A stretch of DNA of 63,991 nt, filler included, from Ionaspis alba (lineage: Eukaryota), in assembly GCA_964255285.1 (NCBI GenBank). It is 11 parts of 11 records of this genome, joined end to end, with 100 filler letters (N's around TTAATTAATTAA, not from the genome) between each part and the next. Parts side by side here need not be neighbours in the genome. Positions count along the whole stretch, not along the records: positions 53,007 to 58,714 come from CAXUUL010000987.1; 10 more parts are not named here. One strand, written 5' to 3'. Under the pieces are notes generated by a model. It was not told where the DNA came from. It saw only the letters and a list, made by a program, of their open reading frames with translations, and did not search any database. This document shows positions 1-63,991 of the stretch, in pieces. The translations under genes and the position numbers were made by a program. Each line of letters begins with the position of its first letter. Positions within the stretch are counted from its first letter, which is position 1.

Positions 1-170
1 ATCCATTTCATGACAATCGCCTCACTATTTACAAATGATCAAGACCAAGACCTAGACCTCACCCTACCTGTTGTATCGTACCTTTGTACAAAGAAGTGAA
101 GATTCCTCACTAAGCCCATAACGCCAGGACCATCATATCCGAACATGAAATCCCAACAGCACAAGACACA

Positions 171-2397
171 TTATGCAATATTACCCGCCATGCCCATAAA
201 CAGAGCCTGTACAGCCAGCTGAAGCGACCAAAGCCCAACCTTCTTGAAACGCCGAAGCCTCGCCTGATCGTCCGTCACGTCTTTCGCGAATGCGGTGTAA
301 GTCTGAAGAGACGTTAGTGAAGAGAGAAGTCTTAGGAGATCAGAACAATTAGCATACTTCTGCAGAGAGATCGTCCATCAATCCACTGTCGAAGATAGTC
401 CAGCTACCATCAAATTCACTGGCGCGCTTGACAACTCGGCAGTTGATGGGAATGAATGTATGTCTGGAATTTATGTATGCCACGATTGGACGAATCAAGG
501 CGTTGTTGACGTATGACAGATCTCTCGTGAATATTGGTACCGCAGCTCGGACGTCGTTCAGATGGACTCTCAAATCCATAACTAGAAACCTCTTGTCTTC
601 TTCTGTCTTCGAGGGCGTTGTCGGACGTTTTGCAGCCGTGGGAATTTCCGGCTCTCCGTTATTGATGATGTTCGATGCCTCCTCTGCACGATGAGTCGGC
701 CGAGATATGACCTCAGCCTCTATACGATCGTAGAGGTCAGACATCACTTTTGCAAGACTTTCGTCGTTGTCTGCCGGAAACATTATATCCGCCACAATGT
801 CCACATTACCCTGATGGATCCACGAAAATGGACCTTCGACACCACGATTCAGATGATCTATATTCAAACCATCGATTCGTATCCGACTATGCTTTTTCCA
901 AGGACTTGCAGCACCGTTTTCGCCTGTGGTGTTGAGTACTTGGGAACCAGTATGGCCGTGCATTTGCCGAGGATGAATGGTGAAGAGGGAATCGTCGAAA
1001 GAGCCCGACATCATATTCGCTGACAAGAAATCGTAGAAGAGCCATTGTCTCCGGAGCTGAGGAAGATCACAAGAGAAAATGCTGACGGAGAATGGTCGGA
1101 AGCCTTTGGGTTGATGGACTGTCACCAGGAGATCCTCCATCTTGAATGAGTCGATCTCAAAATCCCCTGGATTATGCTCGTGCTTGTAAGACCTCGGATC
1201 CACGTATTCGCCTGAATAGTGAACATTTGTCCTGTCGATGACGCCTCTCACTCCCTTGATCTCCACGTCACGGAGAAGGCCCTTACTATTGAACCACTTA
1301 GTGAAAGACAGGGTCACATTGACGGTCTCCAGAGAAATATCGAATTGTGTATAGTTTGTGTCTTCCTCTTCCTGCATGGCTTGCGTAGTCCTCGACTGCT
1401 CTGCAAGCTTAGTAGCCGCTGCGACAGCAGCTGCTGTCTCCGGGGAGCCTTTGCTGACTTTGCCCTTGCCCTGACCGGGCCGTCTCGAAACAAAGACATT
1501 CTTGAACGTGATGACCCCATCGCCCCACTTTGGCACGATTGCAGATTCAAATACGACTTTGACTCCAGATGATTGCGTCAAATAATTACCGACCCATCTT
1601 GCTAATGTTTCCTGAGCAAAGACAGTATTCACCGCAAATATTGCAAGAGAGAAGAATGTTGTAGTCCCAAGTATTATCCATAAGACGTGACCGAGTAGAA
1701 CCCACGAGAAAAAGGCACTTATGTCGTCTGCGTTGAACGGTCTTACACTTCGAATCGAGAACCACTTGAAGCGGACTTTCAGCCTCGACCAGAACCCTGT
1801 CGCTGCTGCTAGTAACTCCTCCTTGCTTGGTCTGTGTATGTGTGGTATACTAGGTAGGCGGTCTATCAAGTGCATGTTGGTTGTAGATGTATGACCGTCT
1901 TTCAGCTTCGAGGTCCCGTGTGGTGAAGGTGTGGTTGACGAGGTCTCTGGCGCTTTTTCCTCTGTATTCTGCGATTTCTCACCCTCTTTTGTGAAAGAAC
2001 TTTTGTTCCGTCTTGTTCCAGCAGTACTGCGCCCGTGAAAACTCGCATGTGCATAGCGCCGAGACGAAGATTCGAGGCATCTGAGGCCTTTCCGCCGGTC
2101 TAAAACATGATTCTGTATCCCTAGACCCTTCTCGACTGTGCTTCTACCTGCTACTATCTTTGTTGCCAGGACGGTCCTCCCCGCAGTGTACCCTCTTGTG
2201 GTTGATATTGCCAAAGAATGCTGAATCAGGGTGTGCGAGGCTTGCATGCCAGACCAGAGTAGCCCATGTCCATGGCTAAGTAATGGAGCAAGTTGTGCAT
2301 GGGAGAATATCAGACTTTGTGGAGCTGCCCAGCTCGATCCGACTTTTGAAGAAGACCATGTTGCAGCGCACAATCGGCGTGCTACATTGCCACTCAT
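171..2397 (-). CDS. MDM31: Mitochondrial distribution and morphology protein Mdm31/Mdm32 (inner membrane)
   Basis: 682-aa ORF with mitochondrial-presequence-like N-terminus and Mdm31 motifs (RPSKEELLAAATGFWSRLKVRFKWFSIRSVRPFN, FESAIVPKW, DGLNIDHLN). Intron 303-357 (GTATGC..CAG) leads to a last exon TYTAFAKDV...GLWSLQLAVQALFMGMAGNIA*. Confidence 0.93.
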
Positions 2398-2716
2398 GTT
2401 CGGGAGCTCATGGTGTCGGAAATCGATCCATGATGAAGTTATTGATAGTGGAGAAGCACGCGAGCGTAAACTAATATGGCCCGGGAAATGTTCCTTTCAA
2501 CCTTGAATGACGTGAAGAGCTCGCTCTTCCCCGATTGGTCGAACAAGAACAGGGTTTATCTCCAAACAATGCAAAATAATTTTGTCCCACATGGAAATGA
2601 ATGTGAACAAACTCTAGAAGATTTATATCCCCAAAACTTGTTCGTTTACTCGTCCTGTCAGTATTGCCACAGTGGTCCTCACTTTCTTCGCTTTCTCTAA
2701 GTCTTGACACCCTAAA

Positions 2717-3602
2717 ATGCCTGCCCCAACGGCACTGCTCAGGCGGCCTGACGAGCTAGCGGAAGCACATGCGATACCACTCCCCCAAGACGGTGCGCAG
2801 ACTGGAGCGTATCTGTCTTCGTATTTGACTCTGACTCGAAATCTGTAGACGATGAAGATCTCCTCATTGACACCAACCACTTCGTCCCTACCACTGCAGT
2901 CACAACCGTTCCCACGACAGTCCCAGCAGAAGAACCCGAGATGCAGGTAGACGATGAAGGGCGACCAAAATTCCCTCCTGCACAGAACGTCGACGGACCA
3001 CATCGATCCGAGACAAGGAAAGTCCTCATACCACCGCACCGTATGACACCACTTAAGACCTCGTGGCCCAAGATCTACCCTCCTCTGGTTGAGCACCTGA
3101 AACTACAAGTACGAATGAATATTAAAAGCAGAGCTGTAGAGTTAAGGACCTCAAAACATACGACAGACTCGGGAGCTCTACAGAAAGGCGAGGATTTTGT
3201 GAAGGCATTCAGTTTGGGTTTCGATGTGGATGATGCGATTGCACTTCTACGGCTGGACGATTTGTACATTGAGACATTTGAGATCAAGGATGTTAAGACC
3301 CTCACCGGAGAGCATATGGGGCGTGCGATTGGGAGAATAGCAGGCAAGGATGGGAAGACAAAGTTTGCGATTGAGAATGCAAGTCGGACGAGAGTAGTGC
3401 TGGCGGATCAGAAGATACATATCCTCGGTGGGTTCAGGAATATACATATTGCTAGAGAGTCGATTGTCAGCTTGATACTCGGAGCGCCTCCGGTAAGCGA
3501 TATTGGTTGCGAGAGACTTTGATGGCTTCTGACACGTTTGCATAGGGCAAGGTCTATGGAAATCTGCGAACAGTCGCCTCCCGCATGAAGGAACGATTTT
3601 GA
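2717..3602 (+). CDS. PNO1: Pre-rRNA processing KH-domain protein Pno1/Dim2
   Basis: Motifs RKVLIPPHRMTPLK and GRIAGKDGKTKFAIENASRTR. ATG at 2717 (MPAPTALL), two introns, final exon GKVYGNLRTVASRMKERF*. Confidence 0.95.
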
Positions 3603-3772
3603 CCGAACTTGTGTCTCCGGTGCTTTAGCGAGGCGTTCATCGGAATTATTTGGGGGAACATATAAAATCGACTGGGAATCAAACAATCGTTTGCTCTCTG
3701 AGAGTGCAACGGGCATGGAAATCTTATTGCGCCTTCCCTCTATGCAAACCTCGACCAATCTCGACCGCCTCT

Positions 3773-4618
3773 CTAATCTCTCTTCAAAGGATCATAAATC
3801 TCCTCAATGCCCGCCTTTGTGATCACCATCATCTGGAGCCCGTCTCCCACCTCAATATGTCTTTCCACAGCACTCGTGAATGCATCTCTGACTAATTGCT
3901 CCACCTCCTTTCTGGGCAGAGGTTCAGCCTTCTTTGCCTCTAGCTCATGACCAACCCCACTATCAGGCATGTACTGGTTCTTGAAATTGACCTGATTATC
4001 AAGGAAAGGCATGATCAAAGAAGCTGCCGCTCCCGCGGCTCTGCACTGCTCCCGTTCGTATGATCCCACTGGATCGTAACTGTATAGCGCACCTTTTCCA
4101 TCTTCGTCTAGACCTCCGAGTATAGCATGGACATAGTAGGGAAAGAACCGTTTCTGGTAGAGTATCGTTGCTAGTCTCTGCGCACAGGCCTTGACGGTCA
4201 TTTTCTTGCCATGCTGGTACCGGTACATCTTCACGATGGCGTCGAGCCGTTCCATTAGCGCTTTACCATCTGCCGCGAAGCCAACGACTGAGAGAACCAT
4301 GTGTGCACCCTCTCCCGTCTCGTCATTTCCACCTATTCGGAAGAGTTTGGGTGCGTAACGCGTGTTGATACTGTAGCCGCTAGTTGACCGTGTATCTCCG
4401 GCGAGAACAGCAAAGTCGTCACCGGTAATGCCGAGGGTTGTGCCACCGTTATCAGTATAGCTGGAAAGATCAGCTTAAACGATTTTTCATAGTGACTGGT
4501 CAGCTCACGGATAGAAGCTGTGTTCTTTATTTCCTGACGCTGAGGAGTTTGGAGCTTGGGAGAAAGAGTAAGTAGGATTCGAGGAGAGTGTCGGGTTTGA
4601 GGTGAGAAGAGAGCCCAT
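3773..4618 (-). CDS. PRE7: 20S proteasome subunit beta-6
   Basis: Spliced FYP|YTDNGGTTLGITGDDFAVLAGDTR, LYQKRFFPYY, YSYDPVGSYERE, FTSAVERHIEVGDGL, C-terminal LKRD. Confidence 0.95.
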
Positions 4619-4868
4619 GGTAGGAGAGGTTTTAAGGAGGTAGTAAAGGCAAGCAAAGAATTGGATGTTTCCTGTTACTTAGGTTCTGGATAGGAAATTG
4701 TTTCTTGGTAACGTAGTTATAGCGAAAGCTTCCGAAGCTGTCGTGACGCGGAATCTGCCTTCCCGTAGATAGGGCTGAGTCGCGCGCTAGACATAACCCC
4801 TGTTCCTTAGCGATTTCCTCGTTGATTCGATCGGAACATCATGCTGCGCTGATCGCATGTAGAGCGCA

Positions 4869-5863
4869 ATGTCAGTCCTTGTGGGATATGGGAGTAGCGA
4901 TGAGGACGAAGAGCTCTCAGAGGCTCGCGCAAAGGTACCTTCATCCTCTCTATGAGTGTTCTTAAAAGACATCCTAACGAAGCAGAGGCTAGACTTCGAC
5001 AGACCCGAGAACTGCAGGTGTTCCATCCTCTCAAGCGCATGGTAAGGTTTGAGCTTTCTCGTGGAGATCTTGCGCTGATACACAAACAAGCTGTGATTAC
5101 AAACGGACACACGAGACCTGTAGCTTCCACACCCGTAATCGATCCACCACGAGATCGCAAGTCGACCGATGTGGCACCATTACAGGCGCCATCTGGCGCA
5201 GCTACGCCTACAGCAGGAGAGGACGTAGGTGATACGCCCCAGTCACCTTTCTTCATGAACAGAGCAACGATTCGTGACCTTACACTCCCAACCGTGCCCA
5301 ATCTCGACATACCTCCATCACCACCAGGATCTCCACCTCCTGGCCTGGACAAGAAGTTTGAACACTTTCTCGAGTTGAAGAGGAGGGGTGTTCATTTCAA
5401 TGAGAAACTGGCTCGGTCATCCGCTCTGAAGAACCCAAATCTCCTGGGTAAGTTGATGGGTTTTGCGGGCGTGGAGGAGGATGAGCAATATTCATCTACA
5501 CTTCCGAAGGATGTTTGGGATCCCTCTGGTTTTCCAGCTTGGGCTTTCAAGGAGGAGTTGGCGAAGAGTCAGCAAGAGGTTTTGAAGCAGCAGACTGAGG
5601 AACGGGCAAAGGTGCAGAGGGAGAGTATTGATTTCGTGTCTGCTTCGGCGTCTGCGTCTGCGCAATCAGGCCGGGATGGGACCCCAGCTTCAGTCTCGAA
5701 CAACAAGGGGCTGAGAGGGAGCGCTGCTGAAAGAATTATGGCGGGTTTGGACAGAGAGCGCTTAAGGTCGCCTCAAATGTCTAATTTGACTTCTCGGAGT
5801 AACAGTAGTAGGAGAAGGTCGAGGTCACCGCAGCGACAGCGGAAACGATCGAGATCGCGGTGA
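4869..5863 (+). CDS. SAP30-binding protein / HCNGP-like protein
   Basis: Start MSVLVGYGSSDEDEE with probable 5' introns. Core KKFEHFLELKRRGVHFNEKLARSSALKNPNLLGKLMGFAGV..DEQYSSTLPKDVWDP and RS-rich tail are typical of HCNGP. Confidence 0.85.
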
Positions 5864-5964
5864 TNNNNNNNNNNNNNNNNNNNNNNNNNNNNNNNNNNNN
5901 NNNNNNNNTTAATTAATTAANNNNNNNNNNNNNNNNNNNNNNNNNNNNNNNNNNNNNNNNNNNN

Positions 5965-7004
5965 TTGAGGTAGGTGCTGAATGCGCCTGGGTGACTGGAT
6001 AACTGGTGGACCAGTATACCCAGCTCGCGGGCTAGACGATCTAGGAGTCGTTTTTCCCATCCAGTTGCTGAAGAGTTGTTGCTGGAGATTGTGGACTGAG
6101 ACGCAAGATTCGATGATTGAAGCGGTTTTGTTGGTAGGATAGTGTCAGGGGCAAGAGATTCGCCGAATATGACTGATAGTATGGTATCATCGATTCCCAT
6201 AAGGTCACGGATTACTCGCCTCCGTATTCGCTGCCACAACGACTCGCTTTCTTCGGGTGACGACTCTTCTGACGGTAGAACCGTTCGGATCGAAGGCGAA
6301 CTAGTCACCTCATCGTCATGATGAGTTGTGAGTACTCCGCTCTCGTCCTCTTTCTCCTTCACAGATGTGACTGTCTGACTCATGGCCCTCCTCCTGGTTT
6401 CCTTCTCAATCTCCTCAAGCAGCACTTTTGATTGCTCTATCCTCCACTTTTCAATCCTCTCCATCCTCGTATCTTCCAGATGAGTCCCCTCCTCGTCATC
6501 AACCGTATCCAGTCGTCTCTGCACACTCGACCGTCTTCTTTGATGTCCCGGCAATATCTTCCGTGGATTGTACTGTTCGAAATTCCAGAGTTGTGCCTGC
6601 ACCGGCGAGCTAGACGCTGCAAAGGTACCCAAGCCATCATGAGCTGGTAGTATTGAACCACCGCTTTGATCATGCCGTCTCGAGGTACTGTGCATAGCAG
6701 GTTCTCGAAAAGCGTGTAGGCCATCGTCTAAGCTGTCCAGTTCCTCGTCTTCTTCAATTGCTTCCGAAGCACCTTCATCTTCAGTAGGCACCGACTGGGC
6801 AATTGTGTTGAGAGAACCGAAGTCGCTCAGCTTGGCTGTAGAAGTTGTTTGTGTACGAGGTCCAATTGCTCGTCCTTGGGTAGGCGAGAATAGTACCCAC
6901 TCTTGAGAGTCGTCGATCTTCTGATGTGTGATCATTGGAGACTCCGTTTGCACGCGAGGTACTTGACGTTGAGGAGGTGGAAAAGTCGGCTGGCGGAACG
7001 CCAT
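5965..7004 (-). CDS. Conserved fungal hypothetical protein, 3' truncated at segment boundary
   Basis: Long ORF from MAFRQPT with conserved-looking blocks (DDSQEWVLFSP, LPAHDGLGTF, RMERIEKWRIEQS, RVIRDLMGIDD). Runs into the spacer. Confidence 0.75.
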
Positions 7005-7937
7005 GATGTAGTGGATGTCGTGATCAAGATAGGGTGGAGCTCGGTAGGTTCGTTGATTCTGTCTGCTGATCTCCGGATGTAATTCAAGGACTAGTGAATC
7101 AGGATTCTTATCGGACGGAGAACAAGACAATGTTTGAAAGCTGCAGATACCCCAAATTTACCTCATGGTAACGTCCAGGAGGCTCGCCTGCCTGCAGTAT
7201 GGGGTTGGGGCACAAGGCTGGAACGACAACCGATTCGCCGAGCAACGGCCTTGGAACAATGGGAGGATGCACAAGCGTTTCACAGCTGGCTGCAGGACCA
7301 GGGTAAGAAGGAGGAAAGATGAAGATATGAGCCCGCGATGAGCTCCAGCTCGTGTATATTCAGATTGAACGAGGATTGAAAGTGTGTTTTGGATAGTGAA
7401 GAAGTTGTCGAGAGTCAGTCCTTTTGTCACACTGTCATTGATCCGGCAGCTGATAAGGTTAGCGCCCCATCCATGTAAGCATAGCTGGGGAGCTAGACAA
7501 GGCATGCGTAGGCTAGAAATGCCGGTCAATGGTCCAAGCTCCTATTAGCCGCCTCAACCCCATCGTAACGCCCTCCCAAAGGATCATAAGTCGGGCACCC
7601 TCGATCTCTAGTCGGGCACTTTGTCAATGAAGGGTTTGGAACGACCAAGACTACGGCAGGATACGTGTATCAAAGAGTTCGGCTCCAGAATATATGCACT
7701 TAGCCGAAAGTGTGTGTCTCCATACTATACGCGGGAACATGAAACTGTCAGGGCAGAAGGGAAGGCACTTGGTATGTGACAAGCTCCGATTTGAGAGTAT
7801 CATCTGGCTTAGTGGAGGTCTCTAGAAGGCCATGCAAGAGCAGCAAGCCCAATGTTTTCATTCGCCAGTTCAGCTCTCGTAAACCCCTGCTCAAGTTGAC
7901 CATTCTCCAAACGCCTCAACGCAGCTTAGAACAACGA

Positions 7938-10054
7938 TCAATCGTACAGCTTGATAAGATCTATCAGTTTTGCCGATTCCGTTGCAAAGTTCACAGCCGA
8001 CGCTCCAGTGACCTGGTATCGCACTCTATGGCATATGCATTAGCACACTTAGAAGTCCTCAACGCAGGATACTTAACATACCTTTGCTCGTCCTGGTAAT
8101 TGTCCATTTTCGCTCTGCATTTGAAGATCCAAGTGCGAAGGTTCGCTTCCTGGAAGACATCACCTGCAGCCGCCTTGTCGTTCTCCATCGTCTCCGTAAG
8201 CTGATCGGCACTCATGCCCATGATCATCCTCCCGACTTCGTCGAAACAGCTAAGCCAGATCTGCCCTGTATGGTCAGTCACACTGATCGACATGATGTAG
8301 CGATACTGCGGTTTGGGAAATGTCTTGTCACATCGTTCGCATCGCCACTGCCCAGAATCCTCTTGGATGACTTTCTTGTTGCATTTTTCTGTCAAGCAAG
8401 CAGCGTAGGAGAAGTTCTCTTGCTTGAAGTAGATGATAGTCGCCTTCAGAGCGAAGTAATCTGGGTTCTCTGACATTCCGAGAGACTCTTCTTTGACTTG
8501 CGCGATAGTCTTGGTGGCATCATTACGACCACCTGCTGCACCCATTGAGCCTGCCAAGCCAGCGTGTGATGCAAAGGTGTCGTTGCGTCCTTGGGCATCG
8601 TACCAGCCTTTGAGCTTGTGTGCTTCGTCGATATCCGGATCCACTGACATTGAGCCAGAGCTCAGCAAACTCAAACTTCTACCTCCGAAATCTGACACCT
8701 TGACTCCCTTGAAAGCGATCACGGATTCCGGTTGCACATCGAACGAAGATGCGGTATTGCCCCAAATGGTTAGACGGACCGAGTAATTGGTGTTGTCGAC
8801 GAGAGTCAATTCCCGTTTGTCATAAGGTTTGCTAGTGGTTTTCGATGTGATTTGAGACGTCTCTCCAACCTCTTTCAATACACCTATGGTATCAATCACC
8901 GAATCTTTGTCTACTGTCTGGAGGCTCTCGATGTTGGTGAAGTTGAAACGGACTTGTGGCACACCGTCCTGCTCCTCTGCCTATCGTCTCGTCAGCATAC
9001 TTATTTTGAAACACAAGACTAGACAAGCTTACCTTTTCCACCATAGTGTCGCGCTCGAACGTCAACTCGTAATCGTTATTCAAGTTTGTGAATTGCTTTT
9101 TGGCGAGCTGTACTCTGCAAGGAGAGGAGAGGTAGTAAACGTTGCCCTCTTGGAACAAATCGTATAGAGCGTCACATTGGTCGTTGAAACCTGTAGCTTT
9201 GATCTCTCCACTTTCGTCAAGGAGATTTACACTAAAGAGCTTCCCTTCTCCATTCTTGTTGTGCCACGTCTTGACTGCCGACTTGTTTGTACAGCGTGCC
9301 TTGATGGTCCACTTGTGAGCATATGGCGAGAGGGCTTCGATAGGATAGATGTTCGCATGTGCGCTGCGACTAGGTCCATTCGATCTGGACGGTAGAGACT
9401 GCTGTTGCTGCACCTGGGGCTTTGACTCCGTTTTGCCGCCGTAAAACCCATTGCTAGATATCGTAGTCGGATGAGGTTTCCCGTCGTCTTCAGCCTTGAC
9501 GTCTAGCTGCACCGGTTCACCAATCTTTTCGCAATCTCCCAGATCTGACAAGACATCCAGCTCGAGAACGATGAGTATTCTAGCGCGCCATCAGTACATC
9601 ATGAAATATATAGCAGCCACCCAAGAAGTTGTGTTGTTCTAGGACTTACCGCTTGTCCTTAAGTCTATTGGCTTGGTACTTCTTTAGCCGCACGAAACAG
9701 CCTCGTTTTAGAGACCCATTATGTACTAGGTGATTTTGCTCTAGAGGCCATCATCAGCCCATGTCGCCGAACGGTGCGCACCCTGCGTCAACTCACGAGT
9801 GCCCAGCATGCTCTGAACATAGTTGGTAATATCGCTGAAGACTATCCGGAATCGTTCCGGGCCGGCTGTCTGACTCCCAAGAGGTTTGACCTGAACGCAC
9901 TGAACCACGGGCTCCAGCTCCGATATGATGTTCTCATTGACAGTTCCATCGAAGATTTTCCTGCAGCGTTGTGAGCTCATGCAGTCATCTCAAGTGAAGG
10001 CTAGGCTTACTGGAGGACACCCCGACTGACATGCGCTGCCTGGGGAGCTGCCAT
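7938..10054 (-). CDS. RFA1: Replication protein A 70-kDa subunit
   Basis: Multi-exon. OB-fold motifs IYPIEALSPYAHKWTIKARCT, GKLFSVNLLDESGEIKATGF and KGVKVSDFGGRSLS; zinc finger C..KC..CERC; last exon RVRYQV...LIKLYD*. Confidence 0.96.
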
Positions 10055-10126
10055 ATTGTCTCACGGAGACGCTTCACAGTATGAAAGCCGTGTATATGTT
10101 TGTGTATTTGGCGTGGAGGCGAACAG

Positions 10127-10153
10127 ACGCGATCGAAACCCCGGCCGACGCGT
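10127..10153. promoter_or_regulatory. MCB-like cell-cycle boxes upstream of RPA1
   Basis: ACGCGA at 10127 and ACGCGT at 10148, about 75-100 bp upstream of the RPA1 ATG. RFA1 is a known MBF target in yeasts. Confidence 0.55.
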
Positions 10154-10613
10154 AAAGTGATTTAGCGTAGGGCTGACCAATATCGCGGGGTTCACAACCA
10201 CCTCTGTAACTAAAGCATATGCAAGAAGAGGTTCCTGCGGGACGAATCTTACAGCTACACCATATGAGTTGAAATCTGATTGTCTGCATGCCAATCTCTC
10301 CAGCATCTAGATCTAATGGGGCAGCAATGGAGAAGGGCAAGTATTAATGAGCTGGAAAATGATCATGTGGGGATTGCTGGAACTACACTGGATACTGACT
10401 TGGCACCTACAGTTCTTGACCCCTTGAGATGACCTGATAGCTCGATAGACATGTGCACCGTGGATGTCATGACTAAGTACAAAGGGTGGCGGACTCTTCC
10501 TTGACTATGGTACATTTCAACGAGAACCTTCCGTGCATGTAGTCTGTCAAATCTTAATGACTTATAACAGCAATCTCCTTCCTCAACCTATTGCAGGTCG
10601 ACATCAAAACCTC

Positions 10614-11341
10614 TCAAGTAGGTATTGGATCAGCGCACACAGGGTTCGTTAGTGAGTTACGCTGGAAGCAAAGTTTGATTCCTTTCTGAAATATCTCTTT
10701 GATGTAATCGCCGGACGTATATACGTGCTGAATAAGATGTGTACCAGGTTTGACAATGAGGAGGTCAGTGCCTTTGTAGAAAATTGGGTCTCCGACCTTG
10801 GCAGTGCTGTGAGAGAGAATCAGTGACTGCATTCACAGAGAAGTTACATGGAATAGATCAAAAGGACTGGCAGACGTGCGCCAGCAGAGCCGGAAAGGTC
10901 TCTCTACCTTCCAGGAACCACCTTATTAATAGTTGCACTGATGATCCAGCGAAATGTGATACTATCACAATCGTGGCGGAGGGGGATTTCCAGGGTAATT
11001 GACGGGACTGTATTCACTGAAGTCTGGAATGCATTGGTAAGGAGGCCAATGAGCGACGTCTTGTTCGTTGTGTATGGTCCTGTTGGATTTGCAGGGAAGA
11101 AGAAGAAGCTGACTGTCTCATCTTCTACGGTCACGTCATCAGTAAGAGTCTGATCTGCGATTTGCCTGTAAGTCGGGGTGGTTGGGTCCGAGGCGTGTAG
11201 AGCAATCCAGCGCGACACAATGTTGTTGGCGGACTGATCCGAAAGACACCTGTGACCGCGCGAATGGTCGTGGCCCCACCCATTGTTCGGAGTCGCAATT
11301 GCAGTAGCAACTAAAAGCAAGAACGATATTAGGCACTTCAT
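10614..11341 (-). CDS. Small secreted protein, possibly NTF2-like fold
   Basis: Signal peptide MKCLISFLLLVATAIA. One intron (about 10808-10908, GTAGAG..CTGAT..CAG) joins VVPG to STAKVGDPIFYKGTDLL in frame, giving about 210 aa with several Cys. Confidence 0.72.
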
Positions 11342-11925
11342 GCTGGAGACGGCAATGGTGGAGAGCCAAAGGCGGTTTTGGTGAAAGAACTCTTGCTGCA
11401 AATAGATAGATCTCGCAGAGTAGATATTGCGAATAAGTTTGGAAAGTTCGAGCAATAAGGAATGGAAGTCTAGAGATGATATAACTTCAGGTGCTCTCCA
11501 TGTACTGAGTCTGGCTGTCGTGGCTGTTGACTTCGCTATCCACAGCTGAGGACGCCTCCCACATTGCAAAGCTGACAGCACAAAATCCTTACAGGCTCAA
11601 AAGTTCACGATAGACATCCACCGAACAGAGGTTAGACCGAGATAAGTATAAACAACACTCCTGCCCCCGCATCACGAGCTCGAGTGCTACTCTACCAAGC
11701 CACAGAACGCCCTTCTAACCGAGGGTCGATTCAGCTCCAGCAGTAGAGAGAAGTTCGATGACTTTCCCTGAAACTTTATGTGCATGCAACCAGTGGGATC
11801 TTTAGACAAGATCCGCCGAGCCGGGNNNNNNNNNNNNNNNNNNNNNNNNNNNNNNNNNNNNNNNNNNNNTTAATTAATTAANNNNNNNNNNNNNNNNNNN
11901 NNNNNNNNNNNNNNNNNNNNNNNNN

Positions 11926-14900
11926 GTGCATTTGGGGGCTGGGGTGGGGGTAGAAGGGAGCTTGTTGTTGCTGTTGGAATTGCTGCTGGGCGAGTTGTTG
12001 CTGATGGGCGATCTGGTGTTGCTGTAGCTGCTGTTGTTGCTGTATCTTCAGTTGTTGCTGTAGCTGCTGTTGTTGCTGCATCTGCGCTTGTAAAGGCGAC
12101 TGGTTCTGGAACTGCGATTGCAAGAACGCGGTTTGCTGGTTCGCCTGTGAGTGCTGCTGGCGCTGGGCGATTGCTGCTTGCACCATTGTTCCGCTCAGTC
12201 CCTCTTTCATTTCCTTTTTCTCGCGCTCGCGAGCTTCGATCGCGCCGATAAGGCCGCCGCTGGGTGGGCCACTTGGACCACCGGGACGCGGACTGTTACC
12301 AGTGTTGCCGACGTTGATGAGTGGCGAGCCGGTGACACGGGCCACGTGCTCTTGCTCACGGGCTGAGAGATGGGCGGAGAGATCCGGAGTGGATGTTTTG
12401 GTGTTCAGCGTCACGGAGGCAGCGCGGGAGTGTGGGCGGGAAGGGTTTTGCTGTTGTCCAGACCAGTCGCCCGAAGAGTTGCGGGATAGTTGAGGGGGTG
12501 TTCCGGACTGTTTGCGGCCGTGGGCATAGGTCGGGATGATGCGGTTGGTGTTGACGCGGTGGGCGATGAATTGTTCGGGCGTGATGGATTGCTTAGGACT
12601 GCCGCCACTGGTGCCGGCGGCGGCCATGCCAGGTTGCCAGGCGAGCTTGTTGGGGTTTGCGGTCGCGTAGTCGGAGGCTGCGGAGCTGGAGCGGTGGTTG
12701 GCTGGTTCGGGAGTGACGAGGTTGCGGCTTGAGGTCCGGCTGTGGGATCCGCTGCTTTGTTGACCAGGGCTGGAGCGACCGTACCGTTGACTGTCGTTGC
12801 GCAGTTCGTTCTGGGGACTGGGTGTGAGACGATCTGAGGACTTGGTTCGGCTGTGGAGGTTTGGACCGGGTGAGTATGCTTTTGTTGGACCAAAATCGAT
12901 GTTTGGGATATCTGAAGTGCTGGTTTGTCGAGATCCTTCGGGCCGATAGCGCGTATCACCGATGACGACCTCCCTCTGAGATGGATCGACGTCACCAACG
13001 GTCTTAAGGACACCAGTGCGGGGCCGCTCAGGTAACGTCTTTCTAGTCTCCGTTGACTTCATGGTACTGGCATAGTCTGGGGATGCAACCGAGTCGGTAT
13101 CGTAATTGCTGCTGTCTTGGCTATTGCGGCGACCTGCACCTTCGGATGATACTCGAGATGACATGGTGTTGATACGGTCAAAGGCATCTTGGTCAATGGC
13201 TTGACGTGGTATGCTATCAGAACTAGGTTGACGTTTGGGTAGTTGAGTGGAGTCAAGTCTTGGTGGACTAGGTACAGGTTTCCGTGTAATGCTGCGACTG
13301 GTGCTATGACGCTTCAGGTCGTCGGGTCTCTGCTGTTCTCGTGCAACAGGAATAGGGGCAACGGCAGGCGAAGGCACTTTGTTGGCTGCCGGATTAGCTG
13401 GTAGACCTTGAGGTTGCGAATTATTTCGAGAGAAGTTTCGTGAAGGTGATTCATGCTGTGCTGGAGATGGAGAAGGTGTTGAGGATTGAGATAATGGTGA
13501 TACACTGCGTTGAGAATTGGACGAAGGGGCAAGAAAGCCACGGCTTTGGGGTGGGCTCTCATTATTGTACGGTGGAGCCATGTTCGGTAATGGCTTGTTC
13601 ACTTGATCCGGTCTTGGTTGACGTTGGTGATCGGGATTTGGAAGCCCAGCACCTGCTAATACCATCCCTTCATTGAGAGAAGCATGGTCAGCAGGATTTC
13701 CACTCTGGCTGGTATTGTTGTCATATATTACCCCTCGTTGAGATTGTTCATTTGGATACCTTCCATCCCCTGGTGGAGGATTCCATCTCCAAGCCGCTGC
13801 AGCTCCTGCAGCAGCAATCCCAGCCATCGTTGGGGTAGCGTTACTAGATCCTCCCGCTGCAGCAAGTTGTGATAGAGTTGTACTTGACATACGGCTGTTG
13901 GCTCGACGTAAATCCGGAGATTGATATGGTTTTATTAGGGGCTTCTCCCCAGGTTGATGAGCAAAGGCAGGAGGTGCTGCGACTGGTTCGGGTGGTGCAT
14001 TGGGGATGACTCCTTGCTCAATATATTGGGATTGACCGTCAAGCTCCGCAGGTCCCCTGTATTGTCTTTCGCTTTCGGAGCTGCTGCGTTCATTTACTCC
14101 GTCGAAATCTGCGGCACGTCTTTGCACCTCGGGAGTGCGAGTGCCTCCCATAACCGGTACACCATGAGCAGGTGGCGGCGGCGGAGGCAGATCATGATGT
14201 GGCCGTTCTGAGGTCGCTTCGTAGGACAATCGTGAAGGAGTGTAATTTGCGGTTGGTTCCGGCGGCTGAGACTTTTGGCGACGTGGAGTCATAAATGGTA
14301 TCGACTCAGACGCAGATCTTTGATGCCCCATCAGTTTGTTCATCGGTTTCGCTGGTCCTTCACCCGCTAGTGCATTCCCATTAGGTTGAGGTTGTTGATA
14401 CTGCTCCATGTCCCGATGTAAAGACGGAGTGGATCGTATCGAGGCTCCATCTTCGAATCTCAAAGCTCCAGTCCTGGCAGGCAGACTGTTACGATGGCTC
14501 CGTCGGCTCCCCACTCTACTAGCTGACCGACTTCCATCCGCCTGCATCTTTGTTATCCGTTGCGAAGTCAAAAGCTTGAGCTGTTTTCTCCACTCCTTCT
14601 CTGTCCAAGATTGACTACCCTCAGTGTGGATCAAAGTAGCCACGTCAAGGATTTCCAAATAGCCATAACGTCTCTCCTGAGGCATGGCGAACATGAGACT
14701 TCGAGGATCCAGAGTATCTGCAACGAGCCGATTCGGACGTCCATAGAGTGCAAAGGTGTCGTAAACGGGGAAAAGATATCTCAGCATCATCTCGAATCCT
14801 GTCACTGCAGGATGAACCTCAGGCATGACAAAGACGAATCCTTCTGTGGTAGTTTGCGGCTGAGAGTGAATTGTGATGAGTCCCTCGAGTTTGATCAATG

Positions 14901-16126
14901 TCGACTGATCGATGAGAGGTTTCGATTGTGGGTAGATGGCATATGCCGAGTATGCTTCGGTGATTGTTGCAATAGGTTCCACCTTTTTCGTTCTCTTTGT
15001 ATCATAGAACTTTATATCCCCTTTCAAGATTGGGATCGTTTTATCATACGCCGACTTCTTCTTGAGTGATTTCTGTTGTTTCTGAATCTCTTTTTCATCA
15101 GGTGGCGTGATGACACACCAGCACCGTCTCCAGGGTGTACCGGCTCCAAACCGTACTCTTGTCCATTCTTCCGTCTTGAATCTAGTTTTATCCATGATCA
15201 TCTTGATGTTGTTCAACATCTTGCCCTTGCCGGCAATCAAAGACCCTGTGTAAGCTTCTTGTAATGTGGCATGTTCATACATTGCCAGCCGAATTCCGGC
15301 AGTCCATTGGGTTAATGCATTTACGTTGCTGAAATGAAAAAGGTATCGATTCTTGCCAGCGGTGGATACGCTGAGAACGTTGTTCAATGGTTCAGCGTCT
15401 GCTGAGTGTGTAGGTAGTGTTTCGATCTATGAAAGGGTTTGTTTAGATTTGCTTCACAAAGGGGTGCTTAGAAGCTGACGAACCATCTTGATCGATGCGT
15501 CTGCCAGATTGATGAATGTAGGAGGAACCTCTCCGTCCTGTCCCGCAGCATCCAGAGCCCCTGCATCCCATAGCGATAGGACTGTTCCAACCAGCTGAGC
15601 GAAACATTCACACCAAGATCTATCGCCGTAAGGTCGTCCATCTAGCAGGGAATAGTTAGCACGTGGGAGAACACGACGGGAAAGGGCTTCAACCCACGAG
15701 AGTCGAGATCGTTGAGTTTGAGGAAGTAGCCTTCTTGGTAGAGCTTATTGGAATGGCTGTTCAGAAATGTGAAGATTGGTAACAGCTCCGGTATCGTGTC
15801 CTGCGCGATCTCCATCACAGGAGGCTGATAACCTCCGATCATTGACATTGGTCTAGAAGCCGAAGCTGCACGATCTGTCCTATTTCTCGACGGTGTGCTG
15901 AATTCTCTATTCAAATCGCCGGACGGAACGGGAGAATGTGAAAAGCTGCGTTCATGCCGCGTTACTTGTGGAGGATTGTTGTTGTTTGAGGGCGGTGCGG
16001 CCGGAGGAGATCGCGGAGGACCGCCAAAGGCGGACATGAAAGACAGGACTATTGTTACGCAAGGGATTAGTGCCTCGATCCTTTTAGGAACACCGAACTT
16101 TGCCGCATACCTCGTGAACGACCCAT
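11926..16126 (-). CDS. CAF120: PH-domain protein of the Caf120/Skg3 family, 3' truncated
   Basis: Short first exon MGRSR; ELLPIFTFLNSHSNKLYQEGYFLKLNDLD; NVLSVSTAGKNRYLFHF; EEWTRVRFGAGTPWRRCWCVI; long Pro/Ser-rich region and poly-Q tail. Confidence 0.85.
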
Positions 16127-18589
16127 TTTTGTTCGGTATTTACAGATGAGCACAACGTTCTATGGGATGTGAATGCTGAAGGTGATTTATGAGGACAATA
16201 ACTTCTCGAAGTAAGGTCGAAGCCTCCGAAAGGTGACTTGTTAGTATGAAGTGAACGTGCGGTGTTCTGGTTTCAATTTGCTGGACAATGACCTTCTCCA
16301 GATCAAGGAACTGTGGCAGCTGATGCGAGCAAGACCGAAAGTCAACAAAGAGTAACGACCGACGGCAGCGACGACAGTGGTAATGATGGAGGTTGTCTTT
16401 TCTATTTTCTGAGCTTTCCAGGTTGGGTGCAGGAGAATTAATTTAGGCTTTCTGCGAGCGAGACTAGAAGGCAGCAAGTGAATGATGGCCTGGCGTCATT
16501 TGTTACCACCACTAAGGCGCGCCCAAGATACATATCCATGTTTGCAGCTTCACCGGATTGAGAAATTGGCCGTCTGTCAGACTCGTGCTTTGTTTGATTG
16601 ACGGTAGTCGAGAGCGCGTGGATGCTTCGGCGAGTAAGTAATAATGAAACAGGATTTCTGTAAATAGCATGTTTTTAGAACATATGCACATGCTTCACTG
16701 TTGTGAGACTCTCATGCAGGTGCTCAGGCTACATTATGAAGACCTCGTGGGACGAAGGGAACTACTCTACAAGCACAGTTTGCGGCATCTTCGCGGCATC
16801 TTCGGCAGGATTGGCAGCTGCTGCACTCTATAAGAATGCTCTCCTTCCTCCGTCACCAATAAAGCCTTGGACCGAGCCCGAAGCTGACGACAACGACGCT
16901 TGGCCTTTTGCTAAGCCCGCCAAGTCCAATCAAATCAACAAATGATCGAGGATGGTGGGAGATGCTGCTGACGGCCCCAGTGTGTCATCACGGCTTTTCT
17001 TCGAGCCGTCCGGTCCGTTGTGCTACTGTGAGATTTTTATGAATCCGAAAGCGGTCTGTCCTCGGGAGAAATGCTCCAGGAAGATGAAGATTTGAGAAAT
17101 CGATTCCAAGGAATAACCATGACGGCGGAGGATACCGCGTCAATGGCGTCGAATAGTTGATTGTCCCGCCGGATGGGGGATCTAGACTCTCAATACAGCT
17201 GTACGCCCCGGCGGGAAACGAGTCGGACGTCACTAAGGGAAGGTACCAAAAGTGATGGCCATCTCGAAGAGGTACGAGATATGTGGAAGGACAGACGCTA
17301 CACCACTCAGTAAGTCAAATTGTCTGCAAAAATCATGCTTCACGACTTAGACTTCTCAAAAGCTCCATAGTCGTTTTATGAACAATGATGGAGCACATTG
17401 GCGACTGAATCATGCTATTCGTTGACCTTTCAAGCGACCAAGAGATTCTCGCTTAGCTTACCCAGAGATTAGATTTGTGGTAGCTCCTCCCATCTGGTGG
17501 CGAAAAAACCTGGGGAAGTTTCCCTCAACAAGCATTCAAGCCATTCCTTCCAATCGTATCCCCCAGCGAGCTCTTCTCACTCCTCGGGCTTAATGACCAT
17601 GTCTGTCACTTCGAGCCTCATAGTCTCATCCTCAATGGCAACAATGATCTGACTTTCCCTCTCACCACCGCCCCCACCTATGCATGCCTCCTCCCGTCCT
17701 CCTCCCAATTGGCATGCCGCCCCTCCGCCCCACCACNNNNNNNNNNNNNNNNNNNNNNNNNNNNNNNNNNNNNNNNNNNNTTAATTAATTAANNNNNNNN
17801 NNNNNNNNNNNNNNNNNNNNNNNNNNNNNNNNNNNNTGCCTGTGGGGCGCGTAGCCGCCGTGCACGCTGGAGAGGGGGGAGGTGAGCAGGGAGGGGATGG
17901 AGTGATGACTTTATGACCTTTTTGATGATGATGGTTTGGTTATGTTTGCGATTAACGGCCGATGTTTTTTGGGTTCTTCTTTTCTTTTTGGATATGCTTG
18001 AGCGATTTGGATTTTGTTTAATTGATGAGTTTGATGAGATATGATGACCTTTTGAATACTAGGGTGTGTGCTTAGTTTAGATAGTTTGGATAATTCTTTC
18101 TCGCGATGGTTGGACTATGCTTCGGCAGGGTGATCGTGTCTCATCAAATTCTCTTCGTGCGGTAGTGTTGTAGATGATTATGGCCTCTACCACGTCGTTT
18201 GCTGGTAAAATGTGGAGTACGGGCAGAGGAGGTGATCTGTTACGATTACAGCATTTCTTTTCACCGAGTAGTCCGTTCCTTGACCAATAAGTGCAGGATC
18301 CTTAGTACCACTCACAAGACTCAGTGTTGGATGGTGCTCTGGATGGTTGTTAAACGCTTAGCAGTTCTAGCAAGGTGGCAAAACCTCTTTTTCTTAGGTA
18401 TATCACTAAGACTTGCTGATGTGAGTGGAAAAATCTGTGCAGGCTATCGTCATACGCAGGCTCTACATTACCGTCGTCCTGTTCGGTAGTGACCCACGAA
18501 GTTGTTGCAAGTCGTGAAAGTAGCGCTTGGTGAGGATAACAAGTATAGATATCCTGGATATCTGATGTTCTTTTAACACTATAGCGGCT

Positions 18590-19960
18590 CTATCTGTTCG
18601 CTGCTCTCCTGTGCCCAAGATCCATCCTGACGACCACCTGCTGCACACCCCCAGCCAACTGTGCACTCGCCATCAGCGCCGCCACTCCCGAAACATAACT
18701 CGCCAAGGCACTCGCTTTCCAACTGTACCCGTACACCACAGGAGCCACCACAGTGGTGGCTGCGCTCACGCCTAGCGTCACAGAGAACCAGAAGCGCCGG
18801 ACGGGCAGGCTACGATCCCGTATTAGTGGAACAATCGTACAATAGAGCGATAGGAGCTGGATAAAGAGCTGTGACAGTAGAGCCCAGAAGTTGTCATCGC
18901 GAGAATCGGAGGCAGGTACACATTCTGGAGGTCGGGGCTGCATGATGGCAAAGCCGATCATGAGACCGCTGATGCCGGTGAAGAGGAGGGAGAAGAACCA
19001 AAGGGTGCTCTGGTCGATAGCGAACCAGAGGATGGATTTGGAGGATGGGAATGGGAAGTCCGAGGGGAAGGAGAAAGCCGGAAGGTACGTTAGGAGTAAG
19101 CTTTGGATCCATGACGCTGTAGAGATCCAGAGCAGGAGAGACTTGAGGATGTTGTCACTGGAGGAGCTGATGGCGGGGACTTGGTTGCCATTGTCCTCGG
19201 AGTCCTGCACCTCAGGAGCTCGACTCCCCGGCCTCCTCCTCCTCATCCCGCTTTGCTGCATCGGACCGCGGGTGTTATTGAGCTGTTCGAAGTCCTCGAT
19301 AAATTTGGTAAGGGCTTCCTCGATCTTCGCCAGTTTAGGTGCAAGGTTTCGCATCCCTCTCCACGCGGAATCGGTTTCCACCACTTCCTCTGCAGCGGCT
19401 TCATGGTCCTCGGTATTATAATCCTCGGGGTCATGCTCCTGTTGCGTCATGGCTTCATCCAGCATTGGGAGTCGACTTTGAAGAGTGTGATTGGCAACGC
19501 GGAATATGTCGAGCTCTAATTTCCAGATCATGACGTTGGCGTTCCTGGGATTGGCTTGTTTTTCTCTTTCCCATTCTTTCAAAGTGTCCGTCCATCGGCG
19601 CACGACGGAGTGCTGATACTTTAACAAATAATAGGTGGGTCGAAAAATTCCGGTGTCCAGAACTGGAGTTCTATCATTATCATGTGGCCCTTGTAACTCT
19701 CCGAGAACTTCTGCTAAGCAGTCGAATTCATACGCGGCCTTAAAGTTCCTTCGGCCGGCGTATTCGTACCAAGCACGCTCGTCTCCGAACGCCTTAAACT
19801 TCCCAGTCTCGATATTATAGAAACGTTGAGTCATTCTTTGTTTGTATAAGTTCAGGTTGACCTGATAGAATGACTTGCAATTTTGAGAATCTGCTAATTC
19901 AGATGCAATACCAGTGGTGATGGTACGACTACTCGTTGATTGATCCGCAATTCGTGACAT
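18590..19960 (-). CDS. Hypothetical protein with soluble N-terminus and about 4-5 C-terminal TM helices
   Basis: 456-aa intronless ORF with hydrophobic segments (LWFFSLLFTGISGLMIGFAIM, FWALLSQLFIQLLSLYCTIV, FWFSVTLGVSAATTVVAPVVY, ASALASYVSGVAALMAS). Confidence 0.7.
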   Translation of the reverse strand: MSRIADQSTSSRTITTGIASELADSQNCKSFYQVNLNLYKQRMTQRFYNIETGKFKAFGDERAWYEYAGRRNFKAAYEFDCLAEVLGELQGPHDNDRTPVLDTGIFRPTYYLLKYQHSVVRRWTDTLKEWEREKQANPRNANVMIWKLELDIFRVANHTLQSRLPMLDEAMTQQEHDPEDYNTEDHEAAAEEVVETDSAWRGMRNLAPKLAKIEEALTKFIEDFEQLNNTRGPMQQSGMRRRRPGSRAPEVQDSEDNGNQVPAISSSSDNILKSLLLWISTASWIQSLLLTYLPAFSFPSDFPFPSSKSILWFAIDQSTLWFFSLLFTGISGLMIGFAIMQPRPPECVPASDSRDDNFWALLSQLFIQLLSLYCTIVPLIRDRSLPVRRFWFSVTLGVSAATTVVAPVVYGYSWKASALASYVSGVAALMASAQLAGGVQQVVVRMDLGHRRAANR

Positions 19961-20606
19961 AATGGACCCAGGGTGGAGCGACGCGTGAATATGTAAAATG
20001 GGGCTTTTAGTGTTGCGAGAAGACCTTTAGAAAATGAAGAGGCAGGACTAGTTAGATATGGACTTGACAAAGCTCAGGGATCCGTACCGGAAATATGCAT
20101 AGCCACGACTATCGAAAGAATCAGCCTCGCTTTGCAAGGCTGAAGTCACATCTAAATCTTTTCTGGTCTTATCGATGGCAGCTTGGCACTCGTTATATTG
20201 TTATACGAATTGACTCCACTCGTACAGCTGCAGCAAACAAATCAATAGCGACGTTCAACCAAAGATCAGGACAGAATGGTTGTGGAAAGTGTGATTCCCG
20301 TTATGGGCACTTTTGAAGGTTTGATTGGCTGTCTTCGGCTCATTCTTTTCAGAGTTCTAGGCCGTCAACTATATGCCACTCATAACGCAACAGATGTAAA
20401 CAATACAAAACACGGACGTGAAAGCTTAGATGTTCCAATAAATGGAACGCGAATCAATTCGTGCCATTCACAGAGGCCTAGACTCAGAGCTACGCCGTGG
20501 GTGTAATTCAAATCCCAGCCAATCACATCGAAGCTATCTTTGACATGGCGAGGTTTCGAGGTATCCGAATGTCAATCCAACCATTCGTTCCTACAGCAGT
20601 CTCGCA

Positions 20607-21478
20607 ATGGCCTCCAAAGTCCTCCCTTTGATCTTGCGGACCACCGCGCGATCCTCGCGAGTAATGCCTAGATCCCAATGCCGCTCCCTATCCTCTACTC
20701 GCCGCGTTGCAAGCGACGTTCTGCAAGTTGTACGTCTCAGTACCATGTCTTCACACCTGGTAGCTGTCAGCTAATGCTTGCCAGCACCGTGATACACCCG
20801 ATAACAATCCGAAGATTCCTTTCAAATTCAATGCCATCAACCAGAAGCTCATCGCCGAGATCCTCAAGCGGTACCCACCGCAATACAAGAAGGCAGCTGT
20901 GATGCCCCTCCTCGATCTCGGCCAACGACAACATGGCTTTACCAGTATCAGTGTCATGAATGAGGTCGCCAGATTACTGGAGATGCCACCTATGCGTGTT
21001 TACGAAGTGGCGACTTTCTACACGATGTACAACCGGTCACCAGTTGGCCGGTTCCACTTACAAGTCTGCACAACTGTACGTATCCCTCTATTCTTACAGC
21101 TCATCCCTGCCGCGAAGAAGTACAAAGTAGCCCTATCACCACCTTGCATTTTTCGGTTGAGTCCTCAGGACCCCCTACTGACCATCTTCAGACACCCTGC
21201 CAACTTGGTGGCTGCGGCTCCGACGCCATAATGCGCGCCATCGAATCCCACCTCGGCATTCACGCCGGTCACACTACCGCCGACGGACTCTTCACATTTA
21301 CCGAAGTCGAGTGTCTAGGTGCCTGCGTCAACGCCCCTATGGTGCAAATAAATGATGACTACTACGAAGACCTAACACCCGAGTCAACTGTCACCTTACT
21401 TAAAGCTCTACAAGCATCGGCCGAGGCTACAGGAGCGGCGGGAGGTGCGGCTGGACTGGGAGGGCATAAGACGGAGGG
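20607..21478 (+). CDS. nuo-24: NADH:ubiquinone oxidoreductase 24-kDa subunit (NDUFV2/NuoE); 3' end in an N gap
   Basis: [35 protein letters not shown]; 2Fe-2S ligands VCTT|TPCQL and [11 protein letters not shown]. Confidence 0.95.
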
Positions 21479-21905
21479 NNNNNNNNNNNNNNNNNNNNNN
21501 NNNNNNNNNNNNNNNNNNNNNNNNNNNNNNNNNNNNNNNNNNNNNNNNNNNNNNNNNNNNNNNNNNNNNNNNNNNNNNGTGAACTTTGTGTTGCTCAATT
21601 GGTGGATTCAATTGCGGCTCTGCAGAACTACTGCACCTGTGATCCATGTTATAGAGAAACCACGGAGCTTAATGCCGGCGCGGCGGAGGGGTAGATCTGG
21701 TGGGAGGGGAGAAGGCAAGGTTATATTGACAGGTCACACTGGCTATCTTGCTAAGATCCATACCATACTGCTCCTTGCTTAGTCTTGAATGACTGTGAGA
21801 CTGCGAGACAAGAAGCTGTAGCTCAATAGCACTTGACGTCCTTATATCTTGACTTGCGTGAAAACGTTGCTTGCCTATGCATTGCTTCTTGTTCGAACTC
21901 CAAAG

Positions 21906-23014
21906 ATGACAACCACATTCACTAGTCTTCCCCTCATCGATCTCTCTCCTCTACATTACCAGACCTCTCAACCAGAGCTCGTAGCTCTTAGCAAGAAGCT
22001 TCACGATGTCTTCTCCACTGTCGGATTTGCGTATCTGGTGAACCCGCCCCTGAGCTTCAGCCATGATGAAGTCTTCTCCATGGCTAAGGCTTTTTTCGAA
22101 ATCCCCGAAGAACAGAAGATGCAAGTCGCAAAGAAGACATTCAGAAAGGGTAACAAGAACACCTATCGAGGGTGAGCAAACCATTCAAACTCAAGGGAGT
22201 AGATTCGACAGAACTCAGGGGTAGCCAGGTACTTCCCACCTCAACCCGGCCACGACAACCTCAAAGAAGGCTTCGAGATAGGACCTTCCACCACAGTCCC
22301 ACCTTCCGCTCATCCTACGGCAATGACCAAGTCTTCTCCCTTCAAGTTGACAGAAGCCAACATCTGGCCCTCGCCAACGGTGTTCCCATCTCACAGTAGA
22401 GCCGAAGCTCTTCATACCGAGCTGCAAAGCCTTTCCAAGCAGCTACTCTCTCTATTAGCCTCATCTCTCGATCTCCCTTCCACATACTTTGACACGCTAC
22501 TCACCGACAGCGTATCCACCCTCCGATTCCTCCACTACCCAACCACCAAGCCTCCAGCACCACGGCAAGAGCTCTCGTGCACACCACACACCGACTCTGG
22601 GCTGCTGACGCTGCTCCACCAGGACGCGGTATCTTCATCCCCTTCTTACCCATCACATATAACACTAACATGCCCCACTAGACAGGTGGACTCGAAGTCC
22701 TCAACGCCGCCGGCAGCTGGATCCCGGCCCCGTACGTTCCAAACTCTCTCGTTGTCAACATCGGGGACTTGATAGGACGGATCTTAGGAGACAGGTTCGT
22801 GGCAACAACGCATCGGGTGAGGAATACTGGCAAGGAAAGGTGGAGCGTACCGTTCTTCTGTGAGCCCGGGGTTGACGCTGTAGTAGGGGAGGGAGAAGAG
22901 AGGTATGGAGAATTTGTGCTGGGGAAGATGGGCGGGTGGGTGGAGTTCCAACCTGAAGCGGTGGGGCCGGACAACCGAATTGATCAGACGGCGGTTGTGG
23001 AGGTTGGGGCTTGA
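21906..23014 (+). CDS. 2-oxoglutarate/Fe(II)-dependent dioxygenase (IPNS/DIOX_N family)
   Basis: LPLIDLS, VGFAYLVN, NTYRG|YFP, HTDSGLLTLLHQD (HxD), HRV and RWSVPFF motifs; two introns. Confidence 0.92.
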
Positions 23015-24162
23015 TTGAGCTGTTGTGGGTGCCTAGGGAGATGGTTGGTAGTGATCGGACTGCTGCGGTGGGTAGCTGGAAGTGCAAGTCGTGTTGTTGT
23101 CTTAGAGCTATGCAATCGGAGTCTGTGATCTGGCCTAATGTGATCATGTGTCAATGGCTGGTGGTACAATCTATTCGAGATCCACACGTCAAAATTACTC
23201 CTGTTACCATGTCAGCCAGCCAAACGAAGTAAAAGTGTGACTCACTCAACTCAGTACATGCTTCTTATCTCCTCTCATGATCTCAGGCTCGTACTTAGAG
23301 TCTCTCGTCATGATAGCTCGTGACGCTCTGCCAACGTCGACGTGCTTCATACTCTCGAGGCAAGCCGAGAGCCACAATGCACTTCTATACCACCACATTG
23401 AGACATTGACCTGAGCTTCAAGCAATACTCCTGGCCACAACGCTGCTCTTCTCCACAGGCCTAATCCATTGAACCATAGTTATTGGGTTTAGATCTTCGG
23501 CACGGTTTCGTCATGTGCCAGTTTCGCCTGCCATCGTGCCTTCCATCTCTCTGGCCCCCTTTGGGGAATGATCACGCAATTACCAGCGATCCTCGGCTTC
23601 TCGATTGAGCTCCAAACCTAAAGGGAGCTATGTCGTGCTTCACANNNNNNNNNNNNNNNNNNNNNNNNNNNNNNNNNNNNNNNNNNNNTTAATTAATTAA
23701 NNNNNNNNNNNNNNNNNNNNNNNNNNNNNNNNNNNNNNNNNNNNTAACTGGGACGTGGAAGTACCATTAAATACTTGTTAGATTGCACTTGAGAGAGCTA
23801 TACAATGAAGTGCAGTATTCGTCACAATAGACAATGGCCATGACGGTCGATAAAACCTCCGTATCGCAATGCCGTACTTCGAACGGCTTAAAAGATGAAA
23901 AGTGTTTGCGTTGTAACCTCAATCAATCTTTGTAGCTTTGTAATGAAAGGTGTTGCAGGCAAACATTTGGCTTCGTGGTGCTATTCTCGATTCGGCAGGT
24001 TTGCCGATGTTTACTTACTTTCCGCTTCGATCAACTTTCAGCTTCAGCATCGGCGTGCCACACCCATCATCATTTCAAACATTCTTACACGCTTACTTCT
24101 CGACCACCTTCCTTGCTGTGGTGTATGATGATTTGTGATGGTCATCTGTGACCTTACCCATC

Positions 24163-27100
24163 ATGGCGTTCGTCGACACGCCGCGCACTGAAGCGGGCAA
24201 TGCAACTTACCTTTCAAACATCCACAACATCAACGACCTATCGGTGGAGAATTCTTTTCTCTCACCACTAAAGAAACCAGATGACTTACTTTCTCAAATG
24301 CGCAACAATCGGGGCGTCAGTTTGAGGACGCCGTCAGTGCGTCCGCCATTTACAGATCGCCGAAACATCCCCGCGCTCGCGTCCCAAGAATTCACGCCAC
24401 TACTGAAGAGTGTTACAAAGCGAAATACTATTCGCGCTGGGAAAGAAAATGCTGTGCCCAACACGCCAGCTTTTCTGAAGGCTGGTTTCCAAGGAAAGGA
24501 GAGCCCCGCACTTCAGGCTCCAGAAAGCTCGGTGCTCTATGGCGATGAGACTGGAAGCTCCGTCAATGGGCAGGATGAGGGAATACCAATGGCGCCAATG
24601 GCAAGTAGTAGCGCCCAGTCGACTCCGCTAGCTGTGCTGCCGAAGCGGAATGGTGACGGCGTGCTGGTTGATCAGGGGAATATGATGACATTGAGGGAGC
24701 AGGAGAATGTGAGTATAGAAGTACAAATCCTGCACGACCAGAAACTGATTTTAGCTTCTAGATTATCGACAAAATTGAGAAAGAGAATTTTGGCCTCAAA
24801 TTGAAGATACACTACCTTGAGGAGCTTCTCAAAAAGGCGGGTCCAGAACTCAATCAGACGGCACTGAAAGAAAACACCACGCTCAAGGTCGATAAGGTCA
24901 CTATGCAAAAGGAGCTATCGCGGACGAAGAAGTTGATGGTTCAGGCCGAGCGGGATTTAGACATCTACCGACAGAGGCTGCAAGAGTCTCAAGAGGATGC
25001 CAATCGGAAGCAAGCTGATGTTTCTCTTAAACAAGAAATTGAGAGTCTTCGCCAGGAGAATCGGGATAAAGATACCGACTTGGCCGATTTGCGAAGACGA
25101 CTGGAGGATGACGAGACTAAAGCGAATAGGGTTGCCGAACTCGAGAACAGGATTGAGGACCTCGAAGCAGACCTCCGGGAGAGAGAACAGGAGATAGACG
25201 AAAGGGACGAGGAACTGGAAGAAAAGGCAGCTCAAGCCTCTGCCAAAGTCGCACAGCTTGAGGAAGATCTCGAGAATGCCAAGGAGCACATAGACGAGCT
25301 CGAAGACCTGCGAGAAAATATCAAAGATCTCCAGGACGAAGTAGAGAGAGCAAACATGAATGCGAAGGAAGCAAAGGAAAACGTCGAAGAGGCTCAGCAA
25401 GCGAAGCGTAAGGCGGAAGACGATCTGGACGAGGTAATTTTGGCTCATCATTCCTGAGATACAATATATATCTGACATCAATTTACTTTAGCTGCGAGAT
25501 GAGATGCAAAATAAATCGTTCAGCACTAAAGGCCTTAGTCGACAACTAGAAGAGAAGGCGAATAAGTTAGAAGACGACCTGGTTGATCTTCGTGAGAAAC
25601 ACACAGATCTAGAGCATCGGCTGATCGAGAAAACAAAGCAAAACAAACGATTGGAAGATACCTTACGAGAGAGCACCGCCGACTCCGAGGTTCGGGAGCA
25701 GAAGTTGAAGGATGATATAGAACTACTTCGCCACCAGCATGAATCAGCTATGCGTAGTCGAGAGCCGTCTGTCGATCAAACACAGAACCTTATCCAGGAA
25801 GTACAAAGAAAGTCCGAAGAGAAGGATCTACTACAGAGTAGGCACGATGCTTTGACGATAGAGTCTCAAAGCCTTCAGCGAGATTTGTCCAAGGCCCAAG
25901 GGTCTATTCGGGAGCTCGAGCAGAACCTCGAAGAAGAGAAACGACATTCCATGGAGAATGACAAGGCTTTGCGAATTGAAGCCAAGGAAGAAATGGATCG
26001 TTTGAACGACGAGGTAGACAACTTTCAGCGCAAGCTAGAAGATGAACGAAGCCGGTCGGCTGCTGATGAAGAACATTGGATGGATCAAATAAAAGGCCTT
26101 CAATTGCAAAAGGAAAAGGCAGAACAGAAAGCAAATGGTCTTCAGCGAACGATTGACAGACTGCAAGAGGTCGAAGGCACTCTTTCTAATCGCGAGATGA
26201 AGATCCAAGAAGCACTCGAGAGTGAGAAGCAAAGACATCAAGATGAGGAAGCACTCCTCCAGCGACAAATCAAGGATCTCGAAGCAGACATTGACAAGAA
26301 GCGAAATGGCTTGGAAGATAATCGATTGGAAATTTTGAGACTGAAGGAGGAGTTGCATGTTAGTCGTCGGGAGCAGACCGCATCTGAAGAGAAGATCCAA
26401 GCTCTGGAGGATGAAATCGATGTGCTTCAAATCAGTCTCGATGAGGAGGCAGACCGTGCGAGGAAAGATCTTGCGGCAGCCCAACAAAAAGTCCAAGAAC
26501 TAGAGAAACAAGTGAGTACTCTACAGCAAGAGTTCTTCCGGGAAGGGCAATTCATACTAATACCCATGCACAGATCCAAACTTTCCAAGAGGATAAGCAG
26601 GAGTCCTATGGCACGAACGATCAGAATGCATCGAAGCTTCGGGACGTTGAGGGGCAATTGCGGTCACTAAGATCAGAGAATGAGGGGCTTCAAGATCAGC
26701 TTGCAAAAACCGAGATAGACTTGCATTCCGTTAGAGCTTCTGCAGTCTCGGCCGAAGCTGGAGGCCACGAACTATCTACCATCCGCCATGACCTATTGAT
26801 ATCGCGCAAAAGGGAAGCCGAGACATTACAGCGAGAAACGACATACAAGGAGACCATTCGCGGTCTAAAGCAAGAGATCTCCAATCTCGAACGGCAGCTC
26901 CACGACATTGAGATATCCAAGCTAAATGTCGACACACCAAAATCGTCCGCTAATGGCTCAATCCGGAAGAATGAAATCGTCGAGGTTAGACGCCAGCTTG
27001 CAGAAGCTCACCAACAAATGAAGGACCTCCGAACCAAAGCAAAGGAGGCAGAAAAAGAACACCTTCGCAAAATTGCCAGTGCAGAGAAGCATGCCCTCCA

Positions 27101-28098
27101 GCAAGCTGAAGACTTTGAACAGCAGCATGATGATCTAGAACAGCAACTGGCTTCTCTCCGGCAAACCCAGGAGTCTCGAGAATCAGCCAATAACGCCGCG
27201 GACAAAACCATATCTCGTCTCCGTACTCGTATCCAAAACCTCGAACACGACTTACAGACCGCTCGGAATGCCCAATCGGACGAGCTCACCATCGCCGAAG
27301 AGCGCAAAGACCTGCACGAAATGCTGAAAGACGCCAAGCTCGAAGCAGAAGACCTGCAAGTCCAGATCTCCGAGCGCGACACCTTAATCCAGGCAGCCTC
27401 ATCCCGCGAAAAAGAGCTGCGCGCACAGATTCAGCGAGTCCGTGACGAGCGCTCCCTACAGCGGCAGAAAGCCACGGCGCTGACTACCGAACTCGACAAC
27501 TTGCAGTTGCGCTACGAGCAGAAAGTCGACGAGGTGGCGCGGCAGCAGCAGGTATGGGAAGAAGAACGTAGAGCTATTGTCTCGCGCGTCCGATTCCCTA
27601 ATGTCTCTGTCAGTAGCTTGCATGGCGAGCAGGCGGCTGAGCTGAAGGCTTTGGAGACGGAAGTAAGGGAGAGCGCGAAGAGGCATGCGGGCGAGCTGAA
27701 GGGGTTGGCGAAACAGATCCAATGGCTGAGAGCAAAGTGTAAACGGGAACAGGGCTTTAGGGCGGGCTTGGCCTTCGAAAAGAAGTTTTTGTTGTTGAAG
27801 ATTGAGATGTTTGAGGCTTGGTATGTCGTCCCCTTCCTTATCTTCATCGTGGTTTCAGATTGCTGATTGATGGAATAGCAATACGGTTGATCTGCATATG
27901 CTCGAGGAGATGGGCGTTACGCCGGATAGGAAGACGAGGGAGAAGAAGCCGACTTTGAAGGCCGTTGCCTTGATGGTTGTCGCGAGTGTGAGGATGCAGA
28001 GGCTTCGGCGGGAGTGGGCAATGCAGAGGAAGTTGCAAGCTGCGTTGGTCAAGAAGGCGGAGCAGGTTAAGAGAAGCTCAAGAAAGAGTGGTGGATAA
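24163..28098 (+). CDS. pcp1: Spindle pole body coiled-coil protein, Pcp1/Spc110/pericentrin-like (CM1 + PACT)
   Basis: CM1 motif TLREQEN|IIDKIEKENFGLKLKIHYLEE, long coiled coil across several introns, and PACT-like end (KCKREQGFRAGLAFEKKFL...KPTLKAVALMVVASVRMQRL). Confidence 0.88.
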
Positions 28099-28481
28099 TG
28101 GGCCACGATACGTTCTCTGATAATTGTGGGTGGTGGCATAGCGAATGCATCATTGGCGTTCCGGTTTGTTGGGCGGGCATGGGCTGCCATACTGCTTTTT
28201 GGGGTTTGCACCATAGCCACGTTCCTTGGCGCTACACACACAAACGGGAGTCATAATCTTTAAATCCCAGACATTCCTCGAATCTTCCATGGCTCCGAAT
28301 TGACAAAATATTGCAGCCGATCTGAGTCGTTGTATCATAGAGTATCACCATGGCCATGCCGGGCACGAAGTCAACTATGGATCAAGCAATCGATTAGCAC
28401 ATACAGCTTGTCCTAGCCAACACATCTACTCTGTATCAGTTGACTGGTCGATCCGTACCACGACTGTGTAGGCAAGAGTGC

Positions 28482-29545
28482 TTAATCCTCTGTATCATGA
28501 TTGGGCTCCTCAATCACAGTGTTGGCATGGGGATTGCTTCGATCACTGATCGCATCATCGATTGATGGAAGATCTGATGTATGAGTCCGTCGAAAGACGC
28601 CTAATTCCACCCATGGCTGCCGCAACGTATTGATGAAATCTTGTACCGTGGGCAGCTGAAAATCCTCTGCGATCTCTGCGGCGTATCTCTCCTTAGCAGT
28701 GGAGAAAAACTGATGGAGATTGGGAAGCAGTTCAATCACGGAGGCGGTTTGAAGTGGACATATGGACGACAGAGATTTGCGCTCAATCTTCCGGAGGAAT
28801 TCCTTGTTATACTTTGCGTCCGACTCCCCAGTTTGTGCTGCTGGACCTGATCTGCTCATCGATGCGTGATTGTCAGGTTGACAGATTTTTCTTAGCACGA
28901 TCTCCAGAGCTGTTTTTCTTCCCGCATAACCTGGAACCTCCAGCAGATTTGTCACTTCCTCGAGCCCGCCCAGGATCAACAATTGGACAATCTCTTCCTT
29001 GTCGGCGGGTGGCTTACTCCAGCCTCGAAGCCTACGTTCAATCTTGCCTGCGTAGGTCGGAGGCCGAAATTTGCGAAGTACCACGGTGCTCAGGAGATTG
29101 AACGTGAGGTTTAGCATTTTGAGCTCTGCGATCCGGTAACGGCTTAACAATGCCCTTTCCGTGACACTGTGTCTCGAGTCAGCGTCGCTGGTGGGCTTCA
29201 CCGCCTTGGCTGGAGAGAATTCGCAATCTGTTTCTGCGAGAGTATCACGATACGCCTCGAGGTAGTAGAAAAGATGGAATAGTGTGGCGAATACATTATT
29301 TCTAATATTAGTGTGACTTGATTCGAATTGCAGCCTGTGAGCGTCCGTAGTACAGCGGTAGATCTTGATAGCGATAAAATCGGCAATGTATTTGGACAGC
29401 TTGCTAACCACTCGCGCTCGGTGACAAAAGGTGTAGTAGAACCCAAAGGTCATCTCTCCCGAGTTCGAAGGAAAGGAATGAAGAGCAGTGGCTTCTATTT
29501 CTTCGTGTTGTAACAGCAATTGTCTCACAAGCACCGACTGATGTA
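28482..29545 (-). CDS. Conserved fungal protein (family often carries an N-terminal F-box), 5' truncated
   Basis: 350-aa open frame entering from the spacer, containing RKFRPPTYAGKIERRLRGW...LLILGGLEEV. The F-box itself is not visible. Confidence 0.6.
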
Positions 29546-32500
29546 NNNNNNNNNNNNNNNNNNNNNNNNNNNNNNNNNNNNNNNNNNNNTTAATTAATTA
29601 ANNNNNNNNNNNNNNNNNNNNNNNNNNNNNNNNNNNNNNNNNNNNGTCCGAGGAGGTGGGCTTGTCCGACACCGTGGCATGTGCATGAGGAGGATGTTGT
29701 GGTGAGCGTTACGGAGATCGGGGCGGGGATGGAGGACATGAGGGAGATGGTCTGTTAGGGGTTTGGAGAGGGGGGTTGGCTTGGTATACATACGACCGGC
29801 CTATTGATACACTTGGTCTTGGCCAGCTTCATAAGAAGTGGCGGCGTTTCCACCCTTGGCGTATAGATGGGTGGCAATGGGCATTGGTAAAGGATCATGG
29901 TGGATACCTGGTGGAGAAACAGCACACATTACTTGGTGTCACGGTCGGCTAATAGGAAACGGCCAGAGGAGATGGCTTCATGGGAGATATCCTCCTGTTC
30001 TGATTCATTGCATACATGATCTTGAAGCAGATTCGATTTACAAAACCACTAATAATCTTATTATTCATTTCGATACTTCTTCTCTATATGAGTATTGAGA
30101 AGTTCACTTCTCACATTTCTTGATTATCCTGATACCCTGATACAGTGTGAATCCGCATTTGACGGAGTGAAAGCCCCCGAATCGCGGAACGTTATTCCAC
30201 TTATAAAGCCGCCCAGTTCCTTCCCATGGCTCCCCAATCTCTAACTCCCACATATAAGAAACCGTATACAACGGGGTAAACATCGACAAGTCTCCACACA
30301 TGATTCTTTATATACCAAACCTGTTCATTCTGATGGCTCTCCAATCAATGACTTACACATACAAATCATACACCACATCAAAATTCTTTAATTAATGTCA
30401 TCCTGCGGCGAGCAACAAAATCTTGAAAGATGAACCCTGATAACGTATCCAAAAGGGTCTCATCACCGCTTCGGCACAATCGAGATGCTCCCTTCAAACA
30501 CTGACCAGGCATCAGTCTGCGATCCAATTCTGATTGAGCTGGACTCATCAGACTGGACGGCCCAGAAGGAGGACAAGCTCAAAAACGCGAGACGGATGTT
30601 AAATACGAGGCCTGAGGGTAGTAGTGCTTGGAGAATTCGGATGACCCAGGTGAGTTATGCAAGAACTTTGAAGATAGAGATAAAGACTTGGAACTGATAC
30701 AGAAAGTCAAGGAGAAAAAGGAGGACACAAGGCGTCGATGGAGATAGATACGAAGGTTGTGGCATTTTATGGTGGAGGGCGTGCTATGGAGAACCTTGCT
30801 CTTGTGGTTCCAAAGTTTTGCGCAGATGCAATGTTTGGAAGGTAATATGCTGCTAATGAGCTTTCTTGAGAGCAGATTGAGACGTTGGAGGAAGAGAAGA
30901 AGCGTGCAAAGAAGAAAGAGGAGGAAGAGAAGGCTCCGCAGAAGGAGAAGAAAGGGTCAAGGGGTTGGGGCGGCGATTGGTGGATGAGAAATGGAAGGCC
31001 ACCGTTACATATGAAAGGGAGGGTCCCAGTAAAGAATGAGATTTTGGAAATGCCACATAGGGAAAGGTAGAATTTCAAGGTCTGGAAGATCAGCCACGCT
31101 CTCGAGAGGTGGCGCAGAGCCAAAAATGCCTTTCGTGCGGACAATATTCTGCTCAGGAAAAGAGCCTCTCGCTGAGACTTGTCGCATCATGTGCGACTGT
31201 GGAGGCGCCTCCTCGGCTCCCTCGCCGCCTCCTGGTCAGACTCATCGAGGCATCCTGTGGATCTTTGAAAGGGAAGGTCTGACAGGAAAAGGGTGGGGGT
31301 ACGGATCAATAGTGTGATTGGGTCCAGAGGACGAGGAAGCAGGAGGAAGTATGTATGTAAGACGGGTAGAGCGGGCCTTTCCCGAGTGCATGCGTATTTG
31401 TATGCGTAATGATGGAAGTGTCGTCGTTCCCAGTGCATGATTGACCTGTCTGGACTCTCGATGCAACGACAAACGCAGTAGGTGTGATAGAAATATTGGA
31501 TTCTTGAGAATTTGCAACCTTCTCCAATGAGATGACGAGTACATTTGTTGATGAGATTCGTGCTCTTTGACGTGAAAGTGGAAGGTGAGGATTTGGAATC
31601 AGATTGGTGATCCGTAAACGATGCTCTGCATACCACCTTGAGTGGTTTCACAGCCATTTGGCCGTGGATCACAGACATGATGCATCGGAGATATATCATT
31701 GGTAGAAACCTGCAGTTTGGTTCAGATTCTCGATGGAGAAATAGATATGTGTTTTGAATCGCATTTGGAAATTGTGATGAGATCTGTGCACATGCATACT
31801 GTGATCGAGCTTGTAAGAACATGTCTTGGAGGAGGGTTCCAATCAGAGGGGAAAGGACAATATTTCAATGCTCAGAGCTACGAATTGAGTTTTCCGGAAC
31901 GGGGAAGTTTTGGTGTCAATAATGGCTGGCGGTTGGCGTCAAATGAGAAGTATCTATCGCCATTACCTGTTTTGACGCGTTAGGAGCAGAGCTCTCCTGG
32001 AAGAATAATCTCCTCGTTTCTCCTCGGAATCCTGATGTCAGTCACCAGATATGTACTCTTTGATAGATGATCATCTACCGTCTTTCCCCTATCTTTCAAA
32101 GCGATCGCGCGAATCATGATGCCGTTCCACCAACAAGAAGTTCGCCCGTGTACAGAGGAGAGGCTGTGATTTCAATGCCGGGTTAAAGCTGCGTTATGTG
32201 GCTTGCTTGCGGGACGTTGCCCCTTGCAATAATCCTCCAAGGTCTTCTTCGTCCTCTCACGCCGGCCGCCGTTCTTGTTCACCACCCATCACGGTCTCTG
32301 AGGAGATGGCCTTCTGCTAACATTTCCCCATCCCGCTTTTCCACAACCACCATGTTTGTTTTACCATCCCCCACTCTTCGCGTGGGATGTAGTTTCTGTC
32401 TGGCAGCTTATCGGCGAGGCTTCTGTGCACTTGTGTCGCCCAACTACTGAGTAGCGACTACTACTGCGACACCAACCTCGGCTCCGAAGAGTTTCGCAAA

Positions 32501-33633
32501 ACGCAGCCGGTTTGGCATGCATCCAGGTTTCGGGGAGTCGGAAGGAGGGTTTTTGGTTCATTGGCAACGTCCTGCATCTTTCACTCAACCCTGTTCACTG
32601 GGATAGTTGAACCTCAAACCTCCTCCTCTTTCACCACCACCACACTCCTGCATTGAGGCACCCGGCACAGCAAAAGCTTACTCTCCAGCCAGGCAAAAGC
32701 CACTCTGGGGGGTTGCCTTGGCTTTCTCGCGTGCAAATGAGTCGTGAATACATCCCCTAGCCTCGCCAGGCCGTTTAACACAATGCCAATCATCCATGAA
32801 GCTTGGGAAGTGGCCGCGTCCGATCCTTCCTATCGCCCACCAGAGGAAAGCGGCCGAAAATCCAATGAATAATAGAGCCGATTCACCATTCCCCTGATAA
32901 GGTGCGCTATTAACATGATACAGTATGCGTTCTCACGGGGCACCCGAGCAGGTCCATTCCAACACAGAATCAAGTTGACTGCAATAATGTGGTTGTACAA
33001 TGTACATGCACACACTGGATGATGCTGGAAGCTCCCAACTCAGGCCATCATGCCGCACACCCACTCACCTGCACTACCACGCCAGTTTTAACCCCCGATC
33101 GCGCAGGGCGGATTTTGACGTGCTTGCGCGCCATGGGGTCTGAGTTTTGAGGGTAGTGCACACTTAGAGCTGTCAGATTGTCGACCGCTAACTACCCTAG
33201 TGCCTACTAATCACTGAGACTGCATGAAGTCTTATCCACTCGCGGACAATACCCATGACTCGATTCCGGGACTCGAGAGCTTGGTCCTGGGCGAACCATC
33301 GCCTCGGACTCGAAATGGTGCCGGCCGGCTCATTTATACTGGCTGTCGTTATCTCTGCCTTGGGCCGTTGAACATGGATCATGCCTTTCGAGTGCTTGTG
33401 ACTTCCAACCCTTCTTCCTCATGCGAAAAGGCTGGATTTGCCCATTTTTCTTATTATGACGACCGCGCATGCGAAACTGTGATGCTGCTTTGGGACATCT
33501 GCCCCTCGTATAGATATCAGTACACTGGCTTCGTGCCTCTTTTCTTCTTTCCTCCTTTCGACACTTTGATTTTCAGGTCGTGATACGTAATTTCATGAAT
33601 ACATGATTCGGATTTCTGTAGTGCTTTGAAACT

Positions 33634-35430
33634 ATGGCTTCTTGGTGGACAGACGACAAAATCAACAATGCTGTCACCAGGCAAGTTGTGACTTCAAAAC
33701 TTGGTTCGAAGTACACGACTGCCTTGCAAGCGCGCCTGGCTTTTGGTGATGGTCTGACCGATGACACATACCTTGACTGGATCCTTGTTCGAGGCAAGCG
33801 ACTGTTTCTCATCTTCAACGACATAGGCTGTCCCGAATATATCTTCGAAGCCATCGACCGATCGTTCGATGATGATGATCTCCCACTATCCCAACAAGCC
33901 ATCTGGGACCTTGACTTATCACGGGGAAAGTCTGAGACTTTGGACAAAAAGTTCTACAAGAGACAGTTCCACTACATCGTTCAAGAGCTAGGGCCAGGGC
34001 GGCATGTGGACTATGGGGACGACGAGATTGTTCCTGTGGAGCCTCTGGCCAAAGGCAAGAACATTCTCACGAACCCTGACGTCGATAGGGTGAATGTTGC
34101 GGGTAGGACATGCATACGGCGCAAAATACCTCTCGGTGGAGACGACGGCATTGACAGAATACATTTCATACTTCATTCCAAAGCCCTACAGAAGCTGAGG
34201 CATCCGCATCTCACCCTGGTATGGGCCACGTACATCCAAGGCGACAATGCCTTCATTCTTCTCACTCCCAGTTGCGACATGACTCTCAAATCATTCCTGG
34301 AAGATCCACCCAAACACTTCAAGCAGCTCGAGAAGCAAGAGAAAAGAGTCATTATCATGCGCTGGATCCATTGCCTCACAGATGCTTTGGCTTATCTCCA
34401 TGACAATGGCTACTCGCATCAAGCCATTCGACCATCGAACATCTTCATCGACAACCAAAACAGCATATACCTCGGCGAATTTCCGGCCCTAAACGGCTAC
34501 CAAGAGCACGACGCACCGTATGAGAAGGAAAGATACGACCACGAGTCTCCCGAACAGTGGCGCCGCAAACCCGTCTTCCAAGACGTCAACGCCTCTCGAT
34601 CCACCATGCACGGCGGTGGCAGAACCATGCGCCGCCTTAGAGAACCAATCCCTCTCAGTCCAACCTCACCCATCCAAGGCGCAGGTCTCAACTCCATGAA
34701 ACCGTCATCACGACCCCAAACAGCCCTGAAAATGGACCTCGCTACCTCTATGGCCATGAACGAAGCCTCCTGCGCCTCCAGCAATCCTAAACGCTCCAAG
34801 CGCTCTTCCCACACCCCAACAGAATCCTCCTTTCCGGAGCACGACTCCTCACGCGTCTCGCACGCACCTTCCTCGGCCCCCACCGAATCAACGTCCGCCT
34901 ATACCTATACCTCCCTGGCCTCAACCGCACCCTCCTCAGCCCCCACCGACCTCACTACCCGCAACAACTCCATGACCCAACACACCTACCCCACAACCCG
35001 CAGCAACTCCATCGCACCCACCACAACCACCACCTCATCCTCCTCCTCCTCCGGCCACTCCACCATCACCAAACGCGCCCTTATCACAACCTTTACCCCC
35101 GCATCCCTCACTTCCCTGCTCCCCTCCGACATCTTCTCCCTCTCCACAATCCATACCCACCTCCTCTCCGCGCTCTTCGCCCTCGCCTCCGCCTCCGCCC
35201 GTTCCTCACGCTTCTCCCCTTCCGCTCTGCGCTCCCATCTCGGGAAAATGAATCGCAATGCGGGTAGGGGAGGTGCGCCGGCGGATTGCTCGTTTCACGC
35301 GAATTTGAACCAGGCGCATGCGTGGTTGGATCGGATCGAGAAGGAGGCGGGGAAGAGAAGTGATAGTGTTTTCTGCGCTGTGCCGCTTGTGGTGGTGATG
35401 GTTCGGAGGGGGTTGAGTCGGGAGGGGGAG
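33634..35430 (+). CDS. Protein kinase-like protein, probable pseudokinase, 3' truncated
   Basis: Kinase-fold elements (LRHPHLTLVWATY, LTDALAYLH..GYSHQAIRPSNIFID, LGEF, SDIFSL) and a conserved N-terminus (FGDGLTDDTYLDWIL). Confidence 0.85.
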
Positions 35431-37237
35431 NNNNNNNNNNNNNNNNNNNNNNNNNNNNNNNNNNNNNNNNNNNNTTAATTAATTAANNNNNNNNNNNNNN
35501 NNNNNNNNNNNNNNNNNNNNNNNNNNNNNNAATGCTCAAAGACTCTTGAGATATGTCCAGCAGCTTACTTATAGTATTAAGAGAGGCTTATCGTTGAACA
35601 GATCTCCGCGTCGATTGAGACTGAAGTGGGTCAAGCTGGTCAAATAGGAACAGGCGGGAATGCGCCTGGATATTCCTGTGTCACAAGCTCACGGTATGAG
35701 GCTGAGGATTGGGTCTTGAGTACCCTTCGTGCTATTATGTCGATCCCGAATCGCGACCGTTCAAGTTCACCCATCGATCGTCTCCTGTTCCTGTTTAGAC
35801 CAGGATAAATTCCTCGAAGTCATCTGCAACCTCAACACATTCGCCCCCGATGAGCCCACTTTCCATCTCTGGCAATGCTCTGGCTAAGTCTGCCGTCTGA
35901 TTTGGACCACAACCTTTCTAGTACAAAAGTTGAGCACTAGATGATGGGGTTCGGACGTCTAATTGGCGGCAGCAATCCGATTTGTTGTTTGGACATTGAA
36001 GAACATACGGTTTCACACCACGTGCAGCTAGGTATTGAAGGATGTACTCTGGTTTTGAATTTTGCCTCAAGACCACCTCTTTTTAGAATTTGGATTAATG
36101 TACCCAGCTCCTGGCTGAGTACTGGATGATGCAGATACTGGTGAACATCGTCATCTTGAACACAAGGGACACGACACCGTGTACCCGGATTTATGGAGAG
36201 TTGAATGATTACCTTGATCGTAAATCCAGGAGATAATCCACTGCCCGAGCCCATCAGTTGACTTCTTCGAAAGCATCATAGACTGAACCCTACAAGACAA
36301 CTCCGTCAGAACCATAATAGAAGTTGTTGGAAGATTATTACTAGATGACAGTATATGTCCATATGCTTGGTAGGGTTGATGTGCCCCCAAGGAGTATAAT
36401 CATTATCGGGAAAGGTCTTATCGCCCTTTGCTGATATGCTGATTTGCTTCCATCGTGACATGAGCCAGTTCTGTTTTCGCTGGTATGCCATTTCTGATCT
36501 CAGTGTCAGGAATGTGGTGGTAGAGTTCTTATGATGATTGCTGTCTATCGTAAAAGAAGTTCATCTATCTTAGAGAAGTATCTGCAAGACACTTAGAGCT
36601 CTGGAGCTTTCTGTAATGCTGACAGTGGAATTATTTGGGACACGCTAAACATCTACGCCCTAATTAAGCGAGGCTTGGCATCTATGTGCTCTCAACCTTC
36701 GTTCTCAAGGACTAAAAGAGTATTAATAATATACGATATATCTTCTCAACCGCATGCGTTTCAGGAATCGAGGAGCCGTCATCGTTATGCTAAAAATGTA
36801 TAACAGACAACATGATAAGAGGTCGTGGAAAGTGAAGATTATGTCACCGACCCTCGCAACCACGGAACCTGTGAAGTGGATCCTTCAGGGACTGGCTGTG
36901 ATGGGTGAAATAGTAATGGAAGAGCTCCATCCGCAATAAAAGGTATAGCTGTGAACATGAAATCCTATTTGATTATCTAGAGTCATACGCAAACTTGTCC
37001 CCTCTAACTCGACAACCCCGCAACCCTCGAGCACATGATCAAGTTCAACAAATCTATCGTCAAGCTTCTGCTCCAAACACCATGTGAACTAACGCTGTGC
37101 CGATACCCGATCTCAAAACGCCCCGCTGAAATGCCACCCTGAAAGACGCGAGACTAGCAACTCCAAGCACAAGTTGCAAGGCAAAACTCCACAATCAATT
37201 TGATGTCAAATAAGATGGATGACCATTCGTCCGAGTC

Positions 37238-38944
37238 CTAGACGTCTGTGACAAGAATGCGAACGATCTCTTTACTTTCGCGACGGAGATCTGCAGCAAC
37301 GGGATAAGGCGCCCGCACAACAGCAGTCTTGTTCTTCTCTCTCTCCATCCAACAGAGCTGGATGGCACCAAAGATAGCCACGATTCCACTTCCCCACCAC
37401 GCAACACCAGTAAAGCCGATACCGGAACCAACGCCGTACAGAAGGCCTGAAATGACGGGTGAGACAGTCCGACAGGCAGCACTAACGGATGCAGCAAGGC
37501 CATTGATCTTGCCCAGACAGGACGGTTTGGGGGAAGCTTCTTTCAGGAGGATGAGAATGACCGGGTAGGCCATGATGGAGAAGAAATTACGGATTGTCAA
37601 GCAAACGTAGATACCAGGAAAGAGGAGATCATCCGGGAGAAGAGCGAGGAAAGGAACCATGAAGTAGGCGATGGGGTGAAGGATCGTGACGAAAAGGAAA
37701 AGCCGCCAGACGCCGAGCCATTCGGCAAAGAGTGGGAACATTATGGCTTGGACGAAGAGTGCAATCAAGCCATTGACTGACATGATGAGGCCTGTTTGGT
37801 GGACGGAGAGCCCAAGTCCGCCTGGAATATCTAGAGCACCGACTGCAAGTACAGATGCTTCCTTGGTCTTATCGTCGTGGAAGAAGATGGGGAGCAGGTG
37901 ATCGTAGGTCATGGTATGATACGTCAGGATACCTAGAGCCACCACGAGCATCACGACGCGTCGGCTGAATACTTTGATCTCTGGTGGAGGATACGGTGGA
38001 GGGTCGCGAGGGGAACCATCCGAGTTGACAGTCCAGGTATGCTCTTCCTGAATATCCACTTGATTGAACGTGCCGTAGGAGTCTGCTCGTAGGTCGACCC
38101 CTGGATTGGCGATTGAACCAGCGGTAGCCATTAGCGGTGTTTGAGCTGCGGTGTGCTCTAGCTCGGCTCGAGTGCTCCATGGCTGCAAATCGGGATGTGT
38201 TTCCTCAAGAAGGAAGTAGCCAGCTAGGATACTCATCAACAGCAGGATCGCGCAAATGAGATTCGGGAGGAGGTAGGGGAATGTTGCAAAAAGACCAGTT
38301 TCGGATCTGCCAGCGAAGATGCCGCCGATGCTGGGCCCGATGACAGTGCCGATGCACCACACGAAGGGCATTACTGCATATGCTCGTGCTGGGAGATGTC
38401 AGCCATTAATAAATTTGACTGGGGGGAATTGTCCCTCACGCTCATGTTCTGGTTTCTTGACAAGCTCTCCGACCATTGTTTGTATGATGGCGATATTCCC
38501 GTTGAGAATCCCGCCCAGGCTTCGTGCGAGAAGGGCGACCCAGAAGTTGGTGGCAAAGCCCATGATCAACATGGAGAGCATTGTTCCCGCACAGCCGAGA
38601 AGCAAGATGGGCTTGCGTCCGACCCTGTCCGACAAGCTACCCCAGTACATTCCGGTGAGGCTCTCGGAGAGGGCGAAAGAGGAGATGAGGATGCCAGCGT
38701 AGAAGGAAGCATCTTTCTCTTCGCCGATGTGGAAGCTCTTGACCATGGGCCAGGCATATGGGAATATTGAGGTGAGGGCGATGGGCTCTGCGACTCGACA
38801 TATTGCTGTAGCGATCCATTAATAAGGACGTTCGGGTGTGACTTGGCCTGGTCGAAGGGGAGAAGACCTACCAAGTAAGAAGAGTTGAGCGGTGGGGAAG
38901 CTGTCCGGGTTGTGGTGGTTTCTTCGCTGAAGTGTCAATAGCAT
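37238..38944 (-). CDS. MFS transporter (YCR023C/ZIFL-like)
   Basis: FPTAQLFLL|AICRVAEPIALTSIFPY; MFS motif A WGSLSDRVGRKP; MPFVWCIGTVIGPSIGG; many TM helices; two introns. Confidence 0.93.
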
Positions 38945-40299
38945 TCCTGCAAGACCTCAAATGAATCTTACAGTCACAACTGGCTCGTACTTTGAAGTAA
39001 CAGAGCAGCGCAGTTGTGTGTATTTCTATTCTGAGCTGGACAGGACAAGCTGACGATGGCAAAGAGGCCGTTGCGTGAATTGCACAGCGTTGTGAAGAGA
39101 GGAGAGAAGGACAGTTTACTGGTGGGAGCGAGGGAGAAAATTCGAGATGGTGGGAGGGGCAGAGTGGCAGCAATAAATTTTTGCAGGCTGCTGATCACCC
39201 CCCCCATAGCGCGCAGAACAGCCCATTCCGACCATGGAAAAAACGGAAATTCATTGACGAAACAGGCTTAGCTCTCTTCTCTTATCATTCCCGAACCTTC
39301 ACATGCGCTGTCCAGCCAATCAGAAGGTGCACACTACCCCACTTTTCAGATGCTCACTGACTGGACTGCAGCAAATACACTTTTATTCGATCTCGGGTCA
39401 GCTCCTCGACATTCCACTAGCGTCCATTGGTCTAAGACCGCTGCGAGTGACCATAAGAGTCTGACCTCGTCCATGATAAGGGAGATCGAGGATACCAGGA
39501 TTATACTGGCCGACGGTGATACTAACGCACTGCTGTTACGATGGATCGATGTCGGAAGTCGAGATCGGGAGTGCAATTTGGCCTCGACCGTTAGCTGAGC
39601 CGGTACTGATGCGGCTCCTGCAACGCTAATGCAGCTGCCCGTGCGTTAGCTTACAGATACCCGCTAAGCATATCGCAATACTCCATTGGAGTAACCAGCC
39701 AACGGTATTCGATCCCATTATACAACAACATGACAACGAGCACGAGGATGATGCAAATGTCTCACGAGATTTCCTGGCAATCGCTTGAGTGATTGTCTTA
39801 TTTCACGATTCTTGGAGAGCATTCGAAATTCATGACAGGGTTGGGGACCTAGGTAATTTCTGGACCTTTTCCCCTTTCCGTTCGTCACCCTGGAGCTCTG
39901 TGCATGCTTGATCAATCGCGTTCTTGACGGCGGTCAACCCGGGCTTCCAATAACACAATTATCAGCAGACAATCTGGAACGATGCAGTAGACGCTCCTGT
40001 GTTCGAGCAGCGTTGGGCCAAGGTGCGGTCGACAGTCAAGTAGACTTACTTGAGAACTCTATTCAAGCCCGAACTGCCGTATAGCTATGGATAAGCCTCG
40101 TTGTCGAGCCCGCTTCCCGACTTTATCTGGACAACGGCAATGACACAGGCCGCACCACTGAGACCGTCCATTCTGATATTGCGGTAGACGTCTTGGGAAT
40201 ATTGAATGTATCTAACAGCGACATTGTGGAGGCCCTCTCAGGGAGCGAACAAGGCACTCGACTTGTTTCGGCTCCTTTCTCTTCAAGACCTCAGAAATC

Positions 40300-41267
40300 A
40301 GCCAGGTCTATGAACTGTGTCGGACATACTACATCCAGGTGAAAGATGCAAGAAAAGACATTAAGCGACTCCGGGACGAGGTGACGGTCCTTCAGGACAT
40401 CTTGATCAGTGTGGCTGATCTGGCTGACAATGATGAAACTTGCCTCCGGTCGACTCTAGCTCCATTGAACAAGTCTGGAGGCATTTGCAGCAATGTCGTG
40501 CAGACTTATCAGCGTTGTTGATAAAGCTCGAATCATGGCTAGGGCACGAGAAGATGCGAAAATTCAGAATTAGAGCGATGAAGTGGCCTTGCGATAGCAA
40601 AGACGTTGATAAGTCGATCCTAGCCCTTGAGCAATACAGAGAAATCTTTACTCTTGCCCTAATCACTGATCATATGTTGGTTTTGGAACCCTGATACCGG
40701 TGGAAGGCACTCATAGGCATCAGCAATCTATCTCGTGCACTCAAAGGAGACATCGCCAGATTGAACGATGCAGTAGCATCCATTCAACTCTGGCTAAACA
40801 ATCGCCTCATCGATGAAACCCGTCAGCGATATGTCGCTGGCTGTCAGCTCCTAATCGCTCATCGAACCATCAAGCTGCCTGTGAAAAGCGACAGCCATGC
40901 ACAGGTGAATGGTTTGTTCGTGGTCACCAATTTGCCTCTGAAAATCTTGTTCAAAGTCAATTCTCTCGCTCTACGGGACTCGTAAGCCTAATGCATTGGA
41001 TACGATTGTGTCAAGCACTGACTGTGATCATTGGTCATAGCCGGATGTGGGAAGACTGTTCTTTGGTAGACACTTTAACTCCCCGGCATTAATTTAATGA
41101 CCCTCCTAACCATCAAACACAGTTCTAGTATCATCAGAGATGTAACATCTCATTGCAGATTCCCGCCTACATCAGCTTTAGTCTACTATTACTTCGATTT
41201 CAACGACAAAGCAAAGCAAAGATGTCGAAGCTTCATCCACTCGTCTTTAACACATTTACTCGTCCGG
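40300..41267 (+). pseudogene. Degenerate NLR-like gene: HeLo-like/SesA N-terminal domain + NACHT
   Basis: VKDARKDIKRLRDEV..LQQCRADL..RAMKWP; then CRWLSAP..NHQAACEKRQPCTGEWF; intron-split Walker A LYGT|PGCGKT; ALVYYYFDFND. At least three frameshifts and a TGA at an expected Trp. Confidence 0.8.
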
Positions 41268-41742
41268 NNNNNNNNNNNNNNNNNNNNNNNNNNNNNNNNN
41301 NNNNNNNNNNNTTAATTAATTAANNNNNNNNNNNNNNNNNNNNNNNNNNNNNNNNNNNNNNNNNNNNGGCAGAGCGGACGGGATGCCCAGTTTTCTTGAG
41401 TCTATGGTCGTATGTGATAGATAGTGCTCATATAGTAATTAATCAACGTTTTTGAGTTGAGCTCCACTCCTTGGTTAGCTCCAGGAGGGGTCTCCAATGA
41501 CGCAAGCCCAAAGCGGCACAGAATCAACAAACCTTGGCGACGGCTATTCAAGTTTCAGGAAGGAACTGCTAGTTTATTAGTTTCAAGCTCATTGTAATAG
41601 GCAACAGCAGGCTGTGCCACAACGATCCTTAACCTAACGTTCTCAACTGATGTTTATCTAATCTTTGTACTCTGCAAGTACTATACAATTTCATTTCTCC
41701 CCTAACTATCTGAACCACCATTATCCCTAGAAACCGGTCAGC

Positions 41743-42466
41743 ATGCCCCGCCTTGACGACAGCGGCGAAGCACTCCTCCACGCCGGCCAGGATGCCAGCA
41801 AACGCGCTCGAAAAGCCTGGGATGGCTTTGCGGACTTTGCCCTCCGTGACAATGTGCTAGAGGTAGCTGTTGGTTTGATGTAGGTCCTTCGATCATTCCA
41901 ATCCCTCCAATCATCACCTCTCCAAGGAACGCATTAATTGACCATCTGTCAGCCTTGCAGCAGCCTTCACGACCGTTGTCTCGTCTTTTGTCTCCGATGT
42001 TCTGCTACCGCCTATTTCCCTTCTACCCTTCCTCAGCAAGAACTTGGATCAGAAGTTTGCGGTTTTGAGAGGTGGACCGCTGTATGCAAAAGTGGGATAT
42101 AATACGTTGAAGCAGGCGTCGGATGATGGAGCCGTGGTGATGGCTTATGGGTAAGTGGTCTCCTAGAGAGGATTGGAGACGACGCGTTATTTGTTGATAC
42201 TAACGGACTCCAGGTCTTTCCTTGACAAAGTTCTCAACTTCCTCGGCGTTGGTATTGCGCTCTATATCATTGCCCGTGTCTATGGCTGGGCGTCGGATGA
42301 CTCGATCATCAAGGCTACGGTAAAGTGCAAGTACTGCAGAAAGAGGATTAGTGAGAAGGTAAGTTGGTATTATGGGTCCAGTAAGTCAGGAATAAGCTAA
42401 TGTATGGGTGACAAGGCCAAGCGATGTGTGAACTGTACGAGTTGGCAAGACGGGAGGGATGGATAA
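41743..42466 (+). CDS. MscL-like large-conductance mechanosensitive channel with C-terminal zinc ribbon
   Basis: Four exons read manually: WDGFADFALRDNVLEVAVGLI|LAAAFTTVVSSFVSDVLLPPI (MscL N-helix/TM1), MAYG|SFLDKVLNFLGVGIALYII (TM2), KCKYCRKRISEK|AKRCVNCTSW. Confidence 0.88.
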
Positions 42467-43035
42467 GGCACATTGTGCTACCGCAATAGGGTTCCTGAAT
42501 AAGGAACAAGGAAGAGAATATATTTCAGGATCGATATGCCCGACGAGTCTGGCCAGAGTACCACCACCATCACTGAAACGAGTGGTGCTGAATGAAAGGG
42601 ATTGAGGTCTTCGACTTGAGTATTATTTTACCGTGTCCACTACAGTCGATACACGTATCAAGGTTACAACAATAGCAAATTAAGTTTCGTCTAACTGACA
42701 TGTCAATAACGTGGCATTTTTAATTCTATACATGGAGCCGTGCGTAATAACAGTAAGGATGGTCACCCATGATTAATATTTTGAAGTTATGATGCACGAG
42801 AATTGAAACTAGAATGAATGGTGATACTCGTCTCACCCTAATTGAATCGACTATGAAAAGTTTCATCATATCCTACATCTCACGCCCATGCTCAGTACAT
42901 ATCCAAGGTAGCAAATGACAAAAGATATCATGGAGATAAATCCGAAACGTCGCTACGTAGGAAAGTAATGCCGTCCTTCGTTCCCAGTAATCCCACATCC
43001 ACCATTAAATTCACCTAAGTTCTCGCGATCAATGC

Positions 43036-43623
43036 TCACTTTTTCTTGGTCGGCGGCCTAGACTCAGCACTAATCGATTTCTTTCCTGAGGGCGGAGGAG
43101 CCTTGGCGGGTGCTGCTTTTGGCTTGGGTCCTCCGGGTGCTTTGTAACCAACTGGCTTGCTGCTCGGGACCGAAGCTTGAGGTTTCGCATTGTTGACACG
43201 TCCTACAGCACCAGTTGCTTTCGATTGTGCGCCACCTATGGCACCCTTGCCCAACGTAAGAGCATTTCCAGCAGGCGCCGTGCTAGGGGTCGGTTTCTTG
43301 GCTGCCGGCTTTGCAGTCACAGGTTTGGGTCCGGTGATAGCCCGCTTGCCGCCGGAGGACACATCACTGAGGCCAAGAGGGTTTGATGCCGTGCCTTCTC
43401 TAAGTCCAGGGGCTTTTGTCCAGTCTTTGATCGCGTTGCCATAATCCTTGGTACTGTTGCCGTAGTAACTGATTGTGCTGTCGATACTCCGTCCCACACC
43501 ATTAATTGTGTTTCCAACGCTACTAACAGCTCCGCCGGCAAATCCACCGGCAGTGGCAACCGTGCCGGACACAGCATTGGTGACGTAGTTGGAGATTGCT
43601 CCACTGATCCATTGAGTTGCCAT
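43036..43623 (-). CDS. Small Gly/Ala-rich amphipathic protein with Lys/Pro/Ala tail (ORF2)
   Basis: 195-aa ORF with strong start context ACAATGG and a conserved-looking core GGFAGGAVSSVGNTINGVGRSID..YG...KDYGNAIKDWT...NPLGL. Confidence 0.75.
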   Translation of the reverse strand: MATQWISGAISNYVTNAVSGTVATAGGFAGGAVSSVGNTINGVGRSIDSTISYYGNSTKDYGNAIKDWTKAPGLREGTASNPLGLSDVSSGGKRAITGPKPVTAKPAAKKPTPSTAPAGNALTLGKGAIGGAQSKATGAVGRVNNAKPQASVPSSKPVGYKAPGGPKPKAAPAKAPPPSGKKSISAESRPPTKKK

Positions 43624-43651
43624 TGTATTGGTTTTAGGGGCGACTCAGTGA

Positions 43652-44011
43652 TCAAGCTTTGGGAGCTGCAGGAACCTTAGGTTTAGGGGCTGAAGTGGGC
43701 TTGGGAGTGTTGAGCTTGGGAGCTGGCTTTTTTGCTGCGGCGGGAGTAGCTTTGTCGGCTGCCTTCGTTGCAGGTTTGGCACTGGAAGCTTCTGGCTCGT
43801 CGTCTGGAAGCTCTATAACCTTGGGTGCGGCTCTGAGTTTGGGTGCAGGTCGAGGATTGGTTTTGGTTGGGGCGGGGAGTTCCTTTGGTGGGAGCTTTGG
43901 AGCTGTCCTTGTCTTCCAGGCAGGCTTGACTTTGGGAGCTCCTTGGGATCGGGTTGCAGTGACGTTGATAAAGTCTTGGTCGAAGAAAATGTCAAAATTG
44001 ATGTTAGGCAT
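43652..44011 (-). CDS. Small Lys/Pro/Ala-rich protein (ORF1)
   Basis: 119-aa ORF: MPNINFDIFFDQDFINVTA followed by repeated APKL/KPAPK motifs; preceded by a CT-rich promoter-like tract at about 44060-44105. Confidence 0.6.
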   Translation of the reverse strand: MPNINFDIFFDQDFINVTATRSQGAPKVKPAWKTRTAPKLPPKELPAPTKTNPRPAPKLRAAPKVIELPDDEPEASSAKPATKAADKATPAAAKKPAPKLNTPKPTSAPKPKVPAAPKA

Positions 44012-44549
44012 TTGGAAGAGCTGTGTGCATGAGGATGTACTCGTGTATAGATTGTTACTTAGGGAAAGAGAAGTGAGAGGTTGAGAGAAAAGTGGCGGAG
44101 GGAAGAGCTAATAAGGCAATTAGGCGCGTGTCCGACGTCATAGCGTAGTGCTGCTCTCTCTGCTGCCAACTTTTCGCAAAGCAAGGAAAGCCGTCTGTGG
44201 CGCAAGAGTCGGAGGCAACCTCTAAACTCGATACGTCAAATTCTGCAATCCGGCAACCTACAGAAACGCATCATGATCGACCATTGGCTCGCGTCACCTC
44301 CGAGCGACGATCGATGTCTTCATTTGTGATGAGAATTCCCAGGATATCAGCTCCACAGCCATTACAGCGGACCCCTATCGTGTATCATCCCTCCCGACCT
44401 TTCTAGCTTTATGACGAATTGAGCTTCTACCACTTCATGTCTTGCAAACACCGAAAGTTGTCATAATCTCATTTTTTGAGCGTAGACCATGAGCTTTTTG
44501 TGTACTTCAAATTCTGAGAAATTTCTTGCCTGAAGGCTGAGACACAGTC

Positions 44550-46542
44550 ATGGATGCCATAACGAAGTACCGGCCAGACCTTGGTGCTGGCATTTATTTC
44601 TTGTCTGGTTGTATGGCGTAAGAACTTCCACCCTGTGCTCTTTAGTATCATGAATGTCGAAACCTGACAGTTCTATGACTTCTACAGAATCAATGCATCA
44701 CAATTTATCGGAACCCCGTTATATCTCCTCAATAGCGACTGGTACAACGCATGGATAGCTTTCACGAAGCAGTCGTTTGGTCTCTTGACTACGACTATGA
44801 CACAATTCTGGGCTCCCACTCTTGTCCGAGTCAGTGGAGACAGCAGTGTTCGTGGACAGCTATTGCAGAAAGCAAATGGAGACTTGTTCTGCAATTTTCC
44901 ACAAAGGACCGTCCTGATCGCGAACCACCAAGTACGTCGGGACCAGTTATAACAAGGACCATACGCTGATGACATGGATATAGATCTACACCGATTGGCT
45001 GTATATGTGGTGGATAGGGTACACTGCGGGCATGCATGGCCATTTCTATATCATCCTGAAAGAGTCCTTGAAACGCATCCCAGTCATCGGGTGGGGCATG
45101 CAATTCTCTAAATTCATATTTCTGAAGCGAAATTGGGAGAAGGACAAAGCAAACTTGCAACAGCACATGCAAAAGCTTAATGTTCCAGGCGACCCGATGT
45201 GGTTATTGCTATTTCCCGAAGGTACAAATCTTGCTCCCAGTACCCGAGAATCTAGTGCGAAGTGGGCAGAAAAGAATGGCCTGCAAGATATGAAACATCA
45301 ACTGCTGCCACGAAGTACCGGCCTTCGATTCATTTTGCAGGAGCTGAGGACGACAGTGAAATATGTCTACGATTGCACTATTGCCTACGAAGGCGTACGG
45401 TACGCAACAATCTATCATTTCCAGCAAGGATGGTCATACTGACTTTACTTAGCCATGGAGAATACGCCCAGGACATCTTCACTTTACAGACAATGTACGT
45501 CGATGGCAGTCCACCGAAGTCCGTCAACATGTTCTGGAGGCGATTTGCCATTTCCAAGATACCCTTAGATGACCCTCAACAATTCGAGCTCTGGCTTCGA
45601 GCTCGGTGGGCTGAGAAAGACAGGATTCTTGACCGTTACCTACGGACAGGACGGTTTCCGGCCGATGATGGTGTGACGGTGACACCACAAGGAAAGACCC
45701 TGCGCGGAGCGGGATACATTGAGACTGAGATCAAAGCTTCTCGCTGGTACGAATTTCTACAAGTCTTTGCTCCCATCGGTCTCTTTGCTCTGGTGCTGTA
45801 CATGTTCTACGGTGCCCTCCCCAAAAATCTCGTTAAAAATATCAATGACAAGGGCATCATCAACACGGCCCAAAGCATTCCTGGCTTTAGGGTCTCAGGC
45901 CGGGAGCAGCAGATGATCAAGAATGCTGCCAGTAATGCAACCCCTAAAGCACTGTACAAGGCTGTCACTACGAGAGACCCAGCACATCTGACTGGCACGG
46001 TCCAGAAGACTCCCTTCAAACCTATGACCGGCCAGAAAGTTATACTCCGTGGAGCACCAGCTCGGCAAGCTCATGCTGAGATAGCTCAAAAGCAGAAACA
46101 GCTGAAGACGACGAAACAACAAGCCTTTGCTGCACCCAAGAAAGCTGCCCCTATCCCCGTGGCTAAAGCTATACCGAAAAAGGTTGCCACGAAGCCGGCG
46201 GTAAAACCTGCTCCAAAGAAGCTGGAGATCAGAGATACGGCTAGTATCACATCGTCTAGTCAAGGGAGCAAAGTCTCGGCGTCCACGGCGCCGACGCAGA
46301 TAAGTAAGGCTTCCACAAACCCAGCGCCGAAGAATCCGACAGCAGCGAAAGCTCAACAGGCTGCAGCTCCCAAGAAGCCGGCGGTAAAGGCGGCCAATGG
46401 CGCCGCAGCAAAGAAACCGAATGCGGTCTCCGCTACGAAACCGGCCGCGCAACCAAAGCAAGTACCGGGGAATCTCAAGCCTACTGTGCAGAAAGCAGCA
46501 GCCAAGCCGGCAGCGACGAAGAAATTGGAGGTGAAAAGTTGA
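44550..46542 (+). CDS. PlsC-family lysophospholipid acyltransferase (Cst26/LCLAT1-like) with long Lys/Pro/Ala-rich C-terminal extension
   Basis: Catalytic ANHQ|IYTDW (HX4D), LKESLKRIPVIGWGMQF, FPEGT, LLPRSTGL, VYDCTIAY; three introns. Confidence 0.9.
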
Positions 46543-47585
46543 CCGAAGTTTGAATCACGTGAACGGCGATGATATGAGCGATTTTAATACCATTATCTTG
46601 TACCATCATTGTATATTGTTGTATACTATTCAGATTATCCAATACCCCTTTTTCTAGCAAAGACTTTTAAATTCAAGCTCCATGGAGACCTTTGTACCCA
46701 CCCTGATATAATTATCATTATATTCGTTAAACCCATCAAGTGCTGAAACACATTCCTGTTCTTGATCCATCCCTTCAATACACGCAAGATGTTCTCCCTT
46801 TTGGTGTCCCACGGCCTCGTTTATGCTGTAGTCCAATCCCGCGATTCGGAAGACTTCTTTCACATCGAACCTGCTCCCTCCCTTCACCATTACCACAAAC
46901 GACGCTTTTTCGAATTTTTCTCACCCCCAACACTAGCATTGCGTCTTTGACGGCAAGTCTCGACTCTCATCATTCGACAAGAAGCCTCTCTCATGCCCAG
47001 CTGCGCCCCTACCATTGCCCTCATCGAAAAGGGAACTCCAATTTCTCAAACCCGAGGATGACTTGCATGAACATGCCGGCGCCAATGTNNNNNNNNNNNN
47101 NNNNNNNNNNNNNNNNNNNNNNNNNNNNNNNNTTAATTAATTAANNNNNNNNNNNNNNNNNNNNNNNNNNNNNNNNNNNNNNNNNNNNTGCATCTTCCTT
47201 GCTCGCCCTGACCCGGCGCTGCAGAACATCTGTCAAAGCCATCCTACATTGAATGATTACTCCGACTTTCGTGGCCCAAAAACCTTTGAGATGGTTGCGG
47301 CGAGATTTAAGCCTGTGCATGCAGGGACATGCGGCGCTAAGATAACTTAATATTTAAACGCTGCGATTAAGATATTGAGTCATGTTTAAGATTGGTTCTA
47401 TGTCGTTGGTAAATGCATGCTCTCTCTGTCTTCTTTCCGACGGACTCTTCAGGAAAGATCCAGGACTTCAAACCTCGTTCTTTACTCCTCTCTTGTGTCA
47501 GCCTCCATACTAAAGCATGCGAAGAGCATCTTCGAAATCACTCAGGTAATTAAGAAACTTCGAAATCTAAAGTATTACAACTAAG

Positions 47586-49412
47586 ATGACATCTGGTCAG
47601 GCTCACTCGGTACGGAATGCCCGCATTACGGCCTTGAAGATCAGTATACAGCAGAGGAGGAAGAAGCTCAATATGGATCCGGTGGCCTTCAGCAGACTGA
47701 GTCTGGCTCCAACCAAGCCCAAATCAAGAGCTGTGTCACAAACCTCAATCACTAGAGCTGAAGACGAAGTGGTCTTCAAGCCTGAGAAACGGGCGAGACA
47801 ACGACGCAATGGTAGGCAGAAGGCTTCTGAAGTGCGACAGCCTTCAGATCGAAAGCCACTGGAAGGGCAGAACAATGTGTCCACTACGCAACAAGACAAT
47901 TCTCTACCTTCAGCCAGGATCAAGACTGTCCCCAAACACGGAAGCAGGACCGAGCAAGAGATACCAGCTCATAAAGGAACAAAGGCTCTCGAGGCAGTCC
48001 TACAAACGATCGAAACCATGAAGACCTCAACTGCGCCGGCCACGGGGACCACATATTCCGCTATACAACCTGTTCGTGATTCACGCCTTAGTGCAAAAGC
48101 TCCCCCATACAAACCGCTCGATGTATCTCCACTTGGAAGCAGGCCTCCAGCCGTCAAGGTACCGAATCAAAGCTTCGTCCCTCATGAGACCCTGCGGTTA
48201 GTGCCAGTTTTCCGTACATTGCCACCATGGCGCATTGACAAAATCTATAGGTTTGCATCAACAGTGAGCCTAAAGCAGACCATTGTTGCACAAAGCGGAC
48301 AACACCCACAAAGCAAAGAACGCGTACACAGCGAAAAGTGCCCACAAAGTGAACAATACCCTGAAAGCGAACAATGCCCACAAAGTAAACAATGTAAACA
48401 AAGCTTTGCAGCACAGAATTCAGTGGTTCCGCAGCCAAAAGGACGATGGACAGGTTCACCACCGTCTTCGATACAAAGGACCGACCTCAGGCCGCAGGAC
48501 CAACCCGTAGGGTATAAAATGCGTTCCTTACCCCTCGGATTCCTTCAACACCTTCATTCTCATCAGAATTTGCAGAGCAATTCAACATTGAGAACCCCCA
48601 AGCAGCACTCAAAAGCCAGAAGTAAGCAGTGGAAATCAACAGCCAAAAGAATGGAGCCCTTCCCAAGCAAAGAGTACATCGCTCAGGCTTCCGCGGTGCC
48701 AATTCGTCTCCCCAACACCCAGCCTCTGCTCATCGTGCTAGACCTCAACGGCACACTCTTGGAGCGCAGCGACGCTGGAAAGACTATTCACGAGCGCCCC
48801 TGGCTGAAGCACTTCCTAAACTACTGCTTGGTCAACCATACCGTCCTCATCTGGTCCTCCGCCAGAGCCTCGAACGTCGACCTGATGTGCACGACCATCT
48901 TCAAGGACATTCCCAACATGCGCAAACGTGTCATCGCAGAATGGTCCCGTGAAACCCTCGTCGAGATCACGCACAGAGACTACGACCGCAAGGCCAAGGT
49001 CTTCAAGGTGCTGACTGATGTCTGGGACAACACCACCATCCAGTCACGCACTCCGTATCCAGAGACCGCTCCCTGGTCCCAAGCCAACACTATCCTCGTC
49101 GACGACACCAAGGGCAAGGCCCAGGCGCAGCCGTGGAACCATATCCTCATACCTACGTATGAGGAGAAGGACAGGCAGCACGAGAAGGAGACGAGACAGG
49201 GACTCGGACAGGTGCTGGCGTACATCGAGGAGGCGAGCTGGTATTCGGACGTTTCGGCTTTCATGAAGTGGAAGCCGTTTGTTGCTGACAGTGCCTGGGC
49301 TTGGGATTGGCAGAGTGCGCATCCCCTGAGGAAGGATAGTGAGGATGACAGTGTCTGGCCTTGGAATTGGCAGCATCCGCTTTCCCCGAGGAAGGATAGT
49401 GAGAAGGAATGA
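47586..49412 (+). CDS. NIF/FCP1-like HAD phosphatase-domain protein
   Basis: LIVLDLNGTLL, ERPWLKHFL, VLIWSSA and NTILVDD motifs, behind a long disordered N-terminus. Confidence 0.85.
   Translation: MTSGQAHSVRNARITALKISIQQRRKKLNMDPVAFSRLSLAPTKPKSRAVSQTSITRAEDEVVFKPEKRARQRRNGRQKASEVRQPSDRKPLEGQNNVSTTQQDNSLPSARIKTVPKHGSRTEQEIPAHKGTKALEAVLQTIETMKTSTAPATGTTYSAIQPVRDSRLSAKAPPYKPLDVSPLGSRPPAVKVPNQSFVPHETLRLVPVFRTLPPWRIDKIYRFASTVSLKQTIVAQSGQHPQSKERVHSEKCPQSEQYPESEQCPQSKQCKQSFAAQNSVVPQPKGRWTGSPPSSIQRTDLRPQDQPVGYKMRSLPLGFLQHLHSHQNLQSNSTLRTPKQHSKARSKQWKSTAKRMEPFPSKEYIAQASAVPIRLPNTQPLLIVLDLNGTLLERSDAGKTIHERPWLKHFLNYCLVNHTVLIWSSARASNVDLMCTTIFKDIPNMRKRVIAEWSRETLVEITHRDYDRKAKVFKVLTDVWDNTTIQSRTPYPETAPWSQANTILVDDTKGKAQAQPWNHILIPTYEEKDRQHEKETRQGLGQVLAYIEEASWYSDVSAFMKWKPFVADSAWAWDWQSAHPLRKDSEDDSVWPWNWQHPLSPRKDSEKE
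48290..48404 (+). repeat. Degenerate 18-bp coding tandem repeat (QSxQxP-like hexapeptide, about 6 units)
   Basis: QSGQHP QSKERV HSEKCP QSEQYP ESEQCP QSKQCK within the NIF phosphatase ORF. Confidence 0.7.
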
Positions 49413-50931
49413 TGCGAGACACATCCGGGCATAAGACGTTTCGCGTAAGGAGTATGCCTAGACCATGCTTGCTAATAGATCGGGTGCTGCTGTGATTCTA
49501 GACTTTCGCTTTGGCGTTTTTGGATTACCTTTGAGATTTGATATACCCCAGTCTGTTTGCTTAGACTGCATCTGCTTCGAGCGATAGATCAAATACAATA
49601 CGTGAAAATGCGTACATGGAAAATTTACATCTTATGAATGTGAGAACGATGTTTTGATACCGTTTCCAGAATGCTTTAATCTGTTATTTGCCGAGTTTGA
49701 TGACTTGTAAATAATACGCTTTCCCCCGGTCGAGCTACCCTTTCTGCAAAGCCGTTCTAAGTACATCTCCAGCCAAATCAACAATGCAGCCACTACCGGA
49801 CAAAATGAGCTGATTGACCAGAGTTCCGTTGTATGCTATGTACAACCTATGCTGGATTCAGAGTTCTAATACACAAGACGACCATTAACCACCGATGGGT
49901 GTTTGTGTCTCGGTCATTGTTTCAATCGTCTCATATCCAATCATACTCTCCAGGGTATCTCTGAACTCGCTTAAAAGCCAAACCCGGACAGAAGAGATCG
50001 AATTACAGTCAACGCCAAGCGTACACAAATGTGCCTTGAACAATCGACAATTGGTGTCATCGTAGTGACTGGTCTCAATCGTCGGTAAGATCAATCGTCT
50101 CAATAGGATCAAAAGGCTTGCGTCGTTTGAGAGCTGGCTGTTCGTCCCTGTCCATCCCCTTTCTCTTTTTTGCGGTGTCAGGTTCTACCTCATTCTTGAT
50201 GTCGAGTGTCTGTTCCAAATGGTTCAATCGTGTCTGCGCAAGAATGTCAGTGGATGGCCCTCAGTTGACACTGGACATAGCCTCGTAGGGCCAAAGCAGC
50301 GATCTCTCGCGCTGGCCCCAGAGACGTGCTTGCTGATAGTCTACTCTGGAAGACTCTACGATAGGATGCTTCGAGAGGCTTTGGAGGCGCTGAAGGTACT
50401 CTCGAGATACAGCCGAGCATTTCAAGTGCGGCTNNNNNNNNNNNNNNNNNNNNNNNNNNNNNNNNNNNNNNNNNNNNNNNNNNNNNNNNNNNNNNNNNNN
50501 NNNNNNNNNNNNNNNNNNNNNNNNNNNNNNNNNCTTTGGAGGCGCTGAAGGTACTCTCGAGATACAGCCGAGCATTTCAAGTGCGGCTGTTCAAGCAATA
50601 AGATGTAGGAACAACTTTTCACGTTTTTCTAGGGTTTTTTGGGGCAGGTGAAATTGTGAAGAAAATGCGATTGGCTAGTTTTGCGTTGCAACGGATATTG
50701 CAACCGCGCCTCGGGCGTGCAAAGCCATTCTTCTGACAGCACCTTCACTGCCCGATGATAGTCCAATAGAAACATTACAAGACTACATAGAACTACAATA
50801 ACAGGTTGGCTGCGACTCTTGTCTCTCCGAAGATAAAAACAGTCCTTCATTCGCTTTCAACTATCTAAGCTCGCATGCTGCCTTTCCGGAGAATGAGTTT
50901 GAAAACTTCGCTCATTGTTGAAAGGCAAACC

Positions 50932-52494
50932 CTAAGAAGAGCTTTTCTGAGACACCGCCCTCTTTGCCACCTTCCCTAAACGCTCCGCTATTGAATCTAA
51001 AAATGCACCCGTACCCCACTGCAACACATTGTCCACTTTAATAAAAAAGTCTAGCAGGCTCTCCAGCAACGTTCCATTACAAACCGTCAAGATGTACATG
51101 TTGTACTTGCGTACGCCATCCTCGAAAAGGGTGTAATGAGCCCAGAGCTGATGGATAGGACCTTCGGTGCAGATGGAGAAGAAAAGTGGAGGTGTTTGAG
51201 ATGGAACATGGGGATCGAGGACTGCGACGGCTGGAACGTCGGAAACAGTCGAATTTTCCACGAGCTCATCTAAACAAAGCTGGATCTTCAGCCCACAAGC
51301 CCCAGAGACAGCTGCCTGGTTCTCTGCTTCACATATCTGTTTGCCGGTCGAGTAAGCCTTGCCCTCAACAACAATAAACGGGAACATAAGATCTGACGCG
51401 CGTTCCGCAGGAGCTGCGATCAAAAGTGGTTCCTCAGGCCCGTCTTGGCGGCGACGTTTCATAAGTCTTTTGAGGTTTGCCAAAAGCTGCCAGGCCGCGG
51501 TGCTCGTGAGGTTCTGAGACGAGAGAACGGAATAGAGATCCGTATCTTGTATGCCAAGTGAGAAGTCGGGACGGGGAGTTTTGATGAAGGGAGGAGGAAG
51601 CATGCTGTCCAGCTGCTTGGGTGGGGCAGACTCCATCGTATCGCTCGTTGACGTTTGAGGAGACACGTATTTTGAACCTGCACCCTGCTGCTGGCGCTTC
51701 GGCAGTGGAGCTGAGTCGTCAACCTCTTGTTGCTGGTTACCAGCTAGGAAGTTGAAATTGAAGTTTGATGGCTGAATTGTTGGCTTAAGCTCCTCTCGCC
51801 AGTCAGCTTTCTTACGAAGGCAGAGGCGTTTGTGGTCCATAGCTAGAATAGCATCGTGCAACAAATCGACGCAGTCGTCTTCGCCGACGGCTGCACGGAC
51901 TGTTTTAGTACAGCCATCAAGGAATTTCTGAGCTATAATACGGAGTATAGATCGGCGCTCCTTGGAAGGATTGGGGCTGACTATACTGTTAATAACGACA
52001 TGGATGTTATCCGGTGGATGAGTATAGACGTGGACCCCGGCGGCTGTGAGATGGTTCTGGCGGTAGTGGGCGGCAGTGCCAGAAAAACGTTGAGTCGGAG
52101 TTGCGTCAGATGCGGCTGTGGAACGCCGTGATGACGACGAGGACCGTTTAATGCAACTGGAGGCTACAGAATCCATATCCTCGTTGAATATTTGCAAATT
52201 GGTCTCCGAGAGTATATCGGGTTTCCGTTTGGGACTAGCCGGCTGAGGAGGAGATGATGCTTGGCCAGACTGAACCTGGTGCCCGTTGACTTCCTGCGTG
52301 CGTTTCCGTCTGGGGCGTCTTAGCGGAGAATGTGATGCTTGACCAGACTGAGGCTGCAACTCATCGACTGCAATAGAAGCCCGCGTGCGCCTCCGCTTAG
52401 AAGGGGGGGGTTGGGGAACAATTGATGGCTGAAACTCATCGGCTTCAAGGGCTCGCGTGCGCTTCCGTGTAGGAGAATTGGAAAGTAAAACCAT
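50932..52494 (-). CDS. Fungal protein with PD-(D/E)xK-like motif, uncharacterised
   Basis: Intronless ORF with a basic NLS-like N-terminus; KTPRPDFSLG...FPFIVVEGK...EAENQAAVSGA; FFSICTEGPIHQLWAHY. Confidence 0.75.
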   Translation of the reverse strand: MVLLSNSPTRKRTRALEADEFQPSIVPQPPPSKRRRTRASIAVDELQPQSGQASHSPLRRPRRKRTQEVNGHQVQSGQASSPPQPASPKRKPDILSETNLQIFNEDMDSVASSCIKRSSSSSRRSTAASDATPTQRFSGTAAHYRQNHLTAAGVHVYTHPPDNIHVVINSIVSPNPSKERRSILRIIAQKFLDGCTKTVRAAVGEDDCVDLLHDAILAMDHKRLCLRKKADWREELKPTIQPSNFNFNFLAGNQQQEVDDSAPLPKRQQQGAGSKYVSPQTSTSDTMESAPPKQLDSMLPPPFIKTPRPDFSLGIQDTDLYSVLSSQNLTSTAAWQLLANLKRLMKRRRQDGPEEPLLIAAPAERASDLMFPFIVVEGKAYSTGKQICEAENQAAVSGACGLKIQLCLDELVENSTVSDVPAVAVLDPHVPSQTPPLFFSICTEGPIHQLWAHYTLFEDGVRKYNMYILTVCNGTLLESLLDFFIKVDNVLQWGTGAFLDSIAERLGKVAKRAVSQKSSS

Positions 52495-53006
52495 GCCCCA
52501 TGGAAATAGCGAGCGAAGACAGTTGAATACCTGGTCGTAGCGCAAATCAAGGGATACAAGGGGATGTCTCAGCGTGAAATGGGATATAAAAAACTGGTAA
52601 CTGGCAATTAGTAAGGTAGGCACAGCGCTAAACCTAACTCGTACAAAGCTCGCTTACGTGCACTGATACTGAAACTTTCACGAGAGCTTCACGCATAGCC
52701 ATCACATAGCTCATTTGTATCTACACGAACTACCAACCCTCTAAGGCCAACGGTCTCTCTTCCACTCCCCCTCCTCATCAGTCCAAGGAGATAGCAGGAG
52801 ACCTCGGGGAAGTACCTCTATCTCTCAGATTGCCTACTAGTGGCTGAAGAAACTGAATGATCTCAGACAGCACTGACCAGTGCCAATCAAGTAAGGACGA
52901 ATAGAGNNNNNNNNNNNNNNNNNNNNNNNNNNNNNNNNNNNNNNNNNNNNTTAATTAATTAANNNNNNNNNNNNNNNNNNNNNNNNNNNNNNNNNNNNNN
53001 NNNNNN

Positions 53007-53154
53007 ATTTAATTATATTGAAGCTGTTTAAGTATTTTATTTTTTTATATATTATGTATATTTACGGAACTATAATTTATTGAAATTTCGTGATTTTGGT
53101 AAAAAGTTAGGTGTCCGGATATTAGCGTGTGTCCGAGTACTACGGGGGACACTG
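53007..53154. mobile_element. Terminal fragment (probable TIR) of a Tc1/mariner-pogo-like DNA transposon
   Basis: Very AT-rich stretch ending GTGTCCGG..GTGTCCGAG..GGGGGACACTG followed by TA. Reverse complement reads TA|CAGTGTCCCCC, matching the CAG(T) terminus and TA target site of this superfamily. Confidence 0.6.
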
Positions 53155-53472
53155 TACCAGCTATAACTACTCCGCTATCCATTGCAATCGAAGCAAGCAT
53201 TGTATCAACTTCTTCTGTTTACAACTCTTTACAATAAGTCATAACATAGAGTCTGATAAGAAATACAATACCTGTCGTACGATGTCTTGTATTCATGTTT
53301 CGGCTCGCATCTAATTCCCAAACATTGGCCCAGAGACACTTATCCCAATAATGGCGGAGGGTTTCCAATAAGGCTCGGTACAGTATAGAGGGTCTATCCA
53401 CATGATAAATGAAGACGTGAATTCGGCATCACCAGCCGTCCGATACCGTGAATGTGAAGAACGAGATTAGGG

Positions 53473-55447
53473 TCAGCCCACTGGCAGTCGAGGACTCTTT
53501 TCACCCGAGGAACTTGGATCCCCTGGTGATGAAACTTTGAAACGGTTCATACCCGGCTTTTCTCCGATTGTAGGAGTGGATGCACGTGGCCTAAGGAGAA
53601 GAACTGGTTCTTCCCCATTTTCATTGAGGGCGTTGAATCGCTGCACAGGGCGCTCCGTCATCTTGAAATAATGTTCTTTGCCACGGCTCGTGATGGTCAG
53701 GCTATACCGGTCGGGGTTCCCGCAAAGACCATATTTCTCAATGAGCTTACGAAGGACGAATGATGTTGATTCTAATTCATAATTTCTGGTTTCCAGAATA
53801 AATGGCAGTGGATTTTCAGCTGGCCAGGGATCGTTATCAGATAAGCCAAAGTCGGTCAACCGCACTTCCTTCGGGCCTGGCAACCGTCTTCCAGGCGAGT
53901 TCTGTGACCTGGTCGCAATACGCTGATTTCTCCGGAGCACAAAGCTTGGCTTCTTTCCCTCCTCAGCTTGCTGCCTGAACAAGCGGAGAGGCGTTTCTTC
54001 CAAATCAAGGCAGCGTTCCTGATCATCGACGACTAGATACAGATCGTAATCACGCCAATCGGCAGTGATATTGTGCTTCTTCAATGCGGCAGGGAGAACT
54101 TTGTATGTAGGATCGTCCATAGAGACTCGAAATTTCTTGAGAATTTCGACGCCGGGACTGTTGAGTGGTGGGACCTCAGGTTGCTCTTGCTTGGACTCCT
54201 GGCTGGGGGATGGCTCATCTCTTCTCCATAATGGAGATGTCGGGCCTGGATTGCTTTGAGATGGCTCATTCACTCTACCTGTTGGAGATCTTGGGCTTGA
54301 AGTGCTTGGAGGACTCGGCTCCGACCATGGGGTCGGGGTCGAGTGTAACGTTGGATGGTGTGCAGCTCTGCGTGCCTTCCGGCCTAGGGATCCCGCTGGA
54401 GACTGGACAGGACCTCCCGGGGGCGAATCGTCAATGGCACTTCGTTGAAAGCTTGCGTTAACCTGATCCATCGGACTATCACGGTCGTAAATCGTCGGAT
54501 CAATCAGCCTGCTCAGCCGATGACCCTCCTGGGTCCATCTCTGTAGTAGATGGATGGGTTGAGACTGAGTATCAGTCAAAGACGACCCATCATCGACTGG
54601 CCATTGCTGAATAGCCGACGGTCGGTCACTAGATATTATATTGTTGAACAGTAACGAATTCCGATGCTTTGTTGAATCTTGAGAATCCACGTTTGGAGAT
54701 AACAGCACTTCGTTCATTATGACAGATCTTCGATTAGCACGGCGCTTCGTTACCGGGCTGGAGAGAAAATCTGGAGAGCTTGATCTATCGTTGATAGATG
54801 CCGCATCTACTCCATCAAAATCTCCGTTGGTTTCAGCATCTTCATCCTCTAATCTCTCAAGCTCATCTACACAGCACCTTCGTGCGAGAAGGAGACTCTG
54901 CGTTACAGCCTGCTGCCGTTCGTCTTCCTTCTGTGTTTCAACGGTCGGAATGCTGCACACATCAGTGGCTGTAGTAGATCTTTCGCTACGACACTTACTC
55001 GCGAGAGGCAATGTTCTCTGCAAACAGCAGAGTCATCAACATACAGGACAGAGTGAGCTTGGCAGACTCGAGTGTCTTTCTTAGCAATTGAACCTTCGAC
55101 CGCTTGAGAGTCCAAGCTAGGCGTGCCATAAAATTTGGCTCCGCATTCTTCTTCTTCAAGCCACTAAGAATTTGCTCGATCTCCTTAAGAATTGGATCGC
55201 ATTGCTTCGTAATCGATTCAATACCGAGAAGTGCAGTCATTGAGTATCGAACACTCTTCTTCGCCTTCGATAACGTAGCTTCGACTTGCTTAAGCACAAC
55301 ACAGAACTGAGAGACTTCTGTACCGAGGGCAGCCATCTCCGAGGCTGCGGCTCCTACGATACTAACGAAATCGAAGATCGCGATTGATATCTTGGCGCCT
55401 GCTCCAGCGATACCAATAACGCTGGCAAGCGCTCCTATTTCCGCCAT
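53473..55447 (-). CDS. HeLo-like (fungal STAND N-terminal) domain fused to two Ste50-type Ras-association domains
   Basis: Exon 1 MAEIGALASVIGIAGAGAKISIAIFDF...RLAWTLKRSKV. A 46-nt intron 54953-54998 (GTAAGT..CTGAT..CAG) joins in frame to an exon with VEILKKFRVSMDDPTYKVLPAALKKHNI...KPSFVLRR and a second diverged copy. Confidence 0.82.
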
Positions 55448-56476
55448 ACTGGATATTCTAGTCTTCTCGTTACCGTAAAACAGAATTAGGGATGAGAAGT
55501 CATGTTCTTGCAACAGTCTTTTCCCCTGCAGCAGGGTGAGGCATATCTCGACATCGTGAGGCTGAGCGGCAGGCTTCTATCTCCCCGGGACGCCAAGGCT
55601 TAGACCTGGCCGAGCCACAAAAATTGCGAGGCTATCCAGGGCATTCTTCCGCCGAAGAAACAGACATCGAGCGATGTGATCCAAATGGCAACCGCTATTC
55701 ATGATTAATGAAAGTCTCCTGTTCTAAGGATTACGTCTTTACGGAGCTCGATCAACAGTGATGATTTTTAGGGAATTGGCGTCTTTAAGCCCTCAGGGGC
55801 TGAGTATCCGTACGAGCATAATTGCCACAAGTGTTGCTTCAGGGGCTCCTCGCCAGTGCTTTTAGGGAGGTCACATTAGCGAACAGCCCCCTGGGGCCGT
55901 CTGCTTCGCTAGCTACTGTGGTTATGTCTCGGCAACGATTTAAGTGACCCCGCCCTTGTCACGAAGCAGACCCCTTGTCTCAACACTATGTTATACTAGG
56001 TGACAATTTAGATTATGGCGGTGATTTCGATGAAAGCTCATGCCTCGAAGGTCTACTTGCACCATTGGGCAAGAACAACAGCAGCAGCTCAACCCACCAG
56101 ACTGCTAAGTGAGGACTCGAGAAATCCTGCTGCCGACTTACAACACCTCTCGTGCCAAAGTTTTGTTCTGGGAGTATCATTTGGAAGGGGTACAGCTGTG
56201 AGCATTAACATTTTGATAGTCTCAAATGATCTTCTTATGAATTATCTCAAAACTCTTTGCTACAAACGGAGCTTAATTTATAAGATCGAAGGGCGAGTAC
56301 ACAGCACTCGCGCGGGCACATACTAAACTAAAAATCAGAAGTGTTAGAGAGAGGGTTGCAGATGCAATATGTTCATTTCCGTGTCCGACCAAACTCAAGC
56401 GGGTATGAGTAGAACCTCAACCTAGACAAAAGAATCACCAACAGCTTTCTCCTTGCGTCCGCGCAAGCATCAAGTG

Positions 56477-56878
56477 TTACCTCTCCATCGCCCGCTCAAA
56501 GCCATGGAGCGCCTTTTGAAACGCTTCGTATGCTTCTGCCTCTTCTCTATAGGCTTCTCTGGCTGCACAGAGCTTGCACAAGCGGACAGCAACGTCAACA
56601 TCCTTGTCACTTTCACCATAGATCCAAGAGATCCAAGAGTGTAGTTTATCATGTGCATGATGTCGGAACGCCGAGTCCGGAGCCTCCCAATTTTGCTTCG
56701 GCGGACCAATCTTCTGGTCGGTGAGTTCCTTCTCTATAGAGGGGCCGTCGGTCTTGGGATATTGGCCGGGGTAAACTGTTGCGAGTATTTGCCCCATTAA
56801 GGTCAAGGGAAGATCGCAGAGCTTCAGGCCGACTATTAGGTAATCGGTAGAATTGAAAAAGGAATGTGGCTTGCTCAT
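56477..56878 (-). CDS. Orphan hypothetical protein
   Basis: 133-aa ATG-initiated ORF with protein-like composition; no family recognised. Confidence 0.45.
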   Translation of the reverse strand: MSKPHSFFNSTDYLIVGLKLCDLPLTLMGQILATVYPGQYPKTDGPSIEKELTDQKIGPPKQNWEAPDSAFRHHAHDKLHSWISWIYGESDKDVDVAVRLCKLCAAREAYREEAEAYEAFQKALHGFERAMER

Positions 56879-57275
56879 GTCCGTTCGCCTGACTCTGGAC
56901 AGTGATGGTTTGGTGTGGTCGCCAGATGAGGGTGTGCATGGTGGATCGAAATGGCTTGTTGTGTTAGAGGATGACGTGACTTCGTTGCTGGATTGGACTC
57001 CTTTNNNNNNNNNNNNNNNNNNNNNNNNNNNNNNNNNNNNNNNNNNNNNNNNNNNNNNNNNNNNNNNNNNNNNNNNNNNNNNNNNNNNNNNNNNNNNNNN
57101 NNNNAATACAAGCTAGCCTCTTTTGCAGAATAACCAAGAGATCCAACAAGACTCCTAACTCCAGAGCATACATCTCTATCAAGCACCTCTCTCCCTCCTT
57201 CCGCAGACCCAGCGACCTATTCTTCCAGTTCTCGACGTACCAAGTCGTACAAGTTGCTCGGGGAAAAGAAAGCAA

Positions 57276-57920
57276 CTACTTCGATGGCTGTCCAAAAAGC
57301 GCCCTCTCGCGATCACGCTGGCGCTGTGCAGCCGCTGCGTTAGCGGCGTCCATCTGCAGTCGTCGAGGATCTTGAACGGGCTGTGGCGGCGGTATTCCCC
57401 ATCGCTCTCTCAACTTCCTTCTGAATTCGTCGATGGAACGGTCCCAATCCGCATTGTTCCTCCGGATACAGACCGTTTTCTCTGCCAAATCCTTCGCACG
57501 TCCATGCTTGCATCTATCGAACGCGCGGTGGAGCTCTCGGTGCCGACCTTTCAAGGAGTCCGAACTGGCGCGCAGCAATTTCTCAGCGTGCTCTTTGTCG
57601 GGTATCGCTCGTATCTCGTCCACCGTGTATTTTTGGTGAGCTGGGTAGACGTAATAATTGAAGACTGCTATCTGCGCCTCCTGAACAATGTTATCACCCA
57701 TAGCACGTGGACCTCCTCCCATGCTGTAAGTATTGACCTCGTCTAAGTTGCATAAATATTCCGTCATTATTATGGAGTCAACGACAGCGTCTCGCTTCCC
57801 TGGGCCGAACGTGAAATCCCATGGTTGGTCTGTTGGTGCTTCCGCCGCGACGTTGGATACAGCCGAGGTGGATGGCTGTCCTTGAGATAGCTGGAAGGGA
57901 CTCTTCTTGTCTGTAGGCAT
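57276..57920 (-). CDS. Orphan hypothetical protein (214 aa)
   Basis: ORF from MPTDKKSP with good start context (AAAGATATG), preceded by a CT-rich leader and a TATA-like element near 58120. Confidence 0.6.
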   Translation of the reverse strand: MPTDKKSPFQLSQGQPSTSAVSNVAAEAPTDQPWDFTFGPGKRDAVVDSIIMTEYLCNLDEVNTYSMGGGPRAMGDNIVQEAQIAVFNYYVYPAHQKYTVDEIRAIPDKEHAEKLLRASSDSLKGRHRELHRAFDRCKHGRAKDLAEKTVCIRRNNADWDRSIDEFRRKLRERWGIPPPQPVQDPRRLQMDAANAAAAQRQRDRERALFGQPSK

Positions 57921-58814
57921 ATCTTTGTTGCGAGGGAAAGAGGTGGTGAAGAGGTACTGATAATGGTAGATGAAGGTGAGGTTTCTATCTCTCAATAGCG
58001 GTATTTGTTTCTTAGGAGCGGGAAGTGGTTGATTAGTGATAGCAGGCTCTCTATGCAGATGTGATAACTGATACTCAGGAGGTATAGCAAGAAAAACATA
58101 CACGGCAGAACGACCTGCATTATATAGAAACAAAGGCATTGTGTGAAGTACAATGGAGGTAAGAAAGACCACCTTTGTGAAGATGGCTGCATTGTGAAAT
58201 AAAGAAAGACCACCATTGTGAACACAGCTGACCTAAACGCCCGCACGTGTTTTCTGCTTGTCAAGGAAAGCCGACTGTGGTAGCAACTCACTGGAAAGAA
58301 GTGAGAAAGCTGCAATGAAGGACTGGCGGCTCGATGCGAACTATCTTCCAGGAACATGGAAGTAATATTGTCTGTGTTTCGGCCAACAACAAGACATGAC
58401 AGAATGGAAATGAACGAAAACTCCATTCAAGAAAGCATCAAAGTACCATCAAGCGTCCGTCAAGCATTCACGGTACATTGAGAAACCCACGACTCAACAC
58501 AGCATCAAGATCAACGTTGGATAGATCTAGTATCCAACAAATATGCATCGTAAGTCGAGACACCCACATACCGTATTCACAACAAATCATCATATCAATA
58601 CATCTCACCATATCCTCCCTTCACTTTCGCCCCCCACCCATCAGTACTGTCAACACTCACAACACCCACGACCGCACCACACTCCCACACTCCTAAACAT
58701 CCACCCCCCTCACCNNNNNNNNNNNNNNNNNNNNNNNNNNNNNNNNNNNNNNNNNNNNTTAATTAATTAANNNNNNNNNNNNNNNNNNNNNNNNNNNNNN
58801 NNNNNNNNNNNNNN

Positions 58815-58976
58815 AGCGGGATGTCGCCTATTGTGGCGGGCGTGGTGGGGGCAATGGTGACGCTGGCCGTGATTTTGGGACTGGAGGCGCTGGTTTTGCT
58901 GGTTGCGGGGTTGAGAGTTGTGAGTCGGAAGAGGGTTGCTGGGAAACTGGCTGCAGGATCGGATGTTAAGGCTTGA
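58815..58976 (+). CDS. C-terminal fragment of a single-pass membrane protein, possibly a histidine acid phosphatase
   Basis: Frame open from the spacer: SGMSPIVAGVVGAMVTLAVILGLEALVLLVAGLRVVSRKR...*. It resembles, from memory, the membrane anchor of fungal histidine acid phosphatases. Confidence 0.5.
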   Translation, partial: SGMSPIVAGVVGAMVTLAVILGLEALVLLVAGLRVVSRKRVAGKLAAGSDVKA

Positions 58977-59533
58977 TACATGAATGGATTTTGTGGGTGT
59001 GAAGTTTGGAATGAGGCTTAGCATGATGAACAGGATGATTTGAAAACAACAATAAAACCCTATGCAAGAGGAAGGCAAGAATACCCTCACTGCCATGCAT
59101 TTGTATTTCTTATGTAATATACAATATCACCCCTCGCTCCCACCCTATGGATATCACGAATCACCCTTCCCATCCCTCCCACGTCCCACCAAACCACGAC
59201 CATCTCCTCTCCCAAAATAAGAAACAACAACACACAAGAAAGATGTGCCACATACCGCTAGACATCGATACGGATCCCATCGAACTCATCCTCGCCATGC
59301 ATGCATGCACAACTGCTCTATGGTATAGAACGACAAGGATAGGATATCAAGCACCAAGAACCACAAAGACCACATCTTCCCTCGTCCGAGACAAAAACGT
59401 CGCCCGCCCGCATGCACGCGGAAGAACACAAGAAGGCGAACGACAATCGCCCGCACCGCCCCTCGAACATATCAAGGGATGGTAGAAAATACAATGACCA
59501 CAACCAGTCCCCTACCCTCTTCCGCGGAGACAA

Positions 59534-62333
59534 TCATCGCGCAAACACCTTCACAACCCCATCACCCCCACCACTAACCACCCACCTCCCATCCTGGCTC
59601 CACACCACCGCACACACGCCCTCCCCGCGCATCACACGATGGCTAGTGATATCCTGGATACAAGTCCGTTTTTCCAGCGACCAAAACCGCAAACTGGCAT
59701 CGTGGCCCGCAGAGACGAGTTCGCGGCCGTCGGGCGATAGAGAAAGAGCGGAGATGGCGGAGGGATGGGCGAGCATGTTGTAGGTGCACTGACCTAAACA
59801 CCACCAATCTCATCAGTATGCTGTTCTTCGGTCTGGCACAGATGATGGAGGGGGAAGGGGCTTACCGCTATTGGCATCAAAGAACCGGATGTAGCGATCT
59901 TCATGCCCGCTCAACACCATTCCCTCGACGCCACTACTCGAGCCCGTAGCGCCGTGCACGACGTCCTCGCCTTCGGAGACCCCACGAGGCGAATCCAGAC
60001 TAAGCGTTCCGTCCAATCCGGCCGTCGTGGCTGCCACCGCATTGACGCCTGTACCCGGTGTGCCGTCGTAGGTCTCAAGACTCGCCATACCGACTACCTC
60101 CTCCGCGGTGCGTGTATCGTAGATCAGGACTGAGGCGTCGGTGTACGAGACAACGAAAGTCTCGCCGAGCATCGAGAGGGGACTTATGCACGTTGGTGAT
60201 GGGTGGTCCCGCCGCTCGATGCGGTGGACCAGAGAGTAGTGGAACGGTGTTCCGGTGGCTGTGCTCGGTTGAGGCGATGAAGGGAAGTTCGAGCCCGAGG
60301 ATACGGAATTTGCTCTTCGACTGCCACCGGCACCTCTCCTGGAGCCGGAATGCGGAGATGATAACTGCGGCGGGGAGCTGACTGCCCAGATCAGGATCGT
60401 GCCGTCGGCTGATCCCGAGGCGAGGAGCATTCGCTCTGGGCCGCCGTGGCGGGAGTTTTGCTCGCCGAGTACGGATGCTGAGGACCCTGGGAGAACGCAG
60501 ACTGTCCATACGGCGTCTGTGTGGCCGTCTAGCGTTGCTTTCGGGTCTACCCTGCCGCGCTCCCAGACGCGAATGGTTGCGTCTTGCCCACCCGAGAATA
60601 CCCAGCCGTCACCTAGAGCTCTGCCTCCATTTGAAAAATTTTGCGAAGCAGGGGAAGCAGCGAGCGACATTACCGCACCAGTGTGGCCTCTGTGGGTAAA
60701 GTAGCTTGGGATGTCCAGATCATTTCCGGCAGCGCTGGAATGCGGTCCCAACCCTCCATAGCTGGCGGGGATGATCCATCGTTTGATGACTCCATCGTCC
60801 CCTGTGGTACATATTTCAGGCTCTGCTGGACTTCCTCCACCAGTGAAGATCACCGATCTCACTACGTCAAGATGACCACGCAGAGCGAAGCGGATTTTGA
60901 AAGTCGAGGATTCACCTTTCATGCTTCCAGAACCTTGGGAGAGAGACAGATCGCGCAATTCGTGGGACCCATCACTTTGCCGTCTTTTGGACAACGAGCT
61001 CTTTCTTCGATGAGAGCCAGGTCCTCCACGAGGTGGAGATTTCAGAGGAGCGATATGAGCGTTCGGGAATGGATCATTATCAGGCCGTTGGGGTGGAGCG
61101 TATTCGGGTGGGGGAGGTTCTTCATGAGCTGGTTCTTGAGGATCATCAAAATTCCATCCATCGGTATCAGCGTGCTCAGGTTCTTCTGATATTCGTGGGA
61201 CTTCGTCTTCATTTCGTGTGGGTATTTGCTGTCCGTGACTGTCGTAGCTGTGGGAGACTTTCTCTATCTGATCTTCAGGTATTGGTTGAAACTCGTAGTT
61301 TGATCTGGAGGCATTCCATCGGTCGATGGAGGTGCTGGGTCCTCCTTGAGCTAGCGGTTGTATGTCTGGAAGGCTTCGAGTCATAAAAGACGCTTGTTCT
61401 GGTGGCTGTGATCTTGACAGAAGTGGTATGTCTGAGTTCCGCGGAATTGGAGGTGGCTGGTGGTTTGGTAACGATGACGATTGTCCGAGTATTCCCGAGT
61501 GGTTCGCTTGCTGTTTGTGTCTTTGGATGTAGACGTCGTCTAGAGACTGCTGGGGTAGTTGTTGATTCGTGTATTGATGATTTTGTAACATCTGTTCCTG
61601 TTCTTCTGCAATCTGTTGTTGTGCTGCTGTCGTAGGTACAACGTGATAGGTGACTTCCTGTATACATTTTCCGAGGTAGACGCGGGATTTCTCCCTTTCT
61701 GTATCTTGTTTTAAATCAGAGGAGATCGGTTCTTCAGTATCCAAGAAGGAATTGTGAGGTTTCGGTGGTTGAGCTAAAGGTCAGAGGATCAGCTGGTGTA
61801 ATGCTCCCCAAATCATTCTGTACCTACGTTTCGACTCCGCTTTCCCGAACTCCTTTAATCCGGGGCTGCCTGCTGGTTTCTCTTCCATAGCCGTTCCAGC
61901 CTGTAAAGCTTTCGTCTTTTCCCTTTCCCTCTTAAGCGCATTCTCCAGGATTTTGACATGTTTTCCCAGTGACTCCTGTAGACGTTTGCTTGTCCTGCCA
62001 TCGCCCTCGAGCTTGCCAATCCGAGACTTCATTTCTGCTCGCTCAATCTCCCACGCATTTCGGTCTCGCTCGTGTCGGTGCCACTCGGTTTGGAGAAAGC
62101 GCATCACACCTGTGGATGGAGAATTGGTCAGTTCAACGCTACGGCGCTGAGGGAGTACAGAGTTCTAGAAGGGAGCCATCATCAAGACTACTTGTAGACA
62201 TACCTTGCAGCGTGTACTCTGTCCCTTGTGGTTGGTTGCCTTGATTGCTTCCATCTCCTCCTCCTCCTCCTCCGCCTCCTCCACCAGGACCGCCTCCATT
62301 GACCGCCATGGAAGGAGAATTCTGCCAGGCCAT
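59534..62333 (-). CDS. pro11: Striatin, STRIPAK scaffold (PRO11/HAM-3/StrA)
   Basis: [37 protein letters not shown] coiled coil; WD40 repeats ([40 protein letters not shown]). Confidence 0.96.
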
Positions 62334-62833
62334 CAACGGCCCTGGCTAGTCGTGATCGTTCTATCAATGGTGGAAATGTTTGTGTTGCTTGAAGAAGGTT
62401 GAAAGACAGCCCTTCTATAGCTAGACGTGCTTCTGGAATCAACCCCCAGTCGGTAGGATGAAAGGGTAAATCTGAGACTTGAGGGGATAGTTCTAGAGCC
62501 TTGGTAGGAGCGAAGCTATACCATCGTCTTGATGCGCCAGCAAACAAGACCAATGGAATAGTGTCGTTACACGAAGTAGGGTAGAAACTCACGCTGTCAA
62601 GGTTTGCTGGAGACGTGGGACTGCGCGCAGGTGAGGTTCAATCCAGCCGGTGGTCGCCCAGAGTACACTAGTGGCTTCTTGACAGAACCTCGAGTCCCTG
62701 TACGTATCCCTCGCTCAACACCACGACGACAAATCCTACAGCAGACCCCCTCAAATCAATTTCGTGATTATGAATTACGTTGAAAAACGGGAGCTTCAAA
62801 AGGTCCTATTTTGTATATCTAAAGATCTGAGAA

Positions 62834-63991
62834 CTAAAATTCTAGCTCTTCGACTTCCATTCCACATTCAACACACGCCTTAACTCCAACACCCATCTCC
62901 GGGTTCTCAGTCGTTCGGCCCCATACATGTGTATGCTTCCCGCCTCTACTTACATCATCCCCGAACTCCCCACCACCTGCTCCCCCTTGACGACTCCGCC
63001 TATAAGCCTCGACTCGAGTTTTCTTCTTCAACTCTACCAACTTCGATTTGAACTTATCCTGCTTTCGCTTCTTCTTCTCTGCCTCTCTCTTCTCGAACGC
63101 ATCATCCAAAGCTTCTGCCGATCCCCATTTCTTGGAGAAGGCGTACTCCTCGACCTGATACCGTAAATAAAGCATCATGTTGTTCCACGTAGACTTATGA
63201 GGATTCGGTCTCTCCAGATGGGGCAGTAACTCGTCGTCCTTCAGTTCTGGATCAGTCAAGAGATAGTCTTCTCTTGCTTCGGTCTTGGTAAGGAGACTGT
63301 ATTTATCTGGAAATTTCTCCTTGCACCCATTGCAGACAGCGCATCCGAAGACATCCTCCCACTTCCAGTCGATCTCCAGGCTTCCACATTCCCGGCAGAC
63401 CTTATTGTCCTCTTTCTTCAATACACTTAGCCCTGGCTCGAAAGGGCCAGCTTTCTGTTCTCTCAAGGAACGCAACAACTGATGCCGCTCCCACTCCTTC
63501 AAGCTCATGTGTGCTGGTTTCTCGTCCGCGTTAGGAGCATGTAGCGCTTTGTTGTGTGGATCGTCCTCGACGGTCAGGAATCCTCCCTTTGTATCTGTCA
63601 TCTTACTGAAGTCATATTCAACAAATTTTGTGAAGTTCCTGGCTGGCTGAATCTCGTCGAGGGGCCGAAAAGTTCCCTGCTTCGTGGCATCTGTATTTCG
63701 CCCATCTCGTGAAGTAGCCGGGAGGTTCCTGGAGATGCTGGCGTGGGTACGCTTTTGGCCAGCGGCGAGGTTGATGGTGGATGGGGTATTGCGAGTTGAA
63801 GGGACCGCTTGTTGTCTAGCTTCAGCCTCTCGCTGGTCTCGAAGCGCTTTGGCTTTGAGACGGTTGATTTCCTGGTATTATACGTCGGTAGCCGTCAGCG
63901 TTATGGGAGATATGATTTCGGTCTTACAATTTTCTTCACTTGCTCCGGAGTCAGAGGCGACCTAGGCATCACGCCTGGAGCTGCTGCAGCC
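62834..63991 (-). CDS. RAD14: DNA repair protein XPA/Rad14, 5' end outside the window
   Basis: PLTPEQVKKI|EINRLKAKA; EYDFSKMTDTKGGFL; zinc finger CREC..CNGC; KYSLLTKTEAREDYLLTD; NPHKSTWNNMMLYLR. Confidence 0.96.

Follow-up and report, generated by a model that had tools for sequence, protein, structure and literature searches.

A conserved pair of tandem ORFs in filamentous ascomycetes carries the signature of a leaky-scanning bicistronic locus

Features that allow leaky scanning have been described in bicistronic loci of green algae, where they were also tested by mutation (PMC11291117; PMC7896298). Polycistronic mRNAs are held to be uncommon in ascomycetes. Those reported from filamentous species stem from genes that are also transcribed alone (10.1101/2021.11.08.467853; 10.1101/2023.04.26.537486), and may or may not be functional. 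A purine at position -3 is a hallmark of fungal start contexts, and leaky scanning past weak AUGs is reported to be extensive in Neurospora (PMC7049704). Our literature search, which ran largely outside subscription journals, returned no report of the ORF pair analysed here, nor of a conserved leaky-scanning bicistron in filamentous ascomycetes. We consider it likely, with a probability of roughly 0.8, that a single mRNA would serve both ORFs of this pair, ORF2 being reached by leaky scanning. The mechanism is already known; what would be new is a conserved and apparently dedicated case in filamentous ascomycetes.

The window, the whole stretch of 63,991 nucleotides that was analysed, consists of fungal contigs of Ionaspis alba joined end to end, and the locus lies on the minus strand of CAXUUL010000985.1 (G000:C985). 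The preliminary description had placed two ORFs there, close together and in different frames, and its coordinates all hold (Table 1), ORF2 being in frame +1. The in-frame TGA that it reported before ORF2 is present 21 nt upstream of the ORF2 ATG, the 385 nt between the two start codons are free of ATG in the window as it had stated, and the weak and strong contexts that it assigned to the two starts were both seen. When 43000-44200 was scanned in 40-nt windows for a C+T content of at least 75%, only the tract at about 44120-44060 was recovered, in keeping with the claim of a sole CT-rich tract upstream of ORF1. In the deeper of two sequencing runs, contigs showed substitutions and zero indels in ORF1, ORF2 and the spacer; genes and intergenic DNA were covered alike, and the run is therefore uninformative about expression. 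Contigs C92 and C985 of the assembly (window 44557 onward) overlap by about 2.1 kb with a few substitutions between them; this overlap and the many substitutions in run X1 suggest that two strains or haplotypes are present in the assembly.

Table 1. Coordinates of the features of the locus, counted along the window
Feature	Position	Strand	Description
ORF1	44011-43652 (43652..44011)	-	119 aa; start context ttccaaATGC, C at -3
ORF2	43623-43036 (43036..43623)	-	195 aa; start context aatacaATGG, A at -3, G at +4
AUG-free spacer	43624..43651	-	28 nt; carries a stop in the ORF2 frame
uORF (MHTALPNA*)	44030-44004	-	8 codons; weak context (C at -3); overlaps ORF1 start out of frame
Pyrimidine-rich tract	44060..44120	-	at least 75% C+T
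Acyltransferase gene	44550..46542	+	PF01553 + PF16076; intron-containing; 230-aa basic tail

A metagenome scan gave 30 related loci, four of which end too early, and ORF2 follows ORF1 in all 26 informative ones. In Lignoscripta the two ORFs carry consecutive locus tags (MMC24_002623 and 002622). Across the 26 loci the spacers measure -1 nt, a TAATG overlap (four loci), 2 nt (six), 3 nt (two), 12 nt (nine), and 23, 29, 69, 77 and 110 nt (one each). The tandem order and close spacing expected of relatives were thereby borne out. The length of the spacer is not conserved (-1 to 110 nt, 28 nt in the window), and the relative frame of ORF2 varies, being 0 and +2 in related loci and +1 in the window.

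These loci also bear on whether ORF1 and ORF2 could be parts of a single gene, connected through splicing, readthrough or frameshifting, which we regard as highly improbable. Two NCBI gene models do fuse the pair, one of 312 aa from Exophiala spinifera and one of 360 aa from Fonsecaea multimorphosa; they enter ORF2 at nearly the same place, and the two halves have similar tails. Because the two models exit ORF1 at different points and remove the conserved MATxW start of ORF2, we read them as prediction artefacts. No canonical in-frame fusing intron, with strong donor and branch site, was found in any of 25 loci, and the earlier view that a convincing intron and a fused protein are lacking stands: there is no conserved route to fusion. 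The variation in relative frame over all three values and the retention by ORF2 of a conserved Met1 in strong context also argue against one gene, as does, more weakly, a search for proteins of 337-2000 aa that gave a single match.

Each of the ORFs codes for a protein, and their tandem arrangement is conserved. ORF1 had 111 homologues in a sequence search, and a profile search gave 36 cluster representatives. Its named relatives include proteins from Pycnora (Candelariomycetes), Lignoscripta (Lecanoromycetes) and Watsoniomyces (Lichinomycetes), and in Exophiala (Eurotiomycetes) it sits within the fused gene model. The named relatives thus span four ascomycete classes, and the carriers are lichen-forming and black fungi. 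Conservation is strong over the first 43 or so residues, and Met1 and Pro2 do not vary among 69 aligned proteins; this invariance excludes a 5' intron deleting the ORF1 AUG, for which look-alike sites (GTACAT/CTAAC) exist near 44040-43975. The N-terminus is predicted to form a beta-hairpin at residues 5-20, followed by a basic Pro-rich motif, in a low-confidence model (pTM 0.16). The tail is variable and K/P/A-rich, the pI is 10.2, and the total length ranges from 93 to 180 aa across relatives. The dN/dS ratio was 0.06-0.28 in 13 of 14 computable pairs and 0.94 in the remaining one (L010/L012), one further pair being saturated; over codons 1-43 it was 0-0.20. Since ORF1 has homologues, a conserved N-terminus and a dN/dS below 1, as the preliminary description had anticipated for a coding sequence, it is not merely a 5' UTR. 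Searches of Pfam, PDB, Foldseek and the Atlas returned no usable family or fold for it. The ORF1 gene calls P0191, P0194 and P0195 are truncated, with breaks near the conserved Trp motif, a hint that ORF1 contains an intron in some lineages. P0185-P0193 are divergent ORF1-like proteins, likewise without internal Met, and may represent a second ORF1 subfamily.

A coding ORF1 could still be a long uORF with a conserved peptide whose sole action is in cis, where it would adjust ORF2 by slowing ribosomes, with no role for its product. Its layout and the purge of AUGs described below would be the same for a leaky uORF, the conserved PKLPPK motif could slow elongation, and ORF1 is without a Pfam, PDB or Atlas match. 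We give this explanation little credence. Stalling peptides usually lie at a fixed distance from the stop codon, and in ORF1 the conservation is N-terminal, in the predicted hairpin, with a tail of variable length. In addition, the PP pair is not invariant and the dN/dS below 1 spans the whole ORF.

For ORF2, 63 homologues were found in a sequence search, Exophiala viscosa being one of the carriers. Its head (about residues 1-85) is Gly/Ala-rich, amphipathic and helical, with a hydrophobic moment that peaks at 100 degrees, and ends in NPLGL; the K/P/A-rich tail follows, and the pI is 10.4. A structural model places a helix at 29-69, with a pLDDT of about 80 over residues 51-90 and an overall pTM of 0.34. 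None of 49 aligned members matched Pfam, there was no PDB sequence match, and neither Foldseek nor the Atlas assigned a usable family or fold. The head may resemble perilipin/LEA-like amphipathic lipid-binding proteins in its long, predicted Gly/Ala-rich amphipathic helix. It has no sequence or profile match to them (Pfam 0/49, PDB none). Both proteins of the pair are basic, with low-complexity K/P/A tails. A stand-alone paralogue of the ORF2 head (86 aa; L002 1528-1785, minus strand, G000:C272) has 56% identity over 79 aa, no ORF1 upstream, a strong start context and almost no tail.

The absence of ATG between the two starts had been presented with the caveat that the coding strand is T-poor. 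In the window alone, an ATG-free stretch of 385 nt has a P of about 0.15 when dinucleotides are shuffled or when synonymous codons are resampled at the frequencies of the locus, and of 0.06 under host codon usage; the 385 nt upstream of the stand-alone ORF2 paralogue are also free of ATG. The gap is within chance for this one locus and is highly significant only across orthologous loci. These loci share ancestry and their summed P values overstate independence, although dS exceeded 1 or was saturated in the seven most distant pairs tested.

Over 25 complete loci, the window included, a single ATG occurs in the 9,258 nt between the two starts; one relative (L009) carries an out-of-frame ATG in ORF1. 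We selected 13 representative loci with less than 80% DNA identity and a median ORF1 protein identity of 44%. In these, ORF1 has no out-of-frame ATG against 19.9 expected by synonymous resampling, and ORF1 plus spacer has none against 24.0 expected by dinucleotide shuffle. Under the strictest null, in which the codons of each ORF1 were shuffled among themselves, 8.9 were expected and zero was reached in 0 of 1,000 shuffles. The depletion looked for in relatives was thus found in 13 diverged loci, with 0 ATGs against 9-24 expected. ORF2 shows no such deficit (83 out-of-frame ATGs against 61.6-73.4 expected in the 13 loci). Among the 64 triplets ATG is the most depleted in ORF1 (0 vs 51.7), the corresponding values in ORF2 being 113 vs 115.8.

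The same avoidance was observed in codon choice. Before a G-starting codon, where a final T would give rise to an ATG, the Asn, Asp, His and Tyr codons of ORF1 end in T in 0 of 46 cases, compared with 27 of 116 when the next codon starts with another base (P = 8e-5); in ORF2, 77 of 127 such codons before a G-starting codon end in T. The bias in ORF1 holds separately in codons 1-45 (0/17 vs 16/59, P = 0.016) and from codon 46 onward. Internal methionine is likewise absent from 15,124 residues of 130 ORF1 proteins (the 111 homologues and 19 of 21 new profile-search sequences, two without a start being left out) and occurs 152 times in 13,606 residues of 62 ORF2 proteins, the fused model being left out; the similar tails of ORF2 alone hold 100 in 8,417 residues. 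As a control for the T-poor coding strand, the acyltransferase tail of the window, which matches it in T content (0.14 vs 0.15), contains 7 ATGs in 693 nt. Elsewhere in the window, none of 189 windows of 385 nt in 21 other long ORFs was free of ATG, and in the other ORFs the out-of-frame ATGs numbered 255, with 242 expected. For near-cognate starts in good context the count was 8, compared with 13.8 expected. Compared with synonymous shuffles, ORF1 gave no consistent signal of selection on RNA structure (z -2.0 to +1.6 in 13 loci). Its sequence is rich in A and C, and in 13/13 loci its predicted folding is weaker than that of the ORF2 head.

The two start contexts are consistently asymmetric. 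Of 30 loci, 28 carry C at -3 of the ORF1 start and two (L031 and L032) carry G, and ORF2 has a purine at -3 in 26/26. As controls, a purine was observed at -3 in 15 of 17 window ORF starts, which were chosen by eye, and in 10/10 acyltransferase starts, which were found among 11 loci tried. The bases at +4 follow from the amino acids encoded there and cannot serve as independent evidence. The 8-codon uORF that had been described as overlapping the ORF1 start is present and does not belong to the conserved design: in the other 24 complete loci, the 60 nt that precede ORF1 are free of ATG. As it is seen only in the window, we rule it out as a conserved element, and its effect would at most be to tilt the ratio toward ORF2.

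We next considered whether the pair is likely to lie on one transcript. The pyrimidine tract is probably the core promoter or transcription-start region of a shared mRNA. Eight of 23 contigs with a 5' end of their own begin 50-89 nt upstream of ORF1, compared with 0.57 expected by a naive model, the library type being unspecified; this count left out six flank-capped loci and one 5'-truncated locus. All eight cross both ORFs and stop 37-617 nt beyond ORF2. They have the shape that one mRNA would have, but a contig over two genes does not prove one molecule. With some 800 nt beyond the ORF1 stop codon, such an mRNA might be a target of nonsense-mediated decay, which counts against a single mRNA. 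Some of the eight contigs come with a common dataset prefix, and overlapping RNAs can become joined during assembly, a point made for Z. tritici (10.1101/2023.04.26.537486).

Two transcripts could also account for the pair if the promoter of ORF2 lay inside ORF1, the distal part of ORF1 then serving as the AUG-free 5' leader of ORF2. There is precedent in the published polycistronic loci of F. graminearum and Z. tritici, which are also independently transcribed. This arrangement appears improbable to us, if marginally less so than an ORF1 acting only in cis, since the purge of AUGs covers codons 1-45 as well, the conserved weak context of ORF1 would be left unexplained, and in the window no pyrimidine tract is present inside ORF1. 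The mRNA of ORF1 would, moreover, need to end within ORF2, as 12 of the 26 loci have spacers of only -1 to 3 nt.

On one mRNA, ORF2 could in principle be reached mainly by termination-reinitiation after ORF1, in the manner of viral UAAUG stop-start sites. The TAATG overlap in four of the 26 loci and the 2-3 nt spacers in eight more are compatible with such coupling, and the fungal virus CHV1 uses UAAUG coupling (PMC2699510; PMC10275272). The cited limit for TURBS-type sites, a stop and start within about 30 nt of each other (PMC10275272), holds in 23/26 loci and is exceeded by the spacers of 69, 77 and 110 nt. The weak first AUG and the lack of AUGs within ORF1 are not needed for reinitiation. 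The upstream 18S-complementary motif of TURBS has the core TGGGA, and both this core and any shared non-coding 6-mer are absent near the ORF1 stop in 13/13 representatives, although elements of another type may be present. Reinitiation may contribute where the spacer is tiny; as the main route to ORF2 we hold it to be about as improbable as the purely cis-acting ORF1. The preliminary description had left leaky scanning and reinitiation side by side. The signature itself is supported, and of the two routes leaky scanning is favoured over termination-reinitiation, because it is the only model that predicts a weak first AUG together with a purge of the whole of ORF1 and indifference to spacer and frame.

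Under leaky scanning, a promoter upstream of ORF1 would give a capped mRNA of about 1.1-1.5 kb with a short leader and both ORFs. Part of the scanning 43S complexes would initiate at the weak ORF1 AUG with its C at -3 and produce protein 1. The remaining complexes would pass this AUG, encounter no further one, whatever the frame, along ORF1 and the spacer, and initiate at the strong ORF2 AUG to produce protein 2. The two proteins would then be co-produced in a ratio set by the context of ORF1, and in Ionaspis alba the extra uORF may send more ribosomes past ORF1 to ORF2. We infer the single mRNA, the translation of both ORFs from it, the scanning step and the role of the uORF from sequence features.

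The gene next to ORF1 may offer a clue to function. A divergent acyltransferase gene (PF01553 + PF16076), head-to-head with ORF1 and with a start at 44550 that is assigned by homology, neighbours the pair in 14/14 loci with more than 900 nt upstream, and its start lies 427-796 nt from ORF1 in 10 loci. Its tail measures 230-340 aa over the loci and in relatives holds repeated G(T/N)FW-type motifs; the other close acyltransferase copy of the genome (G000:C46) is without a tail. Downstream neighbours vary, with an MscL-like gene in the window and an epoxide hydrolase in several relatives. The MscL-like gene (window about 41740-42400, plus strand) contains an intron, is convergent with ORF2 and has a Pfam E of 5e-5, below the cut-off; no match to it was seen among the related-locus matches listed.

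It is tempting to speculate that protein 2 attaches to a lipid surface by its amphipathic helix and that the pair is co-regulated with the acyltransferase as a small membrane or lipid-droplet module. We hold this to be doubtful, and plain synteny would explain the acyltransferase neighbour as well. Slightly less doubtful, and still unlikely as a whole, is a broader scenario in which the locus would encode an ancient and obligate two-protein mRNA, present in at least four classes, kept under near-total selection against AUG and yielding undescribed basic proteins in a fixed ratio. In that scenario a bidirectional promoter would be shared with the tailed acyltransferase, the trio might work in lichen-forming and black fungi as a module at membranes or lipid droplets, and annotation would routinely fuse the pair or miss half of it.

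Evolution has left on the pair a strong signature of a functional bicistron, which makes it a direct test case for filamentous ascomycetes. The signature, a Met-free conserved ORF with C at -3 and a tightly following downstream ORF, lends itself to screens of any fungal genome for more hidden bicistrons. It exposes an annotation blind spot, with at least two public models fusing the pair, and the pair may give a native route to two proteins from one fungal mRNA.

Compared with the described systems, the pair is most readily set beside the green-algal bicistrons (PMC11291117; PMC7896298), with which it shares two independent ORFs, a short spacer that includes stop-start overlaps, a frame relation that varies, an ORF1 start in weak context, a short leader, a scarcity of AUGs before ORF2 and conservation across species. 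It differs in its fungal lineage and in proteins without a family match, and co-transcription and translation were demonstrated experimentally in the algae, whereas for the fungal pair they are deduced from sequence. The UAAUG sites of CHV1 and TURBS (PMC10275272; PMC2699510) resemble the TAATG overlap of 4/26 loci; here, in contrast, spacers reach 110 nt and no upstream motif is shared, and the weak first AUG and the purge are not required there. Bicistronic transcripts of budding yeast (PMC8573964) likewise have short spacers and two ORFs, with one mRNA being presumed in our case, but their genes are described as young and the second as less translated, while the present pair has relatives in four classes and is apparently built to feed ORF2. 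The polycistronic RNAs of F. graminearum and Z. tritici (10.1101/2021.11.08.467853; 10.1101/2023.04.26.537486) also join adjacent same-strand ORFs, on what would be one RNA here too. Their genes are transcribed singly as well, and the joined RNAs of Z. tritici are of low abundance and possibly read-through. The accessible parts of these accounts report no translational mechanism or cross-class conservation, whereas the pair described here shows selection at the coding level for downstream initiation.

What the first reader, a model, noticed from the sequence alone, without database searches (positions are those of the whole stretch)
53473..55447. HeLo-like effector domain fused to tandem copies of the Ste50 RA domain: candidate integrated-decoy immune protein
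Seen: a canonical 46-nt intron joins two separately listed ORFs into one protein of about 640 aa. The N-terminus (MAEIGALASVIGIAGAGAKISIAIFDF...RLAW) has the hydrophobic first helix and layout of HeLo-like/SesA domains. About 53930-54150 closely resembles the C-terminal RA domain of the MAPK adaptor Ste50 (FRVSMDDPxYKVLPAALKKxNI...QERCLxxEExPLxLF...KPxFxLR). About 53590-53800 is a second, diverged copy. No SAM, NACHT or repeat domain is visible. Known: HeLo-like domains head fungal NLRs and cell-death effectors, and the Ste50 RA domain binds small GTPases and Opy2. Inference: a death or signalling domain wired to a duplicated MAPK-adaptor module could guard or decoy the Ste50/Ras-Cdc42 pathway. 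It sits next to a transposon end and orphan genes, consistent with an accessory region.
Basis: partly seen in the sequence, partly recalled or inferred. Interest (0 to 1): 0.8.

Follow-up and report, generated by a model that had tools for sequence, protein, structure and literature searches.

The report
HeLo-like bundle fused to Ste50-type RA domains
This is a real two-exon fungal gene that joins a predicted membrane-targeting, cell-death-type helical bundle to two copies of the docking domain of the MAP-kinase adaptor Ste50, and it belongs to a widespread family of filamentous-fungus proteins that appears never to have been studied.

Summary
A canonical 46-nt intron (54953-54998, minus strand) joins two ORFs into a 642-aa protein. 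Homologues support the join, including ones encoded as a single ORF.

- **N-terminus:** residues 1-149 form a confident helical bundle with a hydrophobic first helix. The direct Pfam matches are below threshold (SesA 18.1 bits, PF17111/Helo_like_N 15.9 bits). The link through relatives is firm: 37 of 44 relatives hit PF17111.
- **RA domains:** both pass Pfam's RA cut-off. RA1 keeps 46 of 58 positions that are at least 90% conserved in 117 Ste50 RA domains. RA2 keeps 16.
- **Absent:** no SAM, NACHT or repeat domain.

It is not a one-off. Among the proteins fetched, 28 of 78 long proteins with this N-domain carry RA, including named species of four ascomycete classes. Others carry SH3-WW, ULD_2 or SAM instead.

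The RA domains of the family do not form one clade. They tend to group with the Ste50 RA of their own class (AU p 0.061, 0.0135, 0.0335).

The "accessory region" claim fails, because the window is a chain of short contigs joined by artificial spacers. The decoy and immune function is untested. No RNA data and no whole genome were available. I found no paper describing this architecture.

The parts
54999..55447 (-). Exon 1 (ATG at 55447). It encodes residues 1-149 and the first two bases of codon 150.
54953..54998 (-). 46-nt intron, GTAAGT...CTGAT...CAG
   Evidence: Read directly. Splicing gives one open 642-aa frame. The junction aligns with homologues. There is no RNA evidence.
53473..54952 (-). 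Exon 2 including the TGA stop (residues 150-642)
55001..55447 (-). HeLo-like/SesA-type N-terminal helical bundle (residues 1-149)
   Evidence: Pfam is sub-threshold directly. 37 of 44 relatives hit PF17111 and 24 of 44 hit SesA. 632 relatives at E<=1e-3. AF2 pLDDT 91.5. MLKL 4btf_A scores Z 11.0.
55343..55438 (-). Glycine/alanine-rich hydrophobic first helix (residues 4-35)
   Evidence: The most hydrophobic 19-residue window of the whole protein starts at residue 7 (Kyte-Doolittle 1.87). The same holds in 41 of 44 family N-termini.
54838..54939 (-). Conserved acidic helix just after the bundle (residues 155-188), brace-like
   Evidence: Conserved across the family. In the model of homologue P0128 the matching stretch is one long helix, 157-199, with pLDDT 90-94.
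54505..54552 (-). Conserved linker motif HLLQRWTQEG... (residues 284-299). The family consensus is LLxKWTDQ.
   Evidence: The W is the only invariant column in 22 full-length relatives. In the P0128 model it is helical with pLDDT 77-90.
53899..54201 (-). RA1, a Ste50-type RA domain (residues 401-501)
   Evidence: Pfam RA 50.4 bits. Up to 70% identity to Ste50 proteins over about 16% of the 492-aa query. 46 of 58 Ste50-conserved positions are kept.
53560..53805 (-). RA2, a diverged second RA domain (residues 533-614)
   Evidence: Pfam RA 36.3 bits. 16 of 58 Ste50-conserved positions are kept. 20-27% identical to the other RA domains compared.

Best explanation
Shown. One two-exon gene encodes a 642-aa protein with these parts in order:
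- a HeLo-like/SesA-type helical bundle of the MLKL four-helix-bundle superfamily, with a hydrophobic first helix;
- a conserved acidic helix;
- about 210 residues of low-complexity linker that holds a conserved LLxKWT-type motif;
- a Ste50-type RA domain, then a diverged second RA domain.

It belongs to an uncharacterised family of filamentous ascomycetes built on this plan. It is not a Ste50 orthologue and not an NLR.

Inferred mechanism. RA1 docks on the same membrane-anchored partners as the RA domain of Ste50. In yeast those are Cdc42 and the Opy2 tail. Docking concentrates the protein at the plasma membrane. There the N-terminal bundle acts on the membrane through its first helix, as HET-S, HELLP and MLKL do. 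The protein would thus be an NLR-independent executor laid out like MLKL (bundle, brace, regulatory module), with its trigger wired to the Ste50/Cdc42 MAPK hub. The RA module is kept similar to the resident Ste50 RA, by gene conversion, recapture or shared constraint.
For: - **Architecture:**
- **Single gene:** relatives carry both halves in one chain, and the junction aligns.
- **N-domain homology:** phmmer against 1.84 billion representatives gave 632 hits at E<=1e-3, 115 at E<=1e-10 and a best of 1.5e-40. Of 44 short relatives, 37 hit PF17111 (best E 5.5e-12) and 24 hit SesA. Nine of 57 long relatives reach PF17111's own cut-off, including P0128, which is 54% identical. PF17111 is the HeLo-like profile Helo_like_N (passages of PMC9815663).
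- **Fold:** pLDDT 91.5 and pTM 0.84. The top 50 of 48,161 chains include the Rx CC domain (Z 12.2), MLKL 4btf_A (Z 11.0, rmsd 2.3 over 100 aa, 18% identity), NRG1.1 CC-R (Z 9.6), MLA13 (Z 9.5), MLKL 6ux8_A (Z 9.5) and AtMLKL3 (Z 8.9).
- **Hydrophobic first helix:**
- **Role of the domain elsewhere:** HeLo and HELL domains target membranes and kill, and this depends on the extreme N-terminal helix (passages of the review PMC12881547).
- **RA1 is Ste50-type:**
- **Partners of the Ste50 RA:** it binds Cdc42 and Opy2 and apparently not Ras (introduction of PMC6589780).
- **Family:** 28 of 78 proteins of at least 300 aa with the N-domain have RA. None of the 181 N-domain proteins matches the SAM-containing first 200 residues of a Ste50.
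- **RA tracks the local Ste50:**
Against: - There is no functional, expression or localisation evidence of any kind.
- The query's own PF17111 and SesA scores are below Pfam's cut-offs.
- Z scores under about 13 for helical bundles can reflect a common arrangement only. The best structural match is IncA (Z 15.6), which is not a death domain. Foldseek found nothing at E<=0.001.
- Pfam now names PF17111 after a pigment-cluster protein, so not every member need be an executor.
- None of the 57 long relatives scanned has a NACHT or NB-ARC domain. The link to immunity is therefore by domain ancestry only.
- The family looks conserved across classes. It does not look like the fast-turnover, expanded families typical of immune genes. 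I did not measure turnover.
- RA binding partners are extrapolated from yeast Ste50.
Confidence: 0.4

Rival explanations
1. Non-lethal signalling adaptor or competitor. The helical N-domain is only a membrane-association or oligomerisation module. The protein acts as a SAM-less Ste50 look-alike that occupies Cdc42 or Opy2 sites. It would either damp Ste11-MAPK signalling or scaffold another output at sites of polarised growth.
For: - RA1 keeps 46 of 58 Ste50-conserved positions, and the protein lacks the Ste11-binding SAM.
- The same N-domain is joined in relatives to other ordinary adaptor modules: SH3, some with WW, in 3 of 57, ULD_2 in 3 of 57, SAM_2 in 1 of 57.
- The family is conserved across four classes, as housekeeping-type regulators are.
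- No relative scanned has an NLR domain.
- The top structural match is a SNARE-like bundle, IncA.
Against: - The N-domain's only recognisable kin are HeLo-like and SesA profiles. Known members of those are death-inducing or sit on NLRs (passages of PMC12881547).
- The conserved TM-grade hydrophobic first helix is the hallmark of the membrane-disrupting members.
Confidence: 0.3
2. Bait or decoy sensor. The RA domains mimic Ste50's RA. A toxin or effector from a competitor or pathogen that attacks the Ste50/Cdc42 hub would also hit the bait, and that would release the HeLo-like bundle and kill the cell.
For: - The family's RA domains are not one clade. They sit with the Ste50 RA of their own class (Helotiales and Fusarium with Leotiomycete and Sordariomycete Ste50; the Diplodia group with a Dothideomycete Ste50; the query with Geoglossomycete Ste50). 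AU p is 0.061, 0.0135 and 0.0335. A mimic kept matched to its model would look like this.
- The N-domain acts as a platform for interchangeable interaction modules.
- A SAM_Ste50p-type annotation was reported among N-termini of fungal NLRs (passage of PMC9815663). The other half of Ste50 has therefore also been seen in the immune repertoire.
Against: - There is no NLR in the protein, and none was seen on its 5.7-kb contig.
- No effector that targets Ste50 is known to me (recalled, not searched).
- Tracking of Ste50 can arise from gene conversion or shared partners without any bait role.
- The trees rest on about 100 columns with long branches. One of the three AU tests is above 0.05, and the third set of rows was chosen after the earlier trees had been seen.
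- No sign of rapid diversification was tested.
Confidence: 0.15
3. Two separate genes or a decaying locus. The intron is not removed, so exon 1 gives a 150-aa HeLo-like stub and the RA ORF is separate or dead.
For: There is no RNA evidence for splicing. The two runs that hold the stretch are contigs that carry the intron.
Against: - The splice signals are canonical and the frame is exact.
- Relatives have both halves in one protein, including named NCBI models (P0128, P0276, P0277) and uninterrupted ORFs (P0123, P0132, P0136).
- The junction aligns without a gap.
- Both exons are intact over 642 codons.
Confidence: 0.03

Closest known systems
HELLP / HET-S type HeLo and HeLo-like (HELL) cell-death proteins of Podospora and Chaetomium (Pfam PF17111 Helo_like_N, now PigL_N; PF14479 HeLo)
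   Same: An N-terminal helical bundle with a hydrophobic first helix. There is profile similarity to PF17111 and SesA through relatives. The protein stands alone rather than being part of an NLR.
   Different: Those proteins end in an amyloid signalling motif and are switched on by a partner NLR through templating. This one ends in RA domains and has no amyloid-like tail. Its own Pfam score is below the cut-off.
MLKL (necroptosis executioner): four-helix bundle, brace, pseudokinase
   Same: The same logic of layout: a bundle, then a helix that continues from it, then a regulatory protein-interaction module. The bundle superposes on 4btf_A at Z 11.0, rmsd 2.3 over 100 aa.
   Different: The regulatory module is RA instead of a pseudokinase. 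A long disordered linker lies between. There is no evidence of phosphorylation control.
Ste50 / Mst50 / SteD, the MAPK adaptor (SAM + RA)
   Same: RA1 is a Ste50-type RA. It is 57-58% identical to Geoglossomycete Ste50 RA over about 100 columns, and it keeps 46 of 58 conserved positions.
   Different: It has no SAM domain, so no Ste11 binding is expected. The N-terminus is different and there is a second RA. No protein in my set has both the N-domain and a match to the SAM-containing first 200 residues of a Ste50 (0 of 181).
PigL_N + ULD_2 (PF22893) fungal proteins of unknown function
   Same: The same N-domain, followed by a long linker and a C-terminal beta-grasp domain. P0124 of Oculimacula is 35% identical in the N-domain. 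These are the nearest Atlas clusters (scores 0.89 and 0.87, leads only).
   Different: The C-terminal beta-grasp here is a bona fide RA of Ste50 type, and it is duplicated.
Plant NLRs with integrated decoys (e.g. RGA5/Pik-1 HMA, RRS1 WRKY; recalled)
   Same: The idea of a host-target look-alike fused to an immune executor.
   Different: There is no nucleotide-binding oligomerisation domain and no paired NLR.

Membership tests
HeLo-like (Pfam PF17111 Helo_like_N / PigL_N) | The query's own match to the profile reaches the curated cut-off | tested here: inconclusive
   15.9 bits, E 0.0085, against a cut-off of 27.2. The match spans profile positions 4-138 of 209. It is below threshold but co-linear.
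HeLo-like (Pfam PF17111 Helo_like_N / PigL_N) | Homology through close relatives that do match the profile | tested here: met
   37 of 44 N-domain relatives hit PF17111 at E<=0.01, best 5.5e-12. Nine of 57 long relatives score at or above 27.2 bits, including P0128, which is 54% identical to the query.
HeLo-like (Pfam PF17111 Helo_like_N / PigL_N) | Helical bundle fold of the MLKL 4HB type | tested here: inconclusive
   The model is confident (pLDDT 91.5). MLKL, Rx CC, NRG1 CC-R, MLA13 and AtMLKL3 all appear among the top 50 (Z 8.9-12.2). Such Z values are common for helical bundles, and IncA ranks first.
HeLo-like (Pfam PF17111 Helo_like_N / PigL_N) | Hydrophobic extreme N-terminal helix | tested here: met
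   Kyte-Doolittle 19-residue maximum of 1.87 at residues 7-25. The same placement holds in 41 of 44 relatives.
HeLo-like (Pfam PF17111 Helo_like_N / PigL_N) | Membrane targeting and cell-death activity | not testable with these tools
   Needs expression assays.
SesA (PF17107) | Profile match at the cut-off | tested here: inconclusive
   18.1 bits against 26.3 for the query. 24 of 44 relatives match at E<=0.01, best 7.5e-10.
RA domain (PF00788) | Profile match at the cut-off, for each copy | tested here: met
   RA1 50.4 bits and RA2 36.3 bits, cut-off 21.
Ste50 orthologue | N-terminal SAM domain that binds Ste11 | tested here: not met
   No SAM family appears at E<=10 in either exon. None of the 181 N-domain proteins matches the SAM-containing first 200 residues of a Ste50.
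Ste50 orthologue | C-terminal Ste50-type RA | tested here: met
   46 of 58 conserved positions are kept. Ste50 proteins are the main hits.
Fungal NLR (STAND) | NACHT or NB-ARC domain plus WD40/ANK/TPR repeats | tested here: not met
   None in the query. None in the 57 long relatives.
Integrated-decoy NLR (plant sense) | The decoy domain is carried by an NLR receptor | tested here: not met
   No NOD module.
HeLo-like + RA family (defined here) | N-domain, acidic helix, LLxKWT-type motif and C-terminal RA, in that order | tested here: met
   Alignment with 14 full-length relatives, consensus of 22, domain scan.

The most novel reading that the evidence does not exclude
Filamentous ascomycetes carry an NLR-independent, MLKL-like sensor-executor. 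A HeLo-like pore-forming bundle is held on a long tether by a copy of the Ste50 RA domain. That copy is kept matched to the cell's own Ste50 by gene conversion or recapture. Tampering with, or abnormal activity of, the Ste50-Cdc42-Opy2 hub would therefore be read out directly as membrane attack. Sister proteins would use SH3-WW, ULD_2 or SAM baits on the same chassis.
Probability: 0.15. Interest if true: 0.85.

Novelty: new variant of a known kind. Interest (0 to 1): 0.6.

Why it matters
HeLo and HeLo-like domains are the fungal counterparts of the MLKL and plant CC-NLR membrane-attack bundles. Until now they have been described either on NLRs or in front of amyloid motifs that NLRs switch on.

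A conserved family in which the same bundle is tethered to the docking domain of a core MAPK adaptor would be a third way of controlling such a domain. It would be the closest fungal parallel to MLKL's layout of bundle, brace and regulator.

It would also link regulated cell death, or at least membrane targeting, to the Ste50/Cdc42 hub. That hub governs mating, osmotic response, fusion and pathogenic development in fungi.

The hint that the RA module tracks the resident Ste50 is testable with any complete genome of a species that carries the family.

On the practical side, some members are deposited under the Ste50 name "Adaptor for signal transduction". That can mislead orthologue counts.

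Tried and rejected
- **RNA evidence:** no RNA holder was listed for the stretch. The two runs laid are contigs of unrecorded kind. They cover the intron with no joint. This says nothing about splicing or expression.
- **Whole genome:** none is held. I could not look for the organism's own SAM-RA Ste50, nor compare its RA-coding DNA with this gene.
- **Complex prediction, N-domain against RA1-RA2:** no verdict. It is not evidence either way.
- **PDB by sequence:** exon 2 gave only a chance hit to a designer PPR protein. The N-domain profile gave weak hits to de novo coiled coils and to NheB/MakE-type pore-forming toxins (E 0.0025). I treat these as compositional.
- **Foldseek against PDB:** no match at E<=0.001. 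The HET-s HeLo structure did not appear in the 50 rows shown by VIA-align. That does not exclude it.
- **Origin of the SH3 in the SH3-WW relatives:** only generic SH3 matches such as Grb2 and beta-PIX, with no link to a MAPK-hub protein.
- **Earlier findings of this scan:** none for this genome or sequence.
- **Large RA tree (134 rows, quick search):** unresolved. I relied on the three smaller careful trees.
- **Literature:** 'HeLo-like' + 'Ras association' gave 0 papers. 'Helo_like_N' + 'RA domain' gave 0. 'HeLo' + 'Ste50' gave 1, which mentions only a SAM_Ste50p annotation on NLR N-termini. PF17111 gave 7 papers, 6 of them listed. I judged those from titles and abstract starts and read passages of one. 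The supplements of PMC9815663 list domain architectures and were not opened. They may contain members of this family.
- **Rejected:** the only Ste50 of the organism (no SAM, different family), an NLR, and a chance ORF.
Full report
**1. What is in the sequence.**

The gene lies on the minus strand. The ATG is at 55447, and no other ATG lies upstream in that open frame.

- Exon 1 runs to 54999.
- The next 46 nt (54998-54953) start with GTAAGT and end with CAG. A CTGAT lies 11 nt before the AG.
- Exon 2 runs from 54952 to the TGA at 53475-53473.

Joined in a script, the two exons give 1929 nt, which is 642 codons with one terminal stop. Without splicing, the first frame stops one codon past the donor.

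**2. Is it one gene?**

No RNA run was available, so the case rests on homology. It is a strong case.

- A 755-aa JGI model (P0007) has the same N-terminus and two RA domains.
- An uninterrupted 465-aa ORF (P0123) and the NCBI model P0128 (Mollisiaceae sp., 453 aa) carry both halves.
- In an alignment of the spliced protein with 14 full-length relatives, the junction (...ENIASR|D|IPTVETQKEDE...) aligns without a gap to P0128, P0132, P0136, P0153 and P0123.
- Three ORF-style records (P0130, P0135, P0145) have an insert of about 18 residues exactly at that point. An intron read through in frame at a conserved position would look like this. That reading is my inference.

**3. The N-terminal domain.**

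Directly, Pfam gives only sub-threshold matches: SesA 18.1 bits (cut-off 26.3) and PF17111 15.9 bits (cut-off 27.2). PF17111, called PigL_N in this Pfam copy, is the HeLo-like profile Helo_like_N of the fungal NLR literature (passages of PMC9815663).

The link through relatives is firm.

- phmmer against 1.84 billion representatives found 632 relatives at E<=1e-3 and 115 at E<=1e-10. The best was 1.5e-40 at 55% identity.
- Of 44 short relatives aligned with the query (A1), 37 match PF17111 and 24 match SesA at E<=0.01.
- Of the 57 relatives of at least 300 aa among the 150 listed, 34 match PF17111 at E<=0.001 and 9 reach its cut-off.

With A1 as the alignment, AlphaFold2 gives a confident all-helical model: pLDDT 91.5, pTM 0.84, helices 2-65, 70-99 and 106-149.

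- Foldseek found nothing at E<=0.001. Its top row is the IncA SNARE-like bundle.
- An exhaustive structural alignment against 48,161 chains again puts IncA first (Z 15.6).
- That list also places a run of immune and cell-death bundles in its top 50:

| Chain | Z | Note |
|---|---|---|
| Rx CC domain | 12.2 | rank 4 |
| MLKL 4btf_A | 11.0 | rmsd 2.3 over 100 aa, 18% identity, rank 9 |
| NRG1.1 CC-R | 9.6 | |
| MLA13 | 9.5 | |
| MLKL 6ux8_A | 9.5 | |
| AtMLKL3 | 8.9 | |

The tool warns that Z below about 13 is common for helical bundles. I therefore read this as compatible with the published MLKL/HeLo kinship, not as proof of it.

The most hydrophobic 19-residue window of the whole protein is at residues 7-25 (Kyte-Doolittle 1.87). 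The most hydrophobic window also starts within the first 25 residues in 41 of 44 relatives. In HET-S and HELL proteins the extreme N-terminal helix is what targets the membrane and kills (passages of PMC12881547).

**4. The RA domains.**

Exon 2 matches Pfam RA at E 3.2e-22 with two stretches. Scanned alone, RA1 scores 50.4 bits and RA2 36.3 bits (cut-off 21). They align to each other at 25% identity over 59 residues (E 4e-06).

In the word-indexed search, the first four non-self hits were exon-2-like relatives and the rest of the list was dominated by Ste50 adaptors. Those matched RA1 at up to 70% identity over about 16% of the query.

I aligned 117 RA domains of proteins that match the SAM-containing first 200 residues of a Ste50.

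- 58 columns are at least 90% conserved.
- RA1 keeps 46 of them and RA2 keeps 16.
- The 21 RA domains of family members split into a Ste50-like group (39-49 kept) and a diverged group (15-32 kept).

Tandem RA-RA also occurs in P0007, P0311, P0313 and P0314. In each of these the first copy is nearer to Ste50 than the second. The query's RA2 is the most diverged, at 20-27% identity to the other RA domains compared.

Yeast Ste50 RA binds Cdc42 and the tail of Opy2, and apparently not Ras (introduction of PMC6589780).

**5. The family.**

The protein is not an oddity. Its relatives share, in order:

- the N-domain;
- an acidic helix (consensus ...ETxxEDE....TQSL.IAQQ....L..LE);
- a motif LLxKWTDQ, whose W is the only invariant column in 22 full-length sequences;
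- a low-complexity stretch;
- a C-terminal module.

In an AlphaFold2 model of the close relative P0128 (mean pLDDT 75.2), the parts look like this:

| Region of P0128 | Prediction |
|---|---|
| Acidic segment 157-199 | one long helix, pLDDT 90-94 |
| LLxKWT region 274-303 | helical, pLDDT 77-90 |
| 201-242, 306-328 and 330-377 | pLDDT below 50 |
| RA domain | confident |

I call the acidic helix brace-like by analogy with MLKL. That is an inference. No coordinates or inter-domain errors were available to me.

- 181 proteins carry the N-domain.
- 78 of them are at least 300 aa long.
- 28 of those 78, counting the query, have an RA domain.
- None matches the SAM-containing first 200 residues of a Ste50.

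Named carriers:

| Class | Species |
|---|---|
| Leotiomycetes | Mollisiaceae sp., Oidiodendron maius, Phialocephala subalpina |
| Lecanoromycetes | Trapelia coarctata, Icmadophila ericetorum |
| Dothideomycetes | Diplodia intermedia |
| Sordariomycetes | Fusarium nematophilum |

They are deposited as hypothetical proteins, as "Ras-associating domain-containing protein" or, wrongly, as "Adaptor for signal transduction". The class assignments are from my own knowledge.

Other relatives carry SH3 (some with WW), ULD_2, SAM_2, synaptobrevin, Zn-cluster or LRR modules instead of RA. None of the 57 scanned has a NACHT or NB-ARC domain.

**6. RA domains track the local Ste50.**

I defined the family rows by the presence of the N-domain or linker motif. 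In three maximum-likelihood trees of about 100 columns, the family's RA domains never formed one clade.

| Rows (family vs Ste50) | Model | lnL cost of forcing one clade | AU p |
|---|---|---|---|
| 13 vs 32 | LG+C20 | 28.8 | 0.061 |
| 14 vs 28 | LG+G4 | 42.7 | 0.0135 |
| 8 vs 28 | LG+C20 | 30.4 | 0.0335 |

For one search I dropped the six longest-branched family rows after seeing the earlier trees.

The placements were as follows.

- Helotiales family RAs and the Fusarium one sit with the Leotiomycete Ste50, inside the Leotiomycete-plus-Sordariomycete Ste50 group (supports 97/88, 93/82 and 96/88).
- The Diplodia group sits with the Dothideomycete Ste50 (96/95, 93/94, 91/94).
- The query's RA1 joins the Geoglossomycete Ste50 pair in the last tree (86/83) and is unresolved in the others.

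Caveats: the alignment is short, the family branches are long, one test is above 0.05, and only one Ste50 was sampled for Dothideomycetes and two for Leotiomycetes.

Possible causes are repeated capture, gene conversion with the resident Ste50, or parallel change driven by shared partners. Part of the high similarity to Ste50 is simply that Ste50 RA evolves slowly. Each family RA is closer to Ste50 (40-65%) than most family RAs are to each other.

**7. Context.**

The window is not a chromosome segment. It is a chain of contigs of about 5.8 kb joined by N44-TTAATTAATTAA-N44 spacers at eleven places, with three 100-N gaps.

The gene's contig is 53007-58714. This is the same 5708 nt given as the longest contig of the self-hit. 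One run's contig also stops at 53012 and 56352.

The XPA, striatin-WD40, NIF-phosphatase, acyltransferase and DUF7924 ORFs lie on other contigs, so they say nothing about the neighbourhood. On the true contig, the other ORFs of at least 90 aa include a 318-aa one with no Pfam match at E<=0.001. The rest were not scanned. The "accessory region" argument therefore has no basis here.

**8. Reading.**

What is shown:

- It is a single gene.
- It has a HeLo-like/SesA-type bundle with a hydrophobic first helix, a conserved post-bundle helix and linker motif, and two RA domains.
- The first RA is of Ste50 type.
- It belongs to a conserved, unstudied family.

What is inferred:

- RA1 docks on Ste50's membrane-anchored partners.
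- The bundle acts on the membrane.

I give 0.4 to an executor wired to the Ste50/Cdc42 hub, 0.3 to a non-lethal adaptor or competitor, 0.15 to the bait version and 0.03 to two genes. The remainder is left open.

**9. Novelty.**

Full-text searches found no paper that joins HeLo-like domains with RA domains. For HeLo with Ste50, the one paper found reports only a SAM_Ste50p annotation on NLR N-termini.

The proteins exist in public databases without a function. I rate the finding a new variant of a known kind, namely a HeLo-like bundle with a new regulatory module. Interest is moderate to high. It is limited by the complete lack of functional data and by the modest strength of the tracking signal.

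Noticed in passing
window 5865-5964, 11826-11925, 17737-17836, 23645-23744, 29546-29645, 35431-35530, 41268-41367, 47089-47188, 52907-53006, 58715-58814 (and similar): The window is a chain of contigs of about 5.8 kb joined by N44-TTAATTAATTAA-N44 spacers, which put a stop in all six frames. There are also 100-N gaps at 21479-21578, 50434-50533 and 57005-57104. Gene order across the spacers is not real synteny.
   Followed up: yes
relatives P0136, P0172, P0188, P0288, P0289, P0291 (SH3, some with WW); P0124, P0224, P0249, P0266 (ULD_2); P0241 (SAM_2); P0207 (synaptobrevin); P0213, P0273 (Zn-cluster); P0274 (LRR): The same N-terminal HeLo-like domain and linker motifs are joined to different small interaction modules in other fungi. 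The domain seems to be a chassis with exchangeable C-terminal modules. Some of these records may be merged gene models.
   Followed up: partly
P0153 (Trapelia coarctata), P0286 (Icmadophila ericetorum): Family members without SAM are deposited under the Ste50 name 'Adaptor for signal transduction'. The name was probably transferred from the RA domain.
   Followed up: partly
window 50379-50433 and 50534-50588: A perfect 55-nt direct repeat flanks a 100-N gap. It looks like overlapping contig ends left unmerged by the scaffolder.
   Followed up: no
window 55815-55847 and 55921-55954: Short stretches of about 33 nt upstream of the gene also occur, with 2 differences, in other contigs of run X1. 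They may be a small dispersed repeat in the promoter region.
   Followed up: no
window 53007-53070: The contig ends, 3' of the gene, in very A+T-rich sequence. One run's contig stops at the same place (53012). A repeat boundary would fit, but no transposon was identified.
   Followed up: no
A1 profile against PDB sequences: The N-domain family profile gives weak hits (E 0.0025) to the hydrophobic head region of the alpha-pore-forming toxins NheB-type L1 and MakE. This is probably compositional.
   Followed up: no
literature, PMC9815663: That paper reports a SAM_Ste50p-type annotation among N-termini of fungal NLRs. The other half of Ste50 may therefore also have been borrowed by the fungal immune repertoire (passage seen).
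   Followed up: no
window 50932-52653 (-), on a neighbouring contig: A 573-aa open frame with a DUF7924 match (E 2.3e-07, 31.1 bits) and a long low-complexity N-terminal part. It was not studied.
   Followed up: no
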